Assembly (NCBI GenBank): GCA_964016885.1
Contig: OZ024743.1
Span: forward strand, 318,680,001 to 318,744,000
Length of the DNA stretch: 64,000 nt
Direction: 5' to 3'
DNA from: Eledone cirrhosa
Taxonomy: Eukaryota
Part shown: positions 1 to 64,000 of the stretch, piece by piece
Position numbering within the stretch: the stretch's first letter is position 1
Layout of the letters: every line of letters begins with the position of its first letter
Translations under genes and position numbers: made by a program
Notes under the pieces: model-generated
Databases searched by the model: none
Seen by the model: the letters and a program-made list of their open reading frames with translations, nothing else
What the model was told of the DNA's origin: nothing

Positions 1-112
1 TGTAACCTGTAAACCTATAAAAAACATACCAGTATGTTTTACAACCACCACATTATGACACACACACGTATACATACATACATACATACATACATACATA
101 CATACATACATA

Positions 113-281
113 CCGTATTTCCCGGCGTTGAAGACGCTACTTTTTTCCTAAAAATAAGTCTCAAAAATCTACCCTCCGTCCTGGAGGCCGAGGGTTGTTT
201 ATTATTTTTTTTCCAGATTTTTGGTTGTCAAAATTAGGTGTGTTCTTGAGGATGAAGTGTCTTCGGTGCCGGGAAATATGG
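113..281. mobile_element. Tc2/pogo-like MITE
   Basis: TIRs CCGTATTTCCCGGC ... GCCGGGAAATATGG flanked by TA; a second, reversed copy lies at 53962-54137. Confidence 0.8.
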
Positions 282-340
<59 letters not shown>

Positions 341-361
341 ATATATATATATGCATATATG

Positions 362-452
<91 letters not shown>

Positions 453-945
453 TATGTGATTCAGTGAATTACTGGTGGTGGTACCAATATGAGCACTCAA
501 TGCAAAGACAGAGTGTATATAATAGGAACATTTTTTTCTTATATATACAAATATATATATATATATATATATGTATATATGATACACATGATATATATAT
601 ATATATGATATACTTGATATATATATATAAATGTAGATATATGATATACATGATATATATGTATATATATATAATATACATGATATAGATATAGATATAT
701 ATGATATACATATATATATGATATATATGATATACATATATATATATATGATATACATGATATACATATATATATATATATGATATACATGATATACATG
801 ATATACATGATATACATATATATATATACATGATATACATATATATATATACATGATATACATATATATATATATATACCTGATATACATATATATATAT
901 ATATGATATACATATATTTATATACATGATATATATGATATATAT
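282..945. repeat. (TA)n / (TACATGATA)-type compound microsatellite
   Basis: Direct inspection; interrupted by a short unique stretch at about 450-540. Confidence 0.9.
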
Positions 946-1290
946 GGAGGCACATGGCTTAGTGCTTAGAGCATTAGCCTTGCAATCAAAAGGTTGTGAG
1001 TTCAATTCTCAGACCGGGTGATGTGTTGTTTCCTTGAGCAAGACACTTTATTTCACATTGCTCCAGTTTACTCAGCTGTAGAAATGAGATGATAGGGACT
1101 GGGGTCCCTATCATTCCACTGCAAAGTGGTCGTGGAGGTGCCACGGCAAAAAAGCACCCAGCACTCACTGTAAATGAGGTTGGTGTTAGGAAGGGCATCC
1201 AGCTGTAGAAATCAAGCCAGAATCAGTTCCCGTCCCACCCTTGCAAGCAGGGAAAAGTGGACATAAAATGAAATGATGAAATGATGATGA
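946..1290 (+). mobile_element. tRNA-derived SINE family A (CORE-like centre, RTE-type tail)
   Basis: A box TGGCTTAGTG, B box GAGTTCAATTC, CCTTGAGCAAGACACTT segment, (ATG)n tail; near-identical copies elsewhere in the window. Confidence 0.85.
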
Positions 1291-1416
1291 TATATATATA
1301 TATACATGATATACATATATATATATATATATTTATATATATGATATACATGATATACATTTTATATATATATATATAATATATATATATACATGACATA
1401 TATATACATGATATAT

Positions 1417-1418
<2 letters not shown>

Positions 1419-1453
<35 letters not shown>

Positions 1454-1900
1454 CCGTTTTACGTCCGTTCTTCCATGCTAGCATGGGTTAGACGGGTTGT
1501 ACTGTTGTGGGCAGTGTCTGGTCGGCTGACCATGCCTTGCTCATACAGGACTGATTTTGGCTTGATTTCTACAGCTGGATGCCCTTCCTAACACCAACCT
1601 CATTTACAGTGAGTGCTGGGTGCTTTTTTCCGTGGCGCCTACACGTCCACTTTACAGTGTGGGCTAGGTGCTTTTTTGCCGTGGCACCTCCACGACCACT
1701 TTGCAGTGGGAAGGTGTGGGGGGCATATTGTCTATATGCTTCAGCTTGTACCCTTGGGAGGTCGGGTACTCTGTATTACTGCGGAACGCCAGAGGTCACG
1801 GTCGTGTGTCATCGCCTTTGAGAGGTGTAATTGGGTAAGGGCGGCTTTTATCACCTCATCCCAGGTCTTCTTGGGTCTCCCCACTCCGCAGTTTCCATTG
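1419..1900 (-). mobile_element. RTE LINE 3' end (subfamily A), 5'-truncated
   Basis: Minus strand encodes GRPKKTWDEVIKA, then a 3'UTR and (ATG)n tail. Confidence 0.85.
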
Positions 1901-2399
1901 TATATATATATATATATATATACATGATATATATATTATATATATATATTATTGATATATATTATTGATATACGATATATGATATATATATGATAGATAT
2001 ATGATATATATATATATGTGTGTGTGTAGAATGTTAATTAAAAGATTAAATTGAAAACCATCAACAAGATATTAATATGTTAACTAATGTAAATTTAGTA
2101 AAGATATGAAAAAATCATGAATTGTTCCCAAAGAAATGAAGCCAAATTTTCAAAGGTAACATTAGTTTTAAATTTTCTGAATTAATGATAGTTTATTCTT
2201 TCCCAGAAAGAATGATCAATATTGGATTAAATCAACTTGATAACGATATATTAAAATGAAATTATATATATCTTGTAAATTTGAATTCTACTCCCTTGAT
2301 TGCACATACAGATGAAAAACATCCACACAAGTGCTTCTTCTATTAAAAAATTACCAACAAACATGTCGCACAGAAGATATCAAATTTAGCATAGAGTTT

Positions 2400-2640
2400 A
2401 CTGATTGAAACATCAGAAACCTATACACTAAAGAGGCACTTGACATTAATAGATTAAGACCTCCATTAACAGCAAACATAAATTATATAAATCTGATTAG
2501 CTATTACAACTACACCAGTCTGTGCATGTCACTACCCTTCTGACCCAATATTTACACAGGACAGTTTAGCTCATCACTGCCGTCCCAGTTTATTTCCTTT
2601 CCTTTGAAAATAGTCCTTGTCCCGAAATATGAAATATGAG
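2400..2640 (+). mobile_element. Decayed Penelope-like element 3' end
   Basis: TKEALDINRLRPPL resembles the C-terminus of PLE GIY-YIG endonucleases; decayed hammerhead-like CCCGAAAT follows at about 2620. Confidence 0.45.
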
Positions 2641-3394
2641 GTAAAAATGTAAAATGTAAAATGTTTTCTTTTATCTTATTTTACTCTCGTTTTCACTTCA
2701 TTATTTCTAACTTACATTATACCGTCTTTTCCCAAAAGATCATGTGATTGTGTAGCTGCTGCATTTTATATTGGTGGTGCTAATTGAAGTTAGTTTTCAG
2801 TAAAGCAGTCAATTGTTTAATTTAAGTAATAAATACATAACTGTACCATAGACAAGGGTAAGCATTCACTACACCATCTGAGAGAGTCTTTAACTAGAGT
2901 ACCGTGGACAGAGGAAGAGATACACCATCTCTCTGAAGGAGATCCAATTAGAGTACCATAGAAAAAAGTAGATGTATACTATCCAATCTTTGGGGGAAAA
3001 TCCAGTTACATTTGAATCATCATCATTTAATGCCCATTTGTCTACGCTAGCATGGGTTAGATGAGTTGTCCCATTCTGAGACAAGTCAGATTAGGTGACT
3101 ATTCCTTGCCAATACAGAACTGTTTCTGGCTTGGTTTCTACGGTTGGATGACATTCGTAATGCCAACCACATTTACAGCATGGACTGGGTGTTTTTTATC
3201 GTGACACCAAAACAACCAAACAGTGTGGACCATGTGCTTTTTATCGTGTCACCAAAAAGATAGATTCGGCTGGGTACTTTTTCACTCCAGGAAGAATTAC
3301 AAAAAAAAAAAAAAAAGACATGTAAAAAATTTCCAGTATATCTTTTTACACATATATATATAGCTTTTATGAAATCTTGTACGATTTCAGAAGA

Positions 3395-3595
3395 GATGTG
3401 TATTTACAGTACACATGTGTATTTACGGTACATATGTATAGTTATTGTACGGATGTGTATTTATTTACATATATCATACAGATGTGTATTTATCCCACAG
3501 ATGTGTATTTATCAAACAGATGTGTATTTATCATACAGATATGTATTTACACATATCCTACAGATGTGTATTTATTAAACAGATGTGTATTTACC
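3395..3595. repeat. Minisatellite, CAGATGTGTATTTA core
   Basis: About 9 imperfect units of roughly 19-28 bp. Confidence 0.8.
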
Positions 3596-4273
3596 ACATA
3601 CCTCAGCTACATAAGCGCACAGTTTAGTTTATCTAATTTAAAGAAATCTGAAAAAATGGCTTTTATAGAGATACTATCACAGAACTTTACCTTTTTTAGA
3701 ATAATCAATTCTGTGATGATTTTATAGTAAAACCACACTCAAAAGAACAAAAAACAAGAGCAAAAATTAATAAAAAAAACACACACACAGACTGATAGCA
3801 GCTGTTCTCAGTCATTGGTTATTAATAACAATAAATAATGAATTATTATTGATTATCTTCAAATCTGCATATCTTATAAGTAACAGCTCCACAGACTAAG
3901 ATAGGCTGGACAAAAACCATGTAATCATTGTCATGTTTCAATTTGTCCCATGCAAATAGGAACAATATTATTAATTTATATAATTATATATAATTAGATA
4001 AATCTCTGCAATGGGATTAATGTATTATTTTCAGTATTATAGAAAGCATACTATTGTTTTTCTTTCTTAAACAGAACCGCATGCAAACTTGTTATGACAA
4101 TCCTTTCATATTTAAATATTTAAAAAAATATTTAAAAATATATTTTAGCTTTAATACATGCAATGAAAATTATATTTTATTTATATCGGAAATGATTGTC
4201 TATGGTAAGGCATGCCATGCTTAAATCTCAATACAGAAGTCAGAATGCAAAACTAAAGATGTATAAGTAGTAC

Positions 4274-4335
4274 CATTGGGAAACTGTTCCATGTAAGCAC
4301 AACGAGATACATCATCCACTGGTTGATAGGGACAT
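4274..4335 (-). CDS. Exon: C-terminal half of EGF-like motif (K)CPYQPVDDVSRCAYMEQFPN
   Basis: Acceptor ttgcag, phase 2 start matching the upstream exon, supplies Cys5 and Arg-Cys6; donor G|gtacta, or read-through to TAA at 4221. Confidence 0.6.
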
Positions 4336-5729
4336 CTGCAATATTGGGTGAAGTACCAAATCATAAGTATCCTATTTCTTAGCACTGTAACCATTTACAG
4401 AACAACAGTTCTTTCATTCCATTTCTATTCAAACCTATAGTTTCTTTGATATTTAACTACATTTATACAGTGATTGGCTATTATAGCAGCATATCACAAA
4501 CAAGGAATTTTTTATTTTATATGATGAATGCAGACAATTTTTAATGTATAACATAGATATGCTTAGACGTACTAATAATTAGAATTTATTTATTTTGTAG
4601 GTGGTAACAAGCTAACATTTTCATGACCTTAATTTCATCGCAATCACACATCATTTACTTTTTTTTTTAAAAGGTGTCCTAAATCTGAAATATCTTGAAA
4701 TATAAGGTAGAGATTTAAACTTTTGTTTTGTTTTGTTTGTCTTAATTTATACTCGTTTTCACTTCTTTATTTCTCATTTGCATTGTATCGACTTTCCCAA
4801 AACAATCATAACCACATATTTCACAATGCTTCATATAAACTATACTACTTTTTTTTGTGGCTATGTCTGCCCAATAGCAAAGCTAGGAATTATCTTAAAT
4901 TTCCCTGCAACATTAACCTCTTTGTTTGCATATTCTTAATGAAATACACTGCTCCTAATTTTCAAATCATTTTGAAAATAATTTGGAGAGAATTAGAAAT
5001 ATAATTAATTTACTTATTATTTATCTAGTGTTTGAATATAACAAAGTCTTACATAAAATTATTGTGGGAAGTTTTTAGATGAATATAAGCACATTGAAAT
5101 AAATAGTTTTGTATCTTGGATCTAGGATCAGTTTCAGGCAAGTTGGTATCCAAAGGACTAATGCTATCATATATCAGTTGATAAATCAAACTGCCTAAAA
5201 CTGCTTCTTATTCTATGATACAAAGTTGTTTATTTTAAAGAATTTATATTTATCTAAAACAACTTTGTATCATAATTTTATGTTAGTACCTTTTTTAAGT
5301 GACATTCCAAACAACAACTCAATAATGAGAATGTTATTTACATTACTAAATGTCTCCAAATTCTGGATTATTTTGAAAATGATTTGAAAATTATTTGCGG
5401 TGACTATCAATGCAATTATGGTAACAAATGGGTTAAACACGTTTGAAAACCACAAGCAGTGTTTCTCATTAGAAATATGGTATCAAAATTGGTAAATCAG
5501 GTAACAGATCACACCTATCATCCAAAGTATCTAAGTATTAATTTGTGGGACAAACTATTCCTGTATTGTTCAGAAAACATTACAAGCTGATTAAAGTAAC
5601 TTTTTGAGTATTAGTCTAAAATGGAAAGAGAAAGAACAAGAAAAAAAAAAAAGAGAATTACGCAATGAAAGAAAGTGAGAGAGGGAGGGAGAGATTCTAA
5701 ACCCCAGTCTGAGTGGTGATTCGGCTGTG

Positions 5730-5905
5730 CCCTTCAGACAGAATGATGAAGGCATTGCCACAGAGAATGATCAGCAATACCCGCTGCAACAGCCACCCCA
5801 CCTCACAGAGCTTCTTCCTCAGGCAGGATGCTGTTTTCCAATTTTGTGGAGGAATTCGGCAGTGCAGGGATCAAGGACACCAGAGGGTTTGATGGCAACT
5901 AGTAC
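5730..5905 (-). mobile_element. CRE-like non-LTR retrotransposon fragment (restriction-like endonuclease C-terminus)
   Basis: VAIKPSGVLDPCTAEFLHKIGK, frameshift, EVGWLLQRVLLIILCGNAFIIL. Confidence 0.65.
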
Positions 5906-7359
5906 AAATATAGAAATATAATATCTTTCAATTTTAAATTCTGATTGTATTTTAAAATTAAGTGTTGGGGTTAATGTGTTGACCCTCTGTTAGCTCCGAT
6001 AATAAATGTTCCAGTTGTTTTAACAATGGAACAACTGGCTCATGAAATTATTGCGCATGTGGTTGAGTATTCCACAGACACATGTGCTGTTAGTGCACTT
6101 GGAGTATTCAGCATGGCACAGTACAGCTCATTTTTTTACAAGTACAACTCATTTTTTTCAGCTGATTATACTAGAGCAACATGAAATAAAGTGTCTTGTT
6201 GAAGGACACAATGCCCAATCAAGAAGCAAACTCACAACCAAGAGATCATGAGACAAATACCTTAACCACTAAGCCTCATACCTTCATGAAATCAAGTGTA
6301 AATACAAAGTCAGATGATCCATATGATATATATAGCCAATCCTTTGTTTTGAGCCCTCGTTTAGTGCCATATGCAGACCCAACCAGACGAGTGGTGGTGG
6401 TGGGGGATAGGGGGTCATTTGGCATCATTTTAAGGGTGGTTTACTCATTCGAGGTTCTGATACTTAACAATATATGAAGGATCCTTCGTTCTAAGATTTC
6501 TTTATAAGACATCTCCCAAAATAACAGAGATAGGAATGTCTAACAGGTTTTAGTTCTATCAGTCAGCAAGTTTACCTAATAAACTAGTGGGTTTGTTTCA
6601 TCAATTAATTAACTGAGGATTTTATTAAAATTAGTTGAAATTTGAGAGCTAGTGTGAACGGATGTTCTCAAAGTGTAGTTTGTGACTGGAAAACCCTCTG
6701 CTGATTCTGTCTCTAAGATAACACAATTAATTTGTTTCTTTTAATGATCCAATCTTGCTATTCAAATTCTTTGTGGGATAGAATTTATTTATATTTTATG
6801 GCTTAGTAATTAGGGAATTGAATTCACAATCATGAGGTTGTGTTATGTCCTTGAGCAAGACACTTTATTTCATATTGCTCCAGTTCATTCAGCTGGCAAA
6901 AATGAGATGTACTACTTCTACTTCAAAGGTGCATGGCTCAGTAGTTAGGGAATTGGATTTGCAATCATGTGGTTGTGAATTCGATTCCTGGGCTGGGTGA
7001 TGCATTATGTCCTTGAGTAAGACAGTTTATTTTCTATTGCTCTTTCTGCTAGGAGTTGCAACAGATAGATAGTATCAGCAATTGGAAAGACTAATGGAAA
7101 CATTGTTTCCTCAGTTCAACCTGTTAACTCGGTAAGTGAATGAAGTCTGGGGTCTTGTCTGGAGATTTTATCTTATCAACTTTAGCAGTACATTGGTTGT
7201 ACTTGAAGTTTCAGTTGAGTTATCTGTTTGTTAATCTTCCAGATACACAAACTATTCTATTCCTGCAATCTTTAATGGTTACTGACTACAGAATTTTCCC
7301 CTAATTTATAGATTAAGCAATTACTGCCTCTCCTCACCTTGCTGAGGACATAACAACCT

Positions 7360-7790
7360 TTCTAGTGCTGGTAACACGATAGTATCCACCCAGTACACTC
7401 AATTAAGTGATAGTGCTAGTACCAGTGTAAAATGCTCCTAATATACCCTGTAAAGTGGTAGTGCAGGAGCTATGATAAAGTGTATCCAGTACACTCTGTA
7501 AAGTGACAGTGTTGGTGCCATGATAAAATGTACTCAGTACACTATGTAAAGTGGTCGTGCAGGTGCCACAATAAAATGCATCCAGTACACTCTGTAAATT
7601 GGTAGTGTTGGTGCCATGATAAAATGCACCCAATACACTTTGTAAAGTGGTTGGTGTTGGGAAGGTAGTCCAGCTGTAGAAACCATGCCAAAGTATGAAG
7701 AAGATTTGTTTTATTAACCCAACTAATCTCAAAGTGCAACAACCTGTCCAACCCCTGCCCAGGAAATGGATGATTAACCGATGATGAATA
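7360..7790 (+). repeat. About 42-bp tandem array derived from a SINE/RTE 3' unit, ending in an RTE-type tail
   Basis: About 7 copies of GTGCTGGTGCCATGATAAAATGCACCCAGTACACTCTGTAAAGTGG-like unit. Confidence 0.75.
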
Positions 7791-9190
7791 CCATCTCATT
7801 TCATGTTAGCAGTTTTATTTGTGAGACAGTTCATTATAGTTGGCTGTACCCCATTATGCATATATACAATTATAAAAATACGTAACTATAAAATGTACTC
7901 AGTACCCTCTGTAAAGTGGTTGGGGCTAGGAAGAGCATCTAGCTATAGAAACTGTGCCAAAAAAGGGTTGAGAGGACTCTTCAGTTGTCAAGGACATAGC
8001 AATCTTCTTAGTACTGGTACCACCATAAATTGCATCCCGTACATTTCTCTAAAGTGGTTGGTGTTATGAAGGGTGTCTAGCCATACAACTTATGCCAAAC
8101 AAAGGATTGAAAGAACCTTTTAGTTGTGTTAAGGACATGGCAATATTTCTTGTGCTAGTACCATGATTAGGTGAACTCAGTATATTCTGTAAAGTGGTTG
8201 GCATCAAGTTTTAGAAATCATACTAAAATTGGAATGTATGTAAACAAAAGGTATCCTTCATCCCAGCTGATCTAATTATTGATTATTTCATTATTAAGGT
8301 ACGTTAACAAAAGATTCTTATCTCAAATTATATTGGAAAATCTTAATTTAAATAAGGAGGCTTTAAAACAGATGGTTTCATTTCATAGAGCTAGAGGTAT
8401 TTTTGAGCAGGTTGATAGCAAAAGGGTTATTGAAATATTACTTTTTCATTAACCTTTTTGACACTAAACTGCCTGAAACTATCCATGGTTCTATGATACA
8501 AAACTGTTTATTTTTAAGTGTTTATATTTATCTAAACAACAGCCACCATAATTTTATGTAAGAACTTTTAAGTTATGTTCTAAATACCAGCTTAATATTG
8601 AGAAGGTTACTTATATTATTAAATCCCTCCAATTTATTGATTATATTATTAAATACCTCTAAGTTCAAGATTACTTGAAAATCATAGACATCTTAGAAAT
8701 ATATTAATGAAAGGGTTATAACTGTGTCGAAAATTTTAAATTTAAATAGCTCTTGAAAATGGCTGGTTTTATTCCATAGAACCAGATGTAGTTTTGGTTG
8801 GGTTTGTAATGAAAATTGTTATAAAAATATTACTTTTTCATTAAACTTTCATTGCTTCTATATACACAATATAATGATTAAAGCTGAAGTTACATGGCCA
8901 CCAAATCTACTATAAATGTCTCCTGTCTATATTTCTGGTTTTATCAGAATTATGGACACCAATATTGTTAAAAATTACTAAATTTTATATATACTAAAAT
9001 TACTATAATTATGAATACACTAAAAAGTTACTATAATCATATATACTATAGTCATATATAAAAACAATATTTTTTCTGTGAAGAACTTGATATATATAAT
9101 CCACATCATCATCATGTCATATTTGTATAAAAACAATGTTTATTTTTTTACTTTTAAGACTTTTCAGGATCTATATTGTTATGAATAAGT

Positions 9191-9379
9191 TCCGCTGCTG
9201 AACTGAATAAAATTCGGAAATACCAGGACTTATCAAACAATTATTTTTTCCAGCCTGTGGCGTGCGAGATGTTCGGTGGAGTTGGGCCACTGACAGCAAA
9301 GTTCTTGTTTCACTGGCGATTCACCTTACTGAGGTGTCAGGTGATGCCTGTGAGGGTGCCTAGTTATTTCACCGCCTTC
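9191..9379 (+). mobile_element. CRE-like non-LTR retrotransposon fragment
   Basis: SAAELNKIRKYQDLSNNYFFQPVACEMFGGVGPLTAKFL, frameshift, EVSGDACEGA*LFHRL. Confidence 0.65.
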
Positions 9380-9930
9380 AAATCATCATCATCATCAAAT
9401 AACCTCTATTTTTATATGCTTGCATGTGTTAGACAGTTGTCATGTTATGTGACAAGTCAGGTCTGTAGACCCTGTCATGCTCATATGGATCTGTATTTTG
9501 GCCTAGTGTCTATGGCTGCATGCCCTTCCTAATATCAACAATGCTAAGAAAAAAATTATAAAAGTACTAAGGAGAAAGCTATTTAGAAATAATACTTCTA
9601 CTCTGTCTGTAAAACCTTAATGTTTGAAGATAATAGCAACTAATATAATAGAATAAGTAAAATATCAGTTGTGACATCACTGGTGCCAAACTGTATCAGC
9701 CTTGGATGACATCGATTAGCATGGAGTGGGGAGACCGGTATGCATGGGTAACTCCTGGTCTTCCACAAACAAATAGCCCTATCTAGATCGCTTTATTTAG
9801 ATATATGAGAATAGAGATAATGTCAATGGTGCAAGCAATAACATCTCTGCATTATTATTAAGTTTTTCATTAGTTTGTAGTCGATACACAATAAATATCT
9901 TTTAGGTGTAAATGAAACTTCATTTTTTTC

Positions 9931-9968
<38 letters not shown>

Positions 9969-10647
9969 GTATATGATTGATGATTGAGAAAAAAGAGATG
10001 ACCCTGTGACAAACAGGCAAACCTCTAGAGTAACAACATGCACTAATTAGCCTTAATAAAATGAATATGTATGTATATACGTGTATGTGTGCGAGTGTAT
10101 ATAATTTCTGAATATATTTATGAAATATTCCTCTATAGAGGAGGATTACACAAGAATTTAAGCAGGCATACTGCTGTAGAAATAAATAATGATGATATTG
10201 ATGATGATGATGGTAATGATAGCTATATGCAACTATTAAAATTGTAAATACAAAAAGTGAATTTCTATTTTAGTTCAGAATAAAATGAAACAGGTATTTC
10301 TTGGTTAACAAGATATACCTGTTAGCAATGAACTTATTCATTGCTATAGCCTCATGAATTTCCTTTGATCATAAACATACATTTTCATAATACATACACA
10401 TGCACATACACACATGTATGTATGTATGTATGTATGTATGTATGTATGTATGTATGTATGTATGTATGTATGTACACACATACATAAATAATACTTGCAA
10501 TATTTATTACAAGATTTAAAAATAACTTCTAATGTTTTAAAGAATAATTGTAAGAACTATTATATATATATATATATATATATATTGATAAGAATTATAA
10601 TATACACTTTATATTGATTTTAGAGGGGAAATACTTTTCATACTTAC

Positions 10648-10741
10648 TTGCAATATTTCTCATCTAAGGGAGGTAACCGGTACCAGCATTCACCTTGGTT
10701 TAGGCAATAATGTTGGTCGTCACACTGTTTTTCTGAAGGAG
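10648..10741 (-). CDS. Exon: N-terminal part of EGF-like motif PSEKQCDDQHYCLNQGECWYRLPPLDEKYC(K)
   Basis: Acceptor ttttattttcttcag, donor gtaagta, 94 nt, phase 1 to phase 2, YCLNxGxC signature with four Cys. Confidence 0.85.
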
Positions 10742-11014
10742 CTGAAGAAAATAAAAACATACAATATAGCTTTCTATAAATGAATTGCAAATAAAAAGTC
10801 TAACTATCGGTTGCTTTCTGATAGGTTTGTGTTTGAACCTGTAGCAGTGGAGACTTCCATTGTTCTTGGACCCCAGACCAAATCCCTACTCACTACTACT
10901 GGAAATATTAATACACTCATCATCACCATCTCAATGAAGAGGACATTGAGAAATAATACATCAAAGAGATAAAGACTATCTATGATGATTGTCTATTATA
11001 CAATTCAGTTATAT

Positions 11015-11130
11015 AACAGTTCTTATAGTTCTGAGAAATAACAGTTCTTATAGTTCTGAGAAATAACAGTTATTATAGTTCTGAGAAATAACAGTTATTC
11101 TGAGAAATAACAGTTATAGTTCTGAGAAAA
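11015..11130. repeat. 24-bp tandem repeat AACAGTTCTTATAGTTCTGAGAAAT-like
   Basis: About 5 units, the last two shortened. Confidence 0.85.
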
Positions 11131-11171
11131 AGACATTAAAAAACAAACAAACCCCATTTGATCCTCTAGAT

Positions 11172-11497
11172 CAGGGTTTCCCGGTCCGGGTGTCATCACC
11201 CACCTGTGGCAATTTCAACTGCTAGGTGGGTGATTAATTGGTGGATGATATAGGATTTTGAGTATTAAGAAAGTATTTCAACATATGCTACCTGAAAACA
11301 AATATTCAAAGGAGATATGCAAAGAACCTGTAGAAAAAAACAACAAAAACACAGGAGGGTAAATGGAATAACGATTCAGTAAGAAACTTTTACCAAACAT
11401 TTTTGGTATACTTGTGAATATTTACTATGCAGGTGGGTGGTGGAAAATGTTTTCATATGAAAGTGAGCAATGACACAAAAATGGTTGGGAACCCCTG
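11172..11497. mobile_element. hAT (Charlie/Buster-like) MITE
   Basis: Ends CAGGGTTTCCC / GGGAACCCCTG; perfect 8-bp TSD CTCTAGAT at 11164-11171 and 11498-11505. Confidence 0.9.
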
Positions 11498-12189
11498 CTC
11501 TAGATGAATCCTTTTTATATCAAACTACCTGAAACTGCCCTTGTTTCTACAATACAAAATTGTTTGTTTTAAAGTGTTTATATTTTTCAAAAGCCCTTCT
11601 ATCATAATTTTATTGAAGAACCATATTCTAAGCAATAAAATAATTAATAATTTTAGTAAATTCCTCAGAATTCTTCATTAATTAACTGAAGCAGAGTGTG
11701 TCATTAGAAATATGGTCACAAAGGAGTTTTAACACAGTTATCTTCATAGAAATAACATAAGATCTATTATCATCAGACCTATTACTACTAATTCTTTTGA
11801 TATCAAACTACCTCAAATCACCCCTGGTTCTACAATACAATGCTGTTTGTTTGAAAGTGTTTATCATCATCATCATCATCATTTTACATTTGTTGTTCCA
11901 TGAGTGCATGGGTTTGACGGGTCCTTCTCAGTATCCCATCTTTTCACTTGTCACGTTCCTTTGTCATCCCCTCCGTAAGCTTTAGTGATATGAGATCAGC
12001 TCTCACCACTTCTAACCAGGTCTTTTATATTTATCTAAAAACCTTCCATCATAATTTTATGTAAGAAGCTTTGTTTAGTTATATTCCAAACACTGGCTTA
12101 ATATTGTGAAAGTTAGTTATATTACTACATCCCTCCACATTCTTCATTATTAAAACAAAACAAAACAAAAAGAAAAACACACATAATAA

Positions 12190-12372
12190 CTGTTTCTACT
12201 TTAGGCACAAGGCCAGCAATTACTACAGAGCATTACTGCTGCTTTTATGTTATCGACCCCGTGAGGATGAAAGGCAAAGCTAACCTCAGCAGGATTTGAT
12301 CTCAGAATGTAAAGAGCTATAACTCTATGCTACAAAGCATGGCACCTGACGCTCTACCGATACTGCCAATCC
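12190..12372 (-). mobile_element. tRNA-derived SINE family B
   Basis: Reverse copy of the element at 34881-35068; further copies at about 13635, 13776, 15668, 23450 and 25710. Confidence 0.75.
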
Positions 12373-12389
12373 ATTACCCTTTTTTAAAA

Positions 12390-13560
12390 TCATCATCATC
12401 ATCATCATCACCGTTTTACGTCCGTTCTTCCATGCTAGCATGGGTTAGTCAGGTTGTCCTGTTGTGGGCAGTGTCTGGTCGGCTGACCATGCCTTGCTCA
12501 TACAGGAACTGATTCTGGCTTGATTTCTACAGCTGGATGCCCTTCCTAACACCACCCTCATTTACAGTGAGTGCTGGGTGCTTTTTTTCTGTGGCGCCTA
12601 CACGTCCACTTTATAGTGTGGGCTGGGTGCTTTTTTGCCGTGGCACCTCCACGACCACTTTGCAGTTGGAGGGTGTGGGGGCATATTGTCTATATGCTTC
12701 AGCTTGTACCCATGGGAGGGGTACAAGGGATATATATATCATCATCATCATCATCATCGTTTAACGTCCATATTCCACGCTTGCATGGGTTTGGACGGGA
12801 GTTTTCCCACTTGAGGCAAGGGTGGTTGTCTTGCTCGCATAGGACTGTCTGGCGGGTTTTCTACGGCTGGATGCCCTTCCTAACACCAATCACATTTACA
12901 GTGTAGAACTGGGAGGTTTTTACTGTGTTACCTACACGGCCACATTACAGCGTGGACTGTGTGTTTTTTTGTCGTGACACCTACACGACCTCATTTGTTT
13001 CGGGCTGGATGTTGTGACACCAACATAACTTTACATTGAAAGGGGTGGTGTGGATGGGGTGGGGCTAGTGGGACGGGGTAGTGGGACGGGGGTGTATTTT
13101 GTTAGAGGTGCCTACTGACTGTAGTAGGTTTCACTTTGTACTTAGGTAAGGCGGGTCTTCTGTATTACTGTGTAGCGCCAAAGCTCTCGGTCCAGTGACA
13201 TTGTCTTGGAGAGGTGTAAGTGTGTGAGGTCGGAATTTATCAACTCGTTCCAGGTTTTTCTGGGTCTGCTTACTCCGTGGCTACCATCTATTTTTATTGC
13301 CCTGCACTTTTTTATACAGCTGTCGTCTTTCATGCGCATCACGTGACCATACATATATATATATAGGCAACACGGTAAAAACCTCCCAGCCCCACACTGT
13401 AAATGTGGTTGGTGTTAGGAAGGGCATCCAGCTGTAGAAAACCTGCCAGACAGTCCTATGCGAGCAAGACAATCACTCTTGCCTCAAGTGGGAAAACCCC
13501 CGTCCAAACCCATGCAAGCGTGGAACACGGACGTTAAACGATGATGATGATGATGATGAT
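12390..13560. mobile_element. Cluster of three RTE 3' ends (12390-12725 minus, 12738-13350 minus, 13362-13560 plus)
   Basis: YGHVMRMKDDSCIKKCR...RPRKTWNELI; shared 3'UTR and (CAT)n tails. Confidence 0.85.
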
Positions 13561-13568
13561 ACACATAA

Positions 13569-13607
<39 letters not shown>

Positions 13608-14039
13608 AACACACACATAATAACAATAAGCATTTCTTTTATCAACCCCGTAAGGATGAAAGGCTAAATTAACCTCGGCGGGATTTGAACTCAGAATGTA
13701 AAGGGCCGTAACTCCATGCTGCAATGGTGTCTGACGCTCTTCTGATACTAACAATCCATCAGCTTGATAAGGGTTTCTGATTTAGGCACAAGGCCAACAA
13801 TTTTGGGGGAGAGGAAAGTCAATTAAATTGACTCCTGTGCATAACTGATACTTTATTTTATTGACCCTGTAAGGATAAAAGGCAAAGCTAACCTTGGTAG
13901 GATTTGAGCTCAGAACGTAAAGGGACATAACTATATGCCATGAAGCATGGTGCTGTCTGATACTACCAATCTGCCACCCTAAAACACCAGGTGCATAATG
14001 AGAAAGTTAAATCCCCACAAATTCTTGATTAATTTTTTT

Positions 14040-14240
14040 AACATTTGAAAATTATAGACAGCGTCTTTCATTAGAAATATGTTAATGAAAAGGTTAATGA
14101 TATTGGCAGTGTCTCTCATTAGAAATATGGTAATGAAAGGCTTAATAGCATAGGCAATATCTTTCATTAGAAATATGGTAATGAAAGGGTTAATGACAGA
14201 CAGCGCCTTTCATTAGAAATGTGGTAAGGAAAGGGTTAAA
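14040..14240. repeat. About 45-bp tandem repeat of a piggyBac-like MITE end
   Basis: TTTCATTAGAAATATGGTAATGAAAGGGTTAA-like unit, 4 copies. Confidence 0.65.
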
Positions 14241-15049
14241 GAAGAATTGAATCAAATTCTCCACCTTTTGGGAAGGTCTGACAATGCTTGTCTGCTCTGA
14301 TCAATACTTCTTAGTAAACTAAGAATCTTAAAAGTGCATATTTAATCAATGTAAGTAGGATGAGATGAGAGTTGTAGGGCAGCTTAAGTTATTTACAAAA
14401 TAAATCTATTTGCTGGATCTTGGTTTAGCTAATGTAAGCACTTCACTTAACTTATAAATCTGATATTGTATTAACTTATAATGCTAATGCTTTGGGAAAA
14501 GTCAGGAAAATCATAAGTCCTGTTTGTTTTTCCCTAAAACCAAACCTGGAAACTCTGACCTATAATTGGTTCATTCATGTGCTGAAGGATGTTGACAAGA
14601 ACACCAACAAAAGCACCTGGTTCACCCTATAAAGTGTTCATGTGGATGACACAACAAAAAGCACCCAGTCCAGTGATTGTGTTGATGACCCAAAGTAAAG
14701 TGATTGTGTTGATGACCCAAAAACAAAGAACCTGGTCCACCCTGTAAGGTGGTTGTGCTGGTGATATGTTGATAGAGTGCCTAGTCCAACTCATCAGCTG
14801 GTCCTTTTGGTTTCACCCAGTCCACACTGTAAGTATGGTGAGCATTCGGAAAGGCATTCAGTCCTAAAAAACAAGCCAGAAACAGTTCTGTATGAGCAAG
14901 ACACAGTCATCCGAGTTGACTTGTCTGACAATGGGACAACTCATCTAATCCATGTTAATGTGGAAAAATGGATATGAAACGGTGATGATGATGGAGATGT
15001 TATTCATATATTCTTATATAATTACATGTCTTAGTTGACAACATAGGGA

Positions 15050-15525
15050 TTTTCTCTTTGAACAAAAGTCCAGCAGTGTGATGCTAGTGTGTGTGCAAGG
15101 TTGCATGGAAGTGAAACATGGACAGTGGACACAGTGGATATGCAAAAGCTGGAGAGAAATGAAGCATGCCTACTTTGATGGATTTGAAATATTAATGTGT
15201 ATTAATGTGTATGAATGACAAAACATGGAGAAGCTGAAGAAAAACTGGCTATAAGAGGAATCAAATGTAGTGAGCAAGTATTGCGCTGGTATAAATACAT
15301 GATGTCTTTGAAGGATGATTATTGGGTGAAGAAGTGTCAGGAATTCCCAGTAGAAGGGAAGATGCAATTGAGGAAGACCAAGTAAACCTGGGCAGAACTG
15401 GTGAGAGTTGAACTAAAAATACTAAACTACACAGTGATGATAAAGGAATACAAGTGGTGGGAAGCTGTGCAGGAGAAGACCCACCCAACTCATGCCAGCA
15501 TGGGAAAAGGGACATAAAGTGATGA
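15050..15525 (+). mobile_element. Old RTE 3' fragment
   Basis: Decayed LHGSETW / LERNEA motifs and RTE-like tail. Confidence 0.7.
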
Positions 15526-16044
15526 TTGTAACCAACAGTGATAAAATACTATAAAAAATTACCAGTTATATAATGAGTAAAAAATAAAGAAAATTAATGT
15601 TGTCTTTCAAATTTTAAATGTCTTGATATAATATCAAAAATGTACTTGAAATTCATAGAAATAATAATTTCTACTATAGGCAATTTTGGGGAAGGGGAAA
15701 GTCGATTAAATCGACCCCAGTGCATAACTAGGGCTTTATTTCATCGACCCCCATAAGGATGAAAGGCAAAGCTAACCTCGACGGGATTTGAACTCAGATC
15801 GTAAGAGGTGTAACTATGCTGCAAAGCATGTTGTCCAGTGCTCCAGCGAAACTGCCAATTAACCAATTCATAGAAATGATATTAATTTGGAAACTCAAAT
15901 GCAAGAATAACTGTTAAAACAGCCAAATGCTGTTTATGACAGTATGTAAGTTGGGTAAAAATACCTCTATGTACAAAAATGTACTGTTGTGTAGTGTCGT
16001 TACTCATAGAAATAATTGTCAGTTAAAGAAACTTGTGATTCTCC

Positions 16045-16441
16045 CTTTTCATCAACACTACAACACTACCACCACAGCTATTGCCATCATCAATACCACC
16101 ATCAGTACTATTACCATCACTGTTATTACCATCATCAACCCAACCATTACCATCACCATTATCATCCTGTGTCATTATCACCACCACCACCATCATCATC
16201 ATCACTACCATCATCATTATCAGCCGAACCATTACCATCATCATCATCACTGCTATCACTATTAGTCTGACCATTATCATCACTATCAGCCCAACCATTG
16301 TCATCACAACCATCACCATAATCAGCATCAGCATCATCACTATCATCACTATCAACCCAACTATTACCATCACCACCATCATAATCATCATCACTATCAG
16401 CCCAACTATCACCCTTACTGCAATCATCATCATCACCACCA
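16045..16441. repeat. Degenerate (CAT/CAC)n trinucleotide tract
   Basis: Direct inspection; source of the His-, Ile- and Asp-rich ORFs. Confidence 0.9.
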
Positions 16442-16954
16442 TGGTTGCTCACAAGACAAATTAGATGGTTGAAATGGTAAAATGGTAAGGGTGGGGAAAG
16501 TTTCTCAAAGAAAGGAATTTAATGAGAATTTTTTGACAGAATGAGAAGAATTATCTTTATTTATTTCAACAGGTTCTTGGAGTGGGTTTCTGAAATTAAG
16601 GGAGGTAAAGAAAGGTTTTGAAGTTTTTACTTAAGACTAGAACTCACTTCAACACAAACAGCAGATGTGGGCAAACTTTGTTTGGAACTACTGAAAGGAT
16701 GAGAAAACAGTGCTAGAAGTAAGGTTGGCTATGGGATGAGGAGAAAGGGCTATTGAAGAATATTATTGCCAGTGTTGATATTTGAAGTCATCCAAGATTT
16801 ATAGACTACAATAAATATAATGTATCTATGGAGTTTCCCTCTCTGCTAGTTTTCTTCCCAACTTGAAGATAATCTACCCTGTTTGCAGTTTAAAGAAGCA
16901 TAGCACTATATTTATTAAACTTACACTATTATAGTTGGCAATTGATGTAAGTAG

Positions 16955-17280
16955 CATGGCTGAATGTTTAAGGAGTTTTCTTCCTAATCATTAATTCCAC
17001 TGTGTGACATCTTGGACAAGTGTCATTTACCTTGGGTCGACTCATACATCATGAGTGAAATTGTGTAGATGGAAACTGTTTGGAAGCCCCATCAGGTTGA
17101 CTGCACCTCTAATTCAAAGGCTAGATTTGTCACACACTGTATCATGCTGAACCTCCCTGAGAATTATGTTAGGGAACACTTGTCTATGGAATTCTCATTC
17201 ACCTACATGTTAATTTCATGAACAGGTTGTTCCATTGATTATACAACTGCAGTACTTATCAAAACCGACAGGCAACCATT
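16955..17280 (+). mobile_element. Old tRNA-SINE family C
   Basis: Decayed tRNA head plus conserved CATGTTAATTTCATGAACAGGTTGTTCCATTGAT segment; reverse copies at about 6000, 35950 and 43860. Confidence 0.55.
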
Positions 17281-17661
17281 CCATTAGAGTTGGTACTGAG
17301 CATCCAGCTATTATAAATCCAGCTATAATAAATGACATTGCTTATGATTTTTAAATAATTAAAAAAATAACCAAGCATTTGGAGGGATTAAGTAATATGG
17401 AACATAACTTAATTCTTAACGTATCAAAGCATGTTTTGGAAGGTTCAAAACAATGCTACAACTGCATCTCATTAAAAATTCATCTTTAGTCTAATACAGC
17501 AAATGTTCACAACAAACTGCCCACTAGTATAGATACTAGAAATATTTGAATTAACAAAACTGCTTATTTTCTGCTAAAGCAAGCATCTTAAATAAAATTA
17601 TCATTCAGTTAAGAAAAACGAACATTAAGTTATGATGATATCATCAGCATGATCATAATAA

Positions 17662-17844
17662 TTGTTTCTACTTTAGGCACAAGGCCAGCATTTACCCAGT
17701 ACATTACTGGTACTTTATTTTATCGACCCCGTAAAGATGAAAGGCAAAGTTAACCTCGGCGGGATTTGAACTCAGACTGTAAAGGGACATAACTATGCTA
17801 GAAAGCATGGCGTCCGACCCTCTACCGATACTGCCAATTCACCG
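17662..17844 (-). mobile_element. tRNA-derived SINE family B
   Basis: High similarity to 34881-35068 in reverse. Confidence 0.8.
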
Positions 17845-19663
17845 ATGATCATAATAATGAAGGTGATTAAGTTAAAATCTGTCCTAAGCTGAAGGCTCAT
17901 CAGGCTGGTGCTTATCCTCAGTTTATTGGTGCTATGTGATTGAGAGTACAAGACTTTCCCTGGACAGGATGCCAGTTTATTGCAGGATTAACTTCCCAAC
18001 TACTGTTGGTACTCACTCTGAGCTGAGTATACTGGTGCAACATGAAATAAAGGGTTTTGCTAAAGAGCTGACGACATTATGATCGTACATCAAGCATCCT
18101 AACCATCAGGTCATAAAGCTCCATGGCGATTGACCCTTTCATTATCAAATATAACCTCTTCAGTGTCATAGCTGATATAATTCGCCCTAACATGTATGCA
18201 TTCCAGTGCCACAGATGAGATAATTCATCCTAACATATTTGAACTTTTCCAACATCATAACTTCAAAGTTATGAACTCGTTTCCAACAATTCATAACTTC
18301 AAAGCTAGATGGGGTTACTAGTTTATTGAGGTGACGTTTGTTAATCATTGAGATAGGTGTTGTTAATAAATGTTTTTATAAAAAGATGGTCATTTTACTG
18401 AAAAAAACCCCGGCACAGCAATTGTATCTGTGTAAAATATATGCAGCAATAAAAATGTTAAAAAAACTTTGAAAATAATCCTTCTATGAGCAGGTTTTCA
18501 CTTATCTAGAAAGCTAATCAAACAACAGGATTTAATGTAACCCAAAACAGCTACCTAGTGATAAAGTATTCAGTAAACTAACTGCTAATCTCACTCATAT
18601 CATAGCAAAAGTTGTATATGGTACACATTAACCAAATTTCTAATGAAAGACACTACCTATAATTTTGAAACAATTTTGAGGGATTTAGAAATATAACTTT
18701 CTCATAGTTCATCTGGTGTTTGGAACATAACAAATGTTCTTAGATAAAATTATAATAGAAGGTTTTTTAATATATATAAACACTTTACCATATTTCTAAT
18801 AAAATACACTGCCCATGATTTTCAAATAATTTTGAAAATAATCAAGAAATTGGATGGGTTTTGTAATACAACTTTCTCCTTATTAAGCTGGTGTTTGGAA
18901 CATGACTTAACAAAGGCTCTTACATAAAATTATAATGGAAGGTTTTTAGATAAATATAAGAATAAACTTTAGAATAAACAGTTTCAGGCAGTTTGGTATC
19001 AAGAGCTAAGAAACATTGTACTTAAAAAAATTTTTTTTTTTTATTATACTTAAATATTAAAGTTGACACTTAGTATTTAGAAAACTACTTACATTTTCAT
19101 TAAATGCTATTAATATATCCATATAAAATTAAAAGAACCTTTTAGTATTTTAAGAAACACTTCACTATATTTAAATGATTTTATTCAGATTATTTAAATT
19201 GTATAAATAAATATTTAAAGACTTATAAATCCAATATATGGTTTAATCTAAGTTGAATAAATGCACTGGCTATAAGTCATTGAAGAAGTAATAGAAGTTG
19301 ATAGAAATAATTTAACAAAAAAACTGGGTTGTAATTTGAGAAGGAATGCTATAGGAATGCTGTAGGTCCAAAAATATCTTTTATAGTAATTAATCTAAAT
19401 GTTCTAGCATAGGACAAATTATATATTAAGCTCCAAACTTTATTACCTGCTGTTCCATCTATTACATAAAAAAATAACATGGCTTAATAACATTTTGGGG
19501 ATGTACTGGTTTTAGTATCTGTACTGGTTTTAGTATCAGTTTTGAATTTAACACCCATGAAATTTACTATATCTGGGTCACTCCAGGTAGAGCAGCTACT
19601 TCTCCAAATTGAGAGATCACAGCTCCAATATTATGGACATGTAGTTAGAATGACTAAGAATGC

Positions 19664-19707
<44 letters not shown>

Positions 19708-19816
19708 CAGTTCCTGTATGAGCAAGACATGGTCAGCCGACCAGACTCTGCCCACAACAGGACAACCCGTCTAACCCATGCTAGCATGGAAGAATGAACG
19801 TAAAACGGTGATGATG

Positions 19817-19856
<40 letters not shown>

Positions 19857-20021
19857 AAAGAAAGAGATAGAGAGACATTCATGGTAACAGTATGATGATC
19901 CTGTGATTACACAGGTGAAACTCCAGAATAACAAGATTCACAACTTGGCCATGTTAAATGAATATTTACACTCTACATCTGTATTGAGAACTCTTTTCTC
20001 TTGTCTGTCAACTACATACGA

Positions 20022-20053
<32 letters not shown>

Positions 20054-20061
20054 ATATATAT

Positions 20062-22745
20062 CATCATCATCATCATCATCATCACCGTTTTACGTCCGTT
20101 CTTCCATGCTAGCATGGGTTAGACGGGTTGTCCTGTTGTGGGCAGTGTCCGGTCGGCTAACCTTGTCTTGCTCATATGGGAACTGATTCTGGCTTGATTT
20201 CTACAGCTGGATGCCCTTCCTAACACCAACCTCATTTACAGTGAGTGCTGGGTGCTTTTTTCCCGTGGTGCCTATACATCCACATTACATTGTGGGCTTC
20301 GGGCTTTTTGCCGTGGCACCTACACGACCACTTTGCAGTGGGAGGGGGTGGGGGCATATTGTCTATATGCTTCAGCTTCAGCTTGTACCTGTGGGAAGTC
20401 GGGTCTTCTGTATTAGTGTGTGAAGTCACGGTCATGTGTCATCCCCTTTGAGAGGTGCAATTGGGTAAGGTCGGCTTTTATCACCTCATCCCAGATCTTC
20501 TTGGGTCTCCCCACTCCACGGCTTCCATCGACTTATAGTACTCTGCACCTTTTTATGCATCTGTCATCCTTCATATGCATCACATGTCCATACCAACGCA
20601 ACCTTCTCTTCTACACACAGCAATTGATTCCTCTTATGCTCAGTCTCTCTCTCAATTCATTTATGCTTTCTGTTCACGTATATTACTATTACACACCCAT
20701 CGGAGCATGCAGGCTTCATTTCTTTCTAATCTACGCAAGTCTTCTACAGACAGCGCCCAGGTCTCACTACCATGTAACATTGCTGTTCGTATGCACGCAT
20801 CATACAGTCTGCCTTTCATTTTGAGGGAAAAGTCTTTTGCAACTAGCAGTGGCAGTAGCTCCCTGAACTTCTTCCATCCCGTTATTACCCTAGTTATTGT
20901 ACTTTCTGAACACCCACCTCTGCTGCAAATTCGGTCACCTAGGTAGCAGAAGCTGTCTACTGTTTCTACAGAGCCCTCCCAGAGTTTGGTGGTGCTTGTT
21001 TCCTGTGGCCGTTTGCTGCTTGCTGTCTCAGCGCAGCTGCTACATGTGAAGCCTACATTCTTAGTTCAGCTATCTCTTGTGTACACATTGTTTGCATTTG
21101 GGGCAGAGGATGGAGTTCCTACCTACACCTTTCCTAAATAGAGCAAGGCCATTTCCCTGAGGGGATCTAGGTTCTGTTTTCTCGTCTACTTACAAGGACC
21201 TTAGTCTTTGTCAGGTTGACTTTGAGACCCTTTCTTTCTAGTCCCTGCTTCCATGTTTGGAATTTCTTCTCTAGTTCTACCATAGATTCAGCTATAAGTG
21301 CAAGGTCATCCGCATGCAGGAGTTTCCATGGGCATCCGGTCTTAAACTCCTCCGTTATTGCCTGCAAAACTATGATGAACAGGAGAGGGCTAAGAACAGA
21401 TCCCTGGTGGACACCGACCTGTATGTTTAATTCCTTGCTATAGTCATTGTTAATCCTAACTTTGCTGACTGCTCCTCTATACATGGCTTGTACAGCTTTC
21501 ACAAGCCATTCATCTACATTCATCTACCTTCTAAGAGCCCACCAGATTATAGCACGGGGGACTCTGTCAAAGGCTTTCTCCAGATTGACGAAGCCAGGTA
21601 GAGCGGCTTACTTTTAGCTCAGTACTTTTTCTGTAACTGCCTCACAAGGAAGAGGGCATCAGTGGTGCCTTTTCCTAGCACAAACCCAAATTGCATCTCA
21701 TCTAGTTTCACCTGGTCCCTAATCAACTGTGCTATAACTCTTTCTGTTACTTTCATGACCTGGTCCATCAGCTTTATAACTCTATAGTTTCTTCTATCTA
21801 GTGCATCACCTTTACCCTTGTAGCAGTTGACAATGATGCTGCTGCACCAATCCTTTGGTATGAGACCTTCTAGTATTACCTGGTTAACAATGCATGTGGT
21901 TATGGCGTGACCTACCGACTCAGATACCTTCAGCATCTCGGCAGCTATACTCGATGGACCGGTTGCCTTTCCCGTCTTCATATCTTTCATTACCTTACTT
22001 ACTACGCTGCTGCTGACCCCTCTAAAGGGTTTATTTGGGGTAGGGGCTCTTTTTCTTATGCATTCTCCTCATTTAGTAATCTATCATAATGGCTCTTCCA
22101 CGCATCTTTCTTCTCAGCACTTGTGAGGGCAAGCTCACCTTTATCATTCCGGATACACTTCTCTCCAATGACATCACAATTCTCTCTGACACACTGCCTC
22201 ATCTACCTTATTGTTCCACTACCAAGTCACTCTCCTCCTGTCTGTGGTCTTGCTCCAACCACAAATCTCGTTCGTTGCTTTTAGTAAGTTATTTTTTAGG
22301 AACTCCCTGTGCTTTTCTACATTGAATGTCTCTATCTGTTCTTCTTTACTGTCATAGACGTCAAGTAAGATATCTTTAAACCTGTTACTGGCTGAGGGGT
22401 CTTCCAGATCTTTCTTCTCCAGGTTGCCTTCTGTTTCCAAGTAACTCTAGTTCTGACAATGAGGTCATTGACAACTAAGTTATGTTGGGAGGTACATTCC
22501 TCACTAAGGAAGGCTTTTGTGTTTACGACCATCCATCTATCTCTGATAAGGATAAAATCTATCTGACTAGAATGCTCCCCTGATCTATAGGTGATCAGAT
22601 GGTTGTCGGGTTTTTTAAAGTTTGTGTTACATATCGACATGTCATTGGAGTCACAGAATTCTAGAAGCCTGAAGCCTTTTTCATTTATTGTGCCAAACCC
22701 GTGGCCTTCATGGACTCTATAGAAGCCGTCATGGTGTTTACCTAT
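20062..22745 (-). mobile_element. RTE LINE, about 2.7 kb, decayed ORF (end of APE endonuclease, RT, PHD-like finger, C-terminus, 3'UTR)
   Basis: SQIDFILIR; YKGKGDALDRRNYR; QFGFV..KGTTDALF; GVHQGSVLSPLLF; HADD in place of YADD; stops and frameshifts; (ATG)n tail. Confidence 0.95.
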
Positions 22746-24289
22746 GATATATATATATATTTATATATAATAAGGGCTTAGATTGCCATCCAGTTATTTT
22801 GATCTTGTTTACAATTTGCTCAACAAATTCATTTGGAGCACATGCACATATGTGTATGTATATATATATATATATGCATACATACATTTTAAGTTTCTGA
22901 ATGAGACCTAAAATACTTGTAGGTTTTTGTGAAAAGTCTACTTAAACCAATTCAGAATATATTGAATGACAAATCAACAATTTGTGAGAATATTCTGAAT
23001 TAGATAGTATTAAAATGTGCAAAGAAAGTATATAACTTAATGTATTTAATATATCTTCTTGTAAGGTACAGGTATGGTTGTGTGATTAAGGAAGTCACTT
23101 CGCTTTACGTATTTTCAAGTTCACTTAAAAAAAATTTTATTGTTTAAGTCCCAGAACAGCGGTTTGATAAAAAAAAAGAGAAGAAAAAAAAACAGCATTG
23201 ATAAAATAAGTACCTGCCTTTAAAAAAATAAGTACTGGCTTCAAAATAGTGTGGTATGGTGGTATGGTCCCGTAACTCCTGATGGAGTCGTAGGGGCGTC
23301 AAAGTGACATACAGTGTTTCTTGGGTTTTTTAAGCCTGGCAGAGCCCATCTTCTCTCCATGCCTGAACATAGCAAATTTCTTCCAAAGAAGTAGAGAGAG
23401 AGTGAGAGAAAGGAAGTGAGAAAGAAATATAGAGGAAGAATTTACACCAGTATTAAACTGGTACATTTTTATTGACCACGAAAGAATGAAAGGCAAAGTT
23501 AACCTAGTTTGAACTTAGAGAGCATAGAGCCGGAATGAATACCCCAAAGCACTCTATCTGATGTTCTAATGGCTTTGCTAATTTGCCACCTTATTAGTGT
23601 CAATATGATCAACTAAAATTCCATTAACTTGGTGCCCCAGCATGACCACAGTCTAATGACTGAAACCAGTAAAAGAATAACAGAATAAGAATCACATAAT
23701 TTCCATCAAAGAAGCTGATGAAGCAGTTGGTCAAACGAGAGAAATAAACAGATCTGAACTGCTTCATATTTGTAGCTGTTGTTAGAGCAACAAACATATG
23801 TTCTAGTTGAAAATATCTATTGTGTACATGATACTATCACTGATCAGTATGTGGAAGTTAGTTCGCCTGAATCTCTACAAATGGTGTCTGTTGTATAACC
23901 ACACACAACTAGATGGTAAATTGTTCTCACATTTCAGACCACCTCTGGGAATCTAGATATTTTCTTGTAAACTGAATGATTTTAATTTCTCAGTCTTTTC
24001 ACAACAAATACTACAATGTGTGTATTTAAAAATATAAATGAAAAGGTGTGGTTTTATATTTTTAAATGTCTTGACTGCATTTAGTGAGAAGGTAAAGAAA
24101 AAATACAACTTCACACTCTCGTATGTTTGTTATGCATAAATATATTGTATATACTTTCATATACAGACCTATAATGAACAGACCTACCTTTCACCAGTAA
24201 AATTCACACTATATGCAAATGAGCATCACCAGCTGATGTTTCATATGCAAAAACCATATAGGTTTTAGCTTATTCTGTCTCAGTAGTGA

Positions 24290-24348
24290 GTGAGTGTATA
24301 TCACTGACGAAGGGGGAAAATTCAAAAATAGCTATCTGGTATTCTCAC
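24290..24348 (+). ncRNA. Degenerate type I hammerhead ribozyme
   Basis: CTGACGA core; AAAA in place of GAAA; palindromic ATAGCTAT stem III; ATC site; stem I ATATCA/TGGTAT plus GTGAG/CTCAC. Confidence 0.55.
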
Positions 24349-25826
24349 CGCTATTGAGAAAGTTGGGACATGATCACAGTTTAAAAAAAAATTCATAGTG
24401 AGACTCTTGTATGTTCATAATACATAAACATATCATATATACTTTCATATACACCCCTATGATGAAAAATATATATTGCATGTTATGTAATTATTGAACC
24501 TCATGATAATGGATCTTTCACAAGATGTGACCCCAAGAGGAACTCTGAATTAAAGCAACTAGGGTATCAGGGCAAGTAACCGTATGGGATCCCCAACACC
24601 TGCTCACAAGAAATTAATGAAAATTAAAAGTTCTATCATAAAAAGTGAAAAACATTCCATCATAATTTTATGTAAAAACCTTTGTTAAGTTATGTTCCAA
24701 ATACCATCTTAATAATGAGAAAGTTAGTTATATTACTAAATCCCTAAAAATGTATGATTATCTAAAAAAAAGTATTTGTTATGTTCCAAGTACCATCTTT
24801 GCTACCATATAACCCAGCACAACCTGCTTCGTGGTTGAATGGTAAGTGACTAAACTGGCTCCCCCACAAGACCCTGATCTGGTGATGAGGATAAGGGGAA
24901 CTCCAGCAGCCCAAGAAAACAAGAGATGTTAAAAAGGCGGATGAATTCCTCGGAGTCAACAGCCATCCAACCTAAATATGGGTAAAATAACTGTACCGAC
25001 ATGCAATTGGCCAAGTGTGGTGAATACAGCTACACCTCTGAAGACTTGACCAAAACCAAACATAGAGCAGTGGAGGTCAACCAGGGAAGGGTTTCTCCAA
25101 CAGGAGAAGGCCCTGGATTGGGTTGGAATATAATTACTAAATCCCTCAAAATTCTTGATTACCTAAAAAATTATTTGAGAGTCATATGAAATATATTTCA
25201 TGATCATCATCATTTTACATCCATTCTTCCATGCTAGCAAGGGTTGTCCTGTTTTGAGCAATGCCAGGTCAGGTGACCATGTCATAAATATGGTAATGAA
25301 AGAGTTAAGGTTATTTGAGACTACATTATCCAATGTGTCCGTCCTTCCTTTTTTTAATATAAGATATAGTTTATGAGAGACATAGTTGATATTTCTAGCA
25401 GCCCAAGTGAGTATAAAAGCTTCCCTCACAGAGGTTTCTATAGCAACATATTTACTGTGACAGAAGACTAAATAAATACCTGTAATTATACCAAGTGTTA
25501 TAGAATAACAAGTAACATCATGATATGCTGAGTTTGCAATGCAGTTGGGATTCCGAGTTATAGTTATCTATTTTATGTTTTCTAATTCTCTTATTCTTTT
25601 ACTAGTTTCACTTATTAAACTGGATCCAGTTATAAGAATAAATTATGTCATATATATATGACATAATTTATTCTTATAAAATGATCTATGTCATATAAAT
25701 CTACATTATTGCCTTTCATCCTTTTGTGGTCGATAAAATAAAGTACCAGTAATGCACTGGGGTAATAGCTGGTCTTGTGCCAAAAGTAGAAACAATTATT
25801 TTCAATATAGAATTGAAAAACCCAAA

Positions 25827-25885
<59 letters not shown>

Positions 25886-26640
25886 TATACATGCATGCAG
25901 ACATATACCCATACATACACATATGCACACACACACATATATATATAAATACATGCACACACATATGAATGCACACCCACATTCACACACACAATATATA
26001 TATATAACTATAGGTTCAATCCCTGTACATATATCAAAACTGGTTTATTACATAATCCATAATAAGCAGCTGATGAGGTCACCAGTATTAGTTGTGTCTT
26101 TGTAGTTTCTTTGTTTTTCTGTCTTGTTTATATTTATTTTTGTGATACTTTTTACATACACACATTCACACTCACTCACACACTTACACACACACACACA
26201 CATGTAGCAGGCATATCACTCTGCCGTTAGAGTTACTTGTATGTAATTAGCTGAGCATTAAAATTCTTATCAAATAAATATTGTGTTACTACTAGTTGCT
26301 ATAGTCACTATAAATGGTTTGTATATATATAAAACATACATCAATTACCCAGATATATAGTATATATATAGTGTATAGATCAATTACATAACTATATAGT
26401 ATGTATAATATATACATCAATTACACTGCTATATAATATATATAGTATATACTTCAACTACAGTACTACATATAACTGGTTTGTATCAACAGTCAAATCC
26501 ATCCAGGGTCTTCTCACGCCTGCTGGATGAAGCTCTCCCTGGTTGACCTTCAACACTTACTATTTGGTTTTGGTGATGTCAGGGGATATAGCCATACTCA
26601 CCATACTTAGCCAACTGTGGTGAGGTTATTGGCTATTTAA

Positions 26641-26871
26641 CTCTTTCGGATTTACATTATATATATACTATTGTATTGTCGTGGTAATGTCTTTATCTTA
26701 CACAATTATCTCACATAATTATAGCGCATAATATCGAATCTACGAAATTTTGATGTCATTTATTTCAAGAACAATACCTTAACATTAGTATGAGTGGCCA
26801 GTTACGGCCGGTTTGAACAGAAAGAGGTGAGAGAAATCTGGTTGGATACAGCCAGTTTAAATGCTAAAGGG
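26641..26871. mobile_element. piggyBac-like MITE
   Basis: TTAA flanks, ends CTCTTT / AAAGGG; same family as 31473 and 48822. Confidence 0.7.
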
Positions 26872-27037
26872 TTAACCCATAGTTGGGGTGGGTGACCGTT
26901 GACTCTGAGGAGTTCATCAGCCCTTTTGATAGTAATAGCATATAGTATATACATCAGTTACAGTACTAGTTGTAGTAGCCACTGTAACAGGTTTGTGTTT
27001 TGTGTGTGTGTGTGTGTGTGTGTGTGTCTATATATAT

Positions 27038-27377
27038 GGAGGCACATGGTTTAGTGGTTAGAGCATTAGCCTTGCAATCGAAAGGTTGTGAGTTCAATTC
27101 TCAGACCGGGTGATGTGTTGTTTCCTTGAGCAAGCCACTTTATTTCACATTGCTCCAGTTTAATCAGCTGTAGAAATGAGATGCTAGGCACTGGGGTCCA
27201 TATCATGGACTGCAAAGTGGTCGTGGAGGTGCCACGGCAAAAAAAGCACCCAGCACTCACTGTAAATGAGGTTGGTGTTAGGAAGGGCATCCAGCTGTAG
27301 AAATCAAGCCAGAATCAGTTCCCAGCCCACTCTTGCAAGCAGGGAAAAGCGGACGTAAAATGAAATGATGATGATGA
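27038..27377 (+). mobile_element. tRNA-derived SINE family A
   Basis: Near-identical to 946-1290. Confidence 0.85.
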
Positions 27378-27467
27378 TATATATATACATATATATATAT
27401 AATAATAGTATCATAAGGTGAAGTTGGTTACACAGCTACATAGAATATACATAATTTACATAGCTAT

Positions 27468-27902
27468 TCTAGGGCGGGTAAAATTCCCGAGATCCAGCGG
27501 TCTCTGTCCCTCATTATTGCTGCCATGTCTTGCGTCTCCAACAGACCAGTGTCTGAACTTAGGGCATCAACATACGTTAACCTTGGTCTTCCTCTTCCAG
27601 TGTGTCCATGTAGGGGCTCCCACTGAGTGCAATGTCAACTCTGGATGTCGGTGAGCATGTCCAGCTAACCTCAGTGTGGAAGTCGGACCTTCGTAAAGAC
27701 CTGAAAATCTGCCTCTTCATTGCTGTAGTGCAGTCTGTGCTGCTGTACGGGTCTGAGACTTGGACACTGACCAAGAAACTCACTCAGATGGTGGATGGGT
27801 ACTACACAAGAATGCTGTGGATGGCTCTGAACATTAATCAGTATACACTGAGGATGAAAAACTCAGAGCTGTATGGGAGCCTCTCAAAAGTCAGCTCAAA
27901 AG
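27468..27902. mobile_element. RTE fragment with 5' inversion
   Basis: Plus strand 27630-27902 SVLLYGSETWTLTKK; minus strand 27480-27625 QWEPLHGHTGRGRPRLTYVD. Confidence 0.8.
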
Positions 27903-29768
27903 TTACATAGCTATATAAATTGTATTTACATCAATTACATGGCTATATAATATATACATATTGTTATATATATATATACATATAGCTAAATAGTATATAC
28001 ATCAGTTACATTGCTATATAGAATCTGAAATATTTAGAAATAGTACAGAAATGATACTTTTTTTGCAATTATTATTCTAGATAGATTCAATGTAAGATAG
28101 TTTTTGTTTACACTATCATTGTAGTCAGTCACTCCTGAGTGCTACTGGCAACAGATAACCCAGTACAATCCGTAACATGGTGAAATCATTGGTAACTAAA
28201 TCTGCAACCCACCAAGCTTGCTTGGAGAGGTGACTGATTTTTGGACACCTGCTTGATGAAAAACAAACCCATCAGATGGCAGAACTCAGGAGAGTCAACA
28301 ACCATGCAATAGTGTTTAAAAAAAAAAAACTGGTCGATAGAACTCCTTAACCTTGGTTGGCAATCTGTCTAGGAGAAAGATCACTCTGATTTCAAAACTA
28401 TAAAACCCACGTTTTTTTGCTAGTCTGACTGACATCTCACTACATCTCTTGTCTATCCATAGTTTGCATTTGGGACATAGGGTGGAATTTCTACCTACTC
28501 CTTTCCTGGACTCTGAGCATAAAGGGATCAGAGCCCAGTCTTCTTTTCTACTTATGTGGACTTAAGACTGTCAAGTTGAATTTAAGATCTGATTCCAAGC
28601 TATGCTTCCCGGTTTGGAATTTCTTCTCTAATTCTGAGTTTAATGATTCTATTGTTCACTCTACTATAATTATACTATATACACTGTTAACAGAATACCT
28701 GCCCCACCTAGCCCATTGTCCTTACCAACCCAGAAACATTTGTAACATTGCTCTTTGACTATAGGGAGTCTAGCAGGCAACACATGTGCACTCTCTTTTG
28801 CTCTAACATCTCTACAATCTTCCTGATCTTCCTCTCATAATACCAATATTGATGCTTGAAGTTCAGAAGTTTTGGAGTTTACTGGAAAATGGGGTTGTAT
28901 GCTTGAGTAGGGGAGTAGGATTGATACTGATTTACCATACCTGAAATAAAGGTTTGCATGGTGTCACCCAGATCGGTTCATACCAAGAAGATGGTATATA
29001 CATATTTACACTTAGGGCTTCTACACAGTTTTTGACTACCAAATATCATTTACACGGCATTGGTCAAACAGTGGCTATAGTATACAACATTTACTAAAGA
29101 TGCAATGTATTAAAATTGAACCCTAAACTGCTTGGTTGTGAAGCAAACACCTTAACCATACAGCCATGCACGCACCTGGTTGTTCTTTTCTTTTTGAAGT
29201 ATAAGTGTATGTGCATGTGTGTATATGGGTCAAAGCCCTACCAGAGGAAAACAATCCAACCATCAAAGAATTTCTACAAAGTAGGAAAATAGTATTTTGT
29301 TCCAGCAGTGAGTCGATGAATTGAAAGTTCAAAGAAAGTTATTCAGATGTAACATAATGAGAGTTATGCAATAGAGAGAATATTTCCAGCATTTTTATAC
29401 AATATCCCACCTGATGTGATTGGCAAAGTTTCACCAAAAGTTGTTTGTAAATAAATATATACTGAAGAAGATAGCCACACAGTGTTATATATCATCATTT
29501 AGTTTTTCTTAGTATGAAAAACTGTCACAATAAATATTAACATCTGGTTTCACTGAAAATTGGATGTGTCATCAGTAACAACTCACTCAACATATGTATA
29601 CACACACACACACAAACATGCATACTCATGGAGGCACACATATATTTCATGTATATACACACACACATATGATGTCTTCAAGACTGCATTGAGTTCTAAC
29701 AATGTGATCAGGGTGGAGGCACTATAAACAAGTGGATACCAGTATATATATATATATATATATATATA

Positions 29769-29962
29769 GGAAATGAGTCAGAACCCCGACGGCAGAGCTC
29801 AAGCCGTTACAACAGCTATTTCTGGACTCAGAAATAGCTGTTGAAATGGCTTGAGCTCTGCCGTCGGGGTTCTGACTCTTTTCCCATTACCCACTCTACT
29901 GCCCAAAGTATCGAGTACTGGTGCATTGTGGTCCACCTGGTTCCTTACCACACTTCCTTTGT
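29769..29962. mobile_element. Palindromic Penelope-like terminal repeat with half-hammerheads
   Basis: About 116-bp inverted repeat; right arm GAAATGGC...GCCGTC|GGGG; tail shared with 37426-37622. Confidence 0.65.
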
Positions 29963-31127
29963 TATATATATATATATATATGCATGTGAATGTAGTAAAA
30001 TATTGGTGGATGTGAAGAAGGGAAACAGTGCTCAGTTTGGTGTGAGAGCTGATATATCATATTATTTATTTATGTTCATACATGGAACAAAAGTTCTCCC
30101 TAAGGCTTCAAGGTCCAATTATGGACATCTTCCATATATATATATATATATAATGGATAGATAAGGGGCAACACAAAAAAGTGGTGCAGCAAAGTTAAAA
30201 TGTAACAGATAAATGAAACAATTTTGAAAATACAAGACACGTGATTGACAAAATATTTCCACCAAATAAAGGACAGCATGTGTAGAGTAGAAATATTTTT
30301 ACTGAATAGACAGTCAAGAAGGGATCTGACGTTTTGGGTGAAACCATTTCTCAAAGTAGATAGAGTAAGAAAAGAAAATATTAAAAATTAATATAGTTAA
30401 TACTAAGCATTGTGAGATATTTAATAAAAGACTGATAAGTTTCAAAAAGCTGGTACAATGAGGTAGAAATATATAAAGGGAAAGGATGTCATATAAACCA
30501 AAACAAAGTAATGTTTTACCCAGTTTATTTCAATATGGCTATTACCCTCTTTTCAAATGTGAAACAGAAATAGTTCAAAACAAAATCAAACGGTCAATGT
30601 GTTCTTCCTTAACTAGCTTGTGTGTGTGTGTATGTATATCTATATCTCTCTCTCTCTCTCTATATATATATAAAATTTGAATACAACCTCTGGATATATA
30701 TATATCTTCTCATTTGCTATACACACACACACAGATATAGGCAGTCTTAAAAGCTTATGCACACACATAAGCACACTCACATTTACACACTAATAACCAC
30801 ATAAACAGCACACACACATTCACATACATGCATATACATGCACATATAAATACACAAAAAACCAGACACACACACACACACACACACACAATTACATTGA
30901 TAGTACACTAAACATGCATGCACACACACAAAGGAGAAATAAACCAATGACATGCACACCCATGAAATACACACCATCTGCACACACATAACAATACCAA
31001 TGATACACCTAGACTCTCCACCCCGGCCTCCATAATCTTCATTAAAAAAAACACATTGACAAATTAAAAAAACACCAAAAAATACATAACAGTTAGTATT
31101 GAAACCAGAGAGGGAAATGTAGGCAAC

Positions 31128-31460
31128 TTGACAATAAAGGAAGCACTGCTTATACATAGGTGCAACCCATTGATCAATGACAGGTCAGCACCCAATATTT
31201 GTCATAAAAGGTTATACCCTGTCAAACACAGCCTAATCACAACAATTAACACAAGCAATTTGCTTCAATTTCATTATATATGGCAATTGATGGCATCTTC
31301 CTGCTTTTCATGAATACTACATCAAACATCAAAACACAATACTCGAAAGTAATTTTAAAATTTAAAACAAATATCAAAACTACAAGACTGGAGGAACGTT
31401 TTACTCAGAGTTACCCACACTCTAAGGATGAGATTTTTAAATCCTGAAATATTAGGACAA
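31128..31460 (+). mobile_element. Decayed Penelope-like 3' end
   Basis: LTIKEALLIHRCNPLIN (GIY-YIG C-terminus-like), then a decayed hammerhead CTAAGGA..GATTT/AAATC..GAAA. Confidence 0.55.
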
Positions 31461-31472
31461 AAAGTCTTCTAA

Positions 31473-31691
31473 CCCTTTAGCATTCACACTACTCTATATA
31501 TACTATTGTATTTTCACAGTAAAGGCGTTACCTCACATAATTATTCACATCGAATCTATGAGATTTTGATAGTGTTATCATTTATTTTGAAAACAATACC
31601 TTAACATCAGTATAAGTGGCTGGTTACGGCCAGTTTAAACAGAAAGTCGCAAGAGAATTGGCCAGATATGGCCGGTTTAAATGCTAAAGGG
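31473..31691. mobile_element. piggyBac-like MITE
   Basis: TIR CCCTTTAGCATT / AATGCTAAAGGG with CTAA and TTAA flanks. Confidence 0.8.
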
Positions 31692-32294
31692 TTAAAACAA
31701 ATCATTTTCTACATTATTTATATATGTGTGTATGTATATATATATTGAAATTCACACATTCCCCATATTATAATATAGAAACAATAGACATAAATAAATT
31801 CTCTCTGATTTGATTTTCATTTTAAATATTTTCACTTAATATTTGCTTTTCCATAATAGTTCAATAGATTGAGAACAATTGCAGAAATCTCCAAAACAGA
31901 TGTTTTCCTTTCCTTCTAATCTGTTTTTACATTGAGTGGAATGTATCAAATCAACCACTTTTAAAATACTGTGTCACCTTACCTTGGGGGTTACACCACA
32001 AAGCCAGTTACTGGAGGTTGATAATGAGGCCCTTTGGTCATTAATACAGTACTTTAACTACTTCATAACCATATTTCTAATGGAACACACACTCCCTATG
32101 TGTTTAAATTAACTAAAAACATTATCAAGATTTTAGAACAATTTAGTGCTATAACCAAGGTGTTGTAGTTTGCCTGAAGCATTGTGTGTATGGTATAAAG
32201 TTAGGGCTGGATTTACCAGGGTGGGGTTGGGTCAGTCATTGTACTGTGGCCATGTTGGAGCACTGCCTTAATATAATTAGTAATGTACAATATT

Positions 32295-32700
32295 ACAGCC
32301 AGTACACTCTGTAAAGTGGTAGCATTGGTGCCATGATAAAACGTACCCAGTACACTCTGAAAATTGATAGTGCTGGTGCCACAATGAAATAAACCCAATA
32401 CATTTTGTAAAGTGGTAGTACTGATGCTACAATAAAATAAACCCAGTACACTCTGTAAAGTAATGCTGGTGCCACAGTAAAATGCATCTAGTACACTCTG
32501 TAAAATAGTAGTGCTGGTGCCAAGATAAAATGCACCCAGTATACTCTGCATATAAGTTGGCATTAAGAAGGGCATTCAGCCGTATACATTATGCCAAAAA
32601 ATTGGATTGTATGAGCTAGACATAGTTATTTGACCTTGTCCTGTCTCAGATCATGACAACCTGTTTAACATAAATCAGCATGGAAATGGATGTAAAAATG
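32295..32700 (+). repeat. About 42-bp tandem array with RTE-type tail
   Basis: Same unit as 7360-7790. Confidence 0.75.
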
Positions 32701-33024
32701 AACAATGTTAGAGTTAGGGTTAAATTTAGGGCAGTCGGTCATTAGAATACACACCAATTATACACTGGGGCAAATTAAATTGATGGTAATCCTTTTCTCC
32801 TGTAAAATTCAGCCTTGTAATGCAACTTTAGACATCAATACTGCTTAGAGAATTGGATTTAAATGTCATAAGAAACATATCTACAGCTGAATATATATAA
32901 GAGAGTTGATAGCATATAAATAGGTTACATACATCTATTTTTTCATTACACACACACACATATAATTAATGTATAATACCCCAAGGAACTGAAAATCTAA
33001 TACATTAACTATTTATTAGTCACA

Positions 33025-33077
<53 letters not shown>

Positions 33078-33211
33078 TGCGTGCGACTGTATATATTTGT
33101 TTATATTTCTCTTTTTCTTGTGTGTATAAATTGTTTGAATGCTTCTATGCTGGGTATAAATGTGTACACATTTATACACACATGTATGTGTGTATATATA
33201 TATATATATAT

Positions 33212-33763
33212 CATCATCATCATCATCAGGTTTAGCGTCCGTGTTCCACGCTTGCATGGGTTTGGACGGGGGTTTTCCCACTTGAGGCAAGAGTGGTTGT
33301 CTTGCTCGCATAGGACTGTCTGGCGGGTTTTCTACAGTTGGATGCCCTTCCTAACACCAACCACATTTACAGTGTGGGGCTGGGAGGTTTTTACCGTGTT
33401 GCCTACACGGCCACATTACAGCGTGGACTGTCTGGCGGGTTTTCTACAGCTGGATGCCCTTCCTAACACCAACCACATTTACAGTGTGGGGCTGGGAGGT
33501 TTTTACCGTGTTGCCTACACGGCCACATTTACAGCGTGGACTGTGTGTTTTTTTTGTCGTGAAACCTACACGATCTCATTTGTTTCGGCCTGGATGTTGT
33601 GGGACCAACATAACTTTACATTGAAAGGGGCGGTGTGGATGGGGTGGAGGTGGTGGGACGGGGGTGTGTTTTGATAGAGATGCCTACTGACTGTAGTAGG
33701 TTTTTACTTTGTATTTAGGTAAGGCGGGTCTTCTCTATTACTGAGTACAGCCAAAGGTCTCGG
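33212..33763 (-). mobile_element. RTE 3' end (subfamily B) with about 110-bp internal tandem duplication
   Basis: Matches 12738-13200. Confidence 0.85.
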
Positions 33764-33789
33764 TATATATATATATATATATACATATA

Positions 33790-34410
33790 CAGAAAAGAGT
33801 GGGTAGAAATTCCATCATGTATCCCAAATGCAAACTATGGGTACATGAGATATGGAATCTCAGGTTAGTGAGCAAAGAAAGTAGGTTTTATATGTGGTCG
33901 ATGCACAGGTGCAGTAATTAGCAATAGTGCACAATATACTAGCTCATTTAAATACTTAGAGGACTCTGTAGAAGTAGTTGATAGTTTTTGTTACCTGGCT
34001 GTCCAAATTAGCAGTGGAAAAAGTTTAAGGATCTGCTACCATTGCTAGCAACAAAAAGCTTTTTCCATCAAAATGAAAGGTAGCTTGTATGACACTTGTT
34101 TACTAACCCCTATGCTGCATGAAAGTGAGACCTGGGCACTGGCTGCAGAGGACCTATGAAGATTGGAAAAAAATGAAGCTTGCATGCTCTGATGGATGTG
34201 TAATAGTAGTATTCATAAATGGCAAAGTGTCAATGAACTGAGTGAGAAACTAGGCACAAGAGAGATCAGATGCAGTGTGCAGAAGGAGAGACTGTAATGT
34301 GTATGGAAGGTGACAGCTGTATAAATAAGATGCAGAGTGCTCAAAGTCAATGGAAATTATGGAAGAGCAAGATCCAGGAAAGCTTGGGATGAAGTGATAA
34401 AATCTGACCT
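33790..34410 (+). mobile_element. Decayed RTE ORF fragment
   Basis: VEVVDSFCYL, MLHESETWAL, KAWDEVIKSDL. Confidence 0.8.
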
Positions 34411-34880
34411 TTTACTTAAGGATACACCTAACCCAGAAATTGAACTCATGGCTTATAGTATTTACTACATATTGACACAGAACTTATCAACACATGTACG
34501 AGTATATATGTGTTTGTACATACAGCATACCCACACATGTATATATATGTTTGTACATTCAAGGTACCCCCCCCCCGCCCCTATATATCATCATCATCAT
34601 TTTATGATGTCCACTTTTCCCTGCTTGCAAGAGTGGGATGGGTCCTCTTCAGTACAGCATCTCTCTATTTGTCACAATCCTTCGTCATCTCCACTGTGAG
34701 CTTCAGCAACCTGTGGTCAGTTCTTACTGCCTCTACCCATGTTTTCCGTGGTCTTCCTCACACATATATAATATGAAAAAACATTGAAGTTTTGTTAACT
34801 CGTATTTATGTTTTTATTGAGTATCAACCTGTTACCAGTAATTCCCTGAATCACCTACATTATTTATATATATATAGAGT

Positions 34881-35310
34881 GGTGGATTGGCAGTATCGGT
34901 AGAGGGTCGGACGCCATGCTTTGACGCAAAGAGTTACGGCCCTTTCCATTTTGAGTTCAAATCCCGCCGAGGTTGACTTTGCCTTTCATCCTTACGGGGT
35001 CGATAAAATAAAATATCAGTAATACACTGGGTAATTGCTGGCCTTGTGCCAAAAGTAGAAACAATTATTTATATATATATAAAGGTTAACTTTGCTTTTC
35101 ATTCTTACGGGGTCGATAAAATAAAGTACCAGTAATACACTGGAGTAATTGCTGGTCTTGTGCCAAAAGTAGAAACAATTATTTATATATAGACATGTAT
35201 ATTATAGCCGAGGTTTAACTTTGCCTTTCATCCTTACGGGGTCGATAAAATAAAGTACCAGTAATACACTGGGTGAATGCTGGCCTTATGCCAAAAGTAG
35301 AAACAATTAT
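34881..35310 (+). mobile_element. tRNA-derived SINE family B plus two further copies of its 3' half
   Basis: A box TGGCAGTATCGG, B box GAGTTCAAATCC, TTTGCCTTTCATCCTTACGGGGTCGATAAAAT-like segment present three times. Confidence 0.85.
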
Positions 35311-35450
35311 TTATTTATGTTCATACATACAGCATTTTCTACTAAATGTCTAACTCAACACACATGTGCTATTTCTAAAAAGAATTTTTTCTGTTTCTTC
35401 CTCTTCTCTCCCCTGCATTTTTCTATTTCTTCTTTTATTTCTCATTCTAT

Positions 35451-35485
35451 CTTCTGATGAAGGACTAATATCTGAAACATTAATA
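35451..35485 (+). ncRNA. Decayed minimal hammerhead (PLE-type)
   Basis: CTGATGA AGG..TCT GAAACATT; stem I only about 2 bp. Confidence 0.4.
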
Positions 35486-36540
35486 CTCTTTTCCTACTAT
35501 ATCAAGCATTAAACTAATATATATCTTCATTGTACTGTATTGTTTGCTTTGTTGTTTTCATTTACTTTTCACACACACACACACACAGAGGCATACACAC
35601 AATGGGACTACACATCTAACCCATGCTAGACTGGAAAAATGAATGTTAAACGGTGATGATGATGTTGTAAATGTGTTACACACATATATGTGTGTGTACA
35701 AAAGAGAAAATTAAAATAAAAGCAAGGTTTTTCTATCAACCTATTTCTATCATCAGACTTTACACCAGTGTAGCTGCAACTTGTGTGAGTGTGTTTTGTG
35801 TGTGCATGTGTGTAGACATATGTATATGTGTGCACATTCATGTATGTGTTTATGTATGTGCACATACATGCATGTGTGTGTGTGCATCATGCATGTGAGT
35901 GTGCGCATGTCATTGATCTTCATCAGGTTTGATGATGATTTTTTTAGTTGTTTGAGCAAGTAAACAACAACCTGCTAATAAAATAAATATGTAAGTGGCC
36001 GAGTATTCCACAGACACATGTACCAACAATATAGTTCTCAGAGAAGTTCTGCATGACATAGTGTGCGAAAAGGTTGTCCCTTGCCACACACGTGTGAGTG
36101 TGTGTGTGTGTGTGTGTGTTTGTGTATATAAATATATATATAGATATGGAAAGGGAGTAAGGTTCTATATACAAACAGTGGTTATAGAGAAAAAGTAGGA
36201 TTGGAAACAACACGGAAAATATGTTTAATTCTCTTTTAATTCTTTTTATTGAGGAGCAGTGGAGGCCAATGACTGGGACCCTTCATTAAACAGGGCTTAC
36301 CCACATCTCCAAAAAAGCCTTCTTCTTCACTCTCACTTCCTGCTTATGTGTGTGTGTGTGCAAGCCTTCTATCTCTCTATTCCTGCTTGTGTGTCTGTGA
36401 GCTATATGAGGGGCCCACCAAGCCTGAACTGCCCTGGCCGTCCCAATGTCAAAATCTGGTCCTGTATATATATTTGTACTCACAGTAAACCATATGTATT
36501 TGTACACAGTAAACCCAACACATGTGTATATATATATATA

Positions 36541-36837
36541 TCATCATCATCATCATTTTACGTCCGCTTTTCCCTGCTTGGAAGGGTGGGACGGGAACTG
36601 ATTCTGAATTGATTTCTACAGCTGGATGCCCTTCCTAACACCAACCTCATTTACAGTGAGTGCTGGGTGTTTTTTTCCATGGCACCTCCATGACCACATT
36701 TCTACAGCTGAGTAAACTGGAGCAATGTGAAATAAAGTGTCTTGCTCAAGGAAACAACACATCACCCGGTCTGAGAATTGAACTCACAACCTTTCGATTG
36801 CAAGGCCAATGCTCTAACCACTAAGCCATGTGCCTCC
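36541..36837 (-). mobile_element. tRNA-derived SINE family A (internal deletion)
   Basis: Reverse match to 946-1290. Confidence 0.85.
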
Positions 36838-37425
<588 letters not shown>

Positions 37426-37430
<5 letters not shown>

Positions 37431-37620
37431 AACAAGTAAGACCCCGACGGCTGAGCTCAAGCCGTTTCGACGGCTAATTCTGGAGTCCAGAATTAGCCGT
37501 CGAAACGGCTTGAACTCAGCCGTCGGGGTCTTACTGGTTCCTATTACCCACTCTACTACCCTAAGTATTGAGTACTTTGGTGCGTTATGGTCCACCTGGT
37601 TCCTTACCACATTTCCTTCG

Positions 37621-37622
<2 letters not shown>
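37426..37622. mobile_element. Palindromic Penelope-like terminal repeat with half-hammerheads
   Basis: Inverted repeat 37426-37544; each arm reads GAAACGGCT..AGCCGTC|GGGGTC. Confidence 0.7.
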
Positions 37623-37683
<61 letters not shown>

Positions 37684-37910
37684 GTAAACCCCACGCATGA
37701 GGGTGTGTATAAATATATATATATATATTGTTATACTTTGGGAGGGTCATGTTGCCAATAAGAAACACACGCACCAGTTGCTTTCACTTCAATTTATTAT
37801 AATAAATTTATAAATTTATTATAGGCAACATGACCCTCCAAAAGTATAAGAATATCGGTTCAACACACGTTTTCAGATAAAGAATCTTGCTAAACAAATT
37901 AAGAAACGAA

Positions 37911-37958
<48 letters not shown>

Positions 37959-38002
37959 TTATTCATGCTCCATTTTATATATATATGTATATATATATAT
38001 AT

Positions 38003-38722
38003 GCATGCTCCGTTGGATGTGTAATAGTAATATACGTGAACGGCAAAGCATAAATGAACTAAGTGAGAAATTAGGAATAAGAGGGATCAGATGCTGTTTA
38101 CTCGAGAGAAGACTACGTTGGTATGGTCACGTGATGCGCATGAAAGACGACAGCTTTATAAAAAAAGTGCAGGGCGATCAAAATTGATGGTAGTTAGGGA
38201 GTAGGTAGACCCAGAAAAACCTGGGATGATTTGATAAATTCCGACCTTACACACTTGCAGCTCTCTAAGACAATGTCACTGGACTGAGATCTTTGGCGCT
38301 ACACAGTAATACAGAAGACTCGCCTTTCCTATGTACAAAGCGAAACCTACAGTCAGTAGGCACCTCTTAACCATATACACCTCAATCCACTACCCCTACC
38401 CTATCCTCCCACTCCCACTAACACCATCCTCTCTCTGTAAAGTTGGTACCACAACATCCAGTCCAAATAAATGAGATCGAGATCGTGTAGGTCTCACGAC
38501 AAAAACCACACAGTCTATGCTGTAATGTAGCCGTGTAGGTAACACGGTAAAAAGTTCCCAGTGCCACACTGTAAATGTGGTTGGTGTTAGGAAGGGCATC
38601 CAGCCGTAGAAAACCTGCCAGCTATAAGCGAGACACGGTCACCCGACCAACCTTGCCTCAAGTGGGATAACTCCCGTCTAACCCATGCTAGCGTGGAAAA
38701 TGGACATTAAACGAAGATGATT
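38003..38722 (+). mobile_element. RTE 3' end
   Basis: MLRWMCNSNIRER...RRLRWYGHVMRM plus 3'UTR. Confidence 0.9.
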
Positions 38723-38957
38723 CCTATATACTGTAAACCACACATGTATATATATGTATTTCTATACAGAGTAAACCCCACATGTATTTATATATATTTA
38801 TACATAACAGAAAATGAAAATGAAAGCATTGCATCCTTATTGTGGTTGGCTCCATATCTTTTATCTTGAACATTCAGACAGTTGCTTAGTTGTAGGTGGT
38901 GATGTTTATATAGGTGTCTGACATAGTCCATATGTACATATATATTTATATACATGT

Positions 38958-39034
<77 letters not shown>

Positions 39035-39186
39035 TACATATATGTACATATATATTTATATACATGTACACACACCCACATATATACATATATATATATA
39101 TATTCATACATATATGTACATATATATTTATATACATGTACACACAGACATACATATATATATATATATATATATACATGCATATA

Positions 39187-39524
39187 TCATCATTCATCAT
39201 CATTTCATTTTACGTCCGCTTTTCCCTGCTTGCAAGGGTGAGACGGGAACTTATTCTGGCTTGATTTCTACAGCTGGATGCCCTTCCTAACACCAACCTC
39301 ATTTACAGTGAGTGCTGGGTGCTTTTTTGCCGTGGCACCTCCACGACCATTTTACAGTGGAATGATAGGGACACAAGTCCCTATCATCTCATTTCTACAG
39401 CTGAGTAAACTGGAGCAATGTGAAATAAAGTGTCTTGCTCAAGGAAACAACACATCGCCCGGTCTGAGAATTGAACTCACAACCTTTCGATTGCAAGGCC
39501 AATGCTCTAACCACTAAGCCATGT
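39187..39524 (-). mobile_element. tRNA-derived SINE family A
   Basis: Reverse match to 946-1290. Confidence 0.85.
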
Positions 39525-39552
39525 ATATGTACATATATATTTATATACATGT

Positions 39553-39601
<49 letters not shown>

Positions 39602-40012
39602 CATATATGTACATATATATATATACATATATATATATGTACATATATATATATACATATATATATGTACATATATATTTATACATATATATACATATAT
39701 ATATACATATATATATACATATATATATACATACATGTATGTACATACATATGTACATATGTATGCATGCAAATACATATCTATATCTATGTATACATAT
39801 GAAGGCCGGTGCCCCAGCATGGCCTCAGCCGGAACAGGTAAAAGAATATGTATATATGTCTGCTTACATATAAATATCTATCTATCTATCTATATGTATA
39901 TATATATGCATATGTATATATATATGCATACATATACATATATATCTATACATATGCATATATGCATATATATCTATATACATACATATCTACATATATA
40001 TCTATAAACATA

Positions 40013-40138
<126 letters not shown>

Positions 40139-40504
40139 CAGAGAGAGAGAAAGAGAGAGAGAATTTCTGTGAGGAAGCTATGTGTCTGCATCATAATTAG
40201 TATTTCTCAAACAGATTTTTACCCTATGTTTTCATGAGAAGGTGGAGTCTGCTGGATTACATTTATCATTTAACTAATATATCACTGTCATATACTGTAC
40301 TAGAAAATGTGCAATGAAACTGGAATGCAGCCGGCATGCTTTTCTTTTTTTTGTGTATGGTCTGTGTATTTATATATATATATATATATATATATAGATA
40401 TACACACACACACATATATATATATAATACCATCATTATTATCATACAGATACACACACATATATACGCATATATATATTTAAATATATATAAATGTATA
40501 TGAC

Positions 40505-40570
<66 letters not shown>

Positions 40571-40648
40571 TTATATATATATATATGCATATAACATCCA
40601 TATACCACACACACATATATGCATATAACATACATATATATATATATA

Positions 40649-40741
<93 letters not shown>

Positions 40742-40989
40742 CTATATATAGACAATAAATGGTGATGTTGATTATATATATATTATATTATACGCCTTTG
40801 TAAACATGTGTGATTGTGTGTGAACATATGTGTGTATATGTATATATGTGTCTTCGTGTACATATGTGACTGTGCAAATATTTGCAGACAAACTGATAGA
40901 TATTCTGCACTGCAACTTGTAATCTACAGCTTCATACAAACATAGACACATATGTGAATATATAATTATGTGTGTATCAGTCACTGTTT

Positions 40990-41113
<124 letters not shown>

Positions 41114-41426
41114 GTATATATATGAATATATATATGTGTATAAATATATAGGTGTGTTTGTGTGTGTGTGTGTGGATTAGCATTTGTATTAAATCTCTCT
41201 TATACACATGTGTGGAAATATGCATTTATACATATATATAAATATATACACATATATAAATATATACATATATATAAATATATACATATATATAAATATA
41301 TACATATATATAAATATATACATATATAAATATATATATATATATGTGTGTGTGTGTGTATGTGTCTGGATGTGGATGTGAATTTGTATTAAATTTCTCA
41401 GACACATATGTAAGCATATGTGTGTG

Positions 41427-41474
<48 letters not shown>

Positions 41475-41894
41475 TATGCATACACACACACATACATGCA
41501 AATCTACACACACATACACACACATATATAATGTTAGATTCATCTAAAGTTGCAAGAAAACCCACCGAAACACTAACCCTATCTTCCTGTTTTATTCCAC
41601 TCTTAAAATAGCATCAGACATTACACATGTCTGGGAGGTCCATATGTTACTACAAAAGTGTAGAGATACACACACATTACTTGCCAATGACAGATACATA
41701 TATAACTGCAAACATAGCTTTCTGGTTAAAGTGCTTTCTTCACAACCACATGGTTTTAGGGTTTAATCCCAATGTGTGACACATTGTTCAAGTGCCTTCT
41801 ACTATATACTCAAACTGCTCAATGCTTTGTCAATGTAGGAATGATTTTTCGTACAGTGAAACTAAAATTCTGTTATATGTTATTGTTTGTTTAT

Positions 41895-42835
41895 TCCTTT
41901 ACTGAGAGAGAAACTGGACATAAGAGGGGTCAGATGCAGTGTACAGGAGAGGAGATTGTGGTGGTGCGGCCATGTAATATGTATAGAAGATGACAGCTAT
42001 ATAAAAAGGTGTGTGGCATTCAAAGTTGATACAAACTATGGAAGAGGAAGATTGGAAAGGAATGCAGCTTGCATTCTCCAATGGATGTGTAATGAATGGC
42101 AAAGTGTCAATGAACTGAGTGAGAAACTAGGTACAAGAGAGATCAGATGCAGTGTGCAGAAGAGAAGATTGTAATGTGTATGGAAGGTGACAGCTGTATA
42201 AATAAGATGCAGGGCACTCAAAGTCGATAGAAACTATGGAAGAGGAAGATCTAGGAAAGCTTGGGATGAAGTTATAAAAGCTAACCTTGCAAATTTAAAC
42301 TTCTCAAAAGAGATGCTGTACTGTAGAAAACCCATCTTCCCATGTGCAAAGAATGAAACAAACATGTAGAGAACACTAGATTGCACTACAATTCTGGACA
42401 TGATACCACATGTGTACTTCCACAATATGGCTGCCATGACAAAAAGCACTTAATACACATTGTATAGCAATCTGGTACCATAACAAAAAAAAAAAACAAA
42501 AAAAAAAAATCACCCAGTCCAACTCATAAGGTGATCGCACTGTTGACAAGAGAAAAAAAGCACCCAGTCCATCCTGGAAGATGGTTGTGTTGGTGACACA
42601 AAAAAAATGCACTCAGTCTATCCTGTAAAGTGGTGGTGCTGGTGACATGATGAAAAAGTACCTAGGCTCCACAGTAATGTGGTTGACAGTATGAATGGCA
42701 TCCAGCTGTAGAAACCAAGTGAAAATACAGATCTGTATGAGCAAGACATGGTCACTTGACTAGGCTTTCATAATGTAACAACCTGTCTAACTCATGCAAA
42801 CATAGAATGTGGAATTTAAACAATGATGATGATAT
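41895..42835 (+). mobile_element. Decayed, partly duplicated RTE 3' end
   Basis: VRCSVQERRLWWCGHV; second copy IRCSVQKRRL; decayed 3'UTR. Confidence 0.75.
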
Positions 42836-43372
42836 ATATATATATATTTATATGTCTTATGGTAGCTAAATGTTAAGCAGTCCAAGTGGAAGGAAGCTAT
42901 CGGAAAGTGAAACCTTAGAATATATAAAGAGAAGTTGTGAAAACTAATCCTAAGAGACTAAATCTTATGATGAAAACAAAAAAGACCACAACAAATGGCG
43001 AGTCACTGTCTCAAGGTTGGACTCATAATCATAAGGTTGCAGGTTCAATTCTAACACTGGGTGGCACATTTTGGTCTTGAGCAAAATACTTCATTTCAGG
43101 TTGCTTTTCATGACATAAATTGGGACCTTAATGAATAAAACACTTGAGAAATTTTGTTATGAGATGCAGCGTCATGTGGGCAGTATAGGTTTAGCAGTAA
43201 ACTTAATTTTTTTCTTAATTTCATTTTACTATGTGAGAAAAGACCTGTCCAACAACTACAAAAATGGAAAAACAGACATAAAAATGATGATGAAAGGTTC
43301 TCACACACATATTTTATGTGTGTAATCTTTCAGATGCCTTTTACACTGAATCATCAAATGTTTAATTATAAA

Positions 43373-43810
43373 TCATCATCACCGTTTTATGTCCGTTCTT
43401 CCACGCTAGCATGGGTTAGACAGGTTGTCCTGTTATGGGCAGTGTCCGGTCGGCTGACCTTGTCTTGCTCATACGGGAACTGATTCTGGCTTGATTTCTA
43501 CAGCTGGATGCCCTTCCTAACACCAACCTCATTTACAGTGAGTGCTGGGTTGTTTTTTTTCCTGTGGCGCCTACACGTCCACTTTACAGTGTGGGCTGGG
43601 TGCTTTTTTGCCATGGCACCTCCACGACCACTTTGCAGTGGAATGATAGGGACCCCAGTCCTATAATATCATTTCTACAGCTGAGTAAACTGGAGCAATG
43701 TGAAATAAAGTGTCTTGCTCAAGGAAAAAACACATCACCCGGTCCGAGGATTGAACTCACAACCTTTCGATTGCAAGCCCAATGCTCTAACCACTAAGCC
43801 ATGTGCCTTC
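43373..43810 (-). mobile_element. Chimeric element: SINE A head joined to RTE subfamily A tail
   Basis: 43630-43810 matches the SINE head; 43373-43630 matches the tail at 1440-1700. Confidence 0.75.
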
Positions 43811-44308
43811 GCAAATATAAACTTAAACCAACAGTTTTAGTTTGACCTGGCATACTTTGATATTGTTGAACCTCTATTGCTTCTGATGAGGAGTTCAATT
43901 CAATCAATGGAGAACCTCCTAGTGAAATTAAGTGGCTGAGCATTACATAGACACATGTATCCATAACATCATCCTCAGGTGTTTTCAGTGCAACACAACA
44001 CAGTGTGTGACACAACTCATTCTTGCCAGCTGAATGAACTGGAGCAATGTGAAATAATATCTCTTGTTCATGGATACAACACATGGTCAGGAATGAAACT
44101 GACAACCTTAGGATTGTGTGTAGAACATCCTAACCCCTAAGAAATGCACCTTCACTATTTTGATCTATTTTATGTTATAAAGAATTGAGTATTCTCTACT
44201 TCATGTATTGAGGTCACTACTTTGTTACATACAAATACATAAAATATTAGCATTAATTATATTTAAATGTATTATGTATATATATATGTGTGTTAGGGGT
44301 TATATATA

Positions 44309-45739
44309 TCATCATCATCATCATCATCACCGTTTTACGTCCGTTCTTCCACACTAGCATGGGTTAGACGGGTTGTCCTGTTGTGGGCAGTGTCTGGTCG
44401 GCTGACCATGCCTTGCTCATATAAGAACTGATTTGGCTTGATTTCTACAGCTGGATGACCTTCCTAACACCAACCTCATTTACAGTGAGTGCTGGGTGCT
44501 TTTTCGTGGCCGCTACACGTCCACTTTACAGTGTGGGCTGGGTGCTTTTTTGCCGTGGCACCTCCACGACCACCTTGCAGAGGGAGGGTGTGGGGGCATA
44601 TTGTCTATATGCTTCAGCTTGTACCCATGGGAGGTCGGGTACTCTGTATTACTGCGTGACGCCAGAGGTCACGGTCGTGTGTCATCACCTTTGAGAGGTG
44701 TAATTGGGTAAGGTCGGCTTTTATCACCTCATCCCAGGTCATCTTGGGTCTCCCCACTCCGCGGTTTCCATCGACTTCTAGTGCTCTGCACCTTTTTATG
44801 CAGCTGTCATCCTTCACACGCATCACATGTCCATACCAACGCAACCGCCTCTCCTGCACACAGCATTTAATTCCTCTTATGCTCAGTCTCTCTCTCAATT
44901 CATTTATGCTTTGTCATTCGCATATATTACTATTACACATCCATCGGAGCATGCTGGCTTCGTTTCTTTCTAATCTATGTAAGTCTTCCACCTTCAGCGC
45001 CCAGGTCTCACTACCATGTAACATTGCTGTTCGGATACACGCATCATACAGTCTGCATTTCATTTTGAGGGAGAAGCCTTTTGCAGCTAGCAGTGTTAGT
45101 AGTTCCCTGAACTTCTTCCATCCCGTTCTTACCCTAGTTATTGTATTTTCTGAACACCCACCTCCGCTGCTATTGAGCACAGCATCTCTCCACTTCTCAC
45201 GGTCCTTCGTCATCTCCACCGTGAGCTTCAGTGATCTGAGGTCTGTTCTCACCACCTCCACCCATGTTTTTCGTGGTCTACCTCTACCACGTCTTCCTTC
45301 AACTGGCATTTCCTGGCACTCCCTCATGCATCGGTCATCCTCCATGCGCATCACATGTCCATACCACCACCGTCTCCTCTCTCACACACTTCATTCTATC
45401 CCTCTCAGACAGTTTCTCTCTCAACACATTCATGCTGGGTCGTTCACGCACATTGACCCTGCACATCCAACGGAGCATGCTTGCCTCATTTCTCTCCAGC
45501 CATTGCATATCCTCTGCAGTTGCTGCCCATGTCTCACTACCATGCAGCATCGCGCTCCTGACACAGGCATCATATAACCGGCCTTTCGTACACAGGGAGA
45601 AACCCTTCTTCGTCAGCAGATCCATCAGTTTTATACCCCTATAATTGCTCCTCTCCAGAGCATCCCCTTTACCTTTGCAGCAATTTATAAGAATACTGCT
45701 GCACCAGTCTTTGGGTATGACACCACCATATATAGCCTG

Positions 45740-45740
<1 letters not shown>
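44309..45740 (-). mobile_element. Mosaic of RTE fragments
   Basis: Subfamily A 3' 860 bp abutting a different RTE C-terminus (GRGRPRKTWVEVVRTD) and an N-terminal RT piece (KGKGDALERSNYRGIKL). Confidence 0.9.
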
Positions 45741-45785
<45 letters not shown>

Positions 45786-46129
45786 CATGCTAGCGTGGAA
45801 GATAGACGTTGAATGACAATGATGATGATGATATATATATATATTAGTGTGTGTGTGTATATATGTGTGCATGTATTTATATTGGGCATCCAGCAGTAGA
45901 AACCAAGCCAGAAACAGTTCTGTATGAGCAAGACATGATCATCTGATCTGACTTGTCTTACAATGGGACAACTCGTCTAACCCATGCTAGTGTAGAAAAA
46001 TGGACACTAAACAGTGATGAGGAAGATGATGATGATATATATATATGTATTCATACATACATGCATATCATCATCATCATCGTTTAACGTCCAAAAAAAT
46101 ATGTTGGTACATGTATGTGGTCATATTTA

Positions 46130-46830
46130 TGAGGGTAGACTAAAATGTTCATAGGCTGACTATGAAGGAGTGATACTTTTGCTTTGAAATCTTTCATGCA
46201 TTAATTTAAACCAGTGGTTCCCAACCTTTTATAATAAATTCCACCTTAATGATATAGCAAAACAGTATCCCCCCCCCCCCCCCCCCAAAAAAAAAAATTT
46301 AAATTTTTGATATAATTTTTTTATGTAAAAATAATTTCGGTGTGTCTTTTTATTTCAATCAAATCATTTTAAATTTATTATAAACTTTACTAAAATTTAC
46401 TAAAATAAATAATATATATCCTGTTATAAAAATAAGTTTCTTTACTAAGTTTATTTACTAAAACATAAATTGTTATATCCAGATTTAAATAATTATCAAG
46501 TGAAGTGAAATCATAATTAGAAAAGGTAGAAAGTTGATAAAAAGTTTAATATAAAAATTTGAAGCAAGAAAAAGAACAAATTATGTTAGGAAACTACTCT
46601 TCTTTTTTATGTATGAAATTTTGTGATTTTTAGTTAATTCCCGTGGTTCCCCCAATAATTAGCTATGGCCCACTGGTGGGCCATGGCCCCCTGGTTGGGA
46701 ACCAATGTTTTAAACCATTCGTATTAATAATTGCATTGCTTCCTTTCAGGGACTATGCTGAAAAATAAACTTCATTTGTTCATTCTCTGAGAGTGTTTGG
46801 TCAGCCTATGAACTTTTCAGCCGACCCTCG
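46130..46830. mobile_element. mariner-type MITE containing a nested hAT MITE
   Basis: TIR (C/T)GAGGGT..CTGAAAAGTTCATAGGCTGAC with TA flanks. Confidence 0.8.
46212..46707. mobile_element. hAT (Charlie-like) MITE
   Basis: CAGTGGTTCCCAACC / GGTTGGGAACCAATG; TSD ATTTAAAC / TTTTAAAC. Confidence 0.85.
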
Positions 46831-47204
46831 TACATGTATCTTCTATGGATTTAGTATATTTAGTTATTTAACTGAGTATGTGTATACTCTAGAGTATGGT
46901 AAAAGTCATAGTTGAATGAATATGTGTGCATATGTATGACTACATATGTATTTGTGTGTGTGTACACAGGCAGATATATTTATCACAATGTAGTTGTTAA
47001 GACTTGTTCTGGTTAATGTTTTTCAAGTTACAAACATCATCTGATACAGACACCATCTATACATAAAGTAGATGGTGATAGTGTATTTTATATTAAACTA
47101 GTAGAAGTACCCAGTGTTGCTTGGTTTAAAGAAAATAATGAAATTTCATTTAAAACTTGATATATTTTCTGAATACTTATTGTGACTAGTGATTCTAACA
47201 TTTT

Positions 47205-47792
47205 TACATCGTTTTTTACATCTGCTTTTCTACGCTTGCATGAGTTGGATGGGTCCTTTCCAGGACAGCATCTCTCCACTCTTTGCATTCCTTCATCGTC
47301 TCCTCTGTGAGTCTCAGTGATTTAAGATCAGCTCTCACCACCTCTTCCCAGGTCTTTCTTGGTCTACCTCTACTGTGGCTTCCTTCCACTAGTATTTCCT
47401 GGCACTTCTTCACACAGCAATCATCATCCATGTACATCACGTGTCAATACCAATGTGGTCTTCTCTCCTGTACACAGCTTTGGATTCCTCTTCAACCCAG
47501 CCTCTCCCTCAAATCATCCAAGCTCTGCCTTTCTCTCATATTTACATTGCACATCCAATGAAGTATGGCTGCTTCACTTCTCTCCAGTCTATGCATGCTC
47601 TCCAGAGACACAGCCCATGTTTCACTACCATGTAGCATCACACTTCACACTGAGGTGTCATATAGTCATCCTTTTGTAGATAGGGAGAAACCTTTTGTTG
47701 TCAACAGTGGGGGGAGCTCTCTATCCTTCTTCCATCCTATCCTTATTCTAGCTATTGTGCTAGTGTGGAAGATAGACGTTAAATGATGATGA
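47205..47792 (-). mobile_element. RTE 3' fragment
   Basis: GRPRKTWEEVVRADL, IRIGWKK.RELPPLL. Confidence 0.85.
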
Positions 47793-47891
47793 TATATGTG
47801 TGTGTGTAGGTTTTTGAGTGGAGTCAAGGGGTAACAATAATTAAAAAAAGTACTCAATACCTTGGTAGAGTATAGGCATCTTTATTATATA

Positions 47892-47979
47892 TAGAAATGA
47901 CTTCTACAGGACTAGAACTGTTTCATTCATATAAATTCATACAACTGAAACAGTTCTAGTCCTGTAGAAGTCATTTCTA
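47892..47979. repeat. Palindrome of hammerhead 3' halves (family of 60272)
   Basis: Arms GAAACAGTTCTAGTCCTGTAGAAGTCATTTCTA; no CTGATGA. Confidence 0.75.
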
Positions 47980-48821
47980 CATATATGTTGGTCTTTGTAT
48001 TTATTATTACTCAGTAATGTACTGGGTAATTGCTGGCCTTGTGCCAAAAGTAGAAATAATTATTACTATATATATATACACACACATACAGAATAAGCAC
48101 TAACCCTTTTGATACTAATCCATTCCAAACTGTCTCAAGTTCTATAGAACAAAACCACCCATTTTAAAGGATTCTTATTTAAATTAGAATCTTCCAACAT
48201 AATTTGATAAGTTATGTTACAAATATCACCATAAAGATGAAATAATATAGATTAGTAATTTCCTTTAAATTTCTAATTAATTTATTGAAATAGAGTGTAT
48301 TTCATTAAAATATGTTTACAAAAGTGTTAAAAACCAAAAATGATGTTATTTGAATATATATGTTTATATACAAGGATGAAGAGAATTAACAGACATTGAT
48401 CAGTGTATACAAATTGAGCTAAATGTTAAACAGTGTAGTGTATATATAAGAACTGTTGTATTAAAAGAGATAAATAAGACAAGGAAATGTTCATACCAAA
48501 GTATGTATAGCACCCAAAGAATTAAAGAGAGGTGATATCTTGGGTGGCAGAAAATGGGCATTCTTTGATAGAGATATCTTTAAGAGTTATGTAAAAGATA
48601 CAACTTTGAAAAGATACAACAATGTGAAGTTATACATAGCTGAGCAGAGTAATGGAGACATAGGAAGAGGCAGAGCATTGGAGAAAAGTTGAGAACACTG
48701 GACTTTATAGAGGAGAAGATAGAGAGGACTGATTTGTGTGGAAAGTGAAGGTATTGAAAACAATATCAGCTCAAGGCTGCATTAAACAACAAATATAGAA
48801 CCAATAATGATGGATCTTTAA

Positions 48822-49001
48822 CCCTTGAGCATTTAAGCCGGCCATACCTGGCCAGAATTCTCTCCCCTCTCTGTTCAAGGTATTGTTTTCAAAATAATAG
48901 CAAAATTTCGTAGATTCAATATTACATGAGATAATTATGTGAGACAAGCCATTACTACGCAAATACAATAGTAAATACAGAGTAATGTAAATACTAAAGG
49001 G
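48822..49001. mobile_element. piggyBac-like MITE
   Basis: TTAA|CCC ... GGG|TTAA. Confidence 0.75.
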
Positions 49002-49609
49002 TTAAGAGTTGTAGCTTTGAGAAATTTAAACCTGGTGAAATCCATCCCTCTCCAGAGAGAAAGAGAGGGCAAGAATGAGAGAAAATTTGATAAAGAAAGA
49101 TTGGGTAAGAATTGCTCCAGTACTGGAATGCTACTTTACTGATTGACTCTGAAAGGGTGAAAAGCAAAGATGCTCTTAATGGGATTTGAACTCAGAGTGC
49201 AGAGAGCCAGAACAAATACCATACAGAAGTTTGATCAGGGCATTAAAATGGCTGAAAGACTTTTAGGAAACTGTTACTTCTGAGTGACCAATGTCTTTCT
49301 TTTTTGCATGATATAAAGACTTTATAAAGTGCATATAAATATGAATAAAAAAACAAAAGAAGATGTGTAAGGGTTGACCCAAGGCTGGTTCAACTCCACA
49401 TGACTGGACAAGAAATATGCAAGAATAATGCTTTTAGAGCAACATTACATATGTGGGTGCATAATACAGAAATCAAAACAGCTTAAATTTAACCCTTTTC
49501 ATACCAACTTACTTGAGATAGCTTCTGGTTCTATGAAACAAACTCCTCCCTTTTAAATTGTTTATATGTAAATTTAAACCCTTTATCATGGCGGCAAATT
49601 GGCTGAGTC

Positions 49610-49890
49610 ATTCTAATGGATTTCTCCACCTGCTTCAGTGGAACTCCATTCACATGTAGAGCGTACTGTGCAGGCTCCCTTGAGAGGATAAGTATCTAAG
49701 TTTTCGCAGCACTGATTTTCATTCCAGCCATGCAGCACTCGGCATCAAACCTATCAAGTTCAAGTCGGAGATCACCTTCTGTTGAGTTAAGTAACACCAT
49801 GTTGTCTGCAAATTCCATCCGACTGATTTTATATTTGCCAGTTGTGATACTACTTCCAACCCAACTGTGCATGTCAATCCTGTTCACTAG
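49610..49890 (-). mobile_element. Non-LTR RT fragment (RTE-like)
   Basis: FADNMVLL...GMKISAAKT. Confidence 0.75.
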
Positions 49891-51365
49891 AAATATAGTA
49901 ATGAAAGGGTTATGGCATTATTCCTGTTTATATTTAGTCTAAAGTCTGAAGTCAGTCTCAAGTCCGGAGGCTCATTAGGCCAGTGCTTATCCCAGTTCCT
50001 GTGGTGTAAAGTGACTGAGAATACAAAACTCCCCCTGAACAGGAAACAAAGTGTTTTGTTCAAGAACACAACACACAACCCAGTCCAGGAATTGAACCCA
50101 TGACATTATGATAATAAATCCAACACCCTTATCACTAGGCCATGTGCCTCCCCTATATATATTTAGTGGTCTCCATCATTGGAGCACCACCTTCAAAAGA
50201 AAAGCCAATTATATCATTGTCAATGCACCAATACATATTTTATTAACTTCAGAAGGAAGAAAAGCAAAGCCTACTTGGGTGGGATTTGAACACTGAATAC
50301 AGAAAAGCATGAAACCAGATACAAGATATTTTCCCCTCTCTACTAGTTCCATCATCTACCATTCCTAACAGGAAAAAAATGTATATATTGCATTTTTACT
50401 GATAATTCAATTTATGGAAGTTTAATCTAGCCTATTAACTATATAAATAGTTTGGTGATTTTTTTATGTTTAGGGGATTAATTATAAATATATTCGTTAA
50501 ATAATGGAATCCTTACAAGATGCCTCATTAATGATACACTAATTTCCTAAGATTTTATACGAATATTAATTGACTATATCTTTTTAAAAAATATAATATT
50601 TTAAAGCTAAAATATCAAGTTACTCTAGCTCTTTACAGTTATGTATTTATTTACATTTATCTAGAAACTTCCATTATTAATAATCTTTCTAAATCATAAA
50701 AACAAAGGAAAGAAGCTGATTGTCATAGGAAACACTGTGGCCAGCAGATATAATAGTTAGTTGTGATATAAACAGGAACCTGTCAGTCAAATAAGCAACC
50801 CTGGACCAACAGTGGTAAACTACTTAAGGAGAAGGAGCAATGGATGACACCCAAGAAAACTCTTACAACCCAGCGATGTAGCTAGTACGAGGGAGTAAAG
50901 GCTGCCTCTAAAAAAGCCTAGATTTCGTGGGTCTGAGAAAAGTCCCAGGTTGGTGACTGGTGAGAATAAGACTACCAAAACACTTCTATGCTACACTTTT
51001 TGTAAAAATAAACTTAACCATTTTGATGTCAAACCATCTGAAACCATTCCTGTTTCTATGTTAAGTTATTTCTTTCATCATAATTTAAGTTATGTTCCAA
51101 ACACCAGCTTTATAATGAGAAATTTTAATATATTACTTCTCCAAATTCTTGATTATTTTCAAAATCATTTGCAAATTATAAGCAGTTTTTTTCATTAGAA
51201 ATATGATAATGAAAGAATTTAAAACATAAACAAATTTTAAATACAGTTGGGAAAAGGTTAAAACTTTATTCATATAGTTTTAACATTTCCCCAGCTGTAT
51301 TTTAAATTTGGTTATGTTTTCGGACTTGAGATGTTCGGATATTTGTTTGGTAAATATTTATGCTA

Positions 51366-51445
51366 TTTAATAGATTCTGAAGAGTTCAATACAGCAGAAA
51401 GAATATTCCTGTTGTATTGATTGAAACGTTCATCAATCAATTAGA
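51366..51445 (+). ncRNA. Type I hammerhead ribozyme, slightly decayed
   Basis: CTGAAGA 51377-83; 12-bp stem II; GAAA 51423-26; ATC site; stem I GATT/AATC with extension. Confidence 0.6.
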
Positions 51446-51829
51446 TCATTTAATATAATTTAATCCTGGTTATTTTTATTCATATATATATATATATATG
51501 AATATTCCCCACTTATCTTACTGGAGCCGAGTAAGATAAGTGGGGAAAGTGCACTTAAAATGAAGGTGGTCAGATTTTTTTCATTCAACAACTGTATGTA
51601 TTATTTGACAATTCAAATTACATGTACCAAACTAACTATGAAATGTAAAGTTGGGGGTTTGTTTATATATTCTAAGTTTTTGTGTATGAAAACCTGAAGT
51701 GCCCCAAGCTGTAATTCTGGCCCTGAGGGTAGTAGGTGTTTCAAATGTAAAAGCTATATAAATTTTGCCTTCTGTTTTCCATACTCTAGTTTTCTTATTA
51801 AAAAAGTATTAACTGGATTCTTTTTATCA

Positions 51830-52175
51830 TGACACCAGGACAACTATTTTACAGAGAGGACTGAATGCATTTTATAGTAAAATTAGCACTACCACTTTAC
51901 AGAGTGTACTGGGTGCATTTATCATGACACCAGCACACCACTTTACAGAGTACACTAGGTGTATTTTATCATTACATCAGCCCTACCACTTTACAGAGTG
52001 CACCGAGTGCATTTTATCATGACACCAGCACACCACTTTACAGAGTGCACCAGGTGTATTTTATCATGACACCAGCACTACCACTTTATAGAGTGTATTG
52101 AGTACATTTTAACGTGACATAAGCAGTACCACTAAACAGAGTATACTGGGTGCATTTTATCATGGCACTGGCATC
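51830..52175 (-). repeat. About 42-bp tandem array
   Basis: Reverse of the 7360 unit, about 8 copies. Confidence 0.75.
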
Positions 52176-52872
52176 AAAAAGATTATCTCTTCAGCAAGAC
52201 TAAAAGGAGACCTCTCAACAAGGCTGAAATAATCTCTTTGTATATGCATTCCTTTATCTAAGCTTGTATATTCTAACACACGACATATAACACTCAATTA
52301 GAAATTCGCAAAAAAAAAAATCATCGTTAAATGATATCAGTAAAATCAAGGAAAGTCATTCTCCTTAAGACCATTATTAATATAAATATGACTTTTACAA
52401 TTTTAAAAATGTTTATATTGATAACATATGGTTATCTATCTTTGATGATAATTTCATGATTTTAAATAACATCGACTGCACTTTTTCTTGCATCATTGTA
52501 TATAATATATATATATCATTATCATCATCATCATATATATACATGTACATATACACATGCACAAACACACACACACATATATATACACACACAGGCACAT
52601 AAACACATATATAATCATTATCATCAGTTTTATGTCCATGTTTTTCCATGTTGGTGTGGTTTGAACAAGTCTTTTCCTGGCAAGAAAAAGACATTGATTT
52701 AACTGATAAAATAGGATGATAAATTGTTAACACACACACATGTGTATATGTGTGTGTATGTACATGCCACCTTTGCCTTTAAAAAAAAAAATCTATACTC
52801 TGTATTGTGTGCTCATATATGGGCATGCATGCATGGGTATGTATATACACATATGTGTGTGTGTGTTTATAT

Positions 52873-53370
52873 CATTATCATCATCAGTTAACGTCCATCT
52901 TCCATGCTAGCATGGGTTAGACGGGAGTTGTCCCAATTTGAGGCAAGGTTGGTCGGGTGACTGTGTCTCGCTCATATAGGACTATCTGGCAGGTTTTCTA
53001 CAGCTGGATGCCCTTCCTAACACCAACCACATTTACAGTGTGGACTGGGAACTTTTTACCGTGTTACCTACACGGCCACATTACAGCGTGGACTGTGTGT
53101 TTTTTTGTTGTGACACCTACACGATCTCGATCTCATTATCTCATTTATTTGGACTGGATGTTGTGGTACCAACTTTACAGAGAGAGGGTGGTGCTGGTGG
53201 GAGTGGGAGGAGAGGGTAGGGGTAGTGGATTGGGGTGTATATTTGGTTAAGAGGTGCCTACTGACTTTGTACATAGGCAAGGCAGGTCTTCTGTATTACT
53301 GCGTGGCGCCAAAGATCTTGGTCCAGTGACATTGTCTTAGAGAGGTGCAAGTGTGTAAGGTTGGAATTTA
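52873..53370 (-). mobile_element. RTE 3' end
   Basis: Matches 38240-38722 in reverse. Confidence 0.85.
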
Positions 53371-53713
53371 CACATACAAATGCACACACACACACATCAT
53401 CATCATCATCATCATCATCACTGTTTAATGTCAATTTTTCCATGCTGGCATGGGTATACATGTGTGTGTGTATATATTCCAGTCATCCTATCTACTGGAC
53501 CACCTATTCAATTTAATCATAGTTAAAATGGTTATAAACATAAATCTTGGATGGAATCAGTTTACCATTGTGTGCAATAAACATGGACCTTGGAAATACA
53601 CATACAGTCCGTCCAACTGGATCTCTTAGAATCTCTGTCTACCGAGTTTCATTCACAAGGCTTAGGTTGACATGATGTGTTGGGATTGAAACTTTAACCT
53701 TTTGCTTGAAAAA

Positions 53714-53788
53714 AGGGCCTAAGTTATTGACCTCCTCATGGTGGGCTCTGGAAATTGATCTGATCTTGATCAGGCAAATAACAACAGC
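53714..53788 (+). ncRNA. HDV-like ribozyme, copy 1
   Basis: P1 AGGGCCT/GGGCTCT, P2 GTTATTG/CAACAGC, P3 ACC/GGT, L3 TCCTCAT, P1.1 CC/GG, P4 TTGATC/GATCAG, J4/2 GCAAA plus 3 extra nt. Confidence 0.7.
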
Positions 53789-53829
53789 CTGAAACAGCAA
53801 CAGTCTCAAATGCAAGAAGATCTAACCAA

Positions 53830-53903
53830 GGGGCCTAAGTTATTGACCTCCTCGTGGTGGGCCCTGGAAACTGATCTCTGATCTCGATCAGGTGAACAAT
53901 AGC
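53830..53903 (+). ncRNA. HDV-like ribozyme, copy 2
   Basis: P1 GGGGCCT/GGGCCCT with G1.U wobble, P2 GTTATTG/CAATAGC, P3 ACC/GGT, L3 TCCTCGT, P1.1 CC/GG, P4 CTGATC/GATCAG, J4/2 GTGAA. Confidence 0.8.
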
Positions 53904-53961
53904 CTGAGACAGCAACAATCCCATATGCAACAAGAAGATGTTTGAAAAACAAGGCTAATTA

Positions 53962-54137
53962 CCGTATTTTCTGGTGCCGAAGACGCTTCGTCCTCGAGGG
54001 CGCACCCTAATTTTGACAACCAAAAATTTGAAAAAAAATAATAAACAACCTTTGGACTCATGGTACCAGGACGTATGGTAGATTTTTTAGACTTATTTTA
54101 GGAAAAAAGTAGCGTCTACGACGCCGGGAAATACAGT
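53962..54137. mobile_element. Tc2/pogo-like MITE
   Basis: Reverse copy of 113-281. Confidence 0.75.
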
Positions 54138-55812
54138 TACCCTTTGGATCCAAACCACATAAAATTACTTCCGGTTTTGTGGTAAAATACTGTTTGTTTC
54201 AAAGTGTATTTATTGAAAAATCTAATATAATTGAATGTAACAGCCTTTGTTAAATTATGTTCCAAACACTATCAATACTGAAAACTTCAGTTTTATTAGA
54301 TTATCTTGATTATCTAAAAAATATATTTGAAAATAATAGGGAATGTCTTTCATAAGAAATATGTTAAAGAAAGGGATAAGCATATGGCTTTCACCACCAA
54401 AGTATACACATATGCAAACACACACACAAGCATTTATACATAAAATATAAGTTTAAATATTTATTTAACCTTGATAATAATCAGATTATAGTGAACTACA
54501 TGACTCCTTTGATCTAAGGGCATCCCTCCATGGTTCTCTCTCAGTTTTATTGAGTACAGAGGATGGTGAAATGGAAGAGGTTTGACATTCATATAAATAT
54601 ATCCAAGGGTATTGGAAGAGTACATTGAATTCTGGCTTCATAGACATGATTAACCAGAATGTAATCACCTTGACTGCTTTGCTGTGCTCACCCACAGACA
54701 CAGATGAACAAACACACTCACATAATTTGGATGTGGATGGTGTAGATTATGAAACAGTTGTAGTCACTGTAGATAGTAAGTATTGTTTATTATTATACAG
54801 AAACTATATAATATGACATCTATAGCTCGATAAAGTCTGTCTTCCCCATACTAGTAGTTGGTACTGCTCAATGGTTGGTTTATGGAATTTAAGAGTCAGG
54901 AAATTTAAGGATCAGGTTGTCTGAGATCTAGTTTATAGGAGTTTGTAGTTGGCTTTGTGTGTGTAGTAAAGTTATGACAGGGAAATCTGCAGATATGAAA
55001 TACAGACCCCCTCCCCCAATAGCAATAACACCATAACTGGAAATAACTATCATGAAAACCATGGGTATTTAAGCCAAATAAGCTGGCTTCTCTGTCTCTT
55101 CTCACCCTGCTGATCTCTAAGACAGTTAACAACCAATCCTTCATTGAAGCAGTCACTGGTCATTAAAGCACTGCTGTAGCTAGGCCAGTAAATCTTCCAT
55201 GTACAAGTCAACATCTTATTTCAACCAATGTTTCCACATTCACTCTCAAATTCCGCATCTTACACTACAATTAGCAACCTGTTAACAAAACACTGCGTTA
55301 TATTAAACCTTTTACATATTCTGTTTGTGTTATATTACTATATGGTCTTGTTGTATACTGTGCTATAAATAAAAATATCAAAATTAGTAGTTTTGTAAAC
55401 AATCTATTTTTAGAACTGTTGAGCAATAGGAAGTATCAAAAGAAGCATCAATGTTGTTTGACTATGAAAAATAGGTCAATAAATTGGATATATAAACCCT
55501 GGAGATGGAAATAAATTGTACAGTACTGCCCGTGGGACAATGGTATGTCTCAATTCATCTTGCTCCTGATCTTTTGTGAACACCTCACCCCACATCGAGT
55601 ACAACACCTTGACCAACAAACACAGCAACCAATCACATAATGTTAACCACCAACACACCAATAACTTTTCTGTTAAATTGGTGGCCCAGCAGAACTCCCA
55701 AATATTTCATCTTAGAAATAAGCAAAAAGAAAGATTCTGTCAGTGTAGAAGACTTTAAAACAGGCCAAGTGGAATTGGACGAATCTTTACTGACATGATT
55801 CAAACACCAACA

Positions 55813-55956
55813 TGAGGGTCGGCCGAAAAGTTCATAGGCTGACTATGAAGGATTGATGTTAGAGCTGTGAAATCTTGCACATTAATTTAAACTCTTCTTA
55901 TCAATAACTGCACTGAATACCTTGGTCAGCCTATGAACTTTTCAGCTGACTCTCAT
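55813..55956. mobile_element. mariner-type MITE (no hAT insertion)
   Basis: Same TIRs as 46130-46830; single ATTTAAAC site. Confidence 0.8.
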
Positions 55957-56537
55957 TTGTATATATTAGTAAATAGTTATAAATAAATACACATAGACAG
56001 ATATATACACAAAAAATTATATACGTATAAACATACACATAATGGTGTGTGTGTGTGTGTATATATATACACACAAACATATATTTATACATACTTGCAT
56101 ACTTACAGCTTATATGTACACACATACACACACACATATATATATGATACTGTTTATTTATTTAGGAGCTATTTGTAAGTTCAATCCTCACCTGGTTACG
56201 ATAGAGATATCAGAATATACACATACACACACATACATACACAAACTCACATATACACATACATACAAATACATCCTCTCACATACTCATACAAATACAC
56301 AAACATATACACAAATACATATACATATATACACATATATAGACACACCTACATACATTATTTGTGGTTAGCTGCTTCAGTAATCGGCTTCACTTATTGA
56401 CACACTAAGGCTTTTAGACTTCACTGATCTGTACGGAATCAGTGTTTATAGAACCAACAGACACACACTCACCACATGTATACTGATATATAGATACACC
56501 CATACATACATATATACACAGACTAATAAGGCCACAA

Positions 56538-56600
<63 letters not shown>

Positions 56601-56639
56601 GGGGAGAGAGTGACAGATGAACAGGAGTAATCAACAGCA

Positions 56640-57260
56640 ACTCAAGAAATAAACTCTGCCAAATGTTCAGGGATTCACTGGATGCGGTAGAAAGTCTTTG
56701 CTATCTAGATGATCCCATTAGTAATGTTGATGTTCAGGAAGCTGCTACCTCTGTTGGTAACAAAAAGCTTTTCTCTTAGAGTTAAGGACAGATTATATGA
56801 TGTATGGGTTTGAACTGCAATGCTGCATGGCAGTGAGACATGAGCCTTGGATACAGATTTGCAGTGGCTAAAAAGAAATGGTGTATGCACACATGTCCCA
56901 CTTGATGTAAAGTTAGTGTACATGAATGATAGAACAGAAGTGAACTGAGAGAAGAGTTGAGTATAAGAGGACATGAGTGTAGAATATAAGAGCTATGACT
57001 GTGCTGGTTAGGCCATGTGATATGTAAGGAGAGTGAGAGTTGTATAACAAAGTACTGAGAACTTGAGGTGGATTGAACTTATAGAAGACATGGGATGAAG
57101 TTTAGAAGAACAATCTCAAGAAACTGAACCTCACGAACGATATGACAGGACTGAACTGACTGATAATATGTTATAATACAAAAGACCTGTCGACCAGTAC
57201 CAGCATTGTGACAGAGATGACAATCCATTAAACTCATGCCAGTGAGAAAAGCAGATGTAA
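56640..57260 (+). mobile_element. Highly decayed RTE fragment
   Basis: MLHGSET and LGHV remnants. Confidence 0.65.
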
Positions 57261-57291
57261 ATAATTGTTTCTACTTTTGGCACAAAGTCAT

Positions 57292-57330
<39 letters not shown>

Positions 57331-57839
57331 CACAGACTTATATGCACACCATTTTATAAAGAGATTTTATGCATACTTACATGTATACATACATATTTTT
57401 TCCATGATGATTTTACTCTTTTACTATTTTACCTGTTCCAGCCATCCGACTGAGGCCATCAACATAATCATGATAGTTTCTGACAGACAATGACTTGTAC
57501 TTGATGATGATGATATCTTTATCATCCAAAAATTATGGTAAATGATAATGAAGAGGATAATAATGGTGATGATATTGATGATTACGATGATGATGATGAC
57601 AATCGACAATGATGATAATGATGATGATTCTAATATCTTTACCATTTAAGAATTATGGTAAATATTTTAGCAGGGTTCGTAAGAACATTGAACTTATAAT
57701 ATTTTCATTCTAAACATTTATGACCACCATTTTTCTCAAAATATCTGAACCAAGAAATAATTGACTCCAGCAGATATTTATTCTATGTATCAAAGCACTA
57801 TGGTAAGGCAGTGAGATTGACTGGGAAGAACAGAGTGCA

Positions 57840-58796
57840 TGTGTGTGTATATATATGTATAGGTATACATATATACATATATATATACATATACATATAT
57901 ACATATACACATATATATGTATATATACATATACACATATATATATGTATATACATATACACATATATATGTATATACATATATATGTATATACGTATAT
58001 ACATATATATGTATATACATGTATACATATATATGTATATATATGTCCCACCCTTGCAAGCAGGGAAAAGCGGACGTAAAATGAAATGATGATGATGATG
58101 ATATGTATATACATATATATGTATATATATGTATATACATATATATATAAATACATATATATACACATATATACATATACATATATATATACACATATAT
58201 ACATATATACATATATATACACATATATACATATATACATATATATACACATATATACATATATATGTATATATATATATACACACATATATATATACAT
58301 ATATACATATATATGTATATACATATACACATATATATGTATATATACATATACACATATATATGTATATACATATACACATATATATGTATATACGCAT
58401 ATACATATATATGTATATACATGTATACATATATATGTATATATATGTATATACATATATATGTATATATATGTATATACATATATATGTATATATATGT
58501 ATATACATATATATGAATATACATATATATACACATATATACATTTTTACATATATATGTATATACATATATACATATACATGTATATACATATATACAT
58601 ATATACATATATATGTATATACATATATATGTATATACATATATACACATATATATATATGTATATACATATATACACATATATATATATACATATATAC
58701 GTATATACATATATATGTATATACATATATGTATATACACACACATACTTATGTATATATGCATATATATATATATATATTAATATATAAGCATAT

Positions 58797-58827
<31 letters not shown>

Positions 58828-58830
58828 CAC
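57840..58830. repeat. About 1-kb TA/TACA compound microsatellite with a SINE A tail at 58045-58101
   Basis: Direct inspection. Confidence 0.95.
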
Positions 58831-59728
58831 AACCACACACACATGCACCCCCCTCCCCCCACACACACAGGGAGTATGCTGTGTTGTAGTTGTCTATGTA
58901 ATAACAGTTGTAATAGGACTAAAGTAAATGTGACTTTCTTGTTCAGAAGAGAAAAGTACATCAGCAAACATTTGTATTAACATCTGTAATAGTTACTAAT
59001 TAAATATTAGTCCATATCTGGCTGGGAAGCAACAAAGAAACACACAAAAAATAAAGTAAAAAAGTAAAGTATAAAGCAGTGGGTGGATGTTGTGGTTGTT
59101 TTGGGAGTGTGAGGTCATGTCAGATGTTTGAGAAGGTTAGCATTGAATCTGTTAATTTGTAAAATAGAATAAATGAGCTCAGCTTCTGTACTGACTTAAT
59201 CCAGTCCTTGCTAGTAGGGAAAGTAGATGTTAAATGATGAATATGATGATGATGATGTTTGTGTGTGGATACATGTGTGCATGGTGTGTATATTTATCAT
59301 TATCATCACCATTTAATGTCAATTTTTCCATGCTAGCATGGGTTAGACAAGTTGTCCTGTTGTGCGATAAGCCAGATGACCATGTCTTGCTCATACAGAA
59401 CTGATTTTAGCCTGGTTTCAACAGCTGGATGCCAACTTCATTTACAGTTTGTAGTGGGTGGTTTTTGTTGTGACACACACCTACACGCCTACTTTACAGG
59501 GTGGGCTGAGTGCTTTTTGTCATGACACTTATATGACCATTGTACAGTGTGGCCTGGGCCTTTTATATATATATGTGTGTGTGTTTGTACATGACTGCAT
59601 GTATCTGTGTGTGAGTGTCTGTGTATCTGCATCTTTGATACAACTAGAGGGTTCTTTCAACCCTTTGTTTTGCAAGTTTTCTATGACTGGATGCCCTTCC
59701 TGTCAAATGGTTATATATATATATACGT

Positions 59729-59770
59729 GGCTCTGATGAACGCCAACCAGCGTGAAACAGACTGTCAGCT
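59729..59770 (+). ncRNA. Minimal type I hammerhead ribozyme
   Basis: GGCT-CTGATGA-ACGC caacca GCGT-GAAA-CAG a CT-GTC-AGCT; all core positions intact. Confidence 0.85.
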
Positions 59771-60271
59771 TCTCTCCCTTCTTTCGCTGAAAAGAAGTAA
59801 GTGACGTAGTCACTACTTTAAAACTGATAGTGTATGGTCTTCTAAATGTTTTAAATTAAACATACGGTATATTGCCAAATATACTATACATACATTCATA
59901 TATATATCATCATCATTTTATGTCCATTTTTCCCTGCTTGCAAGAGCAGGTATATATATATATAAGGTAATATGGTAAAGACCCCTTTCAGTCACAAATG
60001 ACCATGGGATATGCTCCTAGAAAGTTCCCCCTCAGTGGCACAAGCCTGGGCAAGGTTCTTTGTGGAAAACCAGCAGTCACCCCTCTCACCACCACTGATG
60101 TTGTCCAAGGGAAAAAATCAAAGACCAATACAGCTTGGCACCAGTGAGATTACAACTTATTTCTACAGCTGAGTGAACTGGAGCAACGTGAAATAAAGTG
60201 TCTTGTTCAAGGACACAACACAGCACCCAATCCAGGAATTCAGCTGTTTCATTTCTATTAAATCATCAGGA

Positions 60272-60320
60272 ACTTCCTGATGATTTCATACAAATGAAAC
60301 AGTTCTAGTCCTGTAGAAGT
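60272..60320 (+). ncRNA. Type I hammerhead ribozyme with inverted partial copy at 60244-60272
   Basis: ACTTC-CTGATGA-(weak stem II)-GAAA-CAG ttctagtc CTG-TA-GAAGT. Confidence 0.7.
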
Positions 60321-61413
60321 CATTTCTATATATAATATAATATATATATAACAGGATGGAGACCCCCCCCCCTCATTGGGCGATGAGGCTCAGGGCTGCA
60401 GCTAATATAGCCCATATGTAAGTAAAACCAGTACTGATACTATGCCACACAATGGAGGATGGAGGCAGGTTTTCTCTAATTCAAATTAAAACTACAGTGA
60501 TATGAGTTTACATGAAACAAATTAATAATCTTCAAATAACATAAAATGTTCTGAGGATTTGTCTTCCATAAATTATAAAATAATAGAGATTTTAAACATA
60601 TTTAATTTCATTTGATCAATTAATAATGTTCCCCTTTATTTACTTCAAATAAAATTTAATTATATGATTATCAAAACATTTGTACATTTTAGCCAAGAGT
60701 ATTTGATAAATTCTGCTATCATAAACTTTAAAACAAACCAGGTTATCCAAGTACTCATCATCATCATCATCATCAACGTTTAACGTCCGTGTTCCACGCT
60801 TGCATGGGTTTGGACGGGGGTTTTCCCACTTGAGGCAAGAGTGATTGTCTTGCTCGCATAGGACTGTCTGGCAGGTTTTCTACAGTTGGATGCCCTTCCT
60901 AACACCAACCACATTTACTATCTTTATTATTACTGACATACACACATATACATGTATACACAATATCATATTCATACACAATCACATATATATATATATA
61001 CACACACACACAGACACATACACACACATACACACACATACATACACACACACACACACATACACATACTCACAAACACAGACAGAACCAGACACACTCA
61101 GAGACAGACACATACAAATATATAAACATATCAGTGGCATCATTAAAACTCAAGGTAAACAGTAAAAGTGGAACGGCTGAATTCCTGAAAATTACTGATG
61201 GATTATATCTGAAAATTCCAGAAATCTTGTGATAGATTACATCTGAAAATTCCAGAGACAGGAATAAATTATTTTACTTTCACAACAGAATAGAAGTCTA
61301 ACATTTTGTACAATTAGAAGTAGTAGATCAATAATGTAGTGTAGGACTAGGACATAAAAAATATGAAGGTGTATTGTGTAAGGATTAAGTCATTAGTAAT
61401 ATGAAGGTGTTTA

Positions 61414-61990
61414 TCTATATATCTAAAACAGAGAATGTCTGTCTGTATGTCTGTCCGATCACTAAAACTCAAGAACCACCCAACCGATTGTTTTCAAACT
61501 TTACACATGTAATACTTATGGTCCTGTGAATGTTTTGAGCAAAAGAAATTTCAAATTTTCAATGCCCTAGGGACCGCATTAGGCGATTTAGCGATATCGC
61601 TCTATAATTCTTAGTCTTTCTCTTTTTAGATAGATACATGGATATAACGTTGCACCCTTATAATATCTGTCTGTATGCCTGGTTGTCTGCATTACGACAT
61701 TATGATGTAGCTGTGTGTGTGTGTGTGTATATATATATAGTGTGTAACGTTTTTCGAAATATTTACTTCTGCGTTCACAGATTGATTTTTTTAGTTTCAG
61801 AAGATCCCGTTAAGACTTAAACTTTAATCTGTTATTTTAATATATAAATTCGTGTACAGATATTTTTGCATATACAATAACAAAATATAAACAAACGTAT
61901 TTATTTCATGAGGCTCGATAAGGATAAATATATATAAAATATATAAGAAACCTAGAGCAAATCCCGAGCAACACCGAGCCATTCTGCTAG
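61414..61990 (+). mobile_element. Non-autonomous Helitron
   Basis: 5' A|TCTATATATC, GTCT repeats, 3' decayed hairpin CCCGAGCAACACCGAG then CTAG|T. Confidence 0.8.
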
Positions 61991-62280
61991 TATATATATA
62001 TCATATATTTATGTTCATACATGGTACAAAATTGCTACCGAGGTTTCAATGTCCAATGTTGACTGTAAGAGGCATCAAATTTGTGACCTAGTCATCGGGC
62101 ATTTGAACGAGTTTGCAGATAATGTTAAAAATATAGCGTGTTAAATGCTTCTTTATGAAAACATATTATAACAAAGGGAAATATATATATGTGTGTGTGT
62201 GTATCCCAGGTTCAATCGGGGGTAACCATAGTAAGTTAGGTACTCAATACATAGAGTATATACAAGATTTATAGATTTAT

Positions 62281-62398
62281 TAGAGAAATGGCTTTTACAG
62301 GACTAGAACTGTTTCATTTGATAGAAATCATCAAGAAAGCTTTCCTGATGATTTCCATTGAATGAAACAGTTCTATTCCAGTAGAAGCCATTTCTATA
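62281..62398. repeat. Palindrome of two decayed hammerheads (family of 60272)
   Basis: Centre AAGCTT; plus arm CTGATGA..GAAACAG with a stem III mismatch; minus arm TTGATGA. Confidence 0.7.
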
Positions 62399-62600
62399 TT
62401 AAATATTATATATATATGATGATGAGGATGATATATATATATATATATACAGGAAGGGCATCCAACTGTAGAAAACCCGCCAGACAGTCCTATGCGAGCA
62501 AGACAACCACTCTTGCCTCAAGTGGGAAAACCCCCGTCCAAACCCATGCAAGCGTGGAACACGGACGCTAAACCTGATGATGATGATGATGATGATGATA

Positions 62601-63052
62601 CTAGCAGAATGGCCCGGCATTGCTCAGGATTCTAAACATAGATTGGCATGTTTATCCCTCCTTTCTGAAACAGTACAGAGAAGTATGGAATACCTCAGCC
62701 TTGTGACCGTCGAATAGCAGATTCCACTGACGATTCGTTTGCCCGCCTTGTTCTTTTTCTTGCCGCTTTTGCAGTATTTCGGCCAATGGAGTATCTCTTC
62801 CTTCGAGGCATGACCTAAAAGCAGGAAGAAGTACACTAAGACTAACTGGTAGAGTAAGGAGTAAACTCGTCAGTAATGGATGTGATTTCCGAACCATTGA
62901 CTATGTAATTGCTGGCCTTGTGTCAAAAGTAGTGTGACTTTTTGGGTGGCATATCGGCAGTAACAATGACGATAAGCTGTCTGTGCTTTCGTGAAATAAA
63001 TACGTTTGTTTATATTTTGTTTTTGTGTATGCAAAAATATCTGTACACGAAT
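62601..63052 (-). mobile_element. Helitron derivative, 5'-truncated, retaining a RepHel-like N-terminus
   Basis: CTAG end at 62601; 62990-63050 is the reverse of 61850-61910; 62811-62695 reads MPRRKRYSIGRNTAKAARKRTRRANESSVESAIRRSQG*. Confidence 0.7.
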
Positions 63053-63203
63053 ATATATATATATATATATATATGGAAAGTTATATTTAAATTGTTGGGT
63101 TACAACTAGTAAATATTTATAACTGATATAAAAGCACTCAACAAGTATTTGGAGTATATTTACGATATTAAATAAATGGAAACTATATTTATAAAACCAT
63201 ATT

Positions 63204-63269
63204 TATTTCATTATATATATTTCAGGGATATCATATTAACAATATGTTATGCCTTCTTCAGACAAAATA
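63204..63269 (-). ncRNA. Type I hammerhead ribozyme (mirror copy)
   Basis: Reverse complement of 63403-63468. Confidence 0.75.
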
Positions 63270-63402
63270 CAATATAGACAGTTTTATAGATAAATAGATT
63301 TGACATACCGTTCAACATCGACTTGTATTTGAAAAAGTTGATTTGGCAGTCAAAAGTTGAACGGTATGTCAAATCTATTTATCTATAAAACTGTCTATAT
63401 TG

Positions 63403-63468
63403 TATTTTGTCTGAAGAAGGCATAACATATTGTTAATATGATATCCCTGAAATATATATAATGAAATA
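63403..63468 (+). ncRNA. Type I hammerhead ribozyme
   Basis: TATTTTGT-CTGAAGA-AGG...CCT-GAAA-TATATA-TA-ATGAAATA; 8-bp stem I (2 G.U), palindromic stem III, AUA site. Confidence 0.75.
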
Positions 63469-63524
63469 AATATGGTTTTATAAATATAGTTTCCATTTAT
63501 TTAATATCGTATATATATATACGA

Positions 63525-64000
63525 TATGCTGATGACCTCGCACTCATAGCTGAATCTATGGTAGAACTAGAGAATAAATTCCAAACCTGGAAGCAGGGAC
63601 TAGAGAGAAAGGGCCTCAAAGTCAACATGACAAAGACTAAGGTCCTTATAAGTAGACGAGAAAACAGAACCCAGATCCCCTCAGGGAAATGGCCTTGCTC
63701 AGTATGTAGGAAAGGTGTAGGTAGGAACTCCATTCTTTGCCCCAAATGCAAACAATGGGTACACAAGAGATGTAGCGGGATCTCAGGAAGCTTAATTAAG
63801 AATGTAGGATTCACATGCAGCAGCTGTGCTGAAACAGCAAGCAAACAGCCACAGGAAACAAGTACCACCAATCTCTGGGAGGGCCCTGTAGAAACAGTAG
63901 ACAGCTTCTGCTACCTAGGTGACCGAATTAGCAACGGAGGTGGGTGCTCAGAAAGTACAATAACTAGGGTAAGAACGGGATGGAAGAAGTTTAGGGAACT
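63525..64000 (+). mobile_element. Young RTE LINE fragment, open frame from YADD to the window end
   Basis: YADDLALIAES...KVNMTKTK...WPCSVCRKGVGRNSILCPKCKQWVHKRCSG...FTCSSC...DSFCYLGD. Confidence 0.95.

Follow-up and report, generated by a model that had tools for sequence, protein, structure and literature searches.

Judged by its sequence, exon A is a genuine exon. It belongs to an ordinary gene of the neuregulin type that octopus annotations already contain; other octopuses have a named ligand to which this gene is orthologous, which makes it a routine annotation. We put the probability at roughly 55% that exon A is the octopod neuregulin-type EGF exon whose main transcript runs to a canonical loop outside the window (the whole stretch of DNA that was analysed, 64 kb), and that exon B is a second, degenerate loop exon for which only rare splicing is predicted. 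Exon B is a plausible relic or minor exon of a known gene. The features are as follows.

10648..10741, minus strand: exon A, the common EGF exon (Cys1 to Cys4 plus one residue) of a neuregulin-type Ig-EGF-TM gene, assigned by homology and splice sites
10644..10647, minus strand: donor of exon A; if unspliced, Lys and then a stop (putative four-cysteine, gamma-like end)
4336..10647, minus strand: intronic sequence of 6312 nt that separates exon A from candidate exon B
4274..4335, minus strand: candidate exon B, likely a degenerate alternative Cys5-Cys6 exon, assigned by phases, anchors and GC
4221..4273, minus strand: read-through of exon B, ending at the stop 4223-4221
4176..4181, minus strand: AATAAA hexamer, possible poly(A) signal, 40 nt past the read-through stop

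The EGF exon and its gene

The original prediction had described a divergent EGFR-ligand-like EGF motif split over two exons, and the coordinates, phases and translations of both exons were reproduced (94 nt and 62 nt, separated by 6312 nt), as was the end of the exon B read-through. Exon A enters in phase 1 and leaves in phase 2. Its acceptor has 15/19 pyrimidines and its donor is strong (8/9 match to the consensus), sitting right after Cys4-Lys at 10648/10647; the orthologs go on with Cys5, which places the splice site between Cys4 and Cys5, as in the NRG-type EGFR ligand criteria that we drew from PMC4914847 and PMC1618406. In the protein search, exon A matched Octopus proteins far beyond chance (E 1e-15). 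Identity was 29/31 residues with O. vulgaris CAI9720502.1 and O. bimaculoides XP_014769147.1 and 28/31 with Argonauta GAB1599754.1, and these pro-neuregulin-2-like proteins (also XP_036357500.1 in Octopus) share the end at Cys4-Lys. The 29/31 identity with Octopus means that the EGF module is strongly constrained. NCBI assigns the name "pro-neuregulin-2" by similarity. Neither exon A alone nor exon B alone matched any Pfam family; exon A gave two chance matches and nothing else against PDB sequences, and its frame had 0 confirmed hits among 536 pattern matches in JGI metagenomes. When 31 words of exon A and its flanks were looked up in sequencing runs, the fraction found was 0.97-1.00 in three runs of one label, 0.26 in a fourth run of that label and 0.10 in 20 runs of five other labels; this was not counted as evidence.

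The octopod orthologs consist of an N-terminal domain, Ig, EGF and a membrane anchor. Ig families were above the Pfam cut-off in three orthologs, the EGF family was below it (E 0.0055, 0.0012), and NRG2_N was weak in one ortholog (E 0.069) and present in 5/6 of the non-cephalopod proteins scanned. The original prediction had named a multi-EGF structural protein as the finding that would speak against it, and the orthologs carry a single EGF module, followed by a hydrophobic segment about 20 residues past Cys6 (read by eye). All 14 PDB matches of the ortholog were ErbB ligands or ligand domains, in agreement with the proposal that exon A encodes part of an EGF module split between exons, in a gene of the ErbB-ligand type. 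From this sequence likeness, binding and activation of an ErbB-family receptor are predicted. By analogy with other neuregulin-type ligands, the product would be a membrane-anchored precursor whose shed Ig-EGF part activates the animal's EGFR, and an Ig domain probably lies ahead of the EGF module in this gene too. The predicted fold of a cuttlefish-cluster ortholog (mean pLDDT 71, pTM 0.40) resembled Ig and agrin-NtA-like structures, with no EGF ligand among the matches listed, and so is uninformative for the EGF module. Two cytoplasmic motifs are common to the cephalopod and gastropod proteins, which supports their orthology; a tree built from 22 Ig-EGF segments lacked resolution and did not place the cephalopods with the gastropods (long branch, weak support).

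Among known systems, the gene can be compared with vertebrate NRG1/NRG2, in which a common EGF exon is followed by alternative C-terminal exons (alpha, beta, gamma), but the Pfam Neuregulin cytoplasmic domain of the vertebrate proteins was not found in the cephalopod orthologs (E 0.1 in three, E 0.01 in one). It also resembles Drosophila Vein and the NRG-type ligand class of Barberan et al. 2016 (PMC4914847) in having Ig plus one EGF module, and an intron between Cys4 and Cys5 has been reported for vein (PMC1618406). Vein is secreted, whereas some forms of the cephalopod protein are membrane-anchored. The words splicing, isoform and exon are absent from the main text of PMC4914847.

The canonical cephalopod loop is C5-x8-C6 with aromatic-x-Gly-x-Arg. 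All seven octopod records pass from Cys4 into this loop and none into exon B, and the four cuttlefish-cluster records that continue past Cys4 have it as well, so the divergent ligand formed by A + B is likely not the main product, and the original prediction is likely wrong on this point. From the records of related species, this species should have a canonical loop exon too. In the 64-kb window the ortholog matched exon A only; there was no match to canonical loop, Ig or membrane exons, the canonical Cys5-Cys6 exon was not found in the 6312-nt stretch 4336..10647, which contains satellites and microsatellites, and a six-frame scan of the window gave no aromatic-x-Gly loop. The signal, Ig and membrane exons escaped the original prediction because they are located beyond the 64 kb, and the full span of the gene probably exceeds 64 kb. 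The gamma-like Lys-stop end after exon A is a by-product of the donor sequence and its product is putative; the Sepia pharaonis gene model CAE1296430.1 stops at the same Lys.

Sequence of candidate exon B

Exon B enters in phase 2, starts at Cys5 and leaves in phase 1. Its acceptor is moderate (11/19 pyrimidines) and its donor weak (4/9), as had been predicted. The Cys5-Cys6 gap is 10, compared with 8 in 72/73 homologous modules and 9 in 1/73, so only part of the spacing called unusual proved to be so: an x10 last loop occurs in 0/73 modules, but the x5-x5-x11 of exon A is ordinary and shared with 12/73. The lack of the usual aromatic-x-Gly was also borne out. In either register exon B has no aromatic at Cys6-5 and no Gly at Cys6-3, and both are present in 74/74 x8 loops. 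It does have Arg before Cys6, like 68/74 homologous loops, and it opens with Cys-Pro, like 17/28 lophotrochozoan loops. Beyond the Cys and Arg-Cys anchors there was no resemblance to 20 homologous loops (best p 0.035, uncorrected). The GC content is 43.5%, against 34% and 28% on the flanks, the 28% of the read-through part being an intron-like level; within the intron, 14.5% of all 62-nt windows are as GC-rich as exon B.

The A-to-B junction is a hypothesis: it appears in no protein or transcript record, and exon B itself was found in no protein record. Its frame had 0 confirmed hits among 211 pattern matches in JGI metagenomes, the best ESM Atlas score was 0.80, which is uninformative, and exon B is not a repeat copy within the window. 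The loop swap was absent from 3/3 cephalopod isoform sets compared. A search of short proteins with the ortholog EGF-TM region gave 0/15 candidates, but it also missed a known 315-residue cuttlefish protein and is therefore weak.

By criteria partly set after exon B had been seen, we then scored a loose pattern (an acceptor plus Cys plus 6-12 residues ending in Arg-Cys) in simulated 10.6-kb stretches, 600 under each of two models. The loose pattern appeared in 30 and 33 of 600 stretches, in 1/600 when Pro after Cys was added, in 6 and 4 of 600 when a phase-1 donor was added, and in 0/600 under each model when both were added. In 128 kb of real strand the loose pattern occurred four times, as exon B and three others, and the full combination (Cys-Pro, Arg-Cys, phase-2 acceptor, phase-1 donor) nowhere besides exon B. 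Other acceptors for a Cys5-Cys6 exon, at 5898, 3801 and 1687, were rejected for lacking Arg-Cys. Equal length after Cys6 suggested that exon B is orthologous to the Argonauta loop, which the comparison did not support (p 0.51), and classification as alpha-like or beta-like failed, since an aliphatic residue at Cys6+5 is found in one member of 3/4 genus pairs and is mixed in cephalopods.

Paired loop exons in related genes

Loop segments are swapped between identical flanks in 5/10 of the invertebrate species or clusters compared, namely Gigantopelta (XP_041364522/3), two Patella species (XP_050391906/7), Haliotis asinina (XP_067673077/8) and Tubulanus (XP_074648028/9), that is, three gastropod genera and a nemertean, and a model of the annelid Lamellibrachia carries two loops in tandem. 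These lophotrochozoan genes resemble the cephalopod gene in their layout of N-terminal domain, Ig, EGF and membrane segment and in the x5-x5 spacing. Cys5 is the exact first residue of the swap, and the residue at its end behaves like a codon split in phase 1, from which we infer phase 1 for the relatives' loop segments; the phases of exon B fit. They differ in that both lophotrochozoan alternatives keep x8, aromatic, Gly and Arg, whereas exon B keeps only Cys-Pro and Arg-Cys. The vertebrate alpha and beta loops among the matches, unlike exon B, also retain x8 and Gly. In the literature searched, with most subscription journals outside its reach, we found no paper stating the lophotrochozoan swap, which is visible in public annotations. 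Several lophotrochozoan neuregulin genes swap the same loop as vertebrate alpha/beta, which, if confirmed, suggests a tuning switch older than vertebrates. The homology of invertebrate and vertebrate exon pairs is putative.

Competing readings of exon B

In the preferred reading, exon B would have descended from a duplicated loop exon, and the main transcript likely joins exon A to the canonical loop exon beyond the window. Inclusion of exon B would replace the receptor-contacting C-terminal loop by one without the conserved Gly and aromatic, and this form would be weak or inactive, either membrane-bound via the weak donor or anchor-less by read-through. Swap-compatible phases, the Cys-Pro start, Arg-Cys, exon-like GC and rarity in simulation speak for a relic; the missing protein record, three more loose patterns in the window, partly post hoc criteria and the unresolved tree speak against it.

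It is possible, and a tentative alternative, that exon B is chance intronic sequence, that no part of 4335-4221 is used, and that the gene's one loop exon is canonical and lies downstream of the window. This would fit the weak donor and only moderate acceptor, the loop length of 10, the lack of similarity past the anchors, the lack of a record or homolog in the protein and metagenome collections searched, and a loose pattern that comes about 0.3 times per 10.6 kb in the real window. Against it stand the rarity of the full combination in simulation and in 128 kb, the GC step at the predicted donor, and the second exon at the same position in related genes.

A live, regulated exon B seems doubtful. 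It would give an octopod neuregulin with a lengthened, Gly-less receptor-contact loop as weak agonist or antagonist, derived from an alpha/beta switch already in the bilaterian ancestor, to which the paired exons of gastropods, a nemertean and an annelid would point; NRG2-alpha has been described as weak in binding and as an antagonist of NRG2-beta (PMC11060329). If exon B is spliced, there would be an ErbB-ligand loop whose spacing departs from that of each of the 73 modules examined, and the tolerance of the C-terminal loop to drift could be tested directly.

We consider it improbable that exon B works as a terminal exon, with splicing to it, read-through to 4221 and transcript cleavage near the AATAAA at 4181; the product would be a decoy or weak ligand that is secreted, resembling the anchor-less type-3 neuregulins of vertebrates. 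The weak donor, the open read-through and the hexamer agree with this, and anchor-less forms are described for human NRG1 (PMC11360300) and seen in the cuttlefish cluster. The predicted anchor-less isoform therefore has a parallel in cuttlefish-cluster records that end 18 residues past Cys6 without a membrane segment, yet those records use the canonical loop. The GC drop to intronic values coincides with the donor, as expected of an internal and not a terminal exon, AATAAA is common on the minus strand (0.13 per 100 nt), and no such protein was seen among candidates of 30-359 or 73-2000 residues, both searches being weak.

That exon B is the only loop exon of the species, with the ligand itself diverged as originally predicted, is very improbable: over the 10.6 kb that follow exon A, no other Cys-Pro...Arg-Cys candidate has fitting phases, but the strong constraint on exon A and the near-invariant gap, aromatic and Gly of homologous loops argue against it, and the canonical loop is kept by octopods on both sides (Octopus, Argonauta) and by cuttlefish.

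Exon A and the gene it belongs to

The two segments under study lie on the same strand and were joined by coordinates.

10741-10648, minus strand: exon A, 94 nt, the Cys1-Cys4 exon of an EGF module
4335-4274, minus strand: exon B, 62 nt, candidate Cys5-Cys6 loop exon, 6312 nt from exon A

These segments, the translation of the peptide made by splicing them (A+B product) and the read-through stop at 4223-4221 were all as originally predicted. Exon A and its splice geometry are plain in the DNA, with a strong acceptor (15/19 pyrimidines), a donor agreeing at 8/9 positions with the consensus, and a GC content of 42.6%. The protein search with the exon A frame returned octopod proteins as all three candidates (E 1e-15 to 1e-13), and their clusters comprised 7 records (O. 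vulgaris, O. sinensis, O. bimaculoides, Argonauta), of which two bear the name pro-neuregulin-2. Read off the alignment, identity was 29/31 residues with the Octopus records and 28/31 with Argonauta. Pfam analysis of the octopod orthologs placed an Ig domain above cut-off in both full-length records and gave weak EGF and NRG2_N matches, and a hydrophobic segment was judged by eye about 20 residues past Cys6. Among PDB sequences the O. bimaculoides protein had 14 matches, every one an ErbB ligand or a domain of one (epiregulin, EGF, epigen, NRG1).

Judged by these orthologs, the gene probably belongs to the neuregulin-type ligands and would work like them, which makes it a known kind of gene; it fits the class treated in PMC4914847, whose precursors are cleaved to free an EGF-bearing part that binds the receptor. 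An intron between Cys4 and Cys5 is a mark of such ligands (PMC1618406). Because the Pfam scan found no neuregulin cytoplasmic domain in the orthologs, the gene is placed, on their sequences, outside any specific vertebrate paralog group. The original prediction recognised the gene rightly from one small exon, but its A-to-B junction is doubtful. In tBLASTn of three orthologs against the window, exon A was the sole match. The exons for the Ig domain, the loop and the membrane segment would accordingly lie outside, and the gene would exceed 64 kb. The presumed intron upstream of exon A contains a LINE-like element with a broken reverse transcriptase (20661-22760, minus strand; RVT_1 match at 21170-21523, E 2e-14); Pfam gave no match for look-alike fragments near 44914-45976 and 63497-63910. 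A 48-nt satellite family occupies three sites: 7390-7651, which falls in the gap separating exon A from exon B, 32299-32548 and 51822-52168.

The canonical loop

The x5-x5-x11 spacing had been called unusual but is ordinary, recurring in 12 of the 73 distinct modules compared from homologs, of which 41 have x5-x5. The Cys5-Cys6 gap was 8 residues in 72/73 modules and 10, as in exon B, in none; x8 loops carried an aromatic residue and Gly in 74/74 cases and Arg in 68/74, with a search pattern that admitted x8 loops only. Much of the affinity of EGF is due to Arg41 and Leu47 (PMC4282322), and Gly39 together with Arg41 is used to recognise the fold (PMC8851504). An x8 loop with aromatic-x-Gly-x-Arg follows Cys4 in 7/7 octopod records and in the 4 records extending that far among the 15 of 20 members listed for the cluster of cuttlefish orthologs (cuttlefish cluster). 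The window encodes no loop of this kind in any frame. Since the relatives' loops are of this kind and never x10, the main product is likely canonical, not the divergent A+B ligand proposed. Of three features of the canonical loop that were tested, the A+B product lacks two, and it ought not to be classed as a canonical ligand.

Exon B as a possible second loop exon

We consider exon B a relic or minor internal exon, with a probability of roughly 55%. It would be a second loop exon, lengthened by two residues and now devoid of the Gly and the aromatic residue, and its splicing would yield a weak or inactive ligand form. Its acceptor is moderate (11/19 pyrimidines), and its donor, which leaves phase 1, is weak (4/9 against the consensus) and has the top score, without a tie, among the four GT positions in phase 1 past the first two bases. 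GC is 43.5%, close to exon A; the sequence upstream has 34% and the read-through 28%, but 14.5% of 62-nt intronic windows are as GC-rich as exon B.

Chance sequence is the strongest rival, at about one in three. Acceptor, Cys and Arg-Cys together arose in 30 and 33 of 600 simulated 10.6-kb stretches (two Markov backgrounds), falling to 1 and 1 with Pro, 6 and 4 with a phase-1 donor, and 0 and 0 with both, figures that flatter exon B because loop-length range and donor window were set with it already known. The window itself has four occurrences of the loose pattern over its 128 kb of strand, two of these being near-identical copies, and Pro plus donor only in exon B. With anchors fixed, comparison with 20 homologous loops showed no resemblance to exon B (best p 0.035, uncorrected); exon B is no copy of a repeat in the window, and protein, metagenome and Atlas records gave no match, in searches weak for a 20-residue minor exon. 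A working terminal exon, using the read-through stop, is improbable, although NRG1 has anchor-less forms besides alpha, beta and gamma ends (PMC11360300). Least probable is that exon B is the gene's only loop exon.

Loop pairs and isoforms in relatives

Vertebrates tune potency by alternative loop exons, NRG2-alpha being weak and an antagonist of NRG2-beta (PMC11060329). The full HMMER search yielded 79 relatives. Of the 10 invertebrate species or clusters whose isoform sets were compared, five had loop-swap pairs (Gigantopelta aegis, Patella vulgata, P. caerulea, Haliotis asinina, Tubulanus polymorphus); the two annotated isoforms of a pair agree as far as Cys5 and once more beyond the start of the membrane-proximal segment, with all their differences in between. 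A gene model of the annelid Lamellibrachia has two loops in tandem. Such swapped and tandem loops raise the odds of exon B, and no swap was found in the isoform sets of Babylonia, Lingula, the cuttlefish cluster or two Octopus species. The last swapped residue in gastropod pairs alternates between Glu and Lys or Gly and Arg, as a phase-1 split codon would give, and exon B would end likewise. The gastropod and nemertean pairs may be strong/weak pairs, by analogy with vertebrate beta/alpha. A testable second exon and these alpha/beta-like invertebrate pairs make up most of the interest here. We found no published account of paired loop exons in invertebrate neuregulins in a literature search that was thin in subscription journals; the main texts of PMC4914847 and PMC12963305 lack splicing terms, the supplements of the former, with ligand architectures, could bear on the point, and the available part of PMC10550383 names neuregulin merely as a vertebrate parallel to octopus arm regeneration. 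In three of four genera, one member of the pair carries Asp followed by an aliphatic residue at Cys6+4/+5, where EGF has Leu47, and the other member does not.

The cephalopod proteins have one cytoplasmic motif in common with 6/7, and another with 4/7, of the gastropod and bivalve proteins checked, which supports cephalopod-gastropod/bivalve orthology, a relation the tree of relatives did not resolve. Cuttlefish-cluster proteins include both a form with a membrane segment (663 aa) and forms of 315-337 aa that stop soon past the canonical loop without one, which points to a secreted isoform via a different downstream exon. The predicted structure of one such ortholog (residues ~35-160) matched the laminin-binding NtA domain of agrin (TM-score 0.66-0.69, target length), apparently through its N-terminal domain, where relatives show NRG2_N and which may be a matrix-binding module. 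Octopus isoforms have a 22-residue cytoplasmic-tail insert or lack it, and use two alternative N-termini, one without signal peptide and N-terminal domain.

Follow-up and report, generated by a model that had tools for sequence, protein, structure and literature searches.

A short retroposon with a predicted HDV-like ribozyme, built from the two ends of a Vingi-type LINE and probably inserted as a dimer in Eledone cirrhosa

The tandem repeat that starts at position 53714 of the window, as we call the whole 64,000-nucleotide stretch of Eledone cirrhosa DNA analysed here, is best read as a head-to-tail pair of a non-autonomous retroposon of ~110 nt, made from the first ~92 and the last ~17 bases of a 3-kb LINE of Vingi type. 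The pair was likely inserted as one dimer by means of the LINE proteins. Each unit is headed by a predicted HDV-like ribozyme that would free its 5′ end, and both ribozymes have probably been crippled by later CpG decay. We put the probability of this reading at roughly 80%. The window locus itself is a dead fossil.

The two repeat units begin at 53714 and 53830, confirming the period of 116 nt given in the initial annotation, and all parts of the dimer lie on the forward strand. Unit 1 consists of an HDV-like ribozyme fold (53714–53785) followed by a spacer, a hairpin (53790–53808) and an AAG tail, which together occupy 53786–53819. A 10-nt linker, here called linker A (53820–53829), leads into unit 2, whose ribozyme fold (53830–53903) is followed by a decayed hairpin (53905–53923), a LINE-derived 3′ end and an AAG tail (53904–53938). 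The feature was first taken to end at 53903; it reaches 53938, with a hairpin and tail after the ribozyme in each unit. Each unit is a whole retroposon, running from G1 of the ribozyme through a short hairpin to an (AAG)n tail, and in the hairpin of unit 1 the 5′ arm comes from the LINE 5′ UTR and the 3′ arm from the LINE 3′ end. The whole dimer is enclosed by a target-site duplication (TSD), the 11-bp left copy (53703–53713) being identical at 10/11 positions to the right copy (53939–53949); its TSD score is 8, and 13 of 1500 controls score at least 8. Linker A is absent from the flanks of the locus, differs from the TSD and is missing after the last unit, but six further contigs hold head-to-tail arrays that have it. 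In one sample, contigs agree exactly with window positions 53428–53874, spanning the unit junction; the listed joints could be paralogous. Directly downstream of the dimer, and unrelated to it, lies a repeat of ~180 nt (53958–54134) of very high copy number (summed contig depth >100,000), apparently with short inverted ends.

A nested double pseudoknot had been proposed for each unit. A descriptor scan of the whole window on both strands, using what we take to be the characteristic L3 motif, supports this, returning exactly two HDV-like folds, at 53714 and 53830, whereas 20 block-wise dinucleotide shuffles of the window gave three matches in total and never two in one shuffle. Copy 2 is fully paired (P1 7/7 with a G1·U wobble, P2 7/7, P3 3/3, P1.1 2/2 and a P4 of 6 bp) and carries T at the catalytic position, 53893, so that the wobble and the lost catalytic C are both as first described. 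Copy 1 has P1 at 7/7 with an A1–U pair, retains the catalytic C (53775), has G>A in L3 (53738) and forms P2 with one mismatch (6/7 pairs), closing directly after J4/2. These features of copy 1 had been recognised correctly, but its supposed 3-nt insertion had not: most of the family has the long form, and in copy 1 P2 closes directly after J4/2, implying that copy 2 has instead lost one AAC unit. The catalytic C in J4/2 is thus present in copy 1 and in the inferred ancestor and absent from copy 2, and the G1·U wobble and the L3 core with its conserved G are found in copy 2 and in the family majority and are replaced in copy 1. Both A1 and the L3 change would carry a functional cost, the L3 G being important for metal binding. 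The top Rfam model for both units is HDV-F-prausnitzii, with the correct starts, at 20.9 and 19.0 bits against a gathering threshold of 44; neither unit reaches a curated threshold of the Rfam HDV clan, and a wider scan listed no ribozyme. Self-cleavage 5′ of G1 is predicted from the fold, and the 5′ ends of the elements pile up at G1. The C>U change seen at the catalytic position is one that inactivates HDV-like ribozymes, according to the part of PMC10879173 available.

The two copies were thought to have decayed from an ancestral GCGAA by CpG deamination on opposite strands, and the rest of the family agrees. Among 31 aligned copies, which were found by BLAST and therefore not selected on the catalytic motif, the catalytic dinucleotide reads TG in 17, CA in 6, CG in 4 and otherwise in 4; transitions affect 173/421 CpG positions (41%), compared with 138/1383 other C/G positions (10%). 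Outside CpG sites the window units have diverged by 9% and 7%, close to the family median of 8.6%. This median, together with the survival of the full catalytic core in only 2/163 units, shows that the family is old. Alignment of 54 of the 68 eligible units, the more decayed or duplicated array units being left out, shows that the commonest base pair is a standard one at all 31 positions, and at all 25 in the ribozyme. Covariation among the copies, which had been proposed as a check on the fold, did not appear: two-sided change occurs in 12 pairs, against 10.1 on shuffling (128 of 500). Its absence within a family is, however, expected for dead copies of one master, for which covariation is the wrong test.

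The suggestion that the repeat might be a small ribozyme-based mobile element is borne out by dispersed units of ~110 nt with TSDs and 5′ ends at G1. A DNA search of the 3.0-Gb genome gave at least 50 matches from the 40 scored of 375 candidates. The exact core 16-mer matches at 95 sites and its reversed control at none; 62 of these sites have a recognisable short tail, 7 adjoin an inverted LINE piece, 3 are head-only and 23 are decayed or rearranged. Since the core 16-mer is present at 7/32 dispersed tail sites, from which a 31-nt satellite on contig C9 was excluded, there would be about 280–390 short copies; this, like all counts from a census by patterns and BLAST only, is a lower bound. 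Model positions 1–4 mark the start of 99/134 solitary copies with tails, and position 1 is G in 79/100. TSD scores of at least 7 surround 36/100 solitary copies (one of the 100 being a mis-binned array unit), compared with 35/1500 shuffled pairs; a first-pass test gave 16/46 against 2.7%. Rearranged forms were also observed. Two short units lie head-to-head at L006:1408–1605, overlapping at the palindromic start of P1, and upstream of the L028 array lies a comparable short inverted piece. The satellite on C9 (L074, C9:52,349,549–52,351,652) is made of the element's hairpin and tail, with 49 exact motif matches, and L085, L130 and L132 show internal tandem expansions of the ribozyme core.

Where does such a unit come from? 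A 15-nt tail pattern gave 43 matches and, of the 30 that were read, 4 had related, coding-like LINE sequence upstream in place of the ribozyme. The LINE family found in this way (271 candidates, 40 scored) shares its final ~17 nt with the short unit. A check of 50 loci gave three copies (L271, L279 and L281) in which the ribozyme head is colinear with, and just upstream of, an ORF matching the protein P0023. L271 and L281 span about 3.1–3.2 kb and L279 is internally deleted; TSDs were identified by eye at L271 and L279. Alignment of the short unit with the LINE head extends over ~92 nt, after which the unit joins the LINE 3′ end. It therefore shares its 5′ end with the LINE, shares its 3′ end with the ORF deleted, and occurs as dispersed, TSD-flanked insertions, as bipartite non-autonomous LINE derivatives do. 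In L271, residues 21–1010 of P0023 are covered in about 2.86 kb, leaving no room for an RNase H domain. Database relatives have single ORFs of ~1000 aa with APE and RT on contigs of 3.1–3.6 kb, intact there and broken in this genome; the three that were scanned all have APE and RT, and none has an RNase H match. The C-terminal CCHC and thumb motifs of the partner LINE are ones that we take to be of Vingi type. Its architecture of a single ORF with APE and RT and no RNase H would place it in the Vingi clade. The same architecture is given for Vingi in the parts of PMC13708176 and PMC3708506 available, and the former uses the lack of RNase H to separate Vingi from Ingi.

Two sister LINE families, B and C, have heads with unrelated sequences and helices but the same fold, and two of the B and C loci scanned passed the strict descriptor. 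Family B (L293–L302) is Vingi-like, with a (GAT)n tail and an HDV-like head of its own, in which P1 has 6 bp, and its ends are predicted to pair; at about half of 10 family B head loci the head is inverted relative to the 3′ part. Family C, seen at L284:5681–5763 on the reverse strand (C4 near 291.35 Mb), is a younger Vingi-like family with a fully paired HDV-like head. This head scores 61.1 bits on the Rfam model of the mammalian CPEB3 ribozyme (gathering threshold 35, E 1.7e-16), a model matched by neither the window family nor family B, and the L284 copy is flanked by a TSD and contains a frame of 891 aa interrupted by one stop.

The partner LINE also suggests how its two ends came together. 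The stretch directly following P2 is complementary to the one immediately preceding the terminal motif (−20.0 kcal/mol), a pairing matched by 0/286 body windows and 1/1000 shuffles. Family B, with unrelated sequence, shows the same relationship (−23.8; 0/281 body windows, 4/1000 shuffles), but in family C end pairing is unsupported (−10.2, with 119/256 body windows as strong). These comparisons are post hoc, the segments having been chosen after the match was seen, and they set majority segments against a decayed body, which favours the cognate pair. The hairpin of the mini-element is this predicted LINE end helix with the 3-kb loop deleted, and a second subfamily of short elements retains only the base of this helix. 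In the parent LINE, then, the bases just after the ribozyme may pair with the 3′ end, and a deletion across the base of the helix would yield the mini-element. The more general prediction that end pairing yields short derivatives failed, since a colinear short derivative was found at 0/10 family B loci despite their end pairing.

A second feature of the LINE 3′ ends may be related to this helix. An inverted ribozyme head occurs at 8/30 LINE 3′ loci (L207, L209, L211, L213, L222, L226, L229 and L231), 1–325 nt from the matched piece, and the inverted heads end no more than about 20 nt from the helix. They could be products of twin priming in the vicinity of the helix. TSD scores of at least 8, measured in a fixed window, were obtained around 3/9 inverted-head insertions and 1/72 controls. 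Other inversions, with internal breakpoints, are present at L272, L277 and L283.

How did the dimer arise? Twelve head-to-tail multimers were found, with linker A in seven (on seven contigs), a second linker in three, counting once an identical pair on two contigs, and no linker in two. The arrays contain 2–6 units, and monomers dominate. A TSD surrounds the whole multimer in the window, where it was scored, and by eye at L002, L113 and L168. Because the linker differs from the TSD and flank of the window locus and recurs in arrays on seven contigs, the join between the units must predate insertion in the window. Internal array units read TG, CA, TA and CG at the catalytic site, all of which descend from CG, implying that the internal units were intact when copied. 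None of 100 solitary copies has a linker upstream, and the first unit of an array begins at G1; both observations speak for linear templates rather than a circle. We think partial cleavage of a source array the most likely route and rank template jumping or ligation not far below it. A source array of unit plus linker would have been transcribed by read-through from a host promoter; self-cleavage before each G1 would release monomers, and incomplete cleavage multimers; and the LINE endonuclease and RT would then have used the AAG tail for priming and copied as far as a G1. The release of unit RNAs of ~116 nt, proposed at the outset, is plausible for such a source array and unlikely for the decayed window locus. 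A young source array was not found, the exact 38-nt majority head giving 0 matches; a linker pattern search gave 4 matches, all in arrays already known, and a junction query found one other array.

Unless later homogenisation is allowed, the changes shared between units are left unexplained by a linear dimer that came from a source array. The window units have three non-CpG derived changes in common, and at least three are shared by 3.3% of pairs of solitary copies; the five simple dimers share 3, 0, 3, 1 and 3. This would be accounted for either by local turnover, of which L018, L025 and L028 give evidence, or by one monomer having been copied repeatedly.

In the strongest alternative the element is the same, but the RT jumps from G1 of one cleaved monomer to the linker-bearing 3′ end of another, or cleaved monomers are ligated through a 5′-OH and a cyclic phosphate. 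We consider this a real, though lesser, possibility. In vivo template jumps are reported for R2 in the part of PMC3414825 available. All unit boundaries fall at G1 and the internal ribozymes were intact; L168 is a TSD-flanked dimer with no linker at all; and in 3/5 simple dimers the units share three derived changes. The junctions, however, are near-invariant in seven loci, whereas RT template jumps usually add variable bases, and the genomic products of jumping or ligation are indistinguishable from those of partial cleavage.

A retrozyme-like cycle, in which the ribozymes on either side excise a monomer that closes into a circle, and reverse transcription round this circle gives multimers of identical units, we judge unlikely. 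The fixed linker and the locus-specific variants common to neighbouring units would both suit such a cycle, as would the L025 array, which ends past the linker in a partial head, and HDV-type cleavage leaves ligatable ends. Against it stand the solitary copies, 0/100 of which carry an upstream linker, and the first units, which begin at G1 with the TSD directly before them; random stops round a circle predict 1.x-mers. The animal retrozymes described in the parts of PMC7761336 and bioRxiv 10.64898/2026.07.22.740005 available are, moreover, hammerheads tied to Penelope elements.

Still less probable is the insertion of a monomer that was later duplicated in place by slippage or unequal exchange. 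The three non-CpG changes shared by the window units, and the near-identical neighbours in L018, L025 and L028, point that way, but the linker is absent from the flanks, is unlike the TSD, does not follow the last unit and turns up on six further contigs. Local turnover may follow insertion of a multimer but cannot create a linker. Repeated insertion into a preferred target, as in R1 arrays (PMC3414825, as far as available), was also considered and rejected, the window TSD not being the linker.

The initial annotation had also raised the possibility of the repeated 5′ end of an RTE element, which now seems very improbable. An RTE element may have a 5′ ribozyme and a microsatellite tail, and a precedent, Bov-A2, is described in the available text of PMC5786205. 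Each unit here, however, is a complete bipartite element; none of the 95 core sites has a colinear ORF within 700 nt downstream; and the only LINE found with both ends is the family of Vingi architecture. P0023 fails to align (best E 1.4) with a window fragment, itself C-terminal, that we presume from a motif to be RTE-like. The window does contain other LINE remnants, at 21197–21981 and 44614–45976 on the reverse strand, comprising weak RT matches to P0023 at 30–34% and fragments that we presume from a motif to be RTE-like. Pfam found nothing at threshold on the window ORF fragments near 44.6–46.0 kb and 63.5 kb. Tandem units of 48 nt and 49 nt, from other repeat families, occur in the window at 7390–7651, 32299–32548 and 51822–52168; 1603–1708, 12561–12666 and 43532–43640. 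Equally remote is a functional ribozyme pair retained by the host in a CPEB3-like domestication, for although copy 2 keeps every helix and copy 1 the catalytic C, each copy has lost a core residue and their divergence of 9% and 7% equals the family median of 8.6%.

A bipartite LINE derivative headed by a ribozyme is a known kind of element; this case stands out for its multimers with a fixed linker, its predicted end-to-end helix and its inverted heads. The R2 SIDEs (PMC3414825) and NARTc, RIME and the SIDERs of the L1Tc/ingi clade (PMC4035085) likewise join both LINE ends with the ORF deleted, and these systems share with the window family an HDV-like ribozyme at the exact 5′ end (predicted in our case), TSDs and mobilisation in trans (likely in our case); SIDER2 has two ribozyme hallmarks in tandem (PMC4035085; both sources as far as available). 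The D. willistoni R2 SIDE is 529 bp long, whereas the window element is about 110 nt, of which the ribozyme makes up about two thirds. Unlike these systems, the window family multimerises whole units with a fixed linker and is not site-specific. Bov-A2, a dimer of Bov-A, which is an internally deleted Bov-B RTE, is also a dimer of a bipartite LINE derivative, but it is RTE-derived, with no ribozyme mentioned in the text of PMC5786205 available, and the window family is mostly monomeric, with arrays of 2–6 units. Animal non-LTR retrozymes (PMC7761336; bioRxiv 10.64898/2026.07.22.740005) are similarly short ribozyme-bearing units that occur as monomers, dimers and multimers. Those retrozymes are hammerheads with circular RNAs shown and Penelope partners, in the parts of these sources available, whereas the window family has an HDV fold, LINE ends and starts at G1; by definition, the fold excludes it from the retrozymes.

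The partner LINE resembles Vingi elements in its single ~1000-aa ORF with APE and RT, its lack of RNase H, its length of about 3.1 kb and its short derivatives (PMC5786205, PMC13708176, PMC3708506), and the available parts of these three papers contain no description of end-to-end pairing or inverted heads for Vingi. As available, PMC5786205 places Vingi among the makers of bipartite derivatives and not among the ribozyme-bearing clades; PMC6765202, PMC4494074 and PMC5753468, in the parts available, have no Vingi ribozyme; and all eight uses of “ribozyme” in PMC13708176 refer to R2 platforms or HDV. A search of the literature found, in the passages available, no HDV ribozyme reported for Vingi or for octopus.

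These observations allow a wider but speculative proposal, which we think has the odds against it. Vingi RNAs may be closed loops, whose start is fixed by an HDV-like ribozyme at the 5′ end and which are held shut by pairing between the 3′ end and the roughly ten bases that follow the ribozyme. This would bring the head to the insertion site and give rise to inverted heads, to the clean deletion that made a ribozyme-plus-tail element, and to multimers. The mini-element might then have acquired its own cycle from fixed-linker arrays, cut to unit RNAs and rejoined or circularised, which would make it the HDV-ribozyme equivalent of a retrozyme and, among ribozyme-based selfish RNAs of animal genomes, the smallest.

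Finally, the window family provides a natural minimal template for a Vingi-type LINE, consisting of a ribozyme, a single helix that joins the ends and a tail of 17 nt. RNA-only gene insertion is being developed with Vingi-1 proteins, using templates that carry both UTRs (PMC13708176, in the part available). Should the head prove to cleave and the helix to be required, each would become a design rule, and inverted-head insertions would be a predictable by-product. The ribozyme-bearing LINE clades would be extended, by a predicted ribozyme, to Vingi, and the fixed-linker arrays may mark a stage on the way from a LINE end to a tandem RNA that processes itself.
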